DNA of 64,000 nt from IMG/VR virus record IMGVR_UViG_3300021440_000013, positions 62,001-126,000 of that record. One strand, 5' to 3'. Below, piece after piece: positions 1-64,000 of this stretch. Numbering within the stretch: position 1 is the first letter of the stretch; every line of letters starts with the position of its first letter. The translations under genes and the position numbers were made by a program. Below the pieces are notes generated by a model that searched no databases, was not told the origin of the DNA, and saw nothing but the letters and a program-made list of their open reading frames with translations.

Positions 1-2
1 TC

Positions 3-3000
3 TATATCAAACCCTCTACCTTCGAGCAGAAGCTTCTCACCGAGCCGTTCATTGAACGCTCTAAGTTCTATGCAGATGACACCAGTGCAGGAGACTATTT
101 TGGTGTCTCCTGCACCTTAAACGCAGAAGGCGACTACGCGATCGTGGGTGCCTGCTATGACGCAGATAAGGGCACTAACGCAGGTGCCTGCTACGCGTTC
201 AAGCGCGTAGGGCACAACTGGGTTCAGAAAGCCAAGTTTTATGGCCTAAATACTAAAGAAGGCGATCTTTTTGGCGTCGCGGTTTCGATGAACTCGGATG
301 CGAACTTCTTGGTTGTTGGTGCACCGGTAGGTAGTACGGAGGGTCGAGTTAATAGCGGCGCGATCTATCTGTTTGATCGTGAAGGTGAGACGTGGCGTCA
401 ACGTGGCTTGCCTTGGGCACATAGTGAAGCCATCGCTAACAACGGCCGGATCTTTGCTCGGTCGGTGGCCGTTAGTGATGATGGTGTTCACCTTCTTATT
501 GCCGCCTCTGCGGCTGATCAGGCTCCTGGTGGTCCGGCGTCAGGACTGGTTTACTATGTAACCTATGACGGTTCTGATTTTACTGAGCGTCAGAAGTTCT
601 GGAGTAGCACCGCAACGCAGAGTGACTACTTTGGCCATGGTCTTTCCATGAGCAAAGATGGTTTGATCGCAATCGTCGGTGCGCCTTATGATGATAATGG
701 TGTCTTGACCGACGACGGCTCAGCCTTTGTCTTTACTCGGAGTGGTTACACTTGGACCCAGGAACAAAAACTGATTGCGCCTGAGGCAGCTTCAGGTATG
801 ACGAGTCTTTGGACTTCCGCGATATCGGGAGACGGCAGCATCATTCTTCTCTCCAGTAATAACAGCGCTGGAATGGGTGCGTTTTATCTTTACAAGCGTG
901 TTCTGAGTACCTACACGCTGGTTAAGAAACTTTACAGCAAGGATGGCCAGGCGGGAGACGCGCTTAGTTTTAGCTTGGCGCTAAACTACGACGGTGCGGT
1001 AGCGCTCTCTGGCGCGGTGGGTGACGACGATCGGGGTTCTTCCGCTGGCGCAGTCTACACATTTGGGACTGGTGATATCGTCGGAGAAGGGTATCGCCTT
1101 TGCAACACGATCTATTGCCCTGAAGATCAGCGTAGCGTGGGCGATAATTTTGCCGCTGGCGTTGCGCTCTCTGGCGACGGCAACTATGCATTAATCGGTC
1201 GAACCTTTGGCAATGCTAAAAACGGCGATTTCTTCGCATTTGAAAGAAGTGGGGTCGACTGGATCAGCAAAGGTAGTTTCACCGCAAACGATCTTTCTAA
1301 CACCGATTTGTTCGGACTGCAGATTTCAATGAGTTTAGACGCTCAGCATGCGGTCATATCGGCGCAAATGCAGAGTGCTTCATCTCAGCCTGAAGTAGGT
1401 TCAATTTACTACTTCACCCGCAGTGGCGACACCTGGATCCAACAACAAAAGATCGTTTGCCCGGATGTAGAAGCCTACGCTAACTTTGGTGCTGGCTTGG
1501 CAATCTCTGGAGACTCTCTTCACCTTTTAGTTGGTGCTGAAAATAAAGACGTTGGAGGAAACACCGTGGCGGGTAAAGTTTACTACTTTACCCGAAGTGG
1601 AAACACCTGGACACTTGCAAGCAGTTTTACTCAACCCACTGGGCCTGTCGAACCGTGGCGTTTTGGCGGCGGTATTGCGCTTAACTACACGGGTGATTAC
1701 GCCATGGTGGGTGGGGTCTTCACATCGCTAACGGGATACGCTTCCGGCGCAGTGAATGTCCTTAACCGCAGTGGAAACACCTGGACCGGAACAGGACTGA
1801 TTGAAAGCCCTGAAAAGAACAGTGAGTCAACTGCGTTTGGTATTGGTATTGCGATAAGCCGCGATCTTAAGATCGCACTCATCGGCGCTTCGATTGCAGA
1901 TGGACTTTATCGTGACGAAGGTGCGGTTTACCTCTATGAGCGTAACGCCATCACCTATAAGTGGGACTTCGTACGCAAAATCGCACGGCCATTCAGGAAT
2001 TTTATCAGCTTTGGTCGAGCAGTGGCGATGAGTGAAAACGTTAACCACGTCCTTGTGTCGGAGCCACGCAGCGGGTATGCTGGCTCTGAAACAGGCGCTT
2101 TCCATTATTTCTCAATGGGACGTGAGAGCGATATCGTGCCGGTCGATGATAACCAACATCGGTTTAGAAGCGCTGTTGTTCCGATTGACGCAGGCCCGCT
2201 TGACCAATTTGGTTACAAAACTGCGATTCATCCCTCAGGTAACTGGATGATCGTAGGTGCGCGTAATAAAGACTTGGGTGGTATCGAAGCCGTTGGGAAA
2301 TATTACAGCTACAGGCGGATCGGTAACAAATGGGTCTATCACAGAAGCCACAATGGTAATTATGATCCCGGTATGGGTATAAATCCAGCGTTTGGTGCGT
2401 CGCTGGCATGGGCTCAGAAAACAGGCGGCTACTATGCCATTGGGGCTCCGAACGATGCGACCTACGGCGCCTCATTGGGCGCAGTCTATCTTTACACGGT
2501 GAGTAATCTCAGTCCGACGACTTTTGATCTTCCGAGCTTCGTCAGGATTGCATCGAATGCTCCGCAAAGCGGAGAGAATTTTGGTGAGGGCGTTGCCTTG
2601 TCGGGCGATGCGGAATACATCGCGGTTGGTGCGCCTTTTTACAGCGGCACTGTGACAAACCAGGGCCGCGTTCAGATCTTTACGCGGGTAGGAAGCGTTG
2701 TTACGCACCAAGCGACGATCGTGGCACCCACGCCTCAGAGCAATCATCGTTTTGGTAACCCCGTCGCAATCAATGGCGCAGGTGATGTACTGGCGGTCTC
2801 CGCTTACCATGACAGCAATGCGATGAATGACGGCGCCTCTCTAGCTGGAGCAGTCTTTATCTATAAGCGCGTGGGTTCTGTGTGGTCCTTCGCTGAGAAG
2901 ATCTTGCCGCCTGAAGTCACCACGGGTTTTGGCATCGGCTTAGCCTATGCCGAAAACAGAAAGCTTCTTCTGGTGAGTGCCTTTAAGCCAGGTCAGGTGG

Positions 3001-5393
3001 ATGCGTCGGTTTATCAGTATGACCTGAGTGGCAGTAACGCCGTTTATCAACGAAAAGCACTCACGGTCAAAGCGGGCATCAGTGACGTAGATGGCCAATA
3101 CCCACCCAGCCTCTCAACGGATGCATGGGGGCGCTGGATCGCCGCAGGCTGCTTTTATAAGGATCTCAGTGGCGTGGACAGTGGTGAAGTCCGGATGTTT
3201 AGCACCATGGATTTTAACTTCCAGACTGAGCCATATCTACTCATGGGTAATGAGAAGAAAGCGCTTCAGTTGAAAAAGATCCTGCCGCCTGTTTTGAACG
3301 CAAGCTTTAACTTCGGCGACCCGGTCAAAATCAGTGGTGATGATAATTACCTCGCGGTCTCTGAGCACTATGCGGCCGTTGCTGGCGTTACCAACGCTGG
3401 ACGTGTTCGTATTTTCACCAAAAACACCGAAGGTAACTGGGTACTTCAAACCACACTTGAAAACCCACTCCCGGTGGCAAACGATTACTTCGGAACCGGG
3501 CTTTCGTTTAATGAAGATGCCACTTACCTCATCGTGGGTGCGTATCGTGCAGACACGACAGCGGCCGATGCAGGCATCCTTTACACCTACACGCGTAGTG
3601 GAACCGTTTGGACCCGTGGTGCTTCGATCAATATCCCGGAAGCCGTCAGTGGTAATGAGTTCGGTATTTCGACTGCTCTTTCCACCAATCAACTCTATTT
3701 GGCTGTAGGTGCTCAAGTAGCTGGCGGGATTGTGGCGGGCTCTGGTGCGGTCTATTTGTTCTCAAGATCCAATACCGCGAGTGCGTGGACTTATCTCTAC
3801 AAGCTCTGGCCGTCCGATGGTGCATTGAACGACGGCTTTGGTCGGTCAGTTTCCTTTAGTGAGGACGGTTCACGGATGGTGGTGACCGCCTATGTCGATT
3901 CGGGCGCAGTTAACTACGTCGGCTCGGTCTATATCTACAAACGACCCGATTTGTCGCTCGACAACTGGATCTTGCAAGCGAAGATCTACGCACCTGAAGG
4001 CATCACGGATGATCGCTTTGGTATTTCGGCAAGTATCTCTGCCGATGGCGCGATCCTTGCGGTAGGTGCTTCTGCGCGAGACGATCGTGGTATGAACTCC
4101 GGGTGTGTCTACATCTATACGTGCCGTGGTAACGATTGGAAATATCGGTTCAAGATCTACCCCGATGATCCGATCGCAGGTCAAAGCTTTGGCATTTCGG
4201 TATGCTTTAGTAAATACGCCAACCACCTTTACGTGGGTGCCCAGTCGGACCCTCAGGCAGGTGCAAACGGCGGCGCGGTCTACGACTTCCTGATCAACAC
4301 GTCTGCCCAGGAAGTTAAGTACGGTTCACGCCTGGTGCCTGCCTACCGGTTCTCTGATCCGGTGCTTGCAAGCGGAGATGAGTTCTGCGGTGGGTCAGCG
4401 ATCAGTGAAGACGGTACGATGATGCTGGTGGGTTATCGTAAGGACGTCAGCACAGGCAATAAGGGTTACGTGTGGTTTTATAAACGTGACCAAGGTAAGA
4501 ACAACTTCCCGACCGCACCGACGGCGATCTTCGGCGCGCCTGACGGCGCCGCAAGCGATGGTTTTGGTGAACATATTGCTACCGATTCCACTTTGACACA
4601 CATTCTGGTCTGCGCCACAGGTGCGCCACTTGGAGGTGTTGAGCGAGGGAAAGTCTATTACTTCACACGCTCGGGTGATACGTTCACATTTGTGCAATCA
4701 ATCACCTCTCCTGTTCCGACCGACAGTGAACGATTTGCAGCGATAGTCGCTATGAACGATGCGGGTGACATAGCGTTGATTGGTAACTACAACTCTACGC
4801 CAGCGATCACCGGAGGTACGGCACGCGGTTCTGTTCATGTCATGACACGTAGTGGTTCAACCTGGACCCAGCAGCAAGTCATTCTTGCCCCCGATAAGGC
4901 GGACGGAGATAACTTTGGAACTCACATCGCAGTTAATAGCGATGCCACCCAGATCCTGATCACGGCCCGCTTTGATGATGACAGTGGAGCAGACACCGGC
5001 TCCGTTTATTACTACACACGGAGTGGTTCGGTCTACACGTTTGTAAACAAGGTCTACGATCCGATTCCTCAAACGGATACGCGCTGGGGTGGTGCTTTGT
5101 CACTCAACAGCGATGGGACGATTGCTACCATTGGTAACAGCAAGCGCGTTATAAACGGTTCCGTCTCGGGCGTGATCAACCGCTATAAACGCACCGGTTC
5201 GGTCTGGAAGCGCTATGAAGAAGTAGAAGGCGTTATCCCGACCAACGTCTGGGCTATTTTTGATCTCAACGTTTACGTGAGTAGAAATCAGAACTTCATG
5301 ATCGTTCCTGATAATGCTGGTGTATCGGGGCGCAACGGCGGACACACCCTTTACGCTAACCCAACCGTTAACCCTGAGTTCTTCTATAAGTAA
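3..5393 (+). CDS. Giant FG-GAP (integrin-alpha beta-propeller) repeat protein, probable tail fibre/adhesin; 5'-truncated by window edge
   Basis: Frame is open from position 3; dozens of 'D.FG.S(V/L)A(L/I)S.DG....VGA......GAVY.F.R.G..W' repeats in blocks separated by linkers; followed by a tail-fibre-assembly-like gene. Confidence 0.85.
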   Translation, partial: YIKPSTFEQKLLTEPFIERSKFYADDTSAGDYFGVSCTLNAEGDYAIVGACYDADKGTNAGACYAFKRVGHNWVQKAKFYGLNTKEGDLFGVAVSMNSDANFLVVGAPVGSTEGRVNSGAIYLFDREGETWRQRGLPWAHSEAIANNGRIFARSVAVSDDGVHLLIAASAADQAPGGPASGLVYYVTYDGSDFTERQKFWSSTATQSDYFGHGLSMSKDGLIAIVGAPYDDNGVLTDDGSAFVFTRSGYTWTQEQKLIAPEAASGMTSLWTSAISGDGSIILLSSNNSAGMGAFYLYKRVLSTYTLVKKLYSKDGQAGDALSFSLALNYDGAVALSGAVGDDDRGSSAGAVYTFGTGDIVGEGYRLCNTIYCPEDQRSVGDNFAAGVALSGDGNYALIGRTFGNAKNGDFFAFERSGVDWISKGSFTANDLSNTDLFGLQISMSLDAQHAVISAQMQSASSQPEVGSIYYFTRSGDTWIQQQKIVCPDVEAYANFGAGLAISGDSLHLLVGAENKDVGGNTVAGKVYYFTRSGNTWTLASSFTQPTGPVEPWRFGGGIALNYTGDYAMVGGVFTSLTGYASGAVNVLNRSGNTWTGTGLIESPEKNSESTAFGIGIAISRDLKIALIGASIADGLYRDEGAVYLYERNAITYKWDFVRKIARPFRNFISFGRAVAMSENVNHVLVSEPRSGYAGSETGAFHYFSMGRESDIVPVDDNQHRFRSAVVPIDAGPLDQFGYKTAIHPSGNWMIVGARNKDLGGIEAVGKYYSYRRIGNKWVYHRSHNGNYDPGMGINPAFGASLAWAQKTGGYYAIGAPNDATYGASLGAVYLYTVSNLSPTTFDLPSFVRIASNAPQSGENFGEGVALSGDAEYIAVGAPFYSGTVTNQGRVQIFTRVGSVVTHQATIVAPTPQSNHRFGNPVAINGAGDVLAVSAYHDSNAMNDGASLAGAVFIYKRVGSVWSFAEKILPPEVTTGFGIGLAYAENRKLLLVSAFKPGQVDASVYQYDLSGSNAVYQRKALTVKAGISDVDGQYPPSLSTDAWGRWIAAGCFYKDLSGVDSGEVRMFSTMDFNFQTEPYLLMGNEKKALQLKKILPPVLNASFNFGDPVKISGDDNYLAVSEHYAAVAGVTNAGRVRIFTKNTEGNWVLQTTLENPLPVANDYFGTGLSFNEDATYLIVGAYRADTTAADAGILYTYTRSGTVWTRGASINIPEAVSGNEFGISTALSTNQLYLAVGAQVAGGIVAGSGAVYLFSRSNTASAWTYLYKLWPSDGALNDGFGRSVSFSEDGSRMVVTAYVDSGAVNYVGSVYIYKRPDLSLDNWILQAKIYAPEGITDDRFGISASISADGAILAVGASARDDRGMNSGCVYIYTCRGNDWKYRFKIYPDDPIAGQSFGISVCFSKYANHLYVGAQSDPQAGANGGAVYDFLINTSAQEVKYGSRLVPAYRFSDPVLASGDEFCGGSAISEDGTMMLVGYRKDVSTGNKGYVWFYKRDQGKNNFPTAPTAIFGAPDGAASDGFGEHIATDSTLTHILVCATGAPLGGVERGKVYYFTRSGDTFTFVQSITSPVPTDSERFAAIVAMNDAGDIALIGNYNSTPAITGGTARGSVHVMTRSGSTWTQQQVILAPDKADGDNFGTHIAVNSDATQILITARFDDDSGADTGSVYYYTRSGSVYTFVNKVYDPIPQTDTRWGGALSLNSDGTIATIGNSKRVINGSVSGVINRYKRTGSVWKRYEEVEGVIPTNVWAIFDLNVYVSRNQNFMIVPDNAGVSGRNGGHTLYANPTVNPEFFYK

Positions 5394-5420
5394 TTTGAAG
5401 ATCTTCTGGTAAACCTTTTA

Positions 5421-5457
5421 AGACTGGGGAGACCTCAAAGCCTCCCCAGTCTTTTTT
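5421..5457 (+). terminator. Intrinsic terminator
   Basis: agactggggag...ctccccagtct hairpin plus T-run; similar hairpins follow most genes in the window. Confidence 0.8.
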
Positions 5458-5487
5458 AACTTAAAATAGCTTTGGAGAATCTTTAAG

Positions 5488-6096
5488 ATGACTAATCTCG
5501 GAAATCCCCAAGACGTCTTTGCTCGTGTCGAAAACGGCCAGATCGTTGAATACCCGGTCTACCGTCTTCACATCGAAAACCGCTCACATCCGGTTGAGTG
5601 GTACACTCCGGTCGTCGAAGTGAATAAACCCGAAGTACCGGAGTTTCATTACCTGACCCCGACACTGACGCTTAAAGACGGTGTCGTTAATGTCACCTAC
5701 AGCGTTAAAGCTTTCGATCTTTCGCAACTACTGGCGCGTGTCAATAGCAGCGTGATGGATCTGCCGGGTAAATCAGAAGTCTTCATCAGCCAGATCGATC
5801 CCAAGCTGGCTGACCGGATCGTCAATCTGACCACCAACTACGCGGAAGGTAAACTCGAAGCGTTTATCGCCACACGCGGTTACGACAGCCTGAACAACCT
5901 TCTGTCGCGTTACAAAGACTCGAGCGTTGCCAAGTTTAAACTCGAGGCCAATCATGTCCAGGGTCTTCTTGATGCGCTGTGGAGCCGTCTCTTGGCTTAC
6001 TACGGTGAAATCAACACTGGCGTTAAACCCATCCCAATGAGTCTTAGCGAAATCGATGCAGTGATCGGTGAGTTCACCTGGGGTGATTTGGCGTAA
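5488..6096 (+). CDS. Tail fibre assembly-like protein (DUF4376-like)
   Basis: 'FARVENGQIVEYPV' N-terminus and 'ATRGYDS...W' C-terminal domain; paralog of 20063-20668; GGAG RBS. Confidence 0.55.
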   Translation: MTNLGNPQDVFARVENGQIVEYPVYRLHIENRSHPVEWYTPVVEVNKPEVPEFHYLTPTLTLKDGVVNVTYSVKAFDLSQLLARVNSSVMDLPGKSEVFISQIDPKLADRIVNLTTNYAEGKLEAFIATRGYDSLNNLLSRYKDSSVAKFKLEANHVQGLLDALWSRLLAYYGEINTGVKPIPMSLSEIDAVIGEFTWGDLA

Positions 6097-6172
6097 TGTT
6101 TTAAAGAGATCCAATGACCGAGGGACTTAACGGTCCCTCGGCTTTTATCACTTTTCTTTTAAGAGGTATGAC

Positions 6173-6490
6173 ATGCGCTTTCGCCACGTTTACATGATCG
6201 GTTTCACCTTTTTGACGTTCTTGATGCTCTTTGTAACGAGCCCTGATGTGGGTATCATCGACAGCTTGCCGATGGGAGCGGGTTTTATTGCAACGGTGGT
6301 CTTGATGCTCCGTGCGGTGATCTATGTTGCGATCCTGCACTTCTCTCGTAAGGCGCTCTTCGACTATCTTGACATGGAAGCGCTTCATGAGAAAGCCAAG
6401 ACCGAACCGATGGCTGCCGCCGTTGCGATGGTTGCGATGGCGATCGCGATGATCGCCATCGCGATGCTTATCGTCGCTGCTGTAGGTTAA
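6173..6490 (+). CDS. Holin-like membrane protein
   Basis: 105 aa with about three hydrophobic segments, directly upstream of a muralytic enzyme. Confidence 0.55.
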   Translation: MRFRHVYMIGFTFLTFLMLFVTSPDVGIIDSLPMGAGFIATVVLMLRAVIYVAILHFSRKALFDYLDMEALHEKAKTEPMAAAVAMVAMAIAMIAIAMLIVAAVG

Positions 6491-6510
6491 ATCAAAAAGG
6501 AGAAAAGACT

Positions 6511-7251
6511 ATGACACGGACCCTTCAGTGTGTGCTGGGGGTCCTGTTCTATGCTTTTTGTATGCTAAGCATGGCGCAGGACGTTAAAACTTATATCCCC
6601 GAGAAGGCCTACCCACTGCTTCCGATCTTTTATAAAGAAGCGGGTAGGCTCATGCCCTATATTCCAACGCCGGCGTATTTTGGTGCTTTGGGTGAACAGG
6701 AGAGCTGTCTTTCACTTAAACACAGTCGGTGTTTCTCGCCAACTTCACAACTTTTAACACCACGGGAACAAGGTCTTGGGATTTTCCAGTTGACTAGGGC
6801 TTTCAAAACCGATGGAAGCACGCGCTTTGATGCACTTAGTGACATGCGTAAAAACTATGCCACTGAGCTCTCGGAGCTCTCATGGACTAACTTAAAGAGT
6901 CGACCGGATCTACAAATCCGAACAGCTGTCTTGATGGTACGAGAAAGCTATCAGCGCTTAGCAGGCGTTAAAGACCCTATGGCGCGCCTTCAGATGGCCG
7001 ACGCAGCCTATAACGGCGGGATCGGGGGCACACTCAAGGAAAGAACTGCGTGCGGCTTAGCGGCTAACTGTGACCCCTCTAAATGGTTTCATAATGTCGA
7101 GCTGTATTGCCTAAAAAGTAAAAAGCCGCTTTATGGGAATCGCTCCGCATGCATGATCAATCGTGAACACCCAGAGCTCATTTTTAATCACCGTCTTCCC
7201 AAGTACCAGCGGCACTATGAAGACTTTATAAAACGAGGTGTTAGAACATGA
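6511..7251 (+). CDS. Lytic transglycosylase (SLT-like) endolysin with N-terminal signal/anchor
   Basis: QESC (catalytic Glu), GLGIFQL and AAYNGG motifs; hydrophobic N-terminus. Confidence 0.7.
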   Translation: MTRTLQCVLGVLFYAFCMLSMAQDVKTYIPEKAYPLLPIFYKEAGRLMPYIPTPAYFGALGEQESCLSLKHSRCFSPTSQLLTPREQGLGIFQLTRAFKTDGSTRFDALSDMRKNYATELSELSWTNLKSRPDLQIRTAVLMVRESYQRLAGVKDPMARLQMADAAYNGGIGGTLKERTACGLAANCDPSKWFHNVELYCLKSKKPLYGNRSACMINREHPELIFNHRLPKYQRHYEDFIKRGVRT

Positions 7252-8063
7252 ATTCGTCCTTAGAGGCGTACCAGCTTCTTGAAAAGCTGGCCGCCAAACC
7301 GATCGACAGCACTTCGTTTCCAACTCACTTTAATGTCGTGATGCGTTTAAAGAACGCCATGAGTGATCCTGACGTGCCTTTTAAGAAAGTCATCGATATT
7401 CTTAGGGGTGAGGTGGTCGTGAGCGCCAAGATCATAAAGACTGCCAACGCGGCAGTCTATCACGGCTATGGCGAAATTAAAGATATCGAAAAGGCCGTCA
7501 TGCGTCTAGGCTTGCAGGCGGTTAGACGCATCTCTTTGGGCATAGCGATGGCGCAGCTCTCCCACTCTAAAGAGATGCTCCACTACACAGCGCTAAGTCG
7601 TTTAATCTGGCTGCATTCGATCTATACGGCCTCCGCGGGTTATGTCTTAGCCCGCGAGTTTACCAAAGTGCATCCTGACGAAGCGTTCTTCACCGGCTTT
7701 GTGGTTAATCTAGGTGCGTTTTACCTGCTTTATAAAGCATCGAGTCATCCTGAACTCAGAGGAGTGGAAGACGATTTAAAGAGCGCAGTGATCACGCATC
7801 ACTTGGCGCTGAGTAGAAAACTTCTTATTCATCTTGAAATGCCGGGCTCGATGGTTGAGGCACTCTACATCGGAGAAGAGGACCATCTTCTTCCCAGTAA
7901 GCCGGTGACTTTACGTGATATCACCCATACGGCCAATAGACTGGCGACGGCGAAGTATAGCTGGTATGAAGAGCGTGAAGAATGTGCTTTTTCAGAAGAA
8001 GTCAAAGCGCTCGAACCGTTGATCAGTGAACATTTTAAAAACACGTTAGCAGAGTTTCGATAA
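7248..8063 (+). CDS. HDOD domain protein
   Basis: 'SAKIIKTANAAVY...IKDIEKAVMRLGL...IWLHS...DEAFFTG' matches the HDOD pattern. Confidence 0.8.
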   Translation: MNSSLEAYQLLEKLAAKPIDSTSFPTHFNVVMRLKNAMSDPDVPFKKVIDILRGEVVVSAKIIKTANAAVYHGYGEIKDIEKAVMRLGLQAVRRISLGIAMAQLSHSKEMLHYTALSRLIWLHSIYTASAGYVLAREFTKVHPDEAFFTGFVVNLGAFYLLYKASSHPELRGVEDDLKSAVITHHLALSRKLLIHLEMPGSMVEALYIGEEDHLLPSKPVTLRDITHTANRLATAKYSWYEEREECAFSEEVKALEPLISEHFKNTLAEFR

Positions 8064-8126
8064 AGTAAAAAAGGACAGACTGGCCGCAAAGCCAGTCTGT
8101 CCTGTTCTTAAAAAAGTTGAGCCATC

Positions 8127-8141
8127 TACATATTACTTGAC
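8127..8141 (+). promoter_or_regulatory. Putative early (virion RNAP) promoter motif
   Basis: tacatattacttgac; same motif family at ~11302, 15998, 24249, 25050, 26168, 37797, 39038, 39749, 41441, 45909, 54194, 59229; resembles the phiKZ early consensus TATATTAC. Confidence 0.6.
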
Positions 8142-8168
8142 ATTGCCTAACAAAGAAAGGTTTTCAGT

Positions 8169-8441
8169 ATGTCCAATAGTCTGTTTAAAAGGTTCTTTGG
8201 CACGGTGGAAGAATCGCAAGCTCATCAACACACCGATCCGCCGTGTAAGACGTACTACATCTCAACCCATAAGGGGTTTGTGCAGGATGCTGTACGTGCC
8301 CATGAAAAGTGGACGCACTGGCATTTTACTCACGATCCACGCATGGCCACGGCCTTTGGCTCCTTTGAAGAAGCTGACACCTATATGAAGGAGTACGGCT
8401 ATACGCTTCATTATGCGATTTTTGTTCCGGCGTTTAAATAA
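8169..8441 (+). CDS. Hypothetical protein
   Basis: ORF behind promoter motif and RBS. Confidence 0.6.
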   Translation: MSNSLFKRFFGTVEESQAHQHTDPPCKTYYISTHKGFVQDAVRAHEKWTHWHFTHDPRMATAFGSFEEADTYMKEYGYTLHYAIFVPAFK

Positions 8442-8530
8442 GGGGCGTTATGAAAAGAGTCTCCTTAAGGCATTCTAAAGCTGGGGCTTTCCCAGCGATT
8501 AACAAACCACTATTCTAAAGGAATTGAGCC

Positions 8531-9850
8531 ATGGCTCTACCGACCGTATTTAATGACACCAGCTCCACCCAGCGCAACTTTGTTCGCTCGCTCGTTAGGG
8601 GCGCATACGCACTCCAGCAACTGCGCATCCAAGCAGGAAACCGCATCGTCACCAACTATAAAGTCAAGCTCGGGATAGAGCCTGGCAAGGCAGAGAAAGA
8701 CACCAAGATCGCCGCAGAGATCCTCGATGAGTTGCGGAAAAACTACGCCCTTATCACAGACGGGATCGCGGACGAGATCGCTGCTGGAGAAGTGCTCGAG
8801 GATGAGGACGAGGACGAGGACGAAGAAGAGGACGACACAGAAAGCCCGCAAACAAAAACCCGTATTGGGAGGCTTCCGACACCTAAAAAGTTTAAGGAAC
8901 AAGGCCTCATCACAAACTACACCGAACTGATATTGGTCAACCAATACTTCGTCATGTGTAGTGCCGAGGAGCGTGAGTTCTCAAGATTGAAAAAACTGCT
9001 TGAGATGATCCCTATTTACAAGAACTTCCTCAAGAAGATCAGAGGTATGGGTCCCGCGATGGGTGGGGTGATTGTGAGTGAGATCGATATCCACTTGTCG
9101 GAGTATCCGTCGTCGATCCATGCTTACGCTGGACTCGACACGACGATCATCGGCTACTACGTCGATAAAAAGGGTGAAGAACAGACCGTTCGTGGGGACG
9201 AAGTTGCCAAGTTCTACGAAGATGGCGATCTGGATAAGGTTATGACCGTCAATGGTTTTGAAGTGAAGTACCGTTCGGTTGGTCGTTCCCGCAAAGGACC
9301 GTGTCTCGTAAAGCGCGAATACGTCTCAAAAGACGGGAAGCTCAATGTTCGCGACTCCATCACGTTTAACCCGTTTCTTAAAACCAAGCTCGTAGGTGTG
9401 TTGGCGGGAAGCTTTTTGAAACAATCCAGCACTTTTGTTGACGGAAAGAAAATGGGTGTGGGAAAGCGCACCGCATTGGCTAAGCAACTTGGTTGGAAAA
9501 TGGATTCGAAAAGTGAACTCACTTCCACTAAGCAGGTTGACGCGTTTCTTTCGCGTCAAGGTTATGAGCTTGAGTTTGTGATGGGTGAATGGGCGGAGTA
9601 TTACTACAACTACAAGCACCGTATTAGCAACATGCCTGAGCATGCCGAGAAGACTGAACTGCATCGGCACAACATGGCGGTGCGCTTTATGATCAAGCGC
9701 TTCCTTGTTGAGCTTTATAAGGTTTGGCGTGCAATGGAGGGTTTGCCTGTCGCTGAAGAATACAGCGTTGCTAAGCTTGGCATGGCGCATGGTAAGGCCA
9801 AGGGTCGCCCTGATGCACAAGGTCTTCAAAAGCTCGTTAAACGCGCCTAA
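8531..9850 (+). CDS. Nop/IS110-fold RNA-binding protein without RuvC/HNH domain (TasA-like)
   Basis: N-terminal coiled coil 'LQQLRIQAGNRI', HhH 'IRGMGPAMGGVIVSEI', 'SSIHAYAGLD', 'FNPFLKTKL', 'HNMAVRFMIKRFLVELYKVWR' as in the IS110/Transposase_20 C-terminal domain; no DEDD domain; adjacent dual-repeat array. Confidence 0.8.
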   Translation: MALPTVFNDTSSTQRNFVRSLVRGAYALQQLRIQAGNRIVTNYKVKLGIEPGKAEKDTKIAAEILDELRKNYALITDGIADEIAAGEVLEDEDEDEDEEEDDTESPQTKTRIGRLPTPKKFKEQGLITNYTELILVNQYFVMCSAEEREFSRLKKLLEMIPIYKNFLKKIRGMGPAMGGVIVSEIDIHLSEYPSSIHAYAGLDTTIIGYYVDKKGEEQTVRGDEVAKFYEDGDLDKVMTVNGFEVKYRSVGRSRKGPCLVKREYVSKDGKLNVRDSITFNPFLKTKLVGVLAGSFLKQSSTFVDGKKMGVGKRTALAKQLGWKMDSKSELTSTKQVDAFLSRQGYELEFVMGEWAEYYYNYKHRISNMPEHAEKTELHRHNMAVRFMIKRFLVELYKVWRAMEGLPVAEEYSVAKLGMAHGKAKGRPDAQGLQKLVKRA

Positions 9851-9909
9851 GTAACATCAGTGTTTTTAAGGGAGGGGTGTTAAGCCCCCTCCCTTATCAA
9901 GTACAGACT

Positions 9910-18541: not shown

Positions 18542-19690
18542 GTGAAAACGATAGTTCGAGGTTACAAATATACGCTTAAACCTAATGCAAGTCAAATCAA
18601 AATACTTGACAGCATGCTTCGGGACTGTCGAAGCTTTAGGAACCGCGTGTTACGCTTCATTAAAAAGCGTCGCTCAACGAGCCTTGACTGGCACAAAGAG
18701 TTCGATATCAAGAAAGTCGTGAAGATTGGTGAGATCATTAAGTATCTCCACTTTCAAAACACGAAAGTGCCAGGGCGTGCGCTTACGACGGTATGCGAAC
18801 TTCTCCATAGCCAACACAAAGCCACGGATCTACTCAAACAAAAACCCCCTATGTATAAGGGTTTGGAGTCAGAGTATGCCATCCATCTACCGCGTGAGTG
18901 TGTCAAGATCATTGACAATAAACTCTATATCACGGCTCTAGAGGACGCGCTCGATGTAAAATGGTCACGCGCCTTTGATACTGAGCGTATCGTAAAGGTG
19001 ATCATAAGTCGTAGTCGCTTTAATAAATACACCATCTCTTTTGATGTCCGCTGTGATGTAGAAGAAAACCATGGCGCAAGCGTAATCGGAATCGACGTCA
19101 ATGTCTCGGACGTGGTTGTGACTTCAAGCGGCATTAAGTTTCCAGCATCACCCATTCCTAAAGAAGTGGGCCAAAGGATCGATACATGGATCAAGATGCT
19201 GCCCCGCTTTAAATATAACTCTCGCGCTTATAGGAAAGTCATTCAAAGAATCCAAACCTTCACCAAGAAGGCAGACGCTATACGAACGACCTATTTTTAT
19301 AAGATCGCGCACCAGCTAGCCGATCAAGCTCATATCTTTGCGGTTGAACGACTTAACATCGCTAAAATCATCGTGAGTGCCCGCTATCAAAACTCCATCA
19401 CCATGTCCGCGTGGGGTCAGCTCAACTTGATCTTAAAGAATGTGGCGGAGAAGCGCAGAGTCATCATGGTTTACGCTGGACTCTATTTTCCGAGCACGCG
19501 CCTTGCGTCGTGCTGTGGGTATTTAAACTCGGAAGCTATCCCTACGAGCGTACGAGAATGGGACTGCCCAAACTGCGGGACGGTACTTGATCGTGATGTT
19601 AACGCCGCTGTCAATATCCGTAACTTCGCCATGGACAGCTTAAAGAAGTTTAAAGGTCAGATTGAAACTGTCGATTACGTTATCTGCTGA
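18542..19690 (+). CDS. tnpB: TnpB-family RNA-guided nuclease
   Basis: 'GYKYTLKPN' N-terminus, RuvC-I GIDVN, RuvC-II VERLN, Zn ribbon CCG..CPNCG, RuvC-III DRDVNAAVNI; start set at GTG 18542 by comparison with paralog. Confidence 0.9.
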   Translation: MKTIVRGYKYTLKPNASQIKILDSMLRDCRSFRNRVLRFIKKRRSTSLDWHKEFDIKKVVKIGEIIKYLHFQNTKVPGRALTTVCELLHSQHKATDLLKQKPPMYKGLESEYAIHLPRECVKIIDNKLYITALEDALDVKWSRAFDTERIVKVIISRSRFNKYTISFDVRCDVEENHGASVIGIDVNVSDVVVTSSGIKFPASPIPKEVGQRIDTWIKMLPRFKYNSRAYRKVIQRIQTFTKKADAIRTTYFYKIAHQLADQAHIFAVERLNIAKIIVSARYQNSITMSAWGQLNLILKNVAEKRRVIMVYAGLYFPSTRLASCCGYLNSEAIPTSVREWDCPNCGTVLDRDVNAAVNIRNFAMDSLKKFKGQIETVDYVIC

Positions 19691-19776
19691 GATGGGTTTG
19701 ATGCCCATCTCAGCCGTATGTTCTTTGCCTAGGTTTTCTTTTTGAAATCCAATGGATCTTTTCAAAGAGAATAAAA

Positions 19777-20073
19777 ATGAATCTAGAAAGAGAAGCGTAT
19801 CGAGGGATTGAACTTGATCGAGCTCGTGCGATGGCGATTATTAAATATCTTGAGAAGGGGTTGGGGGAATACCGGGATCATTATGTTTTAGACATAGATC
19901 GAGTAGGTGCCCTGATGCTTTATATCCGCCTTAAAGACGGAAGTATCGTTAACTGTGATTATTGTTATAAAGACACGGATCGACGTTTATTTTTTGACGT
20001 AAAAACAATCTACATTGACGCCACAGGGAATATCGCTGGTGTTAAATTCAGAGAGGGTGAAAATGCACAGTGA
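19777..20073 (+). CDS. Hypothetical protein
   Basis: ORF in operon. Confidence 0.55.
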   Translation: MNLEREAYRGIELDRARAMAIIKYLEKGLGEYRDHYVLDIDRVGALMLYIRLKDGSIVNCDYCYKDTDRRLFFDVKTIYIDATGNIAGVKFREGENAQ

Positions 20074-20668
20074 GAAAATATATGCGCGTATCGAAGAGGG
20101 AAAGATCGTGCAGTATCCCGTTACGATTGCGATGATTAATGAAAGAGCCAATCCGCTCGACACGTATTACCAGTGTTATTTCCCCGGTGAAGGCGATCAC
20201 CCTAACCCAACACTTTATCAGAAGATCGTTCAGACGCCTACGTTGATTGGCTCTGCGGTCTATATCGATGAAAAGCTCGTCAATAGAACCGTCGATGAGA
20301 TGTTTGCTTTACTCTTCGAGATGGCGGGGTCCGTGACAGAATCGGGTGAGCTCCAGCTTAACACGGCGCTCATCACATCCGATCTCATCGATGCGTTTGA
20401 GACGATCGTTAAGATCGTCGTACAAAAGATGTTGGATGATTTTGCTTTAACGCGGGGCTACGACGATATCAAGTCAGCGTGCGATTATGTTAACTCTAAG
20501 ATCCCGGAGTATAAAGCTGAGGCAATTCGCTGCATCGATCTCAGGGACGACGTCTGGCATAGCTTAACGACCTATATCAATGCGGTTAAAGCGGGCACGG
20601 AGCCTCCACCGATGGCGTGGAGTGATATCGCTGTCCATATCCCGCCCATCACGTGGGGTGATGTATGA
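20063..20668 (+). CDS. Tail fibre assembly-like protein (DUF4376-like)
   Basis: 'YARIEEGKIVQYPV', 'TRGYDDIKSACDY..S...Y..EA....RD.VW'; paralog of 5488-6096. Confidence 0.6.
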   Translation: MHSEKIYARIEEGKIVQYPVTIAMINERANPLDTYYQCYFPGEGDHPNPTLYQKIVQTPTLIGSAVYIDEKLVNRTVDEMFALLFEMAGSVTESGELQLNTALITSDLIDAFETIVKIVVQKMLDDFALTRGYDDIKSACDYVNSKIPEYKAEAIRCIDLRDDVWHSLTTYINAVKAGTEPPPMAWSDIAVHIPPITWGDV

Positions 20669-21489
20669 AACTTATTAAGACCGATGCGCTGCCTGTAACG
20701 CTCGAACCCAATTCGATCTATTTTGTAAAGTCGGTTAATTCAACGGTTATCCGGATTTACGCAACGGATAACATGGGCCAAGAAGCCTTTACTTCAGACA
20801 CGGCGGGTTTCACCTATGAAGCTTTTGTTCAGTATCTTAACGAGGCGCTCTCCACAAACACCAGTGTCGCGACACTCGACACACAGGGCTTTTTAAACAG
20901 CGGTATAAAGATTAATGGACAAGACACATCCCTTCTAGGGCCAACGGGTCTCGCTGTCTGGAAAGACAACGTTTCAAGTTTTGTGGTGAAGAACTTTGGT
21001 GGGGGTGGCAACCCTACCTTTGGTCCAGTTCTTGGCAACATTCAAGGCCTGATCTTTGCTAAAGACTCGATGAATCAGGTCTGGTGTGATTTTCATATCG
21101 ACCACGACATCGCTTTAGGCACTAAGATCTATCCACATGTCCACTACATGCCGATAAGTAATAATGGAGGTGTGGTGCGCTGGGGGATCGAATACTACAT
21201 CGCCAAGGGCCATCAGCAGCAAAAGTTTCAAGGCCCCTTTACGATCTATATTGAACAGACCATTCCGGTTAACAGCCTGGGTCTACACATGGTCGCTGAA
21301 GCCAGTGATGCCAGCGCGATTCTCTCGAGCGCCATCGAACCGGATTCGTTTGTTAAAACACGGGTGTTTAGAGACGCGCAGCACGTAAACGACACACATC
21401 CGAATAATATTCATGCCTGGTGTGCCGATCTTCATTACCAAGTCATTCGTGTCGGTACGAAAAACAAAGGACCTAATTTCTTCACATAA
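20665..21489 (+). CDS. Putative tail-associated protein
   Basis: 'LPVTLEPNSIYFVK' N-terminus seen in tail fibre-associated proteins; overlaps previous gene by ATGA. Confidence 0.45.
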   Translation: MKLIKTDALPVTLEPNSIYFVKSVNSTVIRIYATDNMGQEAFTSDTAGFTYEAFVQYLNEALSTNTSVATLDTQGFLNSGIKINGQDTSLLGPTGLAVWKDNVSSFVVKNFGGGGNPTFGPVLGNIQGLIFAKDSMNQVWCDFHIDHDIALGTKIYPHVHYMPISNNGGVVRWGIEYYIAKGHQQQKFQGPFTIYIEQTIPVNSLGLHMVAEASDASAILSSAIEPDSFVKTRVFRDAQHVNDTHPNNIHAWCADLHYQVIRVGTKNKGPNFFT

Positions 21490-21602
21490 AACTCACGAGG
21501 ATAGGGTATAGGTCCCTATCCTCGTAGATTCTTTTCAAAACATCAAATGGATTAAGAGGGTATGTTTTAATCTTTTATATGTTCATTGACTGGAGCGCCA
21601 TC

Positions 21603-22778
21603 ATGCGTGTAATCAATCGCCACACCGCAAGCGAAGATGAGCTTGCAAAAAGTGTCTATGTGGGTCGAGGCACGCCGTTGGGTAACTGGTTTCCGACCGG
21701 AACAGAATACGGCGACAATGAAAATGTCGTTAAGTTATACCGCAGAAAGCTTGCGCGTAAGCTCATTTCACGTGACGCTAAGGTCGAGAATGCGCTTAGG
21801 GCATTGAATAAAGACAGCATCCTTGCGTGCTCCTGTAAACCTAAGGCCTGCCATGGGGATGTACTAATTGAGTTCTGGGAAAGGCTCTATGGGCAAGGAG
21901 GTTCTTATGAAGAGAACCTCCTTAAGCTAAGGCGCGATCTGGGTATCGAGGACTTTAACTACAGTCCAATTGATGATGGCGTTACCCACATCAACGTCTG
22001 GAGTAAGGGCCGGACTGAACTGGGTCGACTTCTAAGTAACTTTGCGCACACGCCCTTTAAACACCCGGAGTATGGCCATTTTGCTTCAGTAGAAGCCTTT
22101 TGGTACTGGTTGAGTTTGGGTCAAACCAACGATGAGCTGCGTGGCCTTCATGGCTTTCAATCAAAACAGGCCGGCAGGCTGATTCGTGATGAGGTTTTAA
22201 AGCATAGCAAGTTGCCCCATGTTGAAAACTTTGATGCAAAAATCAAAAAAGCCATCCTTTGTAAGATCGAACAAAACGATCACGTCAAAGAACTTCTTCG
22301 TTTAAGTGAACTGCCATTAACGCACTATTACGTCTGGGGAACATCTGAGAGCTATAAGCAGACCTATCCAGAAGAGTACGCATGGATCCACGAATACATC
22401 GCTGATGTGCGTGATTATCTTAAAGCTAAGGCGCACCGCTTAGTCATCGCGGGTTCTCGCTCGATCACGGATTTTAACGCATTAGAAAGAGCGTACCATG
22501 AAGCGAAGTTTAAAGCCATCGAGATCGTCTCGGGCCGGGCACCAGGTGTCGACACGTTAGGGGAGGTTTTAGCAAAAAAGCTTAAACTGCCCGTGGCGCT
22601 TTTTCCGGCAGACTGGGATGGCTTAGGAAAGCGGGCGGGCTTTATCAGAAATGAGGCGATGGCTGACTATGCAGACGCTGGGTTGATTCTCTGGGACGGG
22701 GTAAGCCCAGGCACTCAACACATGGTTAATGCGCTCAAAACGCGTAATAAACCCTTTAAACTCATCACCATTAAGTGA
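21603..22778 (+). CDS. DUF4326 / NADAR-like / SLOG (YspA-like) three-domain fusion
   Basis: VYVGRGTPLGN..LACSCKPKACHGDVL; HINVWSKG.TELGRLLSNFAHTPF..FASVEAFW; LVIAGSR..IVSGRAPGVD..ADW..GKRAGFIRN..WDG.S.GT.HM. Confidence 0.7.
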   Translation: MRVINRHTASEDELAKSVYVGRGTPLGNWFPTGTEYGDNENVVKLYRRKLARKLISRDAKVENALRALNKDSILACSCKPKACHGDVLIEFWERLYGQGGSYEENLLKLRRDLGIEDFNYSPIDDGVTHINVWSKGRTELGRLLSNFAHTPFKHPEYGHFASVEAFWYWLSLGQTNDELRGLHGFQSKQAGRLIRDEVLKHSKLPHVENFDAKIKKAILCKIEQNDHVKELLRLSELPLTHYYVWGTSESYKQTYPEEYAWIHEYIADVRDYLKAKAHRLVIAGSRSITDFNALERAYHEAKFKAIEIVSGRAPGVDTLGEVLAKKLKLPVALFPADWDGLGKRAGFIRNEAMADYADAGLILWDGVSPGTQHMVNALKTRNKPFKLITIK

Positions 22779-22852
22779 CACGTAGACAGCTAGGGCTAAA
22801 ACCCTAGCTGTCTATTTTTAGTTAAGGTATTTTTTATTCCACCCTGTAGATA

Positions 22853-23030
22853 TAGTAGCGAGAAGCTTCATCGCGCTACGCCGGCGTCCCACGGTAAAAA
22901 GTCGGGTTAACTCTCGAAAACAGGGATGGTTTTCCACAAAATGTAAAAACCGCTACACGCGGTGGCAACCGCGTGTAGCATCACCCTTAAATGTAAAAAC
23001 CACTACGTGAGAACTAAAAAGGTTTCTCAC
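22853..23030 (+). ncRNA. Putative TnpB guide RNA cassette (divergent)
   Basis: tagtagcg start, gttaactct, ggtttt/aaaacc stem, gctacacgcgg/ccgcgtgtagc hairpin then TCAC, closing hairpin. Confidence 0.55.
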
Positions 23031-23046
23031 CTACTTTATAAGGATT

Positions 23047-24198
23047 ATGAAAGAAAAAATACTCACTCGGGGGTACAAGTATCAAATACATCCGACACCC
23101 GAACAAGCTAAGCATCTTAACAAGGTAATGCGAGACTGTCGAAGTCTGCATAATCGTGTATTAAAGATGATGAAAGCCGCGCGCTCTACCATAAAGCCGT
23201 GGACAGAAGAGTTTAAGTTTGAAGATATCTTGCGTTATGGTGAGAGTCTAAAACACGGTGTCTTTAAAGGCTCGGTAGCACCTGGGCGTGTTCTAACCAA
23301 TGCTGTCGAAATTTTGTATCGACAGCATAAAGTGGTTGACCTTCTAAAACAGAGCGATCTGAAGTTTAAACGGCTTGACGGGTTTCACTCTGCCCATTAC
23401 CCGCGTGAACTGATTCGTGTTAATAACGACTTTCTTCACATAGCTGGCGTTGAGGGTGAGATCGCAATCTCAATGAGTCGTCCGTTGCCTTCACATGACT
23501 TTACGAAGGTGGTGATCTCCAGATCGAGCGAAGGACGCTACTACGCGTCGTTTAACGTGCGTGTAACGCCTCATGGTCTGCATGGAGATGAGGTTGTCGG
23601 GATCGATCTTGGTGTGATCGATCTAGCCGTCACGTCTTACGGTGAGAAGTTTAAAACAACGCCGCAGCCTGATGTCGTGATTAAACGTTTGTGTCGTTTT
23701 CACAGTCTTTTAAAAGAACACACACCTCTGTCATATGTGTGGCGCACACTTCACGCTAAGTTGTCTCGCTTTAAGCGTAAGGTCGTTAACCAACGAAATA
23801 CCCACTTCTGTCAGGTTGCCGCCTCGATTGTCAAGAAAGCCTCCGCGATCGCCTTAGAAAACCTTAACATCGTCAAGATGCTTTTGACGAGTAAGTATAG
23901 TCACGGCATCATGCAGTCTGCCTGGGACGGTTTTCAGAGAGTCTTAGTTGAAGCAGCACAAAGAGCCGATATCCCAGTGGGGTTTGTGGAAAGATTCTTT
24001 CCAAGCACGCGCCTTGCGTCATGCTGTGGTTATTTGCACCCACAGCCTATACCGACCTATTTTCGTGAATGGGAGTGTCCTGACTGCGGGGTCATCCTTG
24101 ACCGAGACATCAATGCAGCAATCAATCTTGAACGACGCTTTAACGCATGTTTAAACACACACGGCATCAAGGGTTTTAAAATAGTAAAACTAGACTAA
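23047..24198 (+). CDS. tnpB: TnpB-family RNA-guided nuclease
   Basis: GYKYQIHPT, GIDLG, LENLN, CCG..CPDCG, DRDINAAINL. Confidence 0.9.
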   Translation: MKEKILTRGYKYQIHPTPEQAKHLNKVMRDCRSLHNRVLKMMKAARSTIKPWTEEFKFEDILRYGESLKHGVFKGSVAPGRVLTNAVEILYRQHKVVDLLKQSDLKFKRLDGFHSAHYPRELIRVNNDFLHIAGVEGEIAISMSRPLPSHDFTKVVISRSSEGRYYASFNVRVTPHGLHGDEVVGIDLGVIDLAVTSYGEKFKTTPQPDVVIKRLCRFHSLLKEHTPLSYVWRTLHAKLSRFKRKVVNQRNTHFCQVAASIVKKASAIALENLNIVKMLLTSKYSHGIMQSAWDGFQRVLVEAAQRADIPVGFVERFFPSTRLASCCGYLHPQPIPTYFREWECPDCGVILDRDINAAINLERRFNACLNTHGIKGFKIVKLD

Positions 24199-24270
24199 GA
24201 GCGGGCACTAAAGCCCGCTCTTAGTCTTTCTAAAAGATTTTGACAGTATATATATTACTTGAGCGTGTAG

Positions 24271-24603
24271 ATGATTTCTTGGAGAAAGACTGTGGACGAC
24301 GTTACTGAAAAATTGAGCATCCTTGATGACGGCGCGAAAGTCGTTATCACGAACTGGAGGATCGAGCCTGAAGTCGGGCGCAATATCATCGTCAGCGGAA
24401 CACTAAACGGCAAGTATTGGTCAACCAACGCCATCAAACAATACTTGGTGGAAAACGGTAATCGTTTTATCATAACTGCCTCTGGGGCGGTCTTTAAACT
24501 GGTGGAAAGGAATCAGAGTAATTTGGAGGCTTCACTTAAGTTCTGGCGCTCAAGTGAGTTGAGCCGACTTAAAAAAATTGGTTTTTTTATAAACACCTAT
24601 TGA
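24271..24603 (+). CDS. Hypothetical protein (start probably GTG ~24292)
   Basis: Behind promoter motif at 24249. Confidence 0.55.
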   Translation: MISWRKTVDDVTEKLSILDDGAKVVITNWRIEPEVGRNIIVSGTLNGKYWSTNAIKQYLVENGNRFIITASGAVFKLVERNQSNLEASLKFWRSSELSRLKKIGFFINTY

Positions 24604-24621
24604 TCTAAGGAGAAACTGATC

Positions 24622-25017
24622 ATGAACTGGTTTACAAAGTCCTATGTGTCCGCTAGGACACTCGAAGCAAAGAAGGCGTTTGTCGCTGAGCATGGCGGCT
24701 GCGAGCATGTCGAGGCGGATCCTTCACTGCTCTTCTGTATCTCCTATGAGAACGACTCATTTGGCCGAGAAGGCTACTGCATGTGTGATGCATGTGACGA
24801 TCTCGCACTTGAGCAAGAAGACAACGAAGACGTTGTGTGTACTGATTGTAAAGGCACGTTCAAGAAAAAGGACACGCGGGAGTGGAGGTGGTACGACTTT
24901 TATGCCGCCCAAGGTGATGAACCCTATGTGTTGTGTGAGACGTGCAGGAGGGCTGAAAAACATCGAGAGCGTGTCAGGCGGGATGAGCGTGACCGCATCG
25001 ATGAGATGGGTGAGTAA
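24622..25017 (+). CDS. Cys-rich (Zn-binding) hypothetical protein
   Basis: Several CxxC pairs; RBS block identical to that of the 11368 gene. Confidence 0.6.
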   Translation: MNWFTKSYVSARTLEAKKAFVAEHGGCEHVEADPSLLFCISYENDSFGREGYCMCDACDDLALEQEDNEDVVCTDCKGTFKKKDTREWRWYDFYAAQGDEPYVLCETCRRAEKHRERVRRDERDRIDEMGE

Positions 25018-25049
25018 TAAAAACATGTTTCTAAGAAAATCTAACCCTA

Positions 25050-25112
25050 TATATCCTACTTGACAACACTCATTCGAGTGCTTGCACCCCTACGTCTAAG
25101 GAGACATGGACC
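25050..25112 (+). promoter_or_regulatory. Promoter + 5' hairpin + RBS leader, near-identical to 39749-39810
   Basis: tacttgacaacactcattcgagtgcttgca...acgtctaaggagacat shared by both copies. Confidence 0.7.
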
Positions 25113-26078
25113 ATGAACACCAACACCAACGCCACCACCACCAAGATCACCGCCGTAACCCACGGTGGTGTGTTCCATACTGACGAGCTCGTCGGCTTGG
25201 CCATCCTGGCCATTCGCGCCGGCGGCACCCAGAACATCGAGGTCTTCCGTTCACGGAGCCTCGACGTGATCACTGACATCGTCGAGAAGGGCGGCTACGC
25301 GCTCGATGTCGGCGGGGTGTATGAGCCCGTAAAGGGTCAGTACGACCATCACCAGCGTGGCGGTGCCGGAAACCGCGACAATGGCGTTCCCTACGCAACG
25401 GCAGGTCTGGTGTGGAAACACCACGCCGAAGAGGCGGTGGGTCACATCGCCTACTGCCTCGGCGTGGACTTGACCGCCGGCCAAATGGCGGCCATCATCG
25501 CCCGTGTCGACGACGAGCTGATCGCCGTCGTCGACAGCATCGACACCGGTCACAGCCGGGAGCGGATTGACAACCCGCTGAACATGGTGGTCAACGCCAT
25601 GAAGCCGAGTTGGCTGTCCTCGGCTTCAGGAGCGGCGCTGCGGGCGGCGTTTGACGCCGCCTACGTCGCGGCCTACCACTACCTCGGCGGGGTCATCGAA
25701 AATGCCATCGGGGACGCGATCGCTGAGGCTGAAGTCACCGCGGCGCTTGAGAAGGTCGAAGGCGACGTGTTGGTGCTGTCGCGCTTCATGCCGTGGCAGA
25801 AGGTCCTGAAGGACAACCCGGCTGCGCACCCGATCAACTGGGTGGTGTTCCAATCTCTGGAGGGGAATTGGAACATATCGGCGGTGCCGATGCCCGGTAC
25901 GTTCCGAGACAGCAAGCGGCTGCTCCCGGAAGCTTGGCGGGGGCTGAAGCCAGACGAACTGCTGGCCGTCAGTGGCATCGACGATATCGTGTTCTGTCAC
26001 CCCGCTGGTTTTATCGGTGGGGCGAAGAGCCAGGAAGGCGCCATCGCGATGGCAAAAGCTGCTAGCCTAGCGGCCTAA
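25113..26078 (+). CDS. MYG1-family (UPF0160) exonuclease
   Basis: THGGVFHTDE, DVGG.Y, YDHHQ, LPEAWRGL, FCHPAGFIGG motifs; visibly GC-rich. Confidence 0.9.
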   Translation: MNTNTNATTTKITAVTHGGVFHTDELVGLAILAIRAGGTQNIEVFRSRSLDVITDIVEKGGYALDVGGVYEPVKGQYDHHQRGGAGNRDNGVPYATAGLVWKHHAEEAVGHIAYCLGVDLTAGQMAAIIARVDDELIAVVDSIDTGHSRERIDNPLNMVVNAMKPSWLSSASGAALRAAFDAAYVAAYHYLGGVIENAIGDAIAEAEVTAALEKVEGDVLVLSRFMPWQKVLKDNPAAHPINWVVFQSLEGNWNISAVPMPGTFRDSKRLLPEAWRGLKPDELLAVSGIDDIVFCHPAGFIGGAKSQEGAIAMAKAASLAA

Positions 26079-26218
26079 CAGAGAAGAGAGGGGGTTTCAA
26101 AACCCCCTCTCTCTTTTTTCTTTGCAACTCTAAAGCAACGTGGTCTTTGTAAAAAAAGACTGTCACGTATATATTACATGCCAACCCTGCTAACACCGCG
26201 TTTCATTAAGGAAAAAGT

Positions 26219-26608
26219 ATGTTTTATATCAACAGCATCGATGTGTCGGCCAAAGAATACATCTGTCGTGAATACATCATGAAGGTGATGAATTGTGGTC
26301 ACCCGCTCTCACACGGTCGTGGCAAAGAAGTGGTGTATGCGATCATGAAAGTTTACCCTACGATCGTTGATCGTGATGAAACGACAAGCGATCTTCTCTA
26401 CGCGGCGGCTCTCGGATGTGAAAGTGATCTTCCAGTCGAGGAGATCGTAGCGACCACGCTCAAAGGTGGGGCGCTGGATGCGTTGTTTAACCATATCTAC
26501 AACACGGAGTTTGTGCAAAACATGGTGAACTCGGCCCAGAGCGTTCACGTCATGGCCGAGAGGGATGAGTCCGGTGAGATCGTTCCTGTCATAAAAACCC
26601 TCCAGTAA
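26219..26608 (+). CDS. Hypothetical protein
   Basis: Promoter motif and RBS upstream. Confidence 0.6.
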   Translation: MFYINSIDVSAKEYICREYIMKVMNCGHPLSHGRGKEVVYAIMKVYPTIVDRDETTSDLLYAAALGCESDLPVEEIVATTLKGGALDALFNHIYNTEFVQNMVNSAQSVHVMAERDESGEIVPVIKTLQ

Positions 26609-27261
26609 ACTTTCAAGAGCTTTTAAAATGGCCATAGTCCTCCGTGTTGTTAAAGAGGTCGTCAGAACATTCCCGACAGCGTCTCCTGAAAAGGTCATTA
26701 TGTCGATTGAATCCTATCGGAAGAACCGGAATAAAGGATCAACCGACTGGGAAGGGCGACGTGCTCAGTTTCAACGCATCCTTTCGATCGCTATTAAGAA
26801 TCGTCACCGTTAAAGGATCTACCTGGGGTATGGAACCCCAGGTAGATTTATGTGTATCTGTCTGATTGGTTGGAAGCCTTCCATAACCTTTACTTAAATT
26901 CTTCAAAATGAAGACCCTCATTATTTTTATCCGCAGCTTGTTTAAATTTAACGCTCCTCTCGGCGAATACACCGACATGGGGTATGAAGCAGCGGACACA
27001 CGGACCTTACATATATGAACCCTTTTAAAAGTCTGATCCGGCATTTTTTGAGTAAGCGAAAAACACCCGCTGTCATCGAAGAGATGCCGCACTATCGGCT
27101 AAAGACCCGGTGCCCTCGGTGTGGACAGATGGTGCGTGTGGGTCAGAGTCATCGAGACTCTGATGGCTTTGTCTGCCAAGATCGAATTAGGTAGCAGATA
27201 GCTCCCTTTTATTGATTTTAACCACCGATACGTTATCAATGAAAGATTTGAAAGGAGCGTC

Positions 27262-27669
27262 GTGAGCAGCAAATACTTTAGTCAAAAGAAACTTGATTTT
27301 TATAAGAGCAAACTGGGAGATCTGAGCTATACCGAGATTCTCAGTTTGCTTGAAGAAGCGAACCGTTTGATCGGTGAATTGGGCCCGTTTGATCCGGCGG
27401 TCGATTATTTCTACCGCCAGCGTGAAGCCTTTCAGCAATTTGCTGATTGTTTTTACTATGTCAATCCGGACGATGAGACCTATCGCGCACACTTGGTCAA
27501 GAAGACCATGTTGTATACAATCCATGGCGGTGAGATCAGGGAGGCCACTTCGTATGTACCTGTCTGGTATAAAGAAGGTTCGAGCGATTACCGTATCCGC
27601 TTAGCCTCCGGTGTCTATGAGCAGTACCCCGATATAGATCGGCGCTATATTGAAATTATATCCGTTTAA
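27262..27669 (+). CDS. Hypothetical protein
   Basis: AGGAG RBS. Confidence 0.6.
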   Translation: MSSKYFSQKKLDFYKSKLGDLSYTEILSLLEEANRLIGELGPFDPAVDYFYRQREAFQQFADCFYYVNPDDETYRAHLVKKTMLYTIHGGEIREATSYVPVWYKEGSSDYRIRLASGVYEQYPDIDRRYIEIISV

Positions 27670-27809
27670 AAAGAGTGGTGTATGTCCATGGTCTTTCGTG
27701 TACTCTTAGTTGCTTTGGTGATTTACGTCGTTCTCTCCATCTTTTCGGGAAAAGATGAGATTGTGGAGCGTGTTCGTAAAAGTATTCCTACGTCCGTTCG
27801 GGGTGAAGC

Positions 27810-28139
27810 ATGTCTGATATTGTTAACCAAGAGCTCTTAACGTCGTCGATCTTAGAGGATCGACCCACGACATTCGTTAACGCCGCATTGAGAGGTCATC
27901 TTGCACGGTATAGGTTCCGAACCTTCTACACGGTTGAACAAGGCAAAGAGATCTGGATTTGGAAGGGCTTTATAGAGGCTGAATGCGAGATCTTGGTTCC
28001 GGACCTTCATTATTCATCATCCACCTTTACGTCCGAGTACGCCGCGTTGAGCCATGCTCTTGAAATGATTAAGCATTACAAACTCTCCCCGATTGTCCAA
28101 AAGCCTGTACCGAATTCTCAAGACACCTGGTTCTACTAA
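27810..28139 (+). CDS. Hypothetical protein
   Basis: ORF in operon. Confidence 0.55.
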   Translation: MSDIVNQELLTSSILEDRPTTFVNAALRGHLARYRFRTFYTVEQGKEIWIWKGFIEAECEILVPDLHYSSSTFTSEYAALSHALEMIKHYKLSPIVQKPVPNSQDTWFY

Positions 28140-28195
28140 AAGGGTTTTTGAACTTTCAATGAAGCAAGGTTTTCATATTAACTGCCTAACTTACC

Positions 28196-28696
28196 ATGGC
28201 TAAATCAAAGAAACCCAAAAAGAAGTACCACCCCAGGGAGGTATTCATCCCTTCGATCCTAAACGCGCATTTCACGTTTCAGCCGTTTGAGGATGCACTC
28301 AAGCGGATGCTCGAGACCGGTGAGATGGAAGTCGATGAGGTCGGTATTCCGATCTATAAAGACACCTATGGGAAAGCGCAGTCGTTCGAATCCGGGCTTA
28401 AGATCTATATCCGTTTTATCTCGGTGTATTCTGAATGCATCGAGCTCAACATCAATACCAAGCCTTTCGAAGTGCTGATGAACGCACTTCGGGAAGGGTA
28501 TGTGGTCGATGAAGAAAACATCGAGGACGTGATGGTGTGTTTTAAAGCGTGCCGTGAACTCGTTGCGATCACGGCACCACGCACCATGACGCTTCTTATG
28601 CAGCAGGTGCGTAAGGAAATGAATGATGAGAAGATAGAACAGATCGCTCAGATAAATCAAAAACTTTACAGCGAGGAAATTGTCAAAAGTGCCTAA
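28196..28696 (+). CDS. Hypothetical protein
   Basis: 'MAKSKKPKKKYHPR' basic N-terminus. Confidence 0.6.
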   Translation: MAKSKKPKKKYHPREVFIPSILNAHFTFQPFEDALKRMLETGEMEVDEVGIPIYKDTYGKAQSFESGLKIYIRFISVYSECIELNINTKPFEVLMNALREGYVVDEENIEDVMVCFKACRELVAITAPRTMTLLMQQVRKEMNDEKIEQIAQINQKLYSEEIVKSA

Positions 28697-28970
28697 ACGC
28701 ACAGGGTGGGTTTAAGACCCACCCTGTGCCGTAAAAAGCCTAACAGACCAATAAAGACCCGTCGGGAACGATACTGTTTTAAAGGAACATTGTATGTGGT
28801 CGATCGAAGATTTTAAAAAGCTAGAAAAACCAGGAAGACCACCCTACTCTGGAGAAAGTTGAAAAAGAACTCTTGGATAAGATCCAAGAGAAAACACTCA
28901 TGTCTTAAAGATCTAATAGACAGGAGAGGGGTGTGAGACCCTCTCCTTTTTCTTTCCTAGGGGGAACATC

Positions 28971-39109: not shown

Positions 39110-39568
39110 ATGAGCAACGCATCCGTCTTCGCCACCGCTTTTGCAACCATCTCCAAGGAGATTGAATACAATGCCGCCTGGGAAAATGGCACCGGGTATC
39201 TCGACCATATCTGCAGCGGTGCCGCAGCACCGGCCCTGAAGCCGGCTGAGATCGTAAAGACGATCGATCCGAATGGCCGTCGGATCATCGTCATTGGCAC
39301 GCGCTTTGGGAACGTAGCGGTGTTTGACCGCTATGCTCCGCGTGCTGGTAACTCCAGCACGTTCGTCACGAACGCACCGGAGGGAAAGAAGATCTTCAAG
39401 TTCCTCCTCTCCGGCTCCGCAGTCGGAGAGCACGAGATGATCAACCTCCTCGGAGGGTGGAGTGATATCGATGATAACCTCGGTCGCAAGATCGAGGATA
39501 TTATCGCCGTCCTCACTGAGGAAGAACTCCACGCAGTATTCCTTTATGAAGAGAACCGAACTCTCTAG
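39110..39568 (+). CDS. Hypothetical protein with chimeric 3' end
   Basis: Paralog of 14642-15091; last codons resemble the downstream HEXXH gene. Confidence 0.6.
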   Translation: MSNASVFATAFATISKEIEYNAAWENGTGYLDHICSGAAAPALKPAEIVKTIDPNGRRIIVIGTRFGNVAVFDRYAPRAGNSSTFVTNAPEGKKIFKFLLSGSAVGEHEMINLLGGWSDIDDNLGRKIEDIIAVLTEEELHAVFLYEENRTL

Positions 39569-39810
39569 AGAAGAAGTTCTAAAAACAACATCGGGTTAAT
39601 CATGGACCTCGAGATCGAACACAGGGCTGACCTCTACGCCATTGAGAACGGTGCGGAGCCTGAGGTTCTTTTTCTGGGGTAAGAAAGATAGACTGGGGGT
39701 TTATGCCCCCAGTCTTTGTTTTTCTCTTTTTAAACATTTTCAGTCGTATATATACTACTTGACAACACTCATTCGAGTGCTTGCATCCACACGTCTAAGG
39801 AGACATTGAC

Positions 39811-40272
39811 ATGAAAGTCCGAGTTGAAAAATACACGTGGTCAGAAGTGAAGCCTCTGGCAACCAGTGAAAACATAGCCCTCCTTGCTGGAGGGTTCTTC
39901 ACAGCCTGGACACCCAAGCTCGACGGACCTGGAGAAGAGCTCTGTATCTTCATGGATACAGAAGCGGCGGCACTCCTCACGGAGAAAGAACTTCATGCGG
40001 TGCTGCTGCATGAGGAAGGCCACGCCGTCTTCGACGGGGATCTCTTGAAGAACAGTGTCGGGGTCGTCGTTGATTTCGAGATCGAGCACAGGGCTGATCT
40101 TTACGCCATTGAGAACGGCGCACGCCCGGAAGACCTCTTTGCGGGAGCAAAAAAGACAGTCGAGGTCTTTTTCTCAAGAACAAAACTTCAGGAGGACCAA
40201 AAAGCGCTTGGTATAAAAAACACCATAGCGCTGATGCGGCAATATCCCTACTATCAGGGTATCGCAGCGTAG
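39811..40272 (+). CDS. Zincin-like metallopeptidase (HEXXH)
   Basis: ELHAVLLHEEGHA...E.EHRADLYA. Confidence 0.65.
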   Translation: MKVRVEKYTWSEVKPLATSENIALLAGGFFTAWTPKLDGPGEELCIFMDTEAAALLTEKELHAVLLHEEGHAVFDGDLLKNSVGVVVDFEIEHRADLYAIENGARPEDLFAGAKKTVEVFFSRTKLQEDQKALGIKNTIALMRQYPYYQGIAA

Positions 40273-40315
40273 AAGACAGGAGGGGTTTGCGCCCCCCCTG
40301 TCTTCTTCTTTTTGT

Positions 40316-40837
40316 TTAACTACGTTCGTAATAAACGATGTCGTACCGATAGTCATCCCGCGGATCATCATCCGCCGTAACCCGATAGATCTCCCGAATC
40401 GATGGATCGTTCTTAAACTCAGGCATATAGGTGTCACCGTTGATTTCAGCATCGACCTCAGTAACCACGAGCCGACGCACATGTGGTAAAAGCTGGCTAT
40501 AGATCTCACCACCCCCGATCACAAAAAGCTTCTCGTCAGGCGTCGTTAAACGAAAAAGCTCATCGATCGAGCGGGCCACGATTTCTCCGCGAGGTCTATA
40601 GCGCATATCCCGAGACAAAATGATGTTGCGTCGATCCGGTAGCGCTCTGCCAATCGATTCATAGGTACGCCGACCCATCACCACGGTACCCTTTAGCGTC
40701 AGTAGCTTAAAGTGATAGAGATCACTCGGCAATGACCACAAAAGCTTATTATCTTTTCCAATAGCGCCGGTTTTATCCATGGCAGCTACCAGCGTGATGT
40801 CGCGATCCAGCATACACTTACTCTTTATCGAACGCAT
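40316..40837 (-). CDS. folA: Dihydrofolate reductase
   Basis: IGKDNKLLW.LP.DL..FK, VVMGRRTYESI..ALP.R.NIILSR, IGGGEIY, GDTYMP. Confidence 0.95.
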   Translation of the reverse strand: MRSIKSKCMLDRDITLVAAMDKTGAIGKDNKLLWSLPSDLYHFKLLTLKGTVVMGRRTYESIGRALPDRRNIILSRDMRYRPRGEIVARSIDELFRLTTPDEKLFVIGGGEIYSQLLPHVRRLVVTEVDAEINGDTYMPEFKNDPSIREIYRVTADDDPRDDYRYDIVYYERS

Positions 40838-41380
40838 AAGCGCGTGTCCTTTTTGGATGAACTTTAACTACGTCAGTTACCCCTTGATAGGGTAACTGAC
40901 GTCTGATTGGGTACCCATTTTATAGGCTTTTTACACTCACCACACACCCCTTTTTACTACTCAATTTATTCACATGTCATTAAAATTTTGAAGGGGGCTC
41001 CGCCCCCTAATAAGTGTAGGAGTGTGTGGGTTTCTCTCCGCCTGTGGCTACGAGGCACACACTCCTACAGAGGGTGGGGCTCGTCTGCGCTCAGCTGTCT
41101 CCTTCCTTCACTCCTTCGCTCACCGCTCAGTCGTTCAGTCAGTCGCCATCCTCGCTACGTCTCGCTGCAAAATCTCACTTCAACTTATATACATTTTTGA
41201 AAAAGAAAATACCAACCCCATCACTGAAGCATACCGTTTGGTAGCTTTTGAGGCTACCAAACTACAGCAGCGTTAGAAGAGAAAAGACAACAGCAAAATC
41301 AAATTCCGATCGAACTAAATAATAACCGACGGAACGATAAGTGAAGGCGGAACAGCACGATGCACTTTAGAAATATATAG

Positions 41381-43525
<2,145 letters not shown>

Positions 43526-43532
43526 GTGTAGT

Positions 43533-44189
43533 ATGATTGAAAATATGCTCTACGTGACAATCGAGGGCATCGATGGGTGTGGTAAAACCACTCTCGCCGC
43601 TAAGTTGATCGATACCCTTAAACAAAAAGGGTATCGAGTTGGACACTTCTCCATGCTTCCACATGGACGATTGCGTGAAGCGGTACTCTGGGACAAAGAC
43701 CTTACGCCACTTCAACGCGCAACGCTCTATAAGGTTGCTGCTGAGACGACCCGGCTTCAGATGCTTAAGAGCGCCAGCGATTTTGATATCGCTGTCGTTG
43801 AACGCGGGGTTGACACATTTATCGCGTATCAAGGCTTTGGAGACCGACTGCTTAGCGAAGTAAGTCGTTTAGGGGAACTCTACCCGAAGTTCCCAGAGCC
43901 CGACAGGACCTACTATCTCGACGTACCTGTCGAGCTGGCCCTTATCCGAACAGAGCAGCGAGGTAGCGCACTTGACCACTTCGAGCAGCAAGGAGAAGCG
44001 TTCTTCAGACGCATCCAGGAAGGCTTTCGACAGTGCATCCTGGCTGACCAAGACCACAGTGAAAAGTCTGGTCATCACGCTCGTTTTAAGCATGTGGACG
44101 GCACCCTTTCTAAGAATGCCGTTTTTACTCACGTTCTTAACGACGTTCTGGCTTTACTTAAAGAAAAGGAAAAAACCGTAACAAGCTAA
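43533..44189 (+). CDS. tmk: Thymidylate kinase
   Basis: IEGIDGCGKTT P-loop, AYQG, PDRTYYLDVP. Confidence 0.9.
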   Translation: MIENMLYVTIEGIDGCGKTTLAAKLIDTLKQKGYRVGHFSMLPHGRLREAVLWDKDLTPLQRATLYKVAAETTRLQMLKSASDFDIAVVERGVDTFIAYQGFGDRLLSEVSRLGELYPKFPEPDRTYYLDVPVELALIRTEQRGSALDHFEQQGEAFFRRIQEGFRQCILADQDHSEKSGHHARFKHVDGTLSKNAVFTHVLNDVLALLKEKEKTVTS

Positions 44190-44382
44190 GATAAGTTAGA
44201 CGTTCCTTAACAGAGTTAAAAACATTCAAGAGGATTACCATGACCGACACCCAAGTACCTAGTCAAAACACCATTAAAGAAATCTTTTTTGGTGCTCAGC
44301 CGATCCAGGTTTCTCTCCGCAAACCCCGCAAACATACCACCATCCAGCCGGTAAAAGTCGACAACAAGAAGGACGCACTGTA

Positions 44383-45510
44383 ATGAAGGTTTATCTCGAT
44401 CTCCTGAAGGACATTCTCGAAAACGGTCACGATCACGAAGACCGCACCGGCACGGGTCGGCGCAGTGTCTTTTCTCGTGAAGTTCGCTTTAACCTGAAGG
44501 AAGGTTTTCCCTTGGTGACGACTCGCCGGATAAAGCCGGATGTCTTTATCGCGGAGAACCTGTTCTTTCTGTCTGGCCGTACCGACATCAAGTTCTTGAA
44601 CGAGCGTGGGGTGAAGATCTGGGATGCGTGGGCCGTTAACGCTAACACGTTTAAAGGTTACGCGGATAAGATGCTCAAAAAGGGCATCATCAGCGAAGAA
44701 GAAGTGAATCTTCTTCTTGAAACCGTACCGCTGAACCTCCTGGGCGATATCGGTCCGATGTATGGCAACATGTGGCGGATGTGGCCTGTGGCTTCGCCCT
44801 CGGGTCAAGAATTCGGTATCCGTAAAGAAAACATGGTTCGCGCTTTCGAGGAGCTGCCCTCCGATATGCTTGCCGTCGCCAAAGAGGTGTACGACAACCT
44901 GGAAGACGACCAAAAGGAAGGGATGGACTTCGAGACCTTCGCACTGGTTTTTTACTACTCGTCGGTTGATCAGATCAACGAACTTATCTGGGAGCTCAAA
45001 AAGAACCCGTATAGCTCGCGTTTGGTTGTGACCGCGCTTAACCCCCAGTTCACGCCGACACCGGGTTTTAGCCCCGATGAAAACGTCCTTCTGGGTAAAG
45101 GCGCGCTCATGCCGTGCCACTTTGCTTTTCAGTGCTTCGTAAAACCCGCTGTTAAAGAAGGCGGTAAACTGCGTCTGTCGCTTAAAGCGATGATCCGCTC
45201 ATGGGACGTGCCGGTCGGTGGTCCTTTTAACATCGCTGGTTACGCGCTGATCCTGAGTCTTTTGGCGCACTGCTGTGACATGGAGGTCGATGAACTGATT
45301 ATTTCTGCAGGCGATGCCCACATTTATCTTAACCAGATCGATGAGGTTAAACGCCAGCTGGAGCGCGAACCCCAGCCCTTGCCGCTCCTGGCCCTTAGCT
45401 CCGAGAAAAAGGATCTCTTCGCTTTTACAATGGATGACATCAAGATCATCGATTACGTAACGCACCCTAAAGACGCACTTGAACCCATCAAGTACGCCGT
45501 CTCTATCTAA
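44383..45510 (+). CDS. thyA: Thymidylate synthase
   Basis: DRTGTG, GFPLVTT, IWDAW, LMPCH, RSWDVPVGGPFN, DAHIYLN. Confidence 0.95.
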   Translation: MKVYLDLLKDILENGHDHEDRTGTGRRSVFSREVRFNLKEGFPLVTTRRIKPDVFIAENLFFLSGRTDIKFLNERGVKIWDAWAVNANTFKGYADKMLKKGIISEEEVNLLLETVPLNLLGDIGPMYGNMWRMWPVASPSGQEFGIRKENMVRAFEELPSDMLAVAKEVYDNLEDDQKEGMDFETFALVFYYSSVDQINELIWELKKNPYSSRLVVTALNPQFTPTPGFSPDENVLLGKGALMPCHFAFQCFVKPAVKEGGKLRLSLKAMIRSWDVPVGGPFNIAGYALILSLLAHCCDMEVDELIISAGDAHIYLNQIDEVKRQLEREPQPLPLLALSSEKKDLFAFTMDDIKIIDYVTHPKDALEPIKYAVSI

Positions 45511-45533
45511 CGCTCTTTTTCACGAATAAGCTC

Positions 45534-45833
45534 ATGACCAAGCCCATTACCAAAAAACCGATTATTAAAATCGGTAACGCTCAGCCGAAAAATAAGCTGG
45601 AGCAATTTAAGACGCAGCTGGCCACCTCCGATAGCGTCGAGAACGAGGTTGTTCAACCTGTCGAAGAAGAAGAGATCGTTTATCTTCCGCCAGCGATGGT
45701 GCGTAAGGCGGCCCCGCCGCCCGCTAAGAAAAACGTGACCGCCACCGGCAAGCTCGACTTCTCTACGATCACACTGCCGGGCGAAGTCGAAGTTCAGCCT
45801 ATCTTTGACGCCGCACGTTACCTTAAGAAGTAA
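45534..45833 (+). CDS. Hypothetical protein
   Basis: 99 aa ORF. Confidence 0.5.
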   Translation: MTKPITKKPIIKIGNAQPKNKLEQFKTQLATSDSVENEVVQPVEEEEIVYLPPAMVRKAAPPPAKKNVTATGKLDFSTITLPGEVEVQPIFDAARYLKK

Positions 45834-45947
45834 GCCCTCTTTCACACATACCTGAGCTCCTAAAAGGCTCAGGTATGTACAACTCTTTCTAAAGGACATT
45901 CGGCAACATATATTTTTAATGCAGTACACCTTACTTTAGGAGGAAAA

Positions 45948-48885
45948 ATGCCGTTATACCTTAAACTCCTTAACCTCGATGAGGTTTTTTCACGCGCACA
46001 AAACCCCGTCATCATCAATGAGCTTCCCAATCTCACAACCGAGGACAGAGAACGCTTCAGTGCGCTTGTACGAGAAACGTACACCAGTGACATGGTGTCC
46101 GTCATGCCAAAATGCGCCTGCGTCGGCGACGAAGGACTTCGAGGCGAACACTTGGTGGGCGAGACGTGCGATATCTGCAACACGACCGTCAAGCACTCGA
46201 TCGAGGATGATATTGTTCCGACGCTCTGGTTTAGAAAGCCTAAAGGCGTCAAGGCACTCATTAATCCGATTGTCTGGATCATGCTCAATCAGCGGTTCTC
46301 AAAAAGCAAGTTCCGCGTACTTCAGTGGCTGACCGATCGACACTACGGTTCAAACTCGGGTCTCAAGACACCCGAGATCATCTATAAGCTTACCGCCGAA
46401 GGTATTCCGAGAGGATACAACGCCTTCGTTGAGAACTTCGATGAGATCACTCGGTTTTTATTCAGCCTCAAGGATTTTCAAGACAAGAAAGGCGCTACAA
46501 AGTCGATCATCGACATGCTCGGCCTCACGCATCCGTCAAAAGATCCTCTCCAGCAGTTGATCCAAGATCACCGAGACTCGATCTTCTGCGAACACATCCC
46601 GCTCCTAAATAAAACCCTTCTCGTGATCGAAAAGACCGCGATGGGCTATGACTACGGTGAGGCGACCATGTTTAGCATGGTCAACGTCACCAACACGATG
46701 CTCTCCATCGACAGGGATTACCACGATAAGAACCCCCTCTCGGTTGAAAACCGCACTGCCCGCATCCATGCGATGCTGGGGGATTACTACACGGACTTCT
46801 TTAAGAAGAACGTGGCACCCAAGGAGGGTTTGATACGTAAGCAGGTGTATAGTGGTCGAGGTAACCACAGCTTTCGGGCAGTGATTACCTCACACGAAGA
46901 CCTTCATGATCATGATGAGATTCACATACCGTGGTGCGTAGCGGTCACGGTATGGCGTCAGCACATACTAAACGTGATGATGCGGGATGACCATCCATGC
47001 GGCGGCTATACGCTTAATAAAGCCGTCAGTCTCATGATGAGTCACATCTACAAATACCACCCACATCTTGACCAGATCTTTAAAGAGTTTATACAAGGCA
47101 GTGATAACGGCCGGGGTCCTTGCGTTTTAGTTCAACGAAATGAAGAAGGTTTGTATTCTTGAGCTATAAAGGAATGCGAATCTCGGTTTCCTTCTGTAGA
47201 AATACAGTCGACACAACACGCTTAATTGACGGGAACCCCATAAAACTCGATACACCAAACGTATGCTTCGAAAGACATGCGTGGCCGGAGTAATTAGCCG
47301 GGTAGGGTAAAAGAGATCGAGATGCGGCTTTTATAAAGCCAAAATTGGAAACCACGCAGCTGATCTCCTAAGGCCATGTGGCTATGGAGCGAGTTCAACG
47401 ACTATAAACGCCAAGCTAATGGGCAGTGAATAGCGTGCATCTGACCGCGTTAAGGCGAAGATGAAGAGATAGTCTGTTCTATGATGAGAGTCGTAGCGGG
47501 TGCCAGGAATCGCACCGGGGTGATCTTGCAAGCCACCTGGACAAAAAGCCAACACTAATGCAAGGTTCAGCACAGCCGTGCTATATCACAAAAGTCAAAC
47601 CTGATCCGAAGGACACAACGGTTTCAATCAGTGATCTAATCGCTATGTAGAATGGCCTCTTGATTAGAAATGGTCAAGTGAACTCTCTCTAATTGCTGGA
47701 AAACCCTGAAGGCTGCCTCACCACAAGCATCGCGAAAGCAGATGTTGATGGTTTAACAACGAGGCGGATGATCCGATAAAGTCGGTGAAAGGGGCAACCG
47801 TGGAGTGAAACACTCCCTTTAGCAGCGAAGACCCTAAGGCAAACGATATGGGTAACGTTCAACGATCATGGCGGGAGCCAGTAGAGCCTCAAGCGAGGCA
47901 GAAATGGGAGACACCTTACCGTGTGATGACGAAGGTGAAGATATGATCTGTTCCATGATGAAAGTCATAGCGGGTGCCAGGAATCGCACCGAGTGAAGAA
48001 AGTACGTCGTGATGACGGAGCGCCTTCACTGGACAATAAGACAGCGATGAATGCTTAATTAGGCCAGTTGGTTAGAAATAATCAACGAGTAACCCCTTGA
48101 ATTGCTGGAAACCCCTAAAGCTGTCTCACCACTGCGAGCTGAAAAGCAAAGCCATGGTTTAAAAACGAGACGGATGCGGCGTAAGCCAAAATGGGCAACC
48201 GTGGGCTCTAAGAGCCCCTTTAGCAGCGAAGACCCTAAGGCTTCGGCTATGGGTAATGTTCAACGACCATGTCTCTCAAGTGAGAGTAGCGGGGGGCACC
48301 TGACCACGTAACGGTGAAGGTGATGATATGTTCTGTACTATGGCGAAAGTCATAGCGGGTGCCAGGAATCGCACCGGGATGGACCCACGACCCATCTGGA
48401 CAATTAGGATTACGACGGTGAATAACATTGCCGTTCGATCCAGTAATGGATTGAATTATGAGTGCGGAATAAAGCATAGACCCTGAGATGGGGATGTGAA
48501 CCGAAGGCTAGATGTAAAGATTTAGTCAGGGGCAGAGCATAGGAGGTGATCCTGCGTAAGCAGACTATAATCCTCCCACGAGTCCGCGCCACCCGACCGT
48601 TTTAAACGAGGGTGAAAACGTATGCCGAACTATAGCGAACCAAAGCCATAGAAGTAGAGGATAAAAAGCCTTTACGATAACATCTTGGATGAGATCATGT
48701 TTATACTGGCGCTTGACAAGAAGATGGAGCGGATGTTTTACCCGCTCAGTCCCTTCTTTAACTTGCTGCCCCTTAATAAACCCCTCGAGATCGGTCGAAA
48801 TGCATCAATGACCGACTCAATCGTTGCATCTACTTCGGAATGGATCGAAGCACAAAGAAGAGACATTAAGAACAACCTTCAGTAA
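45948..48885 (+). CDS. Non-virion RNA polymerase beta' N-terminal subunit (phiKZ gp55-like), five exons: 45948-47141, 47549-47644, 48041-48055, 48408-48419, 48688-48885 (504 aa spliced)
   Basis: N-terminal Zn ribbon, RKQVYSGR..SFRAVIT; splicing restores VQRN|PTL...LIA|TAMNA|DYDG|DEIM, i.e. the NRxPTL and NADxDGD motifs. Confidence 0.88.
47142..47548 (+). ncRNA. Group I intron 1 of beta' (407 nt)
   Basis: Exon ends in U, intron ends in G; P7 ttcaacGACTA / aagagaTAGTC. Confidence 0.85.
47645..48040 (+). ncRNA. Group I intron 2 of beta' (396 nt)
   Basis: aattgctggaaa, cagcgaag, P7 GATCA/TGATC (compensatory), terminal G. Confidence 0.85.
48056..48407 (+). ncRNA. Group I intron 3 of beta' (352 nt)
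   Basis: Homologous to intron 2; P7 GACCA/TGTTC has one mismatch; terminal G. Confidence 0.8.
48420..48687 (+). ncRNA. Group I intron 4 of beta' (268 nt, different subtype)
   Basis: P1 gacggt/gccgtt with U.G at splice site; P7 GCATA/TATGC; terminal G before GAT GAG. Confidence 0.8.
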
Positions 48886-48901
48886 AACAAGGAGAAAGAT
48901 C

Positions 48902-49546
48902 TTGCAGATAGCCGTTATCCACGGTTCTGATCCGAGCTTCTTTGGGAACAACCTCTTTCCTGAGGCACCGCCCGAAGCCAAGCAGTGGATCCAGAATCAA
49001 TTCAACCAAGGTCTTAATCTACTCACCGATGTCGGTAATCGATTTCGGCAGCAGGCGGTAGACCTGTATCAAAAACTGCACGACCCGACGCTTGAGGCGC
49101 GGGCCCGTGCTTTTTATCGAAAGGCAAAAGGCATCACGCACCCGAACGCTATTCTTGCGTTTGACACCGTGGGTGAGATCCAGGCTGCTAAACCGCTCAT
49201 GCAGCGCTTCATCATGGCTGAGCCCAGTATTCGTGAGCTCTATCACAAGCAGCTTTGTGATGGGTATAGCGACAGCTATGTTGATTATGAGCCAGGTAAG
49301 ATCGGCGAAGCGCATTACGATTACCGCCGTGTTATGAACGGCATTATCACGGAATCCTTTTCCGACGATGCGGCCAACGACTATCAATGGAAGGTGGTGA
49401 TGTACGCTGAGGATCTTCATGAAGGTGACAATGAGCTTCATATCGACCAACAGGCAGCGATTCTGAAAGTCCACAACTTGGCCTGCCAAGCGCTCTTTAA
49501 TAAGATCGATCCGACCGACATCTTTAATGGTGAGATTGGTGGTTAA
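48902..49546 (+). CDS. Conserved phiKZ-like core protein
   Basis: Synteny; 'MQRFIMAEP.IR..Y..Q..DGYSD.Y...HYDYRRV..G'; TTG start after GGAG. Confidence 0.6.
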   Translation: MQIAVIHGSDPSFFGNNLFPEAPPEAKQWIQNQFNQGLNLLTDVGNRFRQQAVDLYQKLHDPTLEARARAFYRKAKGITHPNAILAFDTVGEIQAAKPLMQRFIMAEPSIRELYHKQLCDGYSDSYVDYEPGKIGEAHYDYRRVMNGIITESFSDDAANDYQWKVVMYAEDLHEGDNELHIDQQAAILKVHNLACQALFNKIDPTDIFNGEIGG

Positions 49547-49666
49547 CGGCTAAATACAACTTAGAGAGTGGGGTTTTAGCCCCACTCTCTAATGATCTTT
49601 TTCTTTTTAGTGATATCTTTCACAGGACGTAAGATAAGGTGACTGCCCTATTTGAGGAACCCTTTT

Positions 49667-50074
49667 ATGACGTCTAAACACTTATTCCCCAGTCTCGATA
49701 CCGACGGTTGGGTGGAGAGCCCCATCAAAGTTGCCGACTACATGCTCTCCCACTTCTTTTTGTCAGACTACAGTCAAACGGCCTTTTTCCGTAACAAGGT
49801 CGCCTCATTCGCCTGGCTCCTTCAACGCCACCAAGGAAACCTAACAGCGCTTTTTGATGAGACCCAGCAGATCCTTTCTTCGTATTTTTCTACCCAGTTT
49901 AGTAATGTAGAGGTCCAGGTTACCGAAGTACCCGATACGACAACTTCAAACAAGACCGGATTAAGTCTCTTTTTGGAGTTCGTTGACGCCGACGGAACCA
50001 CGCACAACCTGTCACGACTGGTGAAGTATTCGGGCATGAAAGTCAGTGAAGTGCTCGCCGTAATCAATAGCTAA
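49667..50074 (+). CDS. Conserved phiKZ-like core protein
   Basis: 'PSL...GWV...F..SDYSQT'; synteny. Confidence 0.6.
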   Translation: MTSKHLFPSLDTDGWVESPIKVADYMLSHFFLSDYSQTAFFRNKVASFAWLLQRHQGNLTALFDETQQILSSYFSTQFSNVEVQVTEVPDTTTSNKTGLSLFLEFVDADGTTHNLSRLVKYSGMKVSEVLAVINS

Positions 50075-50091
50075 ATAAGGAGTTTCTGAGC

Positions 50092-50688
50092 ATGGATGAA
50101 AATAGCCGCAAACGTGAAATCGCTGAATCGTTTACCAAACAGATCAGCAAAATCGATCAAGAGACCGAACGGGCCTTTATTTCAGGCGTCTTAGAGGCGG
50201 TTCAGGCGCCTCCCAAGAAGATCCCCGAGCCCGTGTTTCGCGAGATCTTCATGCCGTACTTGGTGGGTGATAAAGTACCCAACGCTGAAAACGATGTCCT
50301 GGCGCACTGGATCGGGCTGGTGGGCAGCGCCACCGATCCGGCCGATATCGTTGACACCAAGGGCGACACGCTTTTCCAAGTACCGCCGGTCTATGACACA
50401 TCGGACCTCTCTACGATCCGTTCCGAAAAAGGCATGGGGTTCGCCACCATCTTTGAGCAGTATCAAGAGCAATCGAAAGTACACGGCATGCTGGGCAAGC
50501 GCTTCTTGGTCGAAGAGCTCAGTAATAAAGCCGCTGCCAATATCCCTGAGGGCTCCTTAGAGGGCCGTGGCTGGCTTCCCGCACTCGAGTATTACGGATT
50601 GGTTAAACCGACCCATGACGCGACGCCTCTCTCCACCAAACACCTCCCTGGGGACGATGACCTTGACTTTGAAGATGCCGCTTCGTAG
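50092..50688 (+). CDS. Conserved phiKZ-like core protein
   Basis: 'IPE.VF..IF.P...W...G...LF.VPP'; synteny. Confidence 0.6.
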   Translation: MDENSRKREIAESFTKQISKIDQETERAFISGVLEAVQAPPKKIPEPVFREIFMPYLVGDKVPNAENDVLAHWIGLVGSATDPADIVDTKGDTLFQVPPVYDTSDLSTIRSEKGMGFATIFEQYQEQSKVHGMLGKRFLVEELSNKAAANIPEGSLEGRGWLPALEYYGLVKPTHDATPLSTKHLPGDDDLDFEDAAS

Positions 50689-51802
50689 TTACTTGGTGAT
50701 CTCTGACGTGCACTTAGGTGCACGTTCGACCACCGCTGAAGAGATCCTCGAACACCTCACCACTTTCTTTGAAGACTTTTCAGATCTCTCTGAACTTGCC
50801 CAGATCGATACACTCTTTATCGCTGGTGATCTCTGGGACGATACGTTACCCTTGGCGAGCGACGTCGTACCGCAGGTGATCTACTGGTTTAACCGTGTGG
50901 TGCGGTGGTGTGCGCGCAATCATATCCAACTAAGGATCTTGGAGGGGACGCCTCGGCACGATAGGCGTCAAGGCGTCTCTTTAAAAAGCATCGTTGAAGT
51001 GCTTGAGATCGATATCGATTTTAAATATGTCACACAGCTTTCAATCGAGAAGAACGAACGCCTAGGGTTGTCGGTCCTTTATGTGCCGGATGAATGTCGC
51101 CCTACCGCTGAAATTTGTCGGGCTGATGTTGAAACCCTCTTGGCTGAACACCAGCTTCAAAAAGTCGATATCGCCATCATGCATGGGGCGTTTAAGTATC
51201 AGTTAGGCTTAATGCCCATGACCCCGAAGGTCCATGACGAGGTCTGGTATCTCCAGCATGTTAAACACTACATCTCGATCGGCCACGTCCACACACCGAG
51301 CCAGTTTAACCGAATCGTTGCACAAGGCTCGTTCGACCGACTGAGCCACGGTGAAGAAGAGGCCAAAGGAGCCGTTCTCATTAAAGAGATTAAGCCAGAT
51401 GAATGGATGCATTTCTTTATCGAAAACGTCCACGCCAAGCGCTATTTGACGATTGATGTCGATGGCCCTCTAGAAGATGTTCTTAAGAAGATCGATCGTT
51501 TGATCCGACCGCTTCCTTTTGGAAGTTATGTGCGTATTCGAGGTCTCAGTAACCATCCCGTCTTTCAGGGCTTTGAGACGCTGCGCGCGCGTTATCCCCT
51601 CTTTATCTTCAGTAAGAAGACACTGAGCCAGGAAGACACTGATAAACCCGCAGAGCTGACTAAGACGCTTGATTATAAACCCATCGTCTTAAATAAACAA
51701 ACGCTTACCGACGCGATCTTGACTGAGGTCACGACGCGCCGCCCACTCACCCCGCTTGAAGAAGAGCGTCTTCACACACACCTGGAGGCGCTCCACTTTT
51801 AA
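50675..51802 (+). CDS. SbcD/Mre11-like metallophosphoesterase nuclease
   Basis: SDVHLG, AGDLWD, GTPRHD, MHG, IGHVH, GSFDRL. Confidence 0.85.
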   Translation: MPLRSYLVISDVHLGARSTTAEEILEHLTTFFEDFSDLSELAQIDTLFIAGDLWDDTLPLASDVVPQVIYWFNRVVRWCARNHIQLRILEGTPRHDRRQGVSLKSIVEVLEIDIDFKYVTQLSIEKNERLGLSVLYVPDECRPTAEICRADVETLLAEHQLQKVDIAIMHGAFKYQLGLMPMTPKVHDEVWYLQHVKHYISIGHVHTPSQFNRIVAQGSFDRLSHGEEEAKGAVLIKEIKPDEWMHFFIENVHAKRYLTIDVDGPLEDVLKKIDRLIRPLPFGSYVRIRGLSNHPVFQGFETLRARYPLFIFSKKTLSQEDTDKPAELTKTLDYKPIVLNKQTLTDAILTEVTTRRPLTPLEEERLHTHLEALHF

Positions 51803-51815
51803 TGGAGTTTAAAGC

Positions 51816-52679
51816 ATGGATTACGTAGCAGGAAGTAATCTAACAGGTCGAGCCGTCTCAGGCTTTCCTTTATCGATCGGGACATCTCTTGCGCTGGAGT
51901 CGATCTTTGCCCCTCAGCAGAATCCCTACGACCCGCTTCGCAAAATCCCTCAGCAGATCGATCTGACCAAGTACCATACCTTCTGGGTCAACATCACTAC
52001 GCTTTACCGCAACATGATCGGGGCCGTCTCAAAAGAAGCCTATCAAAGCGTGGTGGCCGAAGAGCTATGCATGGCCCTCGAAGAAGAGATGGATGTCATC
52101 AATCTTCTTTTTCAAAACGAAGGGCAAAATCTTTGTAAGGTGAGCTATTATTATGGCGCCTACGAGAGCCTTGAAAAAGAAAAGACACCGGGTTTTGGTT
52201 TGCGTAAACCAACCACGCCCTCACAGATCCATTACCAGGGTCTTTTGGAGCATGTCTTAAAACTGCTCCAAAAGAGAACCGACACGATCCATGTCTTTAA
52301 AGATGCGGTAAAGCCAAAGCGCCGTGACCGCGCTTTAATCTTGACACATCAGCCCTACGACTTGGTGGATTTTAAACACTTTGACCGTCTGGATCTCCTG
52401 GAGAGTAACACAGGCGTGTTAAAGCCCCGTGCGCTATGGAGTACGAAATACAACCCCATGAGTGGTGTTTCGTTTTCAAATCTCCCGTTTACTCGCAAAC
52501 TCCTGATGATCTTTGGTGATCGGTATCTTATTAAACCGATTGGTCCGGTTAGAAAGCTGATCTTGGACGTGGCTGAGAAAAATAAGTGGACCGCTGTCAC
52601 CACTGAGGAAAAAGTTGACTTCGATGTTAATCGTAGTGTGAGAGATCCTTACGCGATCGCGGTCTTTAAAGCGCTTTAA
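51816..52679 (+). CDS. Conserved phiKZ-like core protein
   Basis: 'PLSIGTSLALES', 'N..TL.RN', 'LLES.TG'; synteny. Confidence 0.6.
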   Translation: MDYVAGSNLTGRAVSGFPLSIGTSLALESIFAPQQNPYDPLRKIPQQIDLTKYHTFWVNITTLYRNMIGAVSKEAYQSVVAEELCMALEEEMDVINLLFQNEGQNLCKVSYYYGAYESLEKEKTPGFGLRKPTTPSQIHYQGLLEHVLKLLQKRTDTIHVFKDAVKPKRRDRALILTHQPYDLVDFKHFDRLDLLESNTGVLKPRALWSTKYNPMSGVSFSNLPFTRKLLMIFGDRYLIKPIGPVRKLILDVAEKNKWTAVTTEEKVDFDVNRSVRDPYAIAVFKAL

Positions 52680-52684
52680 ATCAC

Positions 52685-52770
52685 CCCCGGATGGCGAAAC
52701 AAGGTATCCGCAGTGCGTTTAAAACGCACCGTCTTATGACTTACGGGTTCGAGTCCCGTTCCGGGGACCA
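52685..52770 (+). tRNA. tRNA-Leu (anticodon UAA)
   Basis: Acceptor ccccgga/tccgggg + A-CCA; anticodon arm gtgcg-tTTAAaa-cgcac region with TAA anticodon; long variable arm; GGTTCGAGTCC T-loop. Confidence 0.93.
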
Positions 52771-52794
52771 TCTTCTTTTACTAGGGATATCGCG

Positions 52795-53064
52795 ATGGAT
52801 ATCGATAGAAAATACATAATCAGTGCGCTCAATCCGTGCTCAGGCTCTCACCATACTCAAGAAGATTCGGTGCTTTTCTTGGCAAAAGACAAAGCGTTTC
52901 TTGAAGGGGTGCTACCGGGTTATCGTGCAAAGTGTGTTGAGCTTGGTGCAAATTCGGCACATATCGAGTCGATTGATCTTTTGATCGATCGCGTCAAACT
53001 GTACCAAGAGAGCGTTGAAGTCAAAGTCCCTGATACTGACCTGCCGTGTGAAATCCGGCGCTGA
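52795..53064 (+). CDS. Small hypothetical protein
   Basis: ORF directly after tRNA. Confidence 0.55.
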   Translation: MDIDRKYIISALNPCSGSHHTQEDSVLFLAKDKAFLEGVLPGYRAKCVELGANSAHIESIDLLIDRVKLYQESVEVKVPDTDLPCEIRR

Positions 53065-53080
53065 ATCGATGGAGAAGACC

Positions 53081-53410
53081 ATGCCTGAACTTAAAAAGGC
53101 TGTCACTCGTGAAGATGTCGAAGCGGTCATCACCGGTGAAGAATATATCACACGCCCACCCGGTCTTACGATCTGCATCCTCAGTCTTAAAAACGGTTCA
53201 AAACAAGTGGGTGTGAACTATGGGCATATCGATCCTGCCCAGCATGACTGGCTGCTTGGCCAACGTGCTGCAAGAACTGCTGCCTTTGCAAAAGTCTGGG
53301 AAGCTGAAGCATATCTTTTGCGCGAGCGCATAATGTCTGGCTGCTCCCCGGCGTGTCTTGAAAAAGACACCTCCTGTTTCACCAGTGGCGTTAATCGTAT
53401 CCAAGAATAA
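53081..53410 (+). CDS. N4 Gp49/Sf6 gp66 family protein
   Basis: 'VT..D....I..E.Y....LTICIL.LKNG...G....DP...D...G...A...AF.KVW..E.YLL'. Confidence 0.7.
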   Translation: MPELKKAVTREDVEAVITGEEYITRPPGLTICILSLKNGSKQVGVNYGHIDPAQHDWLLGQRAARTAAFAKVWEAEAYLLRERIMSGCSPACLEKDTSCFTSGVNRIQE

Positions 53411-53436
53411 CCTTTTCTTTTAAAAAGAGTCCCCTT

Positions 53437-54117
53437 ATGTCCAATCAAGAAAACGAAGTCTTTAGCCGTCCTAACGCTGATGCCAAGATTTATGATCTCG
53501 AACAGTTCACGCTCTGGACTGATCCGGTTGAAAAGGGTGGCAAGCGTCCGCGCCTGGTGTTCGGTGAGCGTAACGGCGCACCGCGTATTACGGTGTATCC
53601 GGGTCAAGAAGCGGTCAAGGTGGTGTGGATCGGTTTTGGTCCTGGTGAGTTCGAGATGTTCCTCACGACGTTTGAGCGTCTCGCTGCGGGTGAAAACGAC
53701 AAGGAGTGTTTTATCGACAACCTTGATCGTGATCCCAACGGCGATAAGCGGGACCCGAACCCTGCCAACAAAGTCGTGCGTAACCGCATGCAGTTTGGTA
53801 AAGATGCCAACGGTATTTGCTGGATGGGTTTCCAGCAAAAGAATCTGAAGCCGGTGCGCTTTAACATTGTCCCCAATGGTTGGCATAACTTCTATCGTGA
53901 AGGGGGCGCGAAACTCACCGAGTCCGAAGCATCGGCGCTTTACACGCGCGGTCTCATCAATATCTTGCGCCGAGTCTATGGACATTGGGCGACCCGCATC
54001 CGTCAACCGATGGAGCGTGGCCGCATGGGCGCGTCCAGCCCCGAGCAGCAACAACATGTTAATAAGGAACCCGCTGTGACCTCGATTTCGACATTTGACA
54101 ACGACATTCAGTTCTAA
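53437..54117 (+). CDS. Probable ChmC-like nucleic-acid-binding protein
   Basis: Synteny (immediately upstream of gp68-like gene), size, disordered tail ending FDNDIQF. Confidence 0.5.
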   Translation: MSNQENEVFSRPNADAKIYDLEQFTLWTDPVEKGGKRPRLVFGERNGAPRITVYPGQEAVKVVWIGFGPGEFEMFLTTFERLAAGENDKECFIDNLDRDPNGDKRDPNPANKVVRNRMQFGKDANGICWMGFQQKNLKPVRFNIVPNGWHNFYREGGAKLTESEASALYTRGLINILRRVYGHWATRIRQPMERGRMGASSPEQQQHVNKEPAVTSISTFDNDIQF

Positions 54118-54249
54118 CTAAGAGCTGAACACACCCTAGGTGCAGGACTCTCCTTTGCGGGAGAGTCCTGCACCTAAACATAGGTCAATCACATATATCT
54201 TACCTGACCACAAAGCGATGGTTGTCACTTAACGGAGGCTTACAATAAC

Positions 54250-55779
54250 ATGAAGATGTATGCAGAGATTCAAAATGCTAAGCCTGAAGTCCACATTGAA
54301 CACGCCGGGCGTATCATTGCCTTCTCGGCAAGTGTCTTCACAAAACGCTCTTTTGAAGGGACGTTCGACGTATTTGAAAACATCAACCGGTTCTGGGAAA
54401 GACTGCCTTTCAAGCAGCAGCAAGAGATCTTCGATGTGTACGACCAGGTCTACATCGGGATTGACCAGATTAGAAAGTCTAAGGATCTGCATGAGTTTCT
54501 GAACGAGCAGGTTAAAATAATCATCAAATATCATCCGCTTGATCGTTTAGAGGATTTTCTTTCACTCGAAACCAGCATTCATATTCCGAGCACATGTAAG
54601 GAAGAGTATTTCGACGACGTTAACGATAACAACACGCGCGATAAAACCTATACCGCCAAAGACTACAAACGCCTCTTGGCGTTCTCGCTCTTTTTAAGAA
54701 CTTTGATTCCGGTCTGGGGCGAGTACATCAGCTCAACGCGTAAAGACACCGGAATGGAGTATAAGGAGTATGTCGCGCTTCAGCTCCTAACCGGAACTGG
54801 GATGCTCGAGTGCGAGGCGGCACGTAAGCTTCAAGTCTACATCGATCAAATTACACGAGAGAAGCATTATAATCTTGAGAAGATCTTGAACGGTGTGAGT
54901 AGTGAAGACATGGGGTTTTTGCTCTTTGCTCTGGTGTGTGTGCGTAAGCTGTGTGTAGGAGACCTTCGGGCTGAAGACGATAAAAGTCATCTGGTTGCTT
55001 TGGTTTATAAGTACCTCTATCAGAAGGTCTTTAATCCTTCTGAAGCGGGCAGTATGGTTCAAGAAAAGCGTTTTACTGAAGCAGGCTCAAGTTCTGATCA
55101 GAATAAACGCTCAATCATGGAAAGTTATAAGAAAAGAGCCGAGCTCTCTAAAGGCGAAGTCCAAGAGTTCGAATTTGCAATGCAGAACCTGTACGGCACT
55201 GCGCGTCGTCTAGCCCCATCGATCACTAAAGAAGAAATCGATGCGGCACTCGAAAGTACGTACGAGCATCGGCACGAGCGCCTAGGTAAGCCTCAGCTGG
55301 ACCTGATGGCATGGACCTTTAAGACCGTGTTTCCTCCGCGATCACTTCAGTATGTCTTAAAAAGCTCTAACTTTAAACAACTGGCGGTATTAGAAGCTGT
55401 GTTATGGAACTGGGGACACAAGTACCTTTCGATTCTTGCTACCAGCCACATGGTCATTGGGCGTGATGAGATTCATATCACCTCAATCGACAGTCGTGGA
55501 CAAATTCCAATTGAGCTGCAAGCAGAAATCTTCAAATATTACCCTTATACATGGAGCAGCTTTAAACGCAGTACCCAAACCACCACGCAAGAGCCCCATC
55601 CTGTTTTACAAGACATCGATCTGATGGTCGATGAGTTTGCAAAAAACTCATGGAGAAGTACCGCGCACGAAAGTAAACTGATCGAGGTGTTTGGCGATAC
55701 ACGTCGCCGTGTCCCCATTTTCTCAACTATTAAAAATGATCTAGCGCGATTGATCGTTGACATTGAGAATCGTCGTTAA
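54250..55779 (+). CDS. nvRNAP sigma-like subunit (phiKZ gp68-like)
   Basis: 509 aa; 'TY...DY..L......R...PVWGEY'; synteny. Confidence 0.6.
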   Translation: MKMYAEIQNAKPEVHIEHAGRIIAFSASVFTKRSFEGTFDVFENINRFWERLPFKQQQEIFDVYDQVYIGIDQIRKSKDLHEFLNEQVKIIIKYHPLDRLEDFLSLETSIHIPSTCKEEYFDDVNDNNTRDKTYTAKDYKRLLAFSLFLRTLIPVWGEYISSTRKDTGMEYKEYVALQLLTGTGMLECEAARKLQVYIDQITREKHYNLEKILNGVSSEDMGFLLFALVCVRKLCVGDLRAEDDKSHLVALVYKYLYQKVFNPSEAGSMVQEKRFTEAGSSSDQNKRSIMESYKKRAELSKGEVQEFEFAMQNLYGTARRLAPSITKEEIDAALESTYEHRHERLGKPQLDLMAWTFKTVFPPRSLQYVLKSSNFKQLAVLEAVLWNWGHKYLSILATSHMVIGRDEIHITSIDSRGQIPIELQAEIFKYYPYTWSSFKRSTQTTTQEPHPVLQDIDLMVDEFAKNSWRSTAHESKLIEVFGDTRRRVPIFSTIKNDLARLIVDIENRR

Positions 55780-55808
55780 CTCCCCTTGTCCAAGGAGAAA
55801 AAAGAACT

Positions 55809-57278
55809 ATGAACAGCCAGATCTTCGTTGCAAACATGCTCATCCAAGAGACGGGTACGTTTAATCAGCTCTATGCGCGCCCCTACGCAGCCCACACCAC
55901 CAATGAATCGCTCGAGATTCTTTCTCGACGTCTTGAGTCGACGATGTACGGTGATCCGTCGTCCCGTGTGATGGGTTCTTTGATCGCGGGTATCTCAAGT
56001 GGTCTTGTGATGCCCGACGCGTCCTGGGAGCGTCGTCTCTCGATCCCGAATGGTTGGAATGAACGGCGCCTGCGCTTTATCATGGAAGTGCATGTTCAGG
56101 CGGCCTTTAACACACAGGTCTACTACCTACAAGGGTACTCGGATCACGTCGGCGTCTCTGCAACGGGTTTTATTGACCCCCAGATGCCGTTCTTCATCAA
56201 CAGCTACGTACGCGTGGGTCGAAGCACCGATTATACCAACGTCGGCATGACGATTGACCGAGTCAGTGAAATGGCCCAAGTGATCAATGGTCAGTTCCAC
56301 ATCACGGACGCCATCTCGGGCCAGGTCTTTACGCTTCGGCCAGAAGACCTCATGGTCGGCATCCAGAGTAATTATTTCAACGACGCATTTGCAAGTAGCG
56401 GGAGTCCGTCTGTGGGTAACATGCTCGATACGCGCACACGAGGCTTGCCCTCTACGGTGCGCTCTAACCGCAGTAATGCCATCCCGAGTAACTTCATCGC
56501 TAATTACATCTCGGGGTATCGTCGTGCGGCGTATTCGGCTGAGTTTGGCCGGGGAGATGAAGATATCTACACGCGCACGATCCAAGACCTGCATGAGCCC
56601 TCGCCGTATGAGAATCCGTTTATTCGTGCACTGAGTCAGGTAACGGGGATCCCCAACACCACGACCTTTACGATGAGTGATCTGGTTTCGATTGATCCGG
56701 ATGCGGTCAGTTCTGGACGCGTCAGCTATCAGCCTGCGCGTGATGTTTTCCAACTCCATCAGACAGGGCAGACTGAGGACTGGGGTGGTGCGAACCTTAA
56801 GACCCAGTTGGCGACGCTTTTGATCAACTCCGTCTCGGGTTTGATGATCGACTGCATGTTGAAATCGATCGCGCTTGACACAACCACGCTTACGGTAGAT
56901 GGACAGCCGTATACGCGGATCATCAACGCACAAAGCTTCACCAATATGAATCTGTCTGCACACTTCGTGCGGTTCATTGAGCGGTTTAACTCCGAAATTC
57001 TTCCGGACGTTACCTACAACGGCAGCTTTGCGATCGACGCGGTCATCATGATCGATCTTCATGGCCAGAGTTCTGTCGATATCTCGGTTGATGGGGATGC
57101 TCGGATCCCCTATGCGGCACCGAGTTTCTGCGATTCGATCTTCACACCCGTGGTAACGACGGACACTAACCGCTATCACGATTTGATTAACGGCATGGAA
57201 TACATTACCAAGGCGGTCGAGTCTGCTGTGCCTCGGCTCTTCACTGCGGGTGGTGACAACCTGGTTCACGACGTCTAA
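55809..57278 (+). CDS. Probable PicA/Imp1 nuclear import factor (phiKZ gp69-like)
   Basis: 'ETGT......RPY', 'IPNGW.E.RLRF', 'YLQGYSDH', 'P.FCDS...PV.T'; synteny. Confidence 0.55.
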   Translation: MNSQIFVANMLIQETGTFNQLYARPYAAHTTNESLEILSRRLESTMYGDPSSRVMGSLIAGISSGLVMPDASWERRLSIPNGWNERRLRFIMEVHVQAAFNTQVYYLQGYSDHVGVSATGFIDPQMPFFINSYVRVGRSTDYTNVGMTIDRVSEMAQVINGQFHITDAISGQVFTLRPEDLMVGIQSNYFNDAFASSGSPSVGNMLDTRTRGLPSTVRSNRSNAIPSNFIANYISGYRRAAYSAEFGRGDEDIYTRTIQDLHEPSPYENPFIRALSQVTGIPNTTTFTMSDLVSIDPDAVSSGRVSYQPARDVFQLHQTGQTEDWGGANLKTQLATLLINSVSGLMIDCMLKSIALDTTTLTVDGQPYTRIINAQSFTNMNLSAHFVRFIERFNSEILPDVTYNGSFAIDAVIMIDLHGQSSVDISVDGDARIPYAAPSFCDSIFTPVVTTDTNRYHDLINGMEYITKAVESAVPRLFTAGGDNLVHDV

Positions 57279-57293
57279 AAAGGAAAAAACGGC

Positions 57294-58754
57294 ATGTCTA
57301 AACTGATTGAGCTGTATAAGAACATCCTTGAATACGCCACGATGCGCCCTAACGAAAATGGCGAACTCGACACGGTTCTGGATGATATAAAGAAACCTAC
57401 GCTGATCGGTAATAAGCGTCTCATGATGCCTACTGAGAAAAATCTCAAGCATTATGATCCAGAAACACAGGTCATCTTCCATCCGCTGCAAGAGTTTGTT
57501 GATCGTGGTGAGTCGGATGTTGTTAAGCGACTTCGCTTGTCGCTTAACATCAGGATCAACTACGTTACGTTTGTAATCACGGCAGCGCTCTTTCGTATCG
57601 TGGCATCCCCTGCGATCCATAAAGAACTTACGCCTGAGCAGCGCGAACTTCTGCTGTCTTTGCCTAAGGTCGATGGAAACACGGAGAAGAACTATATCGA
57701 CTTCGTGATTAAACACTATAAGGAGCATGAGAGTCGTTTCTTCACCAACATCTACCTGAAAAAATCCGGGACGTACCAAGGCGTTAAGCATCCGCGTATC
57801 GGCGTGGTGACCTTTCCGTTCTATGAGTTCGTTGAGAACCCTGAGCTCAAGGTCAGGAAAATTGATCGAGAAAGCTTCGCGGCGATGCTGCGTTTCGTCT
57901 TTCCTGAAAGTGAAACCGACGCGGAGGCGTTTAATTCATTCTCAGACAATCACGACGCACCATGGCTCAACGCGCTTCTTAAGACCAGCTATCGGCTAAC
58001 CAGTCGTCTTAACGAACTGGTTGATCTTTACGCTGAACACATCCCTGACGCAGCCACACTTAAGTTCAACCTTAAGTGGCTTGAACCGATGGATGATTTG
58101 AAGCCGTACCGCGGAGAGATTCTCAAGATCCCGGCCCAGAAAGGCAATGGAGGTTCAGCAGTTGTCGAAGAAGTCGCTAAGGTTCCGTCACCCGCAGCTC
58201 TTGCACCCACAGCCGCTCCGGCGGCGATTCCGATGCCGACCCCGCAATACACCCAGACGCCGCCAGTGCCCATGCAAGCCCCGCCTCAGCAGCCGGTTTA
58301 CTATCCCGGCTCTCCAGGCATCGCGCCGGGATACTACTATCCATACCAACTGCAACAGTTTATTCAACAACAACCCCAGCCGCCTCAGCAGCCTCCAGTA
58401 CCAACCAAGACGGCTGACGGTAAGTTGAGTTTTCAAGCCGTTGAAAGGGCTAACCCGATGGTCGCAGCAAGCGGCAATATCCCATCGCCGCTTAATCCAT
58501 GGGCAGGGCAGTATGCCACCCAGATGCCGCAGCAGATGGTTGCTCAAGGCCCCGGTATCCCTGCGCTCGCTCCAACCGGTCCGCAGATGTTCTATCAGCA
58601 GGTGCCTCAGCAGCAGTTTGTTCAGCAGCCGGGTTTGGTCTTACCCGGATATGTCCAACCCTTAACCCAGCAACAACTCATGCAAGAGCAGTACATGCAG
58701 AGCCAGCGGACACAACAGGCTTATGCTCAACCGGGTAGTGTGTACGCAGTCTAA
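57294..58754 (+). CDS. Conserved phiKZ gp70-like protein with Pro/Gln-rich tail
   Basis: 'KRL.MPT', 'FHPL.E...RGES.V'; synteny. Confidence 0.55.
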   Translation: MSKLIELYKNILEYATMRPNENGELDTVLDDIKKPTLIGNKRLMMPTEKNLKHYDPETQVIFHPLQEFVDRGESDVVKRLRLSLNIRINYVTFVITAALFRIVASPAIHKELTPEQRELLLSLPKVDGNTEKNYIDFVIKHYKEHESRFFTNIYLKKSGTYQGVKHPRIGVVTFPFYEFVENPELKVRKIDRESFAAMLRFVFPESETDAEAFNSFSDNHDAPWLNALLKTSYRLTSRLNELVDLYAEHIPDAATLKFNLKWLEPMDDLKPYRGEILKIPAQKGNGGSAVVEEVAKVPSPAALAPTAAPAAIPMPTPQYTQTPPVPMQAPPQQPVYYPGSPGIAPGYYYPYQLQQFIQQQPQPPQQPPVPTKTADGKLSFQAVERANPMVAASGNIPSPLNPWAGQYATQMPQQMVAQGPGIPALAPTGPQMFYQQVPQQQFVQQPGLVLPGYVQPLTQQQLMQEQYMQSQRTQQAYAQPGSVYAV

Positions 58755-58811
58755 CCATTAAGCATACGTACAGGAGGGGTCTAAAAACCCCTCCTGTGTG
58801 CTTTTCTTTTT

Positions 58812-59141
58812 CTAATCTTCAAGACTGTCGTAGAGCTGGATGATCGCACTCGCTTCACTGATGTTAGGGATACGTAAAGAATCCCTCAGACCATCATAAT
58901 CGCTTGAGGACACCATATCGTTCATCCGCATGACTAAGAAATGGTATTTTCTTTCAATACCCAGAAATAATAGTAGGCCATAGAGGTCACCCTTATATTT
59001 CTCTGCGTCAAGGCCGGTTATGGAAACCACATCGGTGGTGGTTTTATTTTTAAAGTATTCGACGTGCGTTTCTAAGTGAACGTAGAAGCGTGGATCGAGC
59101 ACCATACTTTCAGGGATATCTAAACTAGCGAGAAGCGACAT
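58812..59141 (-). CDS. Conserved hypothetical protein
   Basis: 'KY.GD.YGLL...GI......MRMN...S..D....L.IP'. Confidence 0.6.
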   Translation of the reverse strand: MSLLASLDIPESMVLDPRFYVHLETHVEYFKNKTTTDVVSITGLDAEKYKGDLYGLLLFLGIERKYHFLVMRMNDMVSSSDYDGLRDSLRIPNISEASAIIQLYDSLED

Positions 59142-59288
59142 AGGTCACAAGCCTTTTAAATAAGGGGTTAACTTTTCATTCAATTTATTTCTTTCCAGGA
59201 CACTTTTTCTAGAAAACCTTTGGTAATATATATCTTACTTGACAGTCGATGTCATTTTTAAACTCTCTCTGTCCAAGGAGCTCAGTCA

Positions 59289-61998
59289 ATGGAAAATAAA
59301 AAAGCACTTTATCGACGCGTCAATGAACTTCACCCAGAGCTTCTGGGTGTGCACGCACTTAACTATGCGACCGCGTATAACGCGCCTGCCCGTGGCGTGA
59401 TGTTTGCGGGACACTGGGCTCAGCGACTTGTCATCAAAGGCTCTGAGCCCAAGATTATCCAGACGGGCGCTGAAGAAGAGTTTGGGAAATACACACTCTC
59501 GATCAAGATGCCCAAGGACGGTGTGATTCTTCGGGTCATTGAGCGTTATTCAACCAATTCCCCCACGGATCAGATTGGTTTTAATCCTGAAACGCTGGTG
59601 ATCTACCGGGCACACGAAACCGGCGAAGTAGACTGCTTTACCATCCCATACCATTCAAACTACCATCCGAACTTTGGCTTTAAATATGAGCCAAAGGAAG
59701 CCTACGAGGAACTAGTTGTTGGGCGTAGTTTTCCGAAGGACACGGTCATTGCGGACTCTCCTGCCGTAAAAGGAGAGTCGCACTACACCTACGGAAGGAA
59801 TCTAAACGTCGTCTACATGAGTCACCCGAACGTTGGTTTGGACGGCTATGTCATTTCTCGAGATGTTCTCGATGAGTTTGAATTTCGTTTTTACGAGACA
59901 CGCACTGTCGAGTTTGGTGCCAATGAGTTTCCACTCAACATCTACGGAACTGAGGAGATCTATAAGCCGTTTCCTGAGATCGGTGAATATATCCGTGAGG
60001 ATGGGTTGGTGGCAGCACTACGGCGTTTCGAGTCCTCGCTATCACCTGCTTTGTTAAGTCGAAAAGACCTCATGGAGGTCGATCAGTATTTCGACAACCG
60101 AACATACTCCCGTCCTGGTGTGGGTCGTGTGGTCGACATGGTGGTGATCCACTCAGAAAACATCAACCGACAACTGCCTCCGCAGATGACGGATCAGCTC
60201 AATAAATACGCACGGGCATTGATCCGTTTTCATAAGGAGATCGTGAACTTTGACATCCATACTACGGTCGAACACCGTAAACAACACGGCGGCGCAAAAC
60301 CACGCTACAGTGAACAGCTTCAACGTTTGATCGTTGAATCGCTGGCGATGGTCGAGAACGAAAACCCAAGGAGTCGTCAAAACCTCACGCTGGCTTATCG
60401 GAAAGAACCCTTAGATGGCTGGCGCGTCACTTTTACGATCGAATATTTGATAAAACCAGACCGCGGGTTCAAGATCACCTGCGAAAATGGTGGTTTGTAC
60501 ATAGTCACTACACACTAGCGGTTTTATATACTCTGTGGAACTCATACAACCACGGAGTATAGCCATGAAAATAGAAGCGTTTCGAGTAATACCGGGATTC
60601 GAGGAATGGTGCATCGCGCGGGATGGTAAGATCTATCACGCTAAGACTGGAAAAAGAATTCGCACCCATCAGTCGCACTGAAAACAAAGTATTCGGATCA
60701 ACTCGAGACAGAAAAGTGTGCAGTAGATTAAAAACAAGCCTTACGTGCGGCGAAAGCCTACGTAATATCCCGAAGAATTGCTGGGACGTCCTAAGAGCCT
60801 CACTACCACAAGCATCGCGAAAGAAGATGTTGACGGTTTGAAAAGTGTGAGGATAGTGCAGTGGGCAATCAGCAGCCGTCTTGGCCTGTCGTAAGACGAC
60901 CTCGAGGTTCAACGACTATCCCCTTACCAGGGAGTACACTTAAGTGAGTGGAAGTATCGGGTACCCAAACAGATCACGCTGTGGGTAAAGATATAGTCTC
61001 GCCTGCATGGAAAGCATGCAGCTGCACGTTATGGTGCGGGTGGTGTCTAACGAACACTGCTGAAGGTCGCGAAGGGTGTTATTTGTCGCATCGAAGAGCC
61101 GGAGAACATGCCAGTGGATGCAGATGGAAATCGCGCAGACATCATCTCAGGTCCTGACTCGATTCCGGGCCGGATGAACCTAGGGCGTCTTTATACGCCC
61201 TATTTTACTGGCGCAGCACGCGATGTTCGCAAACAGATGTTAGAAGAAATGGGTTTCGATCGAAACTTCAAAGGTCCGATCGAAACGTCCGCGTTACACA
61301 CCATCGACCCCGTTCGATATCAACACGGTATCAAAACCTTACTTCTTTTCTATTCAATTGTTTCACCCCGAACCTACAAGGAATTCACGGAGATCCTGAC
61401 AGACGAAGAGCGCCTAGAGTGGGTCGCGAAAATCATTAACGATAAGATCTATCTATACATCCCGATCGAGAGTGAACACATGCTCGACGAGATGGTGTTG
61501 ATGATTGAGAAGAATTTTAAATTAGTCTATGGTCCGGTCTCATACGTGGGGCGAAGTGGCCAACGTGTCGTTACGCGTGATAAGTTTAGGATCGCGCCAC
61601 TACCCATGATGCTTCTCGATAAGATCGCTGACACATGGCTTTCTGTGGATATCGGTAAGTATAACAACTTTGGTCTCGTGGCCGCCATGAATAAGGCCGA
61701 TAAATATTCGGCACCTTGGAAAAAGACGCCTCCACGGGTACTGGGTGAAACCGAAAGTGGTCTCTATGTCTCTTATGGGGGTCGCGAAATGATCGCTGAG
61801 CTTCATGACCGAACCGGCGCCGTGGCCAGTCAAAAGGAGATTTCCAAAACCATCCTGGGTGCCGCCGATCCGATCAACATCGAAGAAGTGATTAACAGGG
61901 AGAAAGTTCCGTTGGGTAATTCTCGCCCGATCCAGATTTCGCAGCATCTGTTTAACTGCGCTGGTTTTTCGATTGTCTATAGTGAAGAGAAAGTATGA
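59289..61998 (+). CDS. Non-virion RNA polymerase beta C-terminal subunit (phiKZ gp71-73-like), exons 59289-60494 and 61072-61998 (710 aa spliced)
   Basis: Splicing restores GFKITCENGG|KGVI...MP.DADG.RADII...GRMNLG. Confidence 0.88.
60495..61071 (+). ncRNA. Group I intron of beta (577 nt)
   Basis: P1 ggtggt/gtcact with U.G; aattgctggga, aatcagcag, P7 GACTA/TAGTC; terminal G. Confidence 0.88.
60565..60681 (+). pseudogene. Truncated NUMOD4/HNH-type homing endonuclease remnant inside the intron
   Basis: GGAG RBS + MKIEAFRVIPGFEEWCIARDGKIYHAKTGKRIRTHQSH*, resembling the N-terminus of phage HNH endonucleases. Confidence 0.6.

Positions 61999-64000: not shown

Follow-up and report, generated by a model that had tools for sequence, protein, structure and literature searches.

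Here we examined a jumbo-phage RNA polymerase gene, located at 45948-48885 (+) of a 64,000-nucleotide stretch of DNA (the window) taken from IMG/VR virus record IMGVR_UViG_3300021440_000013, a contig of 217 kb. The gene encodes the N-terminal beta' subunit of a phiKZ-type RNA polymerase, probably the non-virion enzyme given its homology to PhiPA3 gp054 and phiKZ gp55-type proteins. It consists of five exons separated by four intervening segments with group I intron features, all on the plus strand, and the Mg-binding NADYDGD motif is divided among three of these exons.

Exon-intron structure of the polymerase gene

Exon 1 (45948-47141; 398 codons) ends in LVQRN. A tblastn search with this region found 280 jumbo-phage records, with PhiPA3 gp054, 201phi2-1, and FLC9 among the top hits, annotated as RNA polymerase beta/beta', as well as RP12, and we recovered 95 protein homologues. 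Exon 2 (47549-47644; 96 nt, PTLMQGSAQPCYITKVKPDPKDTTVSISDLIA) is collinear with FLC9 gp381 and 22 other intact homologues. It is followed by two micro-exons, exon 3 (48041-48055; 15 nt, ACAGCGATGAATGCT, encoding TAMNA) and exon 4 (48408-48419; 12 nt, GATTACGACGGT, encoding DYDG), and by exon 5 (48688-48885), which runs from DEIMFILALDKKMERMFYPLSPFFN to NNLQ and a stop codon and is conserved in relatives. The intervening segments lie at 47142-47548 (intron 1), 47645-48040 (intron 2), 48056-48407 (intron 3), and 48420-48687 (intron 4), and exons 2 to 4 together total 123 nt. Each upstream exon ends in T (47141, 47644, 48055, and 48419), each intervening segment ends in G (47548, 48040, 48407, and 48687), and all four are phase 0. 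These features had been noted in a first-pass annotation made from the sequence alone, which we confirmed in full.

Removing the four segments gives a 504-amino-acid product reading QRNPTL...LIATAMNADYDGDEIM, which is gap-free against 22 intact homologues through QRNP...NADYDGD. To test the junctions independently, we ran a spliced-alignment dynamic program against a 77-column gap-free profile of intact homologues. It recovered exactly these four junctions when T at -1 and G at the intron end were required; without that requirement the protein was the same, with a 1-nt junction ambiguity. Close relatives lacking individual introns confirm two of the junctions directly. In L007 and L008 (we use L numbers for the homologous loci we compared), DLIATAMNA and DYDGDEIMF are contiguous, and in L006 and L009, DLICTAMNA is contiguous.

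As the first-pass annotation predicted, ORF-based annotation of this gene yields truncated subunits. Most database homologues are ORFs truncated after QRN, DLIA, NA, NAD, or DFDG. The exon pieces of the window's gene gave no Pfam hit, whereas the intact FLC9 homologue hits PF00623 at residues 369-439, across exactly this region. The Y in place of the usual F in the motif is common in this clade.

Introns 1 to 3 are related group I introns

Introns 1 to 3 aligned to the Rfam group I model (RF00028) with scores of 64.6, 55.4, and 46.1 bits (E = 1.3e-15, 7.5e-13, and 4.7e-10), although intron 3 falls below the gathering score of 50. The three are related to one another and may resemble the T4 td intron, although no blastn hit to T4 was found. 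An RNAalifold consensus of 11 orthologues and paralogues contained 55 pairs, of which 28 showed compensatory double changes, and P9.1 and P9.2 appear in this consensus fold.

Intron 1 (407 nt) follows QRN. Its P1 pairs GAAAU (47137-47141) with GUUUC (47186-47190), a pairing we adopted because it covaries with the exon in L006 (GCAAU with GUUGC), and its P7 pairs GACUAU with AUAGUC. A 44-nt insertion between the 5' splice site and the guide sequence could compete with P1. Orthologues sit at the same site in L006, L009, and L007. Intron 2 (396 nt) follows DLIA; its P1 pairs GCU with GGC (47654-47656) and its P7 pairs GAUCAU with AUGAUC. This site is empty in L006, L009, and L007. Interestingly, the best match to intron 2 is an L006 intron at a different position (site 53, after DYDGD; 224.5 bits), with which it shares two insertions. 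Intron 3 (352 nt) follows NA (site 48). Its P1 pairs GCU with GGC (48062-48064), its P10 pairs GAUUA (48408-48412) with UAAUU (48056-48060), and its P7 (GACCAU with AUGUUC) carries the C.U mismatch flagged in the first-pass annotation. Orthologues are found at the same site in L006 (254 bits), L009, and L007, and the mismatch is conserved in all four site-48 orthologues, while P7 covaries between lineages. P1 of introns 2 and 3 is short, with only 3 exon-side base pairs in each.

A P9.1 hairpin (GGGUGCCAGGAAUCGCACC) at 47498-47516 has identical copies at 47972-47990 and 48357-48375. Orthologues of introns 2 and 3 in L006 and L009 carry a different hairpin, implying sequence homogenization among the three introns within this genome.

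Intron 4 is a compact group I intron of a different lineage

Intron 4 (268 nt), which follows DYDG (site 52), had no match to any Rfam family at E up to 10. Relatives in Gram-positive phages were likewise missed by the group I model, apart from one 35-bit partial hit. We therefore relied on manually assigned helices and pair counts in an alignment of four sequences. P1 pairs GACGGU (48414-48419) with GCCGUU (48430-48435), P10 pairs GAUG (48688-48691) with CAUU (48426-48429), P3 pairs 48462-48467 with 48584-48589, and P7 pairs GCAUA (48537-48541) with UAUGC (48621-48625). The helix order is P3, P4, P5, P6, P7 (5' strand), P7.1, P3', P8, and P7 (3' strand), which is the group I signature. P3, P4, P7, and P7.1 form standard pairs in 4 of 4 sequences, with compensatory changes in P4 (3 pairs), P7 (1 pair), and P7.1 (3 pairs). 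The P1 at this site also covaries in L035 and L080. The fold z-score of intron 4 is -5.1, with 0 of 200 shuffles as stable, and nhmmer gave E = 1.5e-24 to an intron at the identical site in Aeromonas phage AhC3_1. Homologues also occur at this site in Raoultella phage VB_ZK_P1 and, next to endonuclease ORFs, between fragments of split DNA polymerase, terminase, and tail genes of Gram-positive phages. The site is empty in L007.

The active-site region is an intron hot spot

To determine how widespread this arrangement is, we searched for further homologues. A single-protein search of IMG/VR found only the window's own contig, so we used an alignment query instead. Introns under 200 nt (as in L110 and L011) and genes scoring under 130 were excluded from the counts, and we set aside artifacts of the spliced alignment, namely, spurious introns in the poorly conserved first eight profile columns, a 3-nt "exon" in L136, meaningless low scores from truncated contigs, and an apparent site 56 in L009 that is really site 53 (DYDGD/EIMF; its 3' end reads CTGGACAATGTG/GAGATAATG). 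Of 115 distinct homologous genes, 54 (47%) carry at least one intron in this 52-codon stretch, at more than ten distinct sites, and 61 carry none. Four genes carry four introns. The three others besides the window's gene (L035, L125, and L096) are metagenomic, with their introns confirmed by Rfam, and one of the four-intron genes has 12- and 9-nt micro-exons. The first-pass annotation's view that four introns within 123 coding nt is extreme holds against the literature we could search, but the arrangement is not unique.

Insertion sites cluster on the two nucleotide-conservation peaks of the gene, and related ribozyme lineages occupy different sites in different genomes. The 12-nt DFDG micro-exon preceded by NA occurs in VB_ZK_P1 and in L065, L076, L097, L103, L109, L112, L156, and L166. 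None of the four introns in the window contains an ORF of 70 amino acids or more or an endonuclease-like ORF, but orthologues at sites 11 (after QRN), 43 (after DLIA), and 48 in L007, L008, L094, and L096 carry HNH_3 or NUMOD-type ORFs. The window's copies therefore look like endonuclease-less derivatives.

Discussion

Taken together, these data indicate that four ORF-less group I introns, three related to one another and one of another lineage, divide the active-site region of this polymerase gene, and we put the probability of this reading at roughly 0.87. That all four self-splice in vivo is an inference from sequence, as is the homing history. Under this model, each intron folds into its own ribozyme, pairs the end of the upstream exon with an internal guide sequence (with a U.G wobble at the splice site; 5, 3, 3, and 6 exon-side base pairs for introns 1 to 4), is cut by a free guanosine, and joins the exons at its terminal G. 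Only a transcript that has lost all four introns would encode the segment holding the three aspartates that bind the catalytic Mg2+; in-frame stops fall at codons 7, 2, 1, and 2 of introns 1 to 4, respectively. We infer that the introns arrived by endonuclease-driven homing into the two most conserved DNA stretches of the gene and later lost their endonuclease genes, and that lineages have also moved between neighboring sites and exchanged segments. Inteins (there are in-frame stops and no protein domains), group II introns (268 to 407 nt is too small), and expression as separate polypeptides (pieces of 4 to 5 residues cannot be subunits) were rejected.

The first-pass annotation further suggested that splicing order may be constrained and may gate late transcription. 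Nothing we tested supports either suggestion. The first 3 nt of exon 3 pair with intron 2 (P10, ACA with UGU) and its last 3 nt pair with the guide sequence of intron 3, while bases 1 to 5 of exon 4 pair with intron 3 (P10) and bases 7 to 12 pair with intron 4 (P1). Given that these pairings do not overlap, the sequence imposes no obvious order, and the four ribozymes could act independently.

It remains possible, though doubtful, that the stack of introns is selected rather than merely tolerated, either as a kinetic gate on production of the late polymerase or as protection from homing endonucleases of coinfecting phages, since no recognition site longer than 15 bp survives in the target stretch. 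In keeping with selection, endonuclease-bearing introns target exactly these sites in relatives, a second phage in the same metagenome (L125) carries four introns at a different set of sites, and an intron endonuclease is known to act as a weapon between chimalliviruses (PMC11620839). In a related reading, the 52-codon stretch may be a battleground between coinfecting jumbo phages, in which stacking introns until only 9- to 15-nt exon islands remain makes the carrier immune while its relatives are cut, and the same process could be the route by which jumbo-phage polymerase genes became split just downstream of this domain, as proposed previously (PMC7598289). However, our analysis does not address a benefit, the 61 intron-free homologues show that the introns are dispensable, and selfish accumulation at conserved sites explains the pattern without one.

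It is unlikely that segment 4 is another kind of element, such as a different ribozyme class or an insertion removed by a protein-dependent route. Although the absence of an Rfam match would allow this, its helix order, covariation, 6-bp P1 with a U.G at the splice site, 4-bp P10, terminal G, and relatives in split genes argue against it, and it is far too small for a group II intron. Least likely is a decaying pseudogene, for which the subthreshold score and P7 mismatch of intron 3 and the loss of all endonuclease genes could be cited, because all five exons are intact, in frame, and conserved, the mismatch is shared by four diverged orthologues and so is tolerated rather than recent damage, the helices show compensatory changes indicating selection on the fold, the multi-intron layout recurs in many otherwise intact jumbo-phage genomes, and no other NADFDGD-type motif or paralogue is present, at least within the 64-kb window.

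Group I introns in phage genes are well known. In PhiPA3, a single intron with an active HNH endonuclease lies next to conserved catalytic aspartates in gp210, a virion RNA polymerase beta-subunit gene (Birkholz et al. 2024, PMC11620839), whereas here four ORF-less introns separated by micro-exons lie in the beta'-N subunit. The core of intron 2 is 84.6% identical over about 140 nt to PhiPA3 191814-191951, which may or may not be the gp210 intron. Staphylococcus phage Twort orf142 appears to carry three small ORF-less group I introns, with potential for exon skipping, in a gene that does not encode a polymerase active site (Landthaler and Shub 1999). Multiple introns that break annotation also occur in the capsid gene of crAss-like Zeta-group phages, which is in five fragments (PMC7886860), in Jug phages with about 18.5 introns per genome (PMC12880540), and in Bastillevirinae with up to three introns per gene (PMC11878797). 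Their host genes are capsid, terminase, DNA polymerase, and ribonucleotide reductase, and none of these reports describes introns only 12 to 15 nt apart or dissection of the NADFDGD motif. Fungal mitochondrial cox1 genes, for which short exons are mentioned (PMC7325650), likewise seem to stack group I introns, but in an organelle context with maturases and nuclear splicing factors. Among isolated jumbo phages, VB_ZK_P1 (PV662128) has the same pair as introns 3 and 4, AhC3_1 (PV158447) has the intron-4 type between DFDG and DQL, and these phages and Klebsiella phage phiKp_32 (LC768500) have one or two introns, which are unannotated, with the gene recorded as separate or hypothetical ORFs.

In the literature we could search, we found no description of a universally conserved catalytic motif assembled from 9- to 15-nt micro-exons by up to four neighboring ribozymes, of this arrangement recurring across a whole phage clade, or of related ribozymes occupying different sites in different genomes. 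The locus offers a natural system for asking how adjacent ribozymes fold and splice without exon skipping when exons are shorter than a P1 plus a P10; if the phage is nucleus-forming, splicing would also have to proceed without coupled translation. It extends the single PhiPA3 example of phage-phage conflict to a hot spot with many competing elements, and it gives a concrete test bed for the proposal that split polymerase genes arose from intron activity.

Gene structure and identity of the interrupted polymerase subunit

The + strand holds an ORF at 45948-47162 whose product ends ...GPCVLVQRN and then runs into a stop. Downstream of it we found three short in-frame coding pieces, at 47549-47644 (PTLMQG...SDLIA), 48041-48055 (TAMNA), and 48408-48419 (DYDG), followed by a terminal ORF at 48688-48885 (DEIMF...stop). 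Every upstream piece ends in T, every intervening segment ends in G, and all junctions are phase 0. The intervening segments are 407, 396, 352, and 268 nt long, and the three internal exons total 123 nt. The first-pass annotation, which had read this region as an RNA polymerase active-site motif split by four group I introns, described these sequence features accurately in every detail.

To identify the gene, we compared exon 1 with database sequences and found that it matches one protein in 280 jumbo-phage records. Among the top hits are Burkholderia phage FLC9 (36% identity), Ralstonia RP12, 201phi2-1, and PhiPA3 gene 054, mostly annotated as an RNA polymerase beta or beta' subunit. The intact FLC9 protein (495 aa) hits Pfam PF00623 (Rpb1 domain 2) at residues 369-439, which is exactly the stretch interrupted here, whereas the separate pieces from the window hit nothing. 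On the understanding that PhiPA3 gp054 and phiKZ gp55 correspond to this subunit, we take the gene to be the N-terminal beta' subunit of the non-virion polymerase. It lies on the 216,876-bp contig IMGVR_UViG_3300021440_000013, also known as Ga0213919_1000016. Immediately upstream, at 41495-45510 (+), are genes for an NAD-dependent DNA ligase (676 aa), a thymidylate kinase, and a thymidylate synthase, in an order that is conserved in all close relatives we retrieved.

The spliced product and natural intron-less alleles

Joining the five exons gives a product of 504 residues. From QRN to 24 residues past DGD, this product aligns without a single gap to 22 intact homologues; for example, FLC9 reads QRNPSLERGSAQLVYITKVKTVVEIPTVSISILDVKGLNADFDGDQLNF where the window reads QRNPTLMQGSAQPCYITKVKPDPKDTTVSISDLIATAMNADYDGDEIMF. 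To locate the junctions independently, we wrote a spliced-alignment program that aligns a 77-column profile of these homologues to raw DNA, allowing introns in any phase but requiring T before each intron and G at its end. This program returned exactly the four introns that had been proposed.

We next retrieved syntenic relatives from public assemblies. Two of these loci, L007 and L008 (80% identical in exon 1), have introns only after QRN and after MNA, and read DLIATAMNA and DYDGDEIMF without interruption. Two others, L006 (88%) and L009 (77%), read DLICTAMNA without interruption. Junctions 2 and 4 are therefore seen joined in nature, while junctions 1 and 3 are seen joined in more distant intact genes.

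Group I features of introns 1 to 3

The Rfam group I model RF00028 scores introns 1, 2, and 3 at 64.6, 55.4, and 46.1 bits, respectively, against a gathering score of 50, with E values of 1.3e-15 to 4.7e-10, so that the third falls below threshold. The model ends at P9, and the real 3' ends lie 52 to 70 nt further on, after two more hairpins. The three introns are paralogous, with 65 to 80% identity over the core. When we aligned them with eight orthologues from three relatives, we obtained a consensus fold of 55 pairs, 28 of which show compensatory double changes, in P2, P3, P6, P8, P9, P9.1, and P9.2.

P7 is not in that nested fold, but it covaries between lineages. Numbering the insertion sites such that introns 1 to 4 of the window occupy sites 11, 43, 48, and 52, P7 reads GACUAU/AUAGUC at site 11, GAUCAU/AUGAUC in intron 2, GGUCAU/AUGACC at site 53 in L006 and L009, and GACCAU/AUGUUC at site 48. 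The last of these carries the C.U mismatch flagged in the first-pass annotation. This mismatch is present in all four site-48 orthologues, so it is an old, tolerated feature rather than fresh damage. P1 of intron 1 is GAAAU/GUUUC, and in L006, where the exon reads GCAAU, the guide reads GUUGC. Introns 2 and 3, however, have only three exon-side pairs in P1 (GCU/GGC).

Interestingly, a fifth group I intron (577 nt, phase 0, with T before it and G at its end) is found elsewhere in the window, at 60495-61071 (+), between ORFs 59289-60518 and 61108-61998. It splits an RNA polymerase beta-subunit gene between ...KITCENGG and KGVICRIEEPENMPVDADG; if the corresponding E. coli beta motif is taken as GDKMAGRHGNKGV, this would place the intron inside the conserved GxK...GxKGV active-site motif. 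Rfam gives it 49 bits against the threshold of 50, and a nucleotide profile search (nhmmer) links it to intron 2. It contains a short ORF (about 60566-60682) that looks like the truncated N terminus of a NUMOD4/HNH-type endonuclease, and its downstream exon is homologous to phiKZ-like polymerase beta subunits.

Intron 4 belongs to a different lineage

Intron 4 has no Rfam hit, but it folds far better than shuffled controls (z = -5.1). Searches with blastn and nhmmer found relatives at the identical site, between DFDG and D, of a different polymerase gene in Aeromonas phage AhC3_1, at the same site in Raoultella phage VB_ZK_P1, and in the metagenomic locus L080, although in the latter the site was assigned by a low-scoring spliced alignment. 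In AhC3_1 (PV158447, about 56409-56660), ORF64, annotated as "DNA-directed RNA polymerase," is truncated at ...AGGDFDG by an unannotated intron of the intron-4 type, after which the reading frame resumes as DQLSANAIQ.... VB_ZK_P1 (PV662128, 25835-26199 and 26212-26522; also Klebsiella phage phiKp_32, LC768500), an isolated and deposited jumbo phage, carries two unannotated introns, with one intron after NA, then DFDG, then an intron of the intron-4 type, then DTMY. The polymerase gene is annotated there as separate hypothetical proteins. Relatives of the 3' half of intron 4 also lie between fragments of split DNA polymerase, terminase, and tail genes in Gram-positive phages (Alicyclobacillus phage MMB025, Listeria phage LIS04, Staphylococcus phage PG-2021_4, and Clostridium phage phiCP13O), and the DNA polymerase and terminase cases lie next to endonuclease ORFs. 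RF00028 misses these relatives or barely detects them, suggesting a group I lineage that the general model covers poorly.

Read by hand, the helices of intron 4 come in the group I order: P1 (GACGGU/GCCGUU, with U.G at the splice site); P2 with a GNRA loop; P3, P4, P5, and P6; the 5' strand of P7; an extra hairpin (P7.1); P3', P8, and the 3' strand of P7; P9 and P9.1, then a terminal G; and a 4-bp P10 (GAUG/CAUU) abutting P1. In the four full-length sequences, P3, P4, P7, and P7.1 are standard pairs in every case, with compensatory changes in seven pairs. The site-52 P1 also covaries with the exon. Where the exon reads GAUGGU, in L080 and in a further homologous locus, L035, the guide changes at the partner base, to GCCAUC in L035 and GCCAGU in L080. 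We accordingly assign intron 4 to group I, as a member of another lineage.

Use of the micro-exons

In the 12-nt exon, bases 48408-48412 pair with the first five bases of intron 3 (P10) and bases 48414-48419 pair with the guide of intron 4 (P1), leaving one base free. In the 15-nt exon, the first three bases can pair with intron 2 (P10) and the last three with the guide of intron 3. The pairings do not overlap, and nothing in the sequence forces an order of splicing, contrary to the suggestion in the first-pass annotation that this order may be constrained. There is, however, a real risk of exon skipping, because introns 2 and 3 share the guide GGC and their upstream exons both end in GCU. Each intron has an in-frame stop within 1 to 7 codons, so unspliced RNA yields a truncated protein that lacks the Mg-binding aspartates.

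A clade-wide intron hot spot

Of 95 protein homologues, most are ORFs that stop after QRN, DLIA, NA, NAD, DFD, or DFDG. To determine how widespread these interruptions are, we retrieved 160 further loci and eight contigs and ran the spliced aligner on all of them. Among 115 distinct genes with a good alignment, 61 have no intron in this 52-codon stretch, 26 have one, 18 have two, 6 have three, and 4 have four. The four-intron genes are that of the window (sites 11, 43, 48, and 52), those of L035 and L125 (sites 11, 45, 49, and 52, with micro-exons PNAD of 12 nt and FDG of 9 nt), and that of L096, a relative with introns at sites 11, 43 (with an HNH ORF), 48, and 54 (in phase 2). All four introns are above the Rfam threshold in both L035 and L125. 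L125 (Ga0213919_1000155, 36,794 bp; locus coordinates 6134-7650) is a second jumbo phage from the same metagenome as the window. In L096, an IS605-family OrfB (TnpB-like) gene, at 10585-11188, lies a few kilobases downstream of the polymerase gene.

Site use is concentrated at sites 52 (26 genes), 48 (19 genes), 49 (14 genes), and 11 (14 genes). These coincide with the two peaks of nucleotide conservation, at codons 9-11 and 46-52, which is what endonuclease-driven homing into conserved DNA predicts.

The relatives also provide some insight into the history of these particular introns. Introns 1 and 3 have clear orthologues at the same sites in L006, L009, and L007. In L007 and L008, the site-11 and site-48 introns carry HNH_3 and NUMOD-like ORFs, and the window's copies therefore look like endonuclease-less derivatives. 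Intron 2, in contrast, sits at a site that is empty in those relatives. Its best match is the site-53 intron of L006 (224.5 bits), and it shares two insertions with the site-53 introns of L006 and L009. The guide sequence reads GGCC in the window, which pairs with GCU, and GUCC in L009, which pairs with GAU. Likewise, the lineage of intron 1 occupies site 54 in L096. Finally, the P9.1 hairpin GGGUGCCAGGAAUCGCACC is identical in introns 1, 2, and 3 of the window but differs in the orthologues of introns 2 and 3, which points to gene conversion among the tandem introns.

Relation to known phage introns

Single group I introns in jumbo-phage polymerase genes have been documented or predicted, in PhiPA3 gp210 (PMC11620839) and in phiKZ gp56, gp72, and gp179 (PMC10914365). 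Intron-dense large phages have also been described, with up to three or four insertions in one gene (PMC7886860, PMC12880540, PMC11878797). In literature searches combining group I introns with NADFDGD, micro-exon, or nvRNAP terms, we found no description of introns 12 to 15 nt apart in a phage, of the catalytic beta' motif being dissected, or of this hot spot. A review notes the proposal that split jumbo-phage polymerase genes arose through intron mobility, and that the beta' split lies just after this domain (PMC7598289). The hot spot lies immediately upstream of that split. The idea that the introns gate late transcription remains speculation, and splicing itself has not been observed, but the observation and its core interpretation stand. 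The finding is better described as a striking example of a previously undescribed clade-wide intron hot spot than as a one-off.
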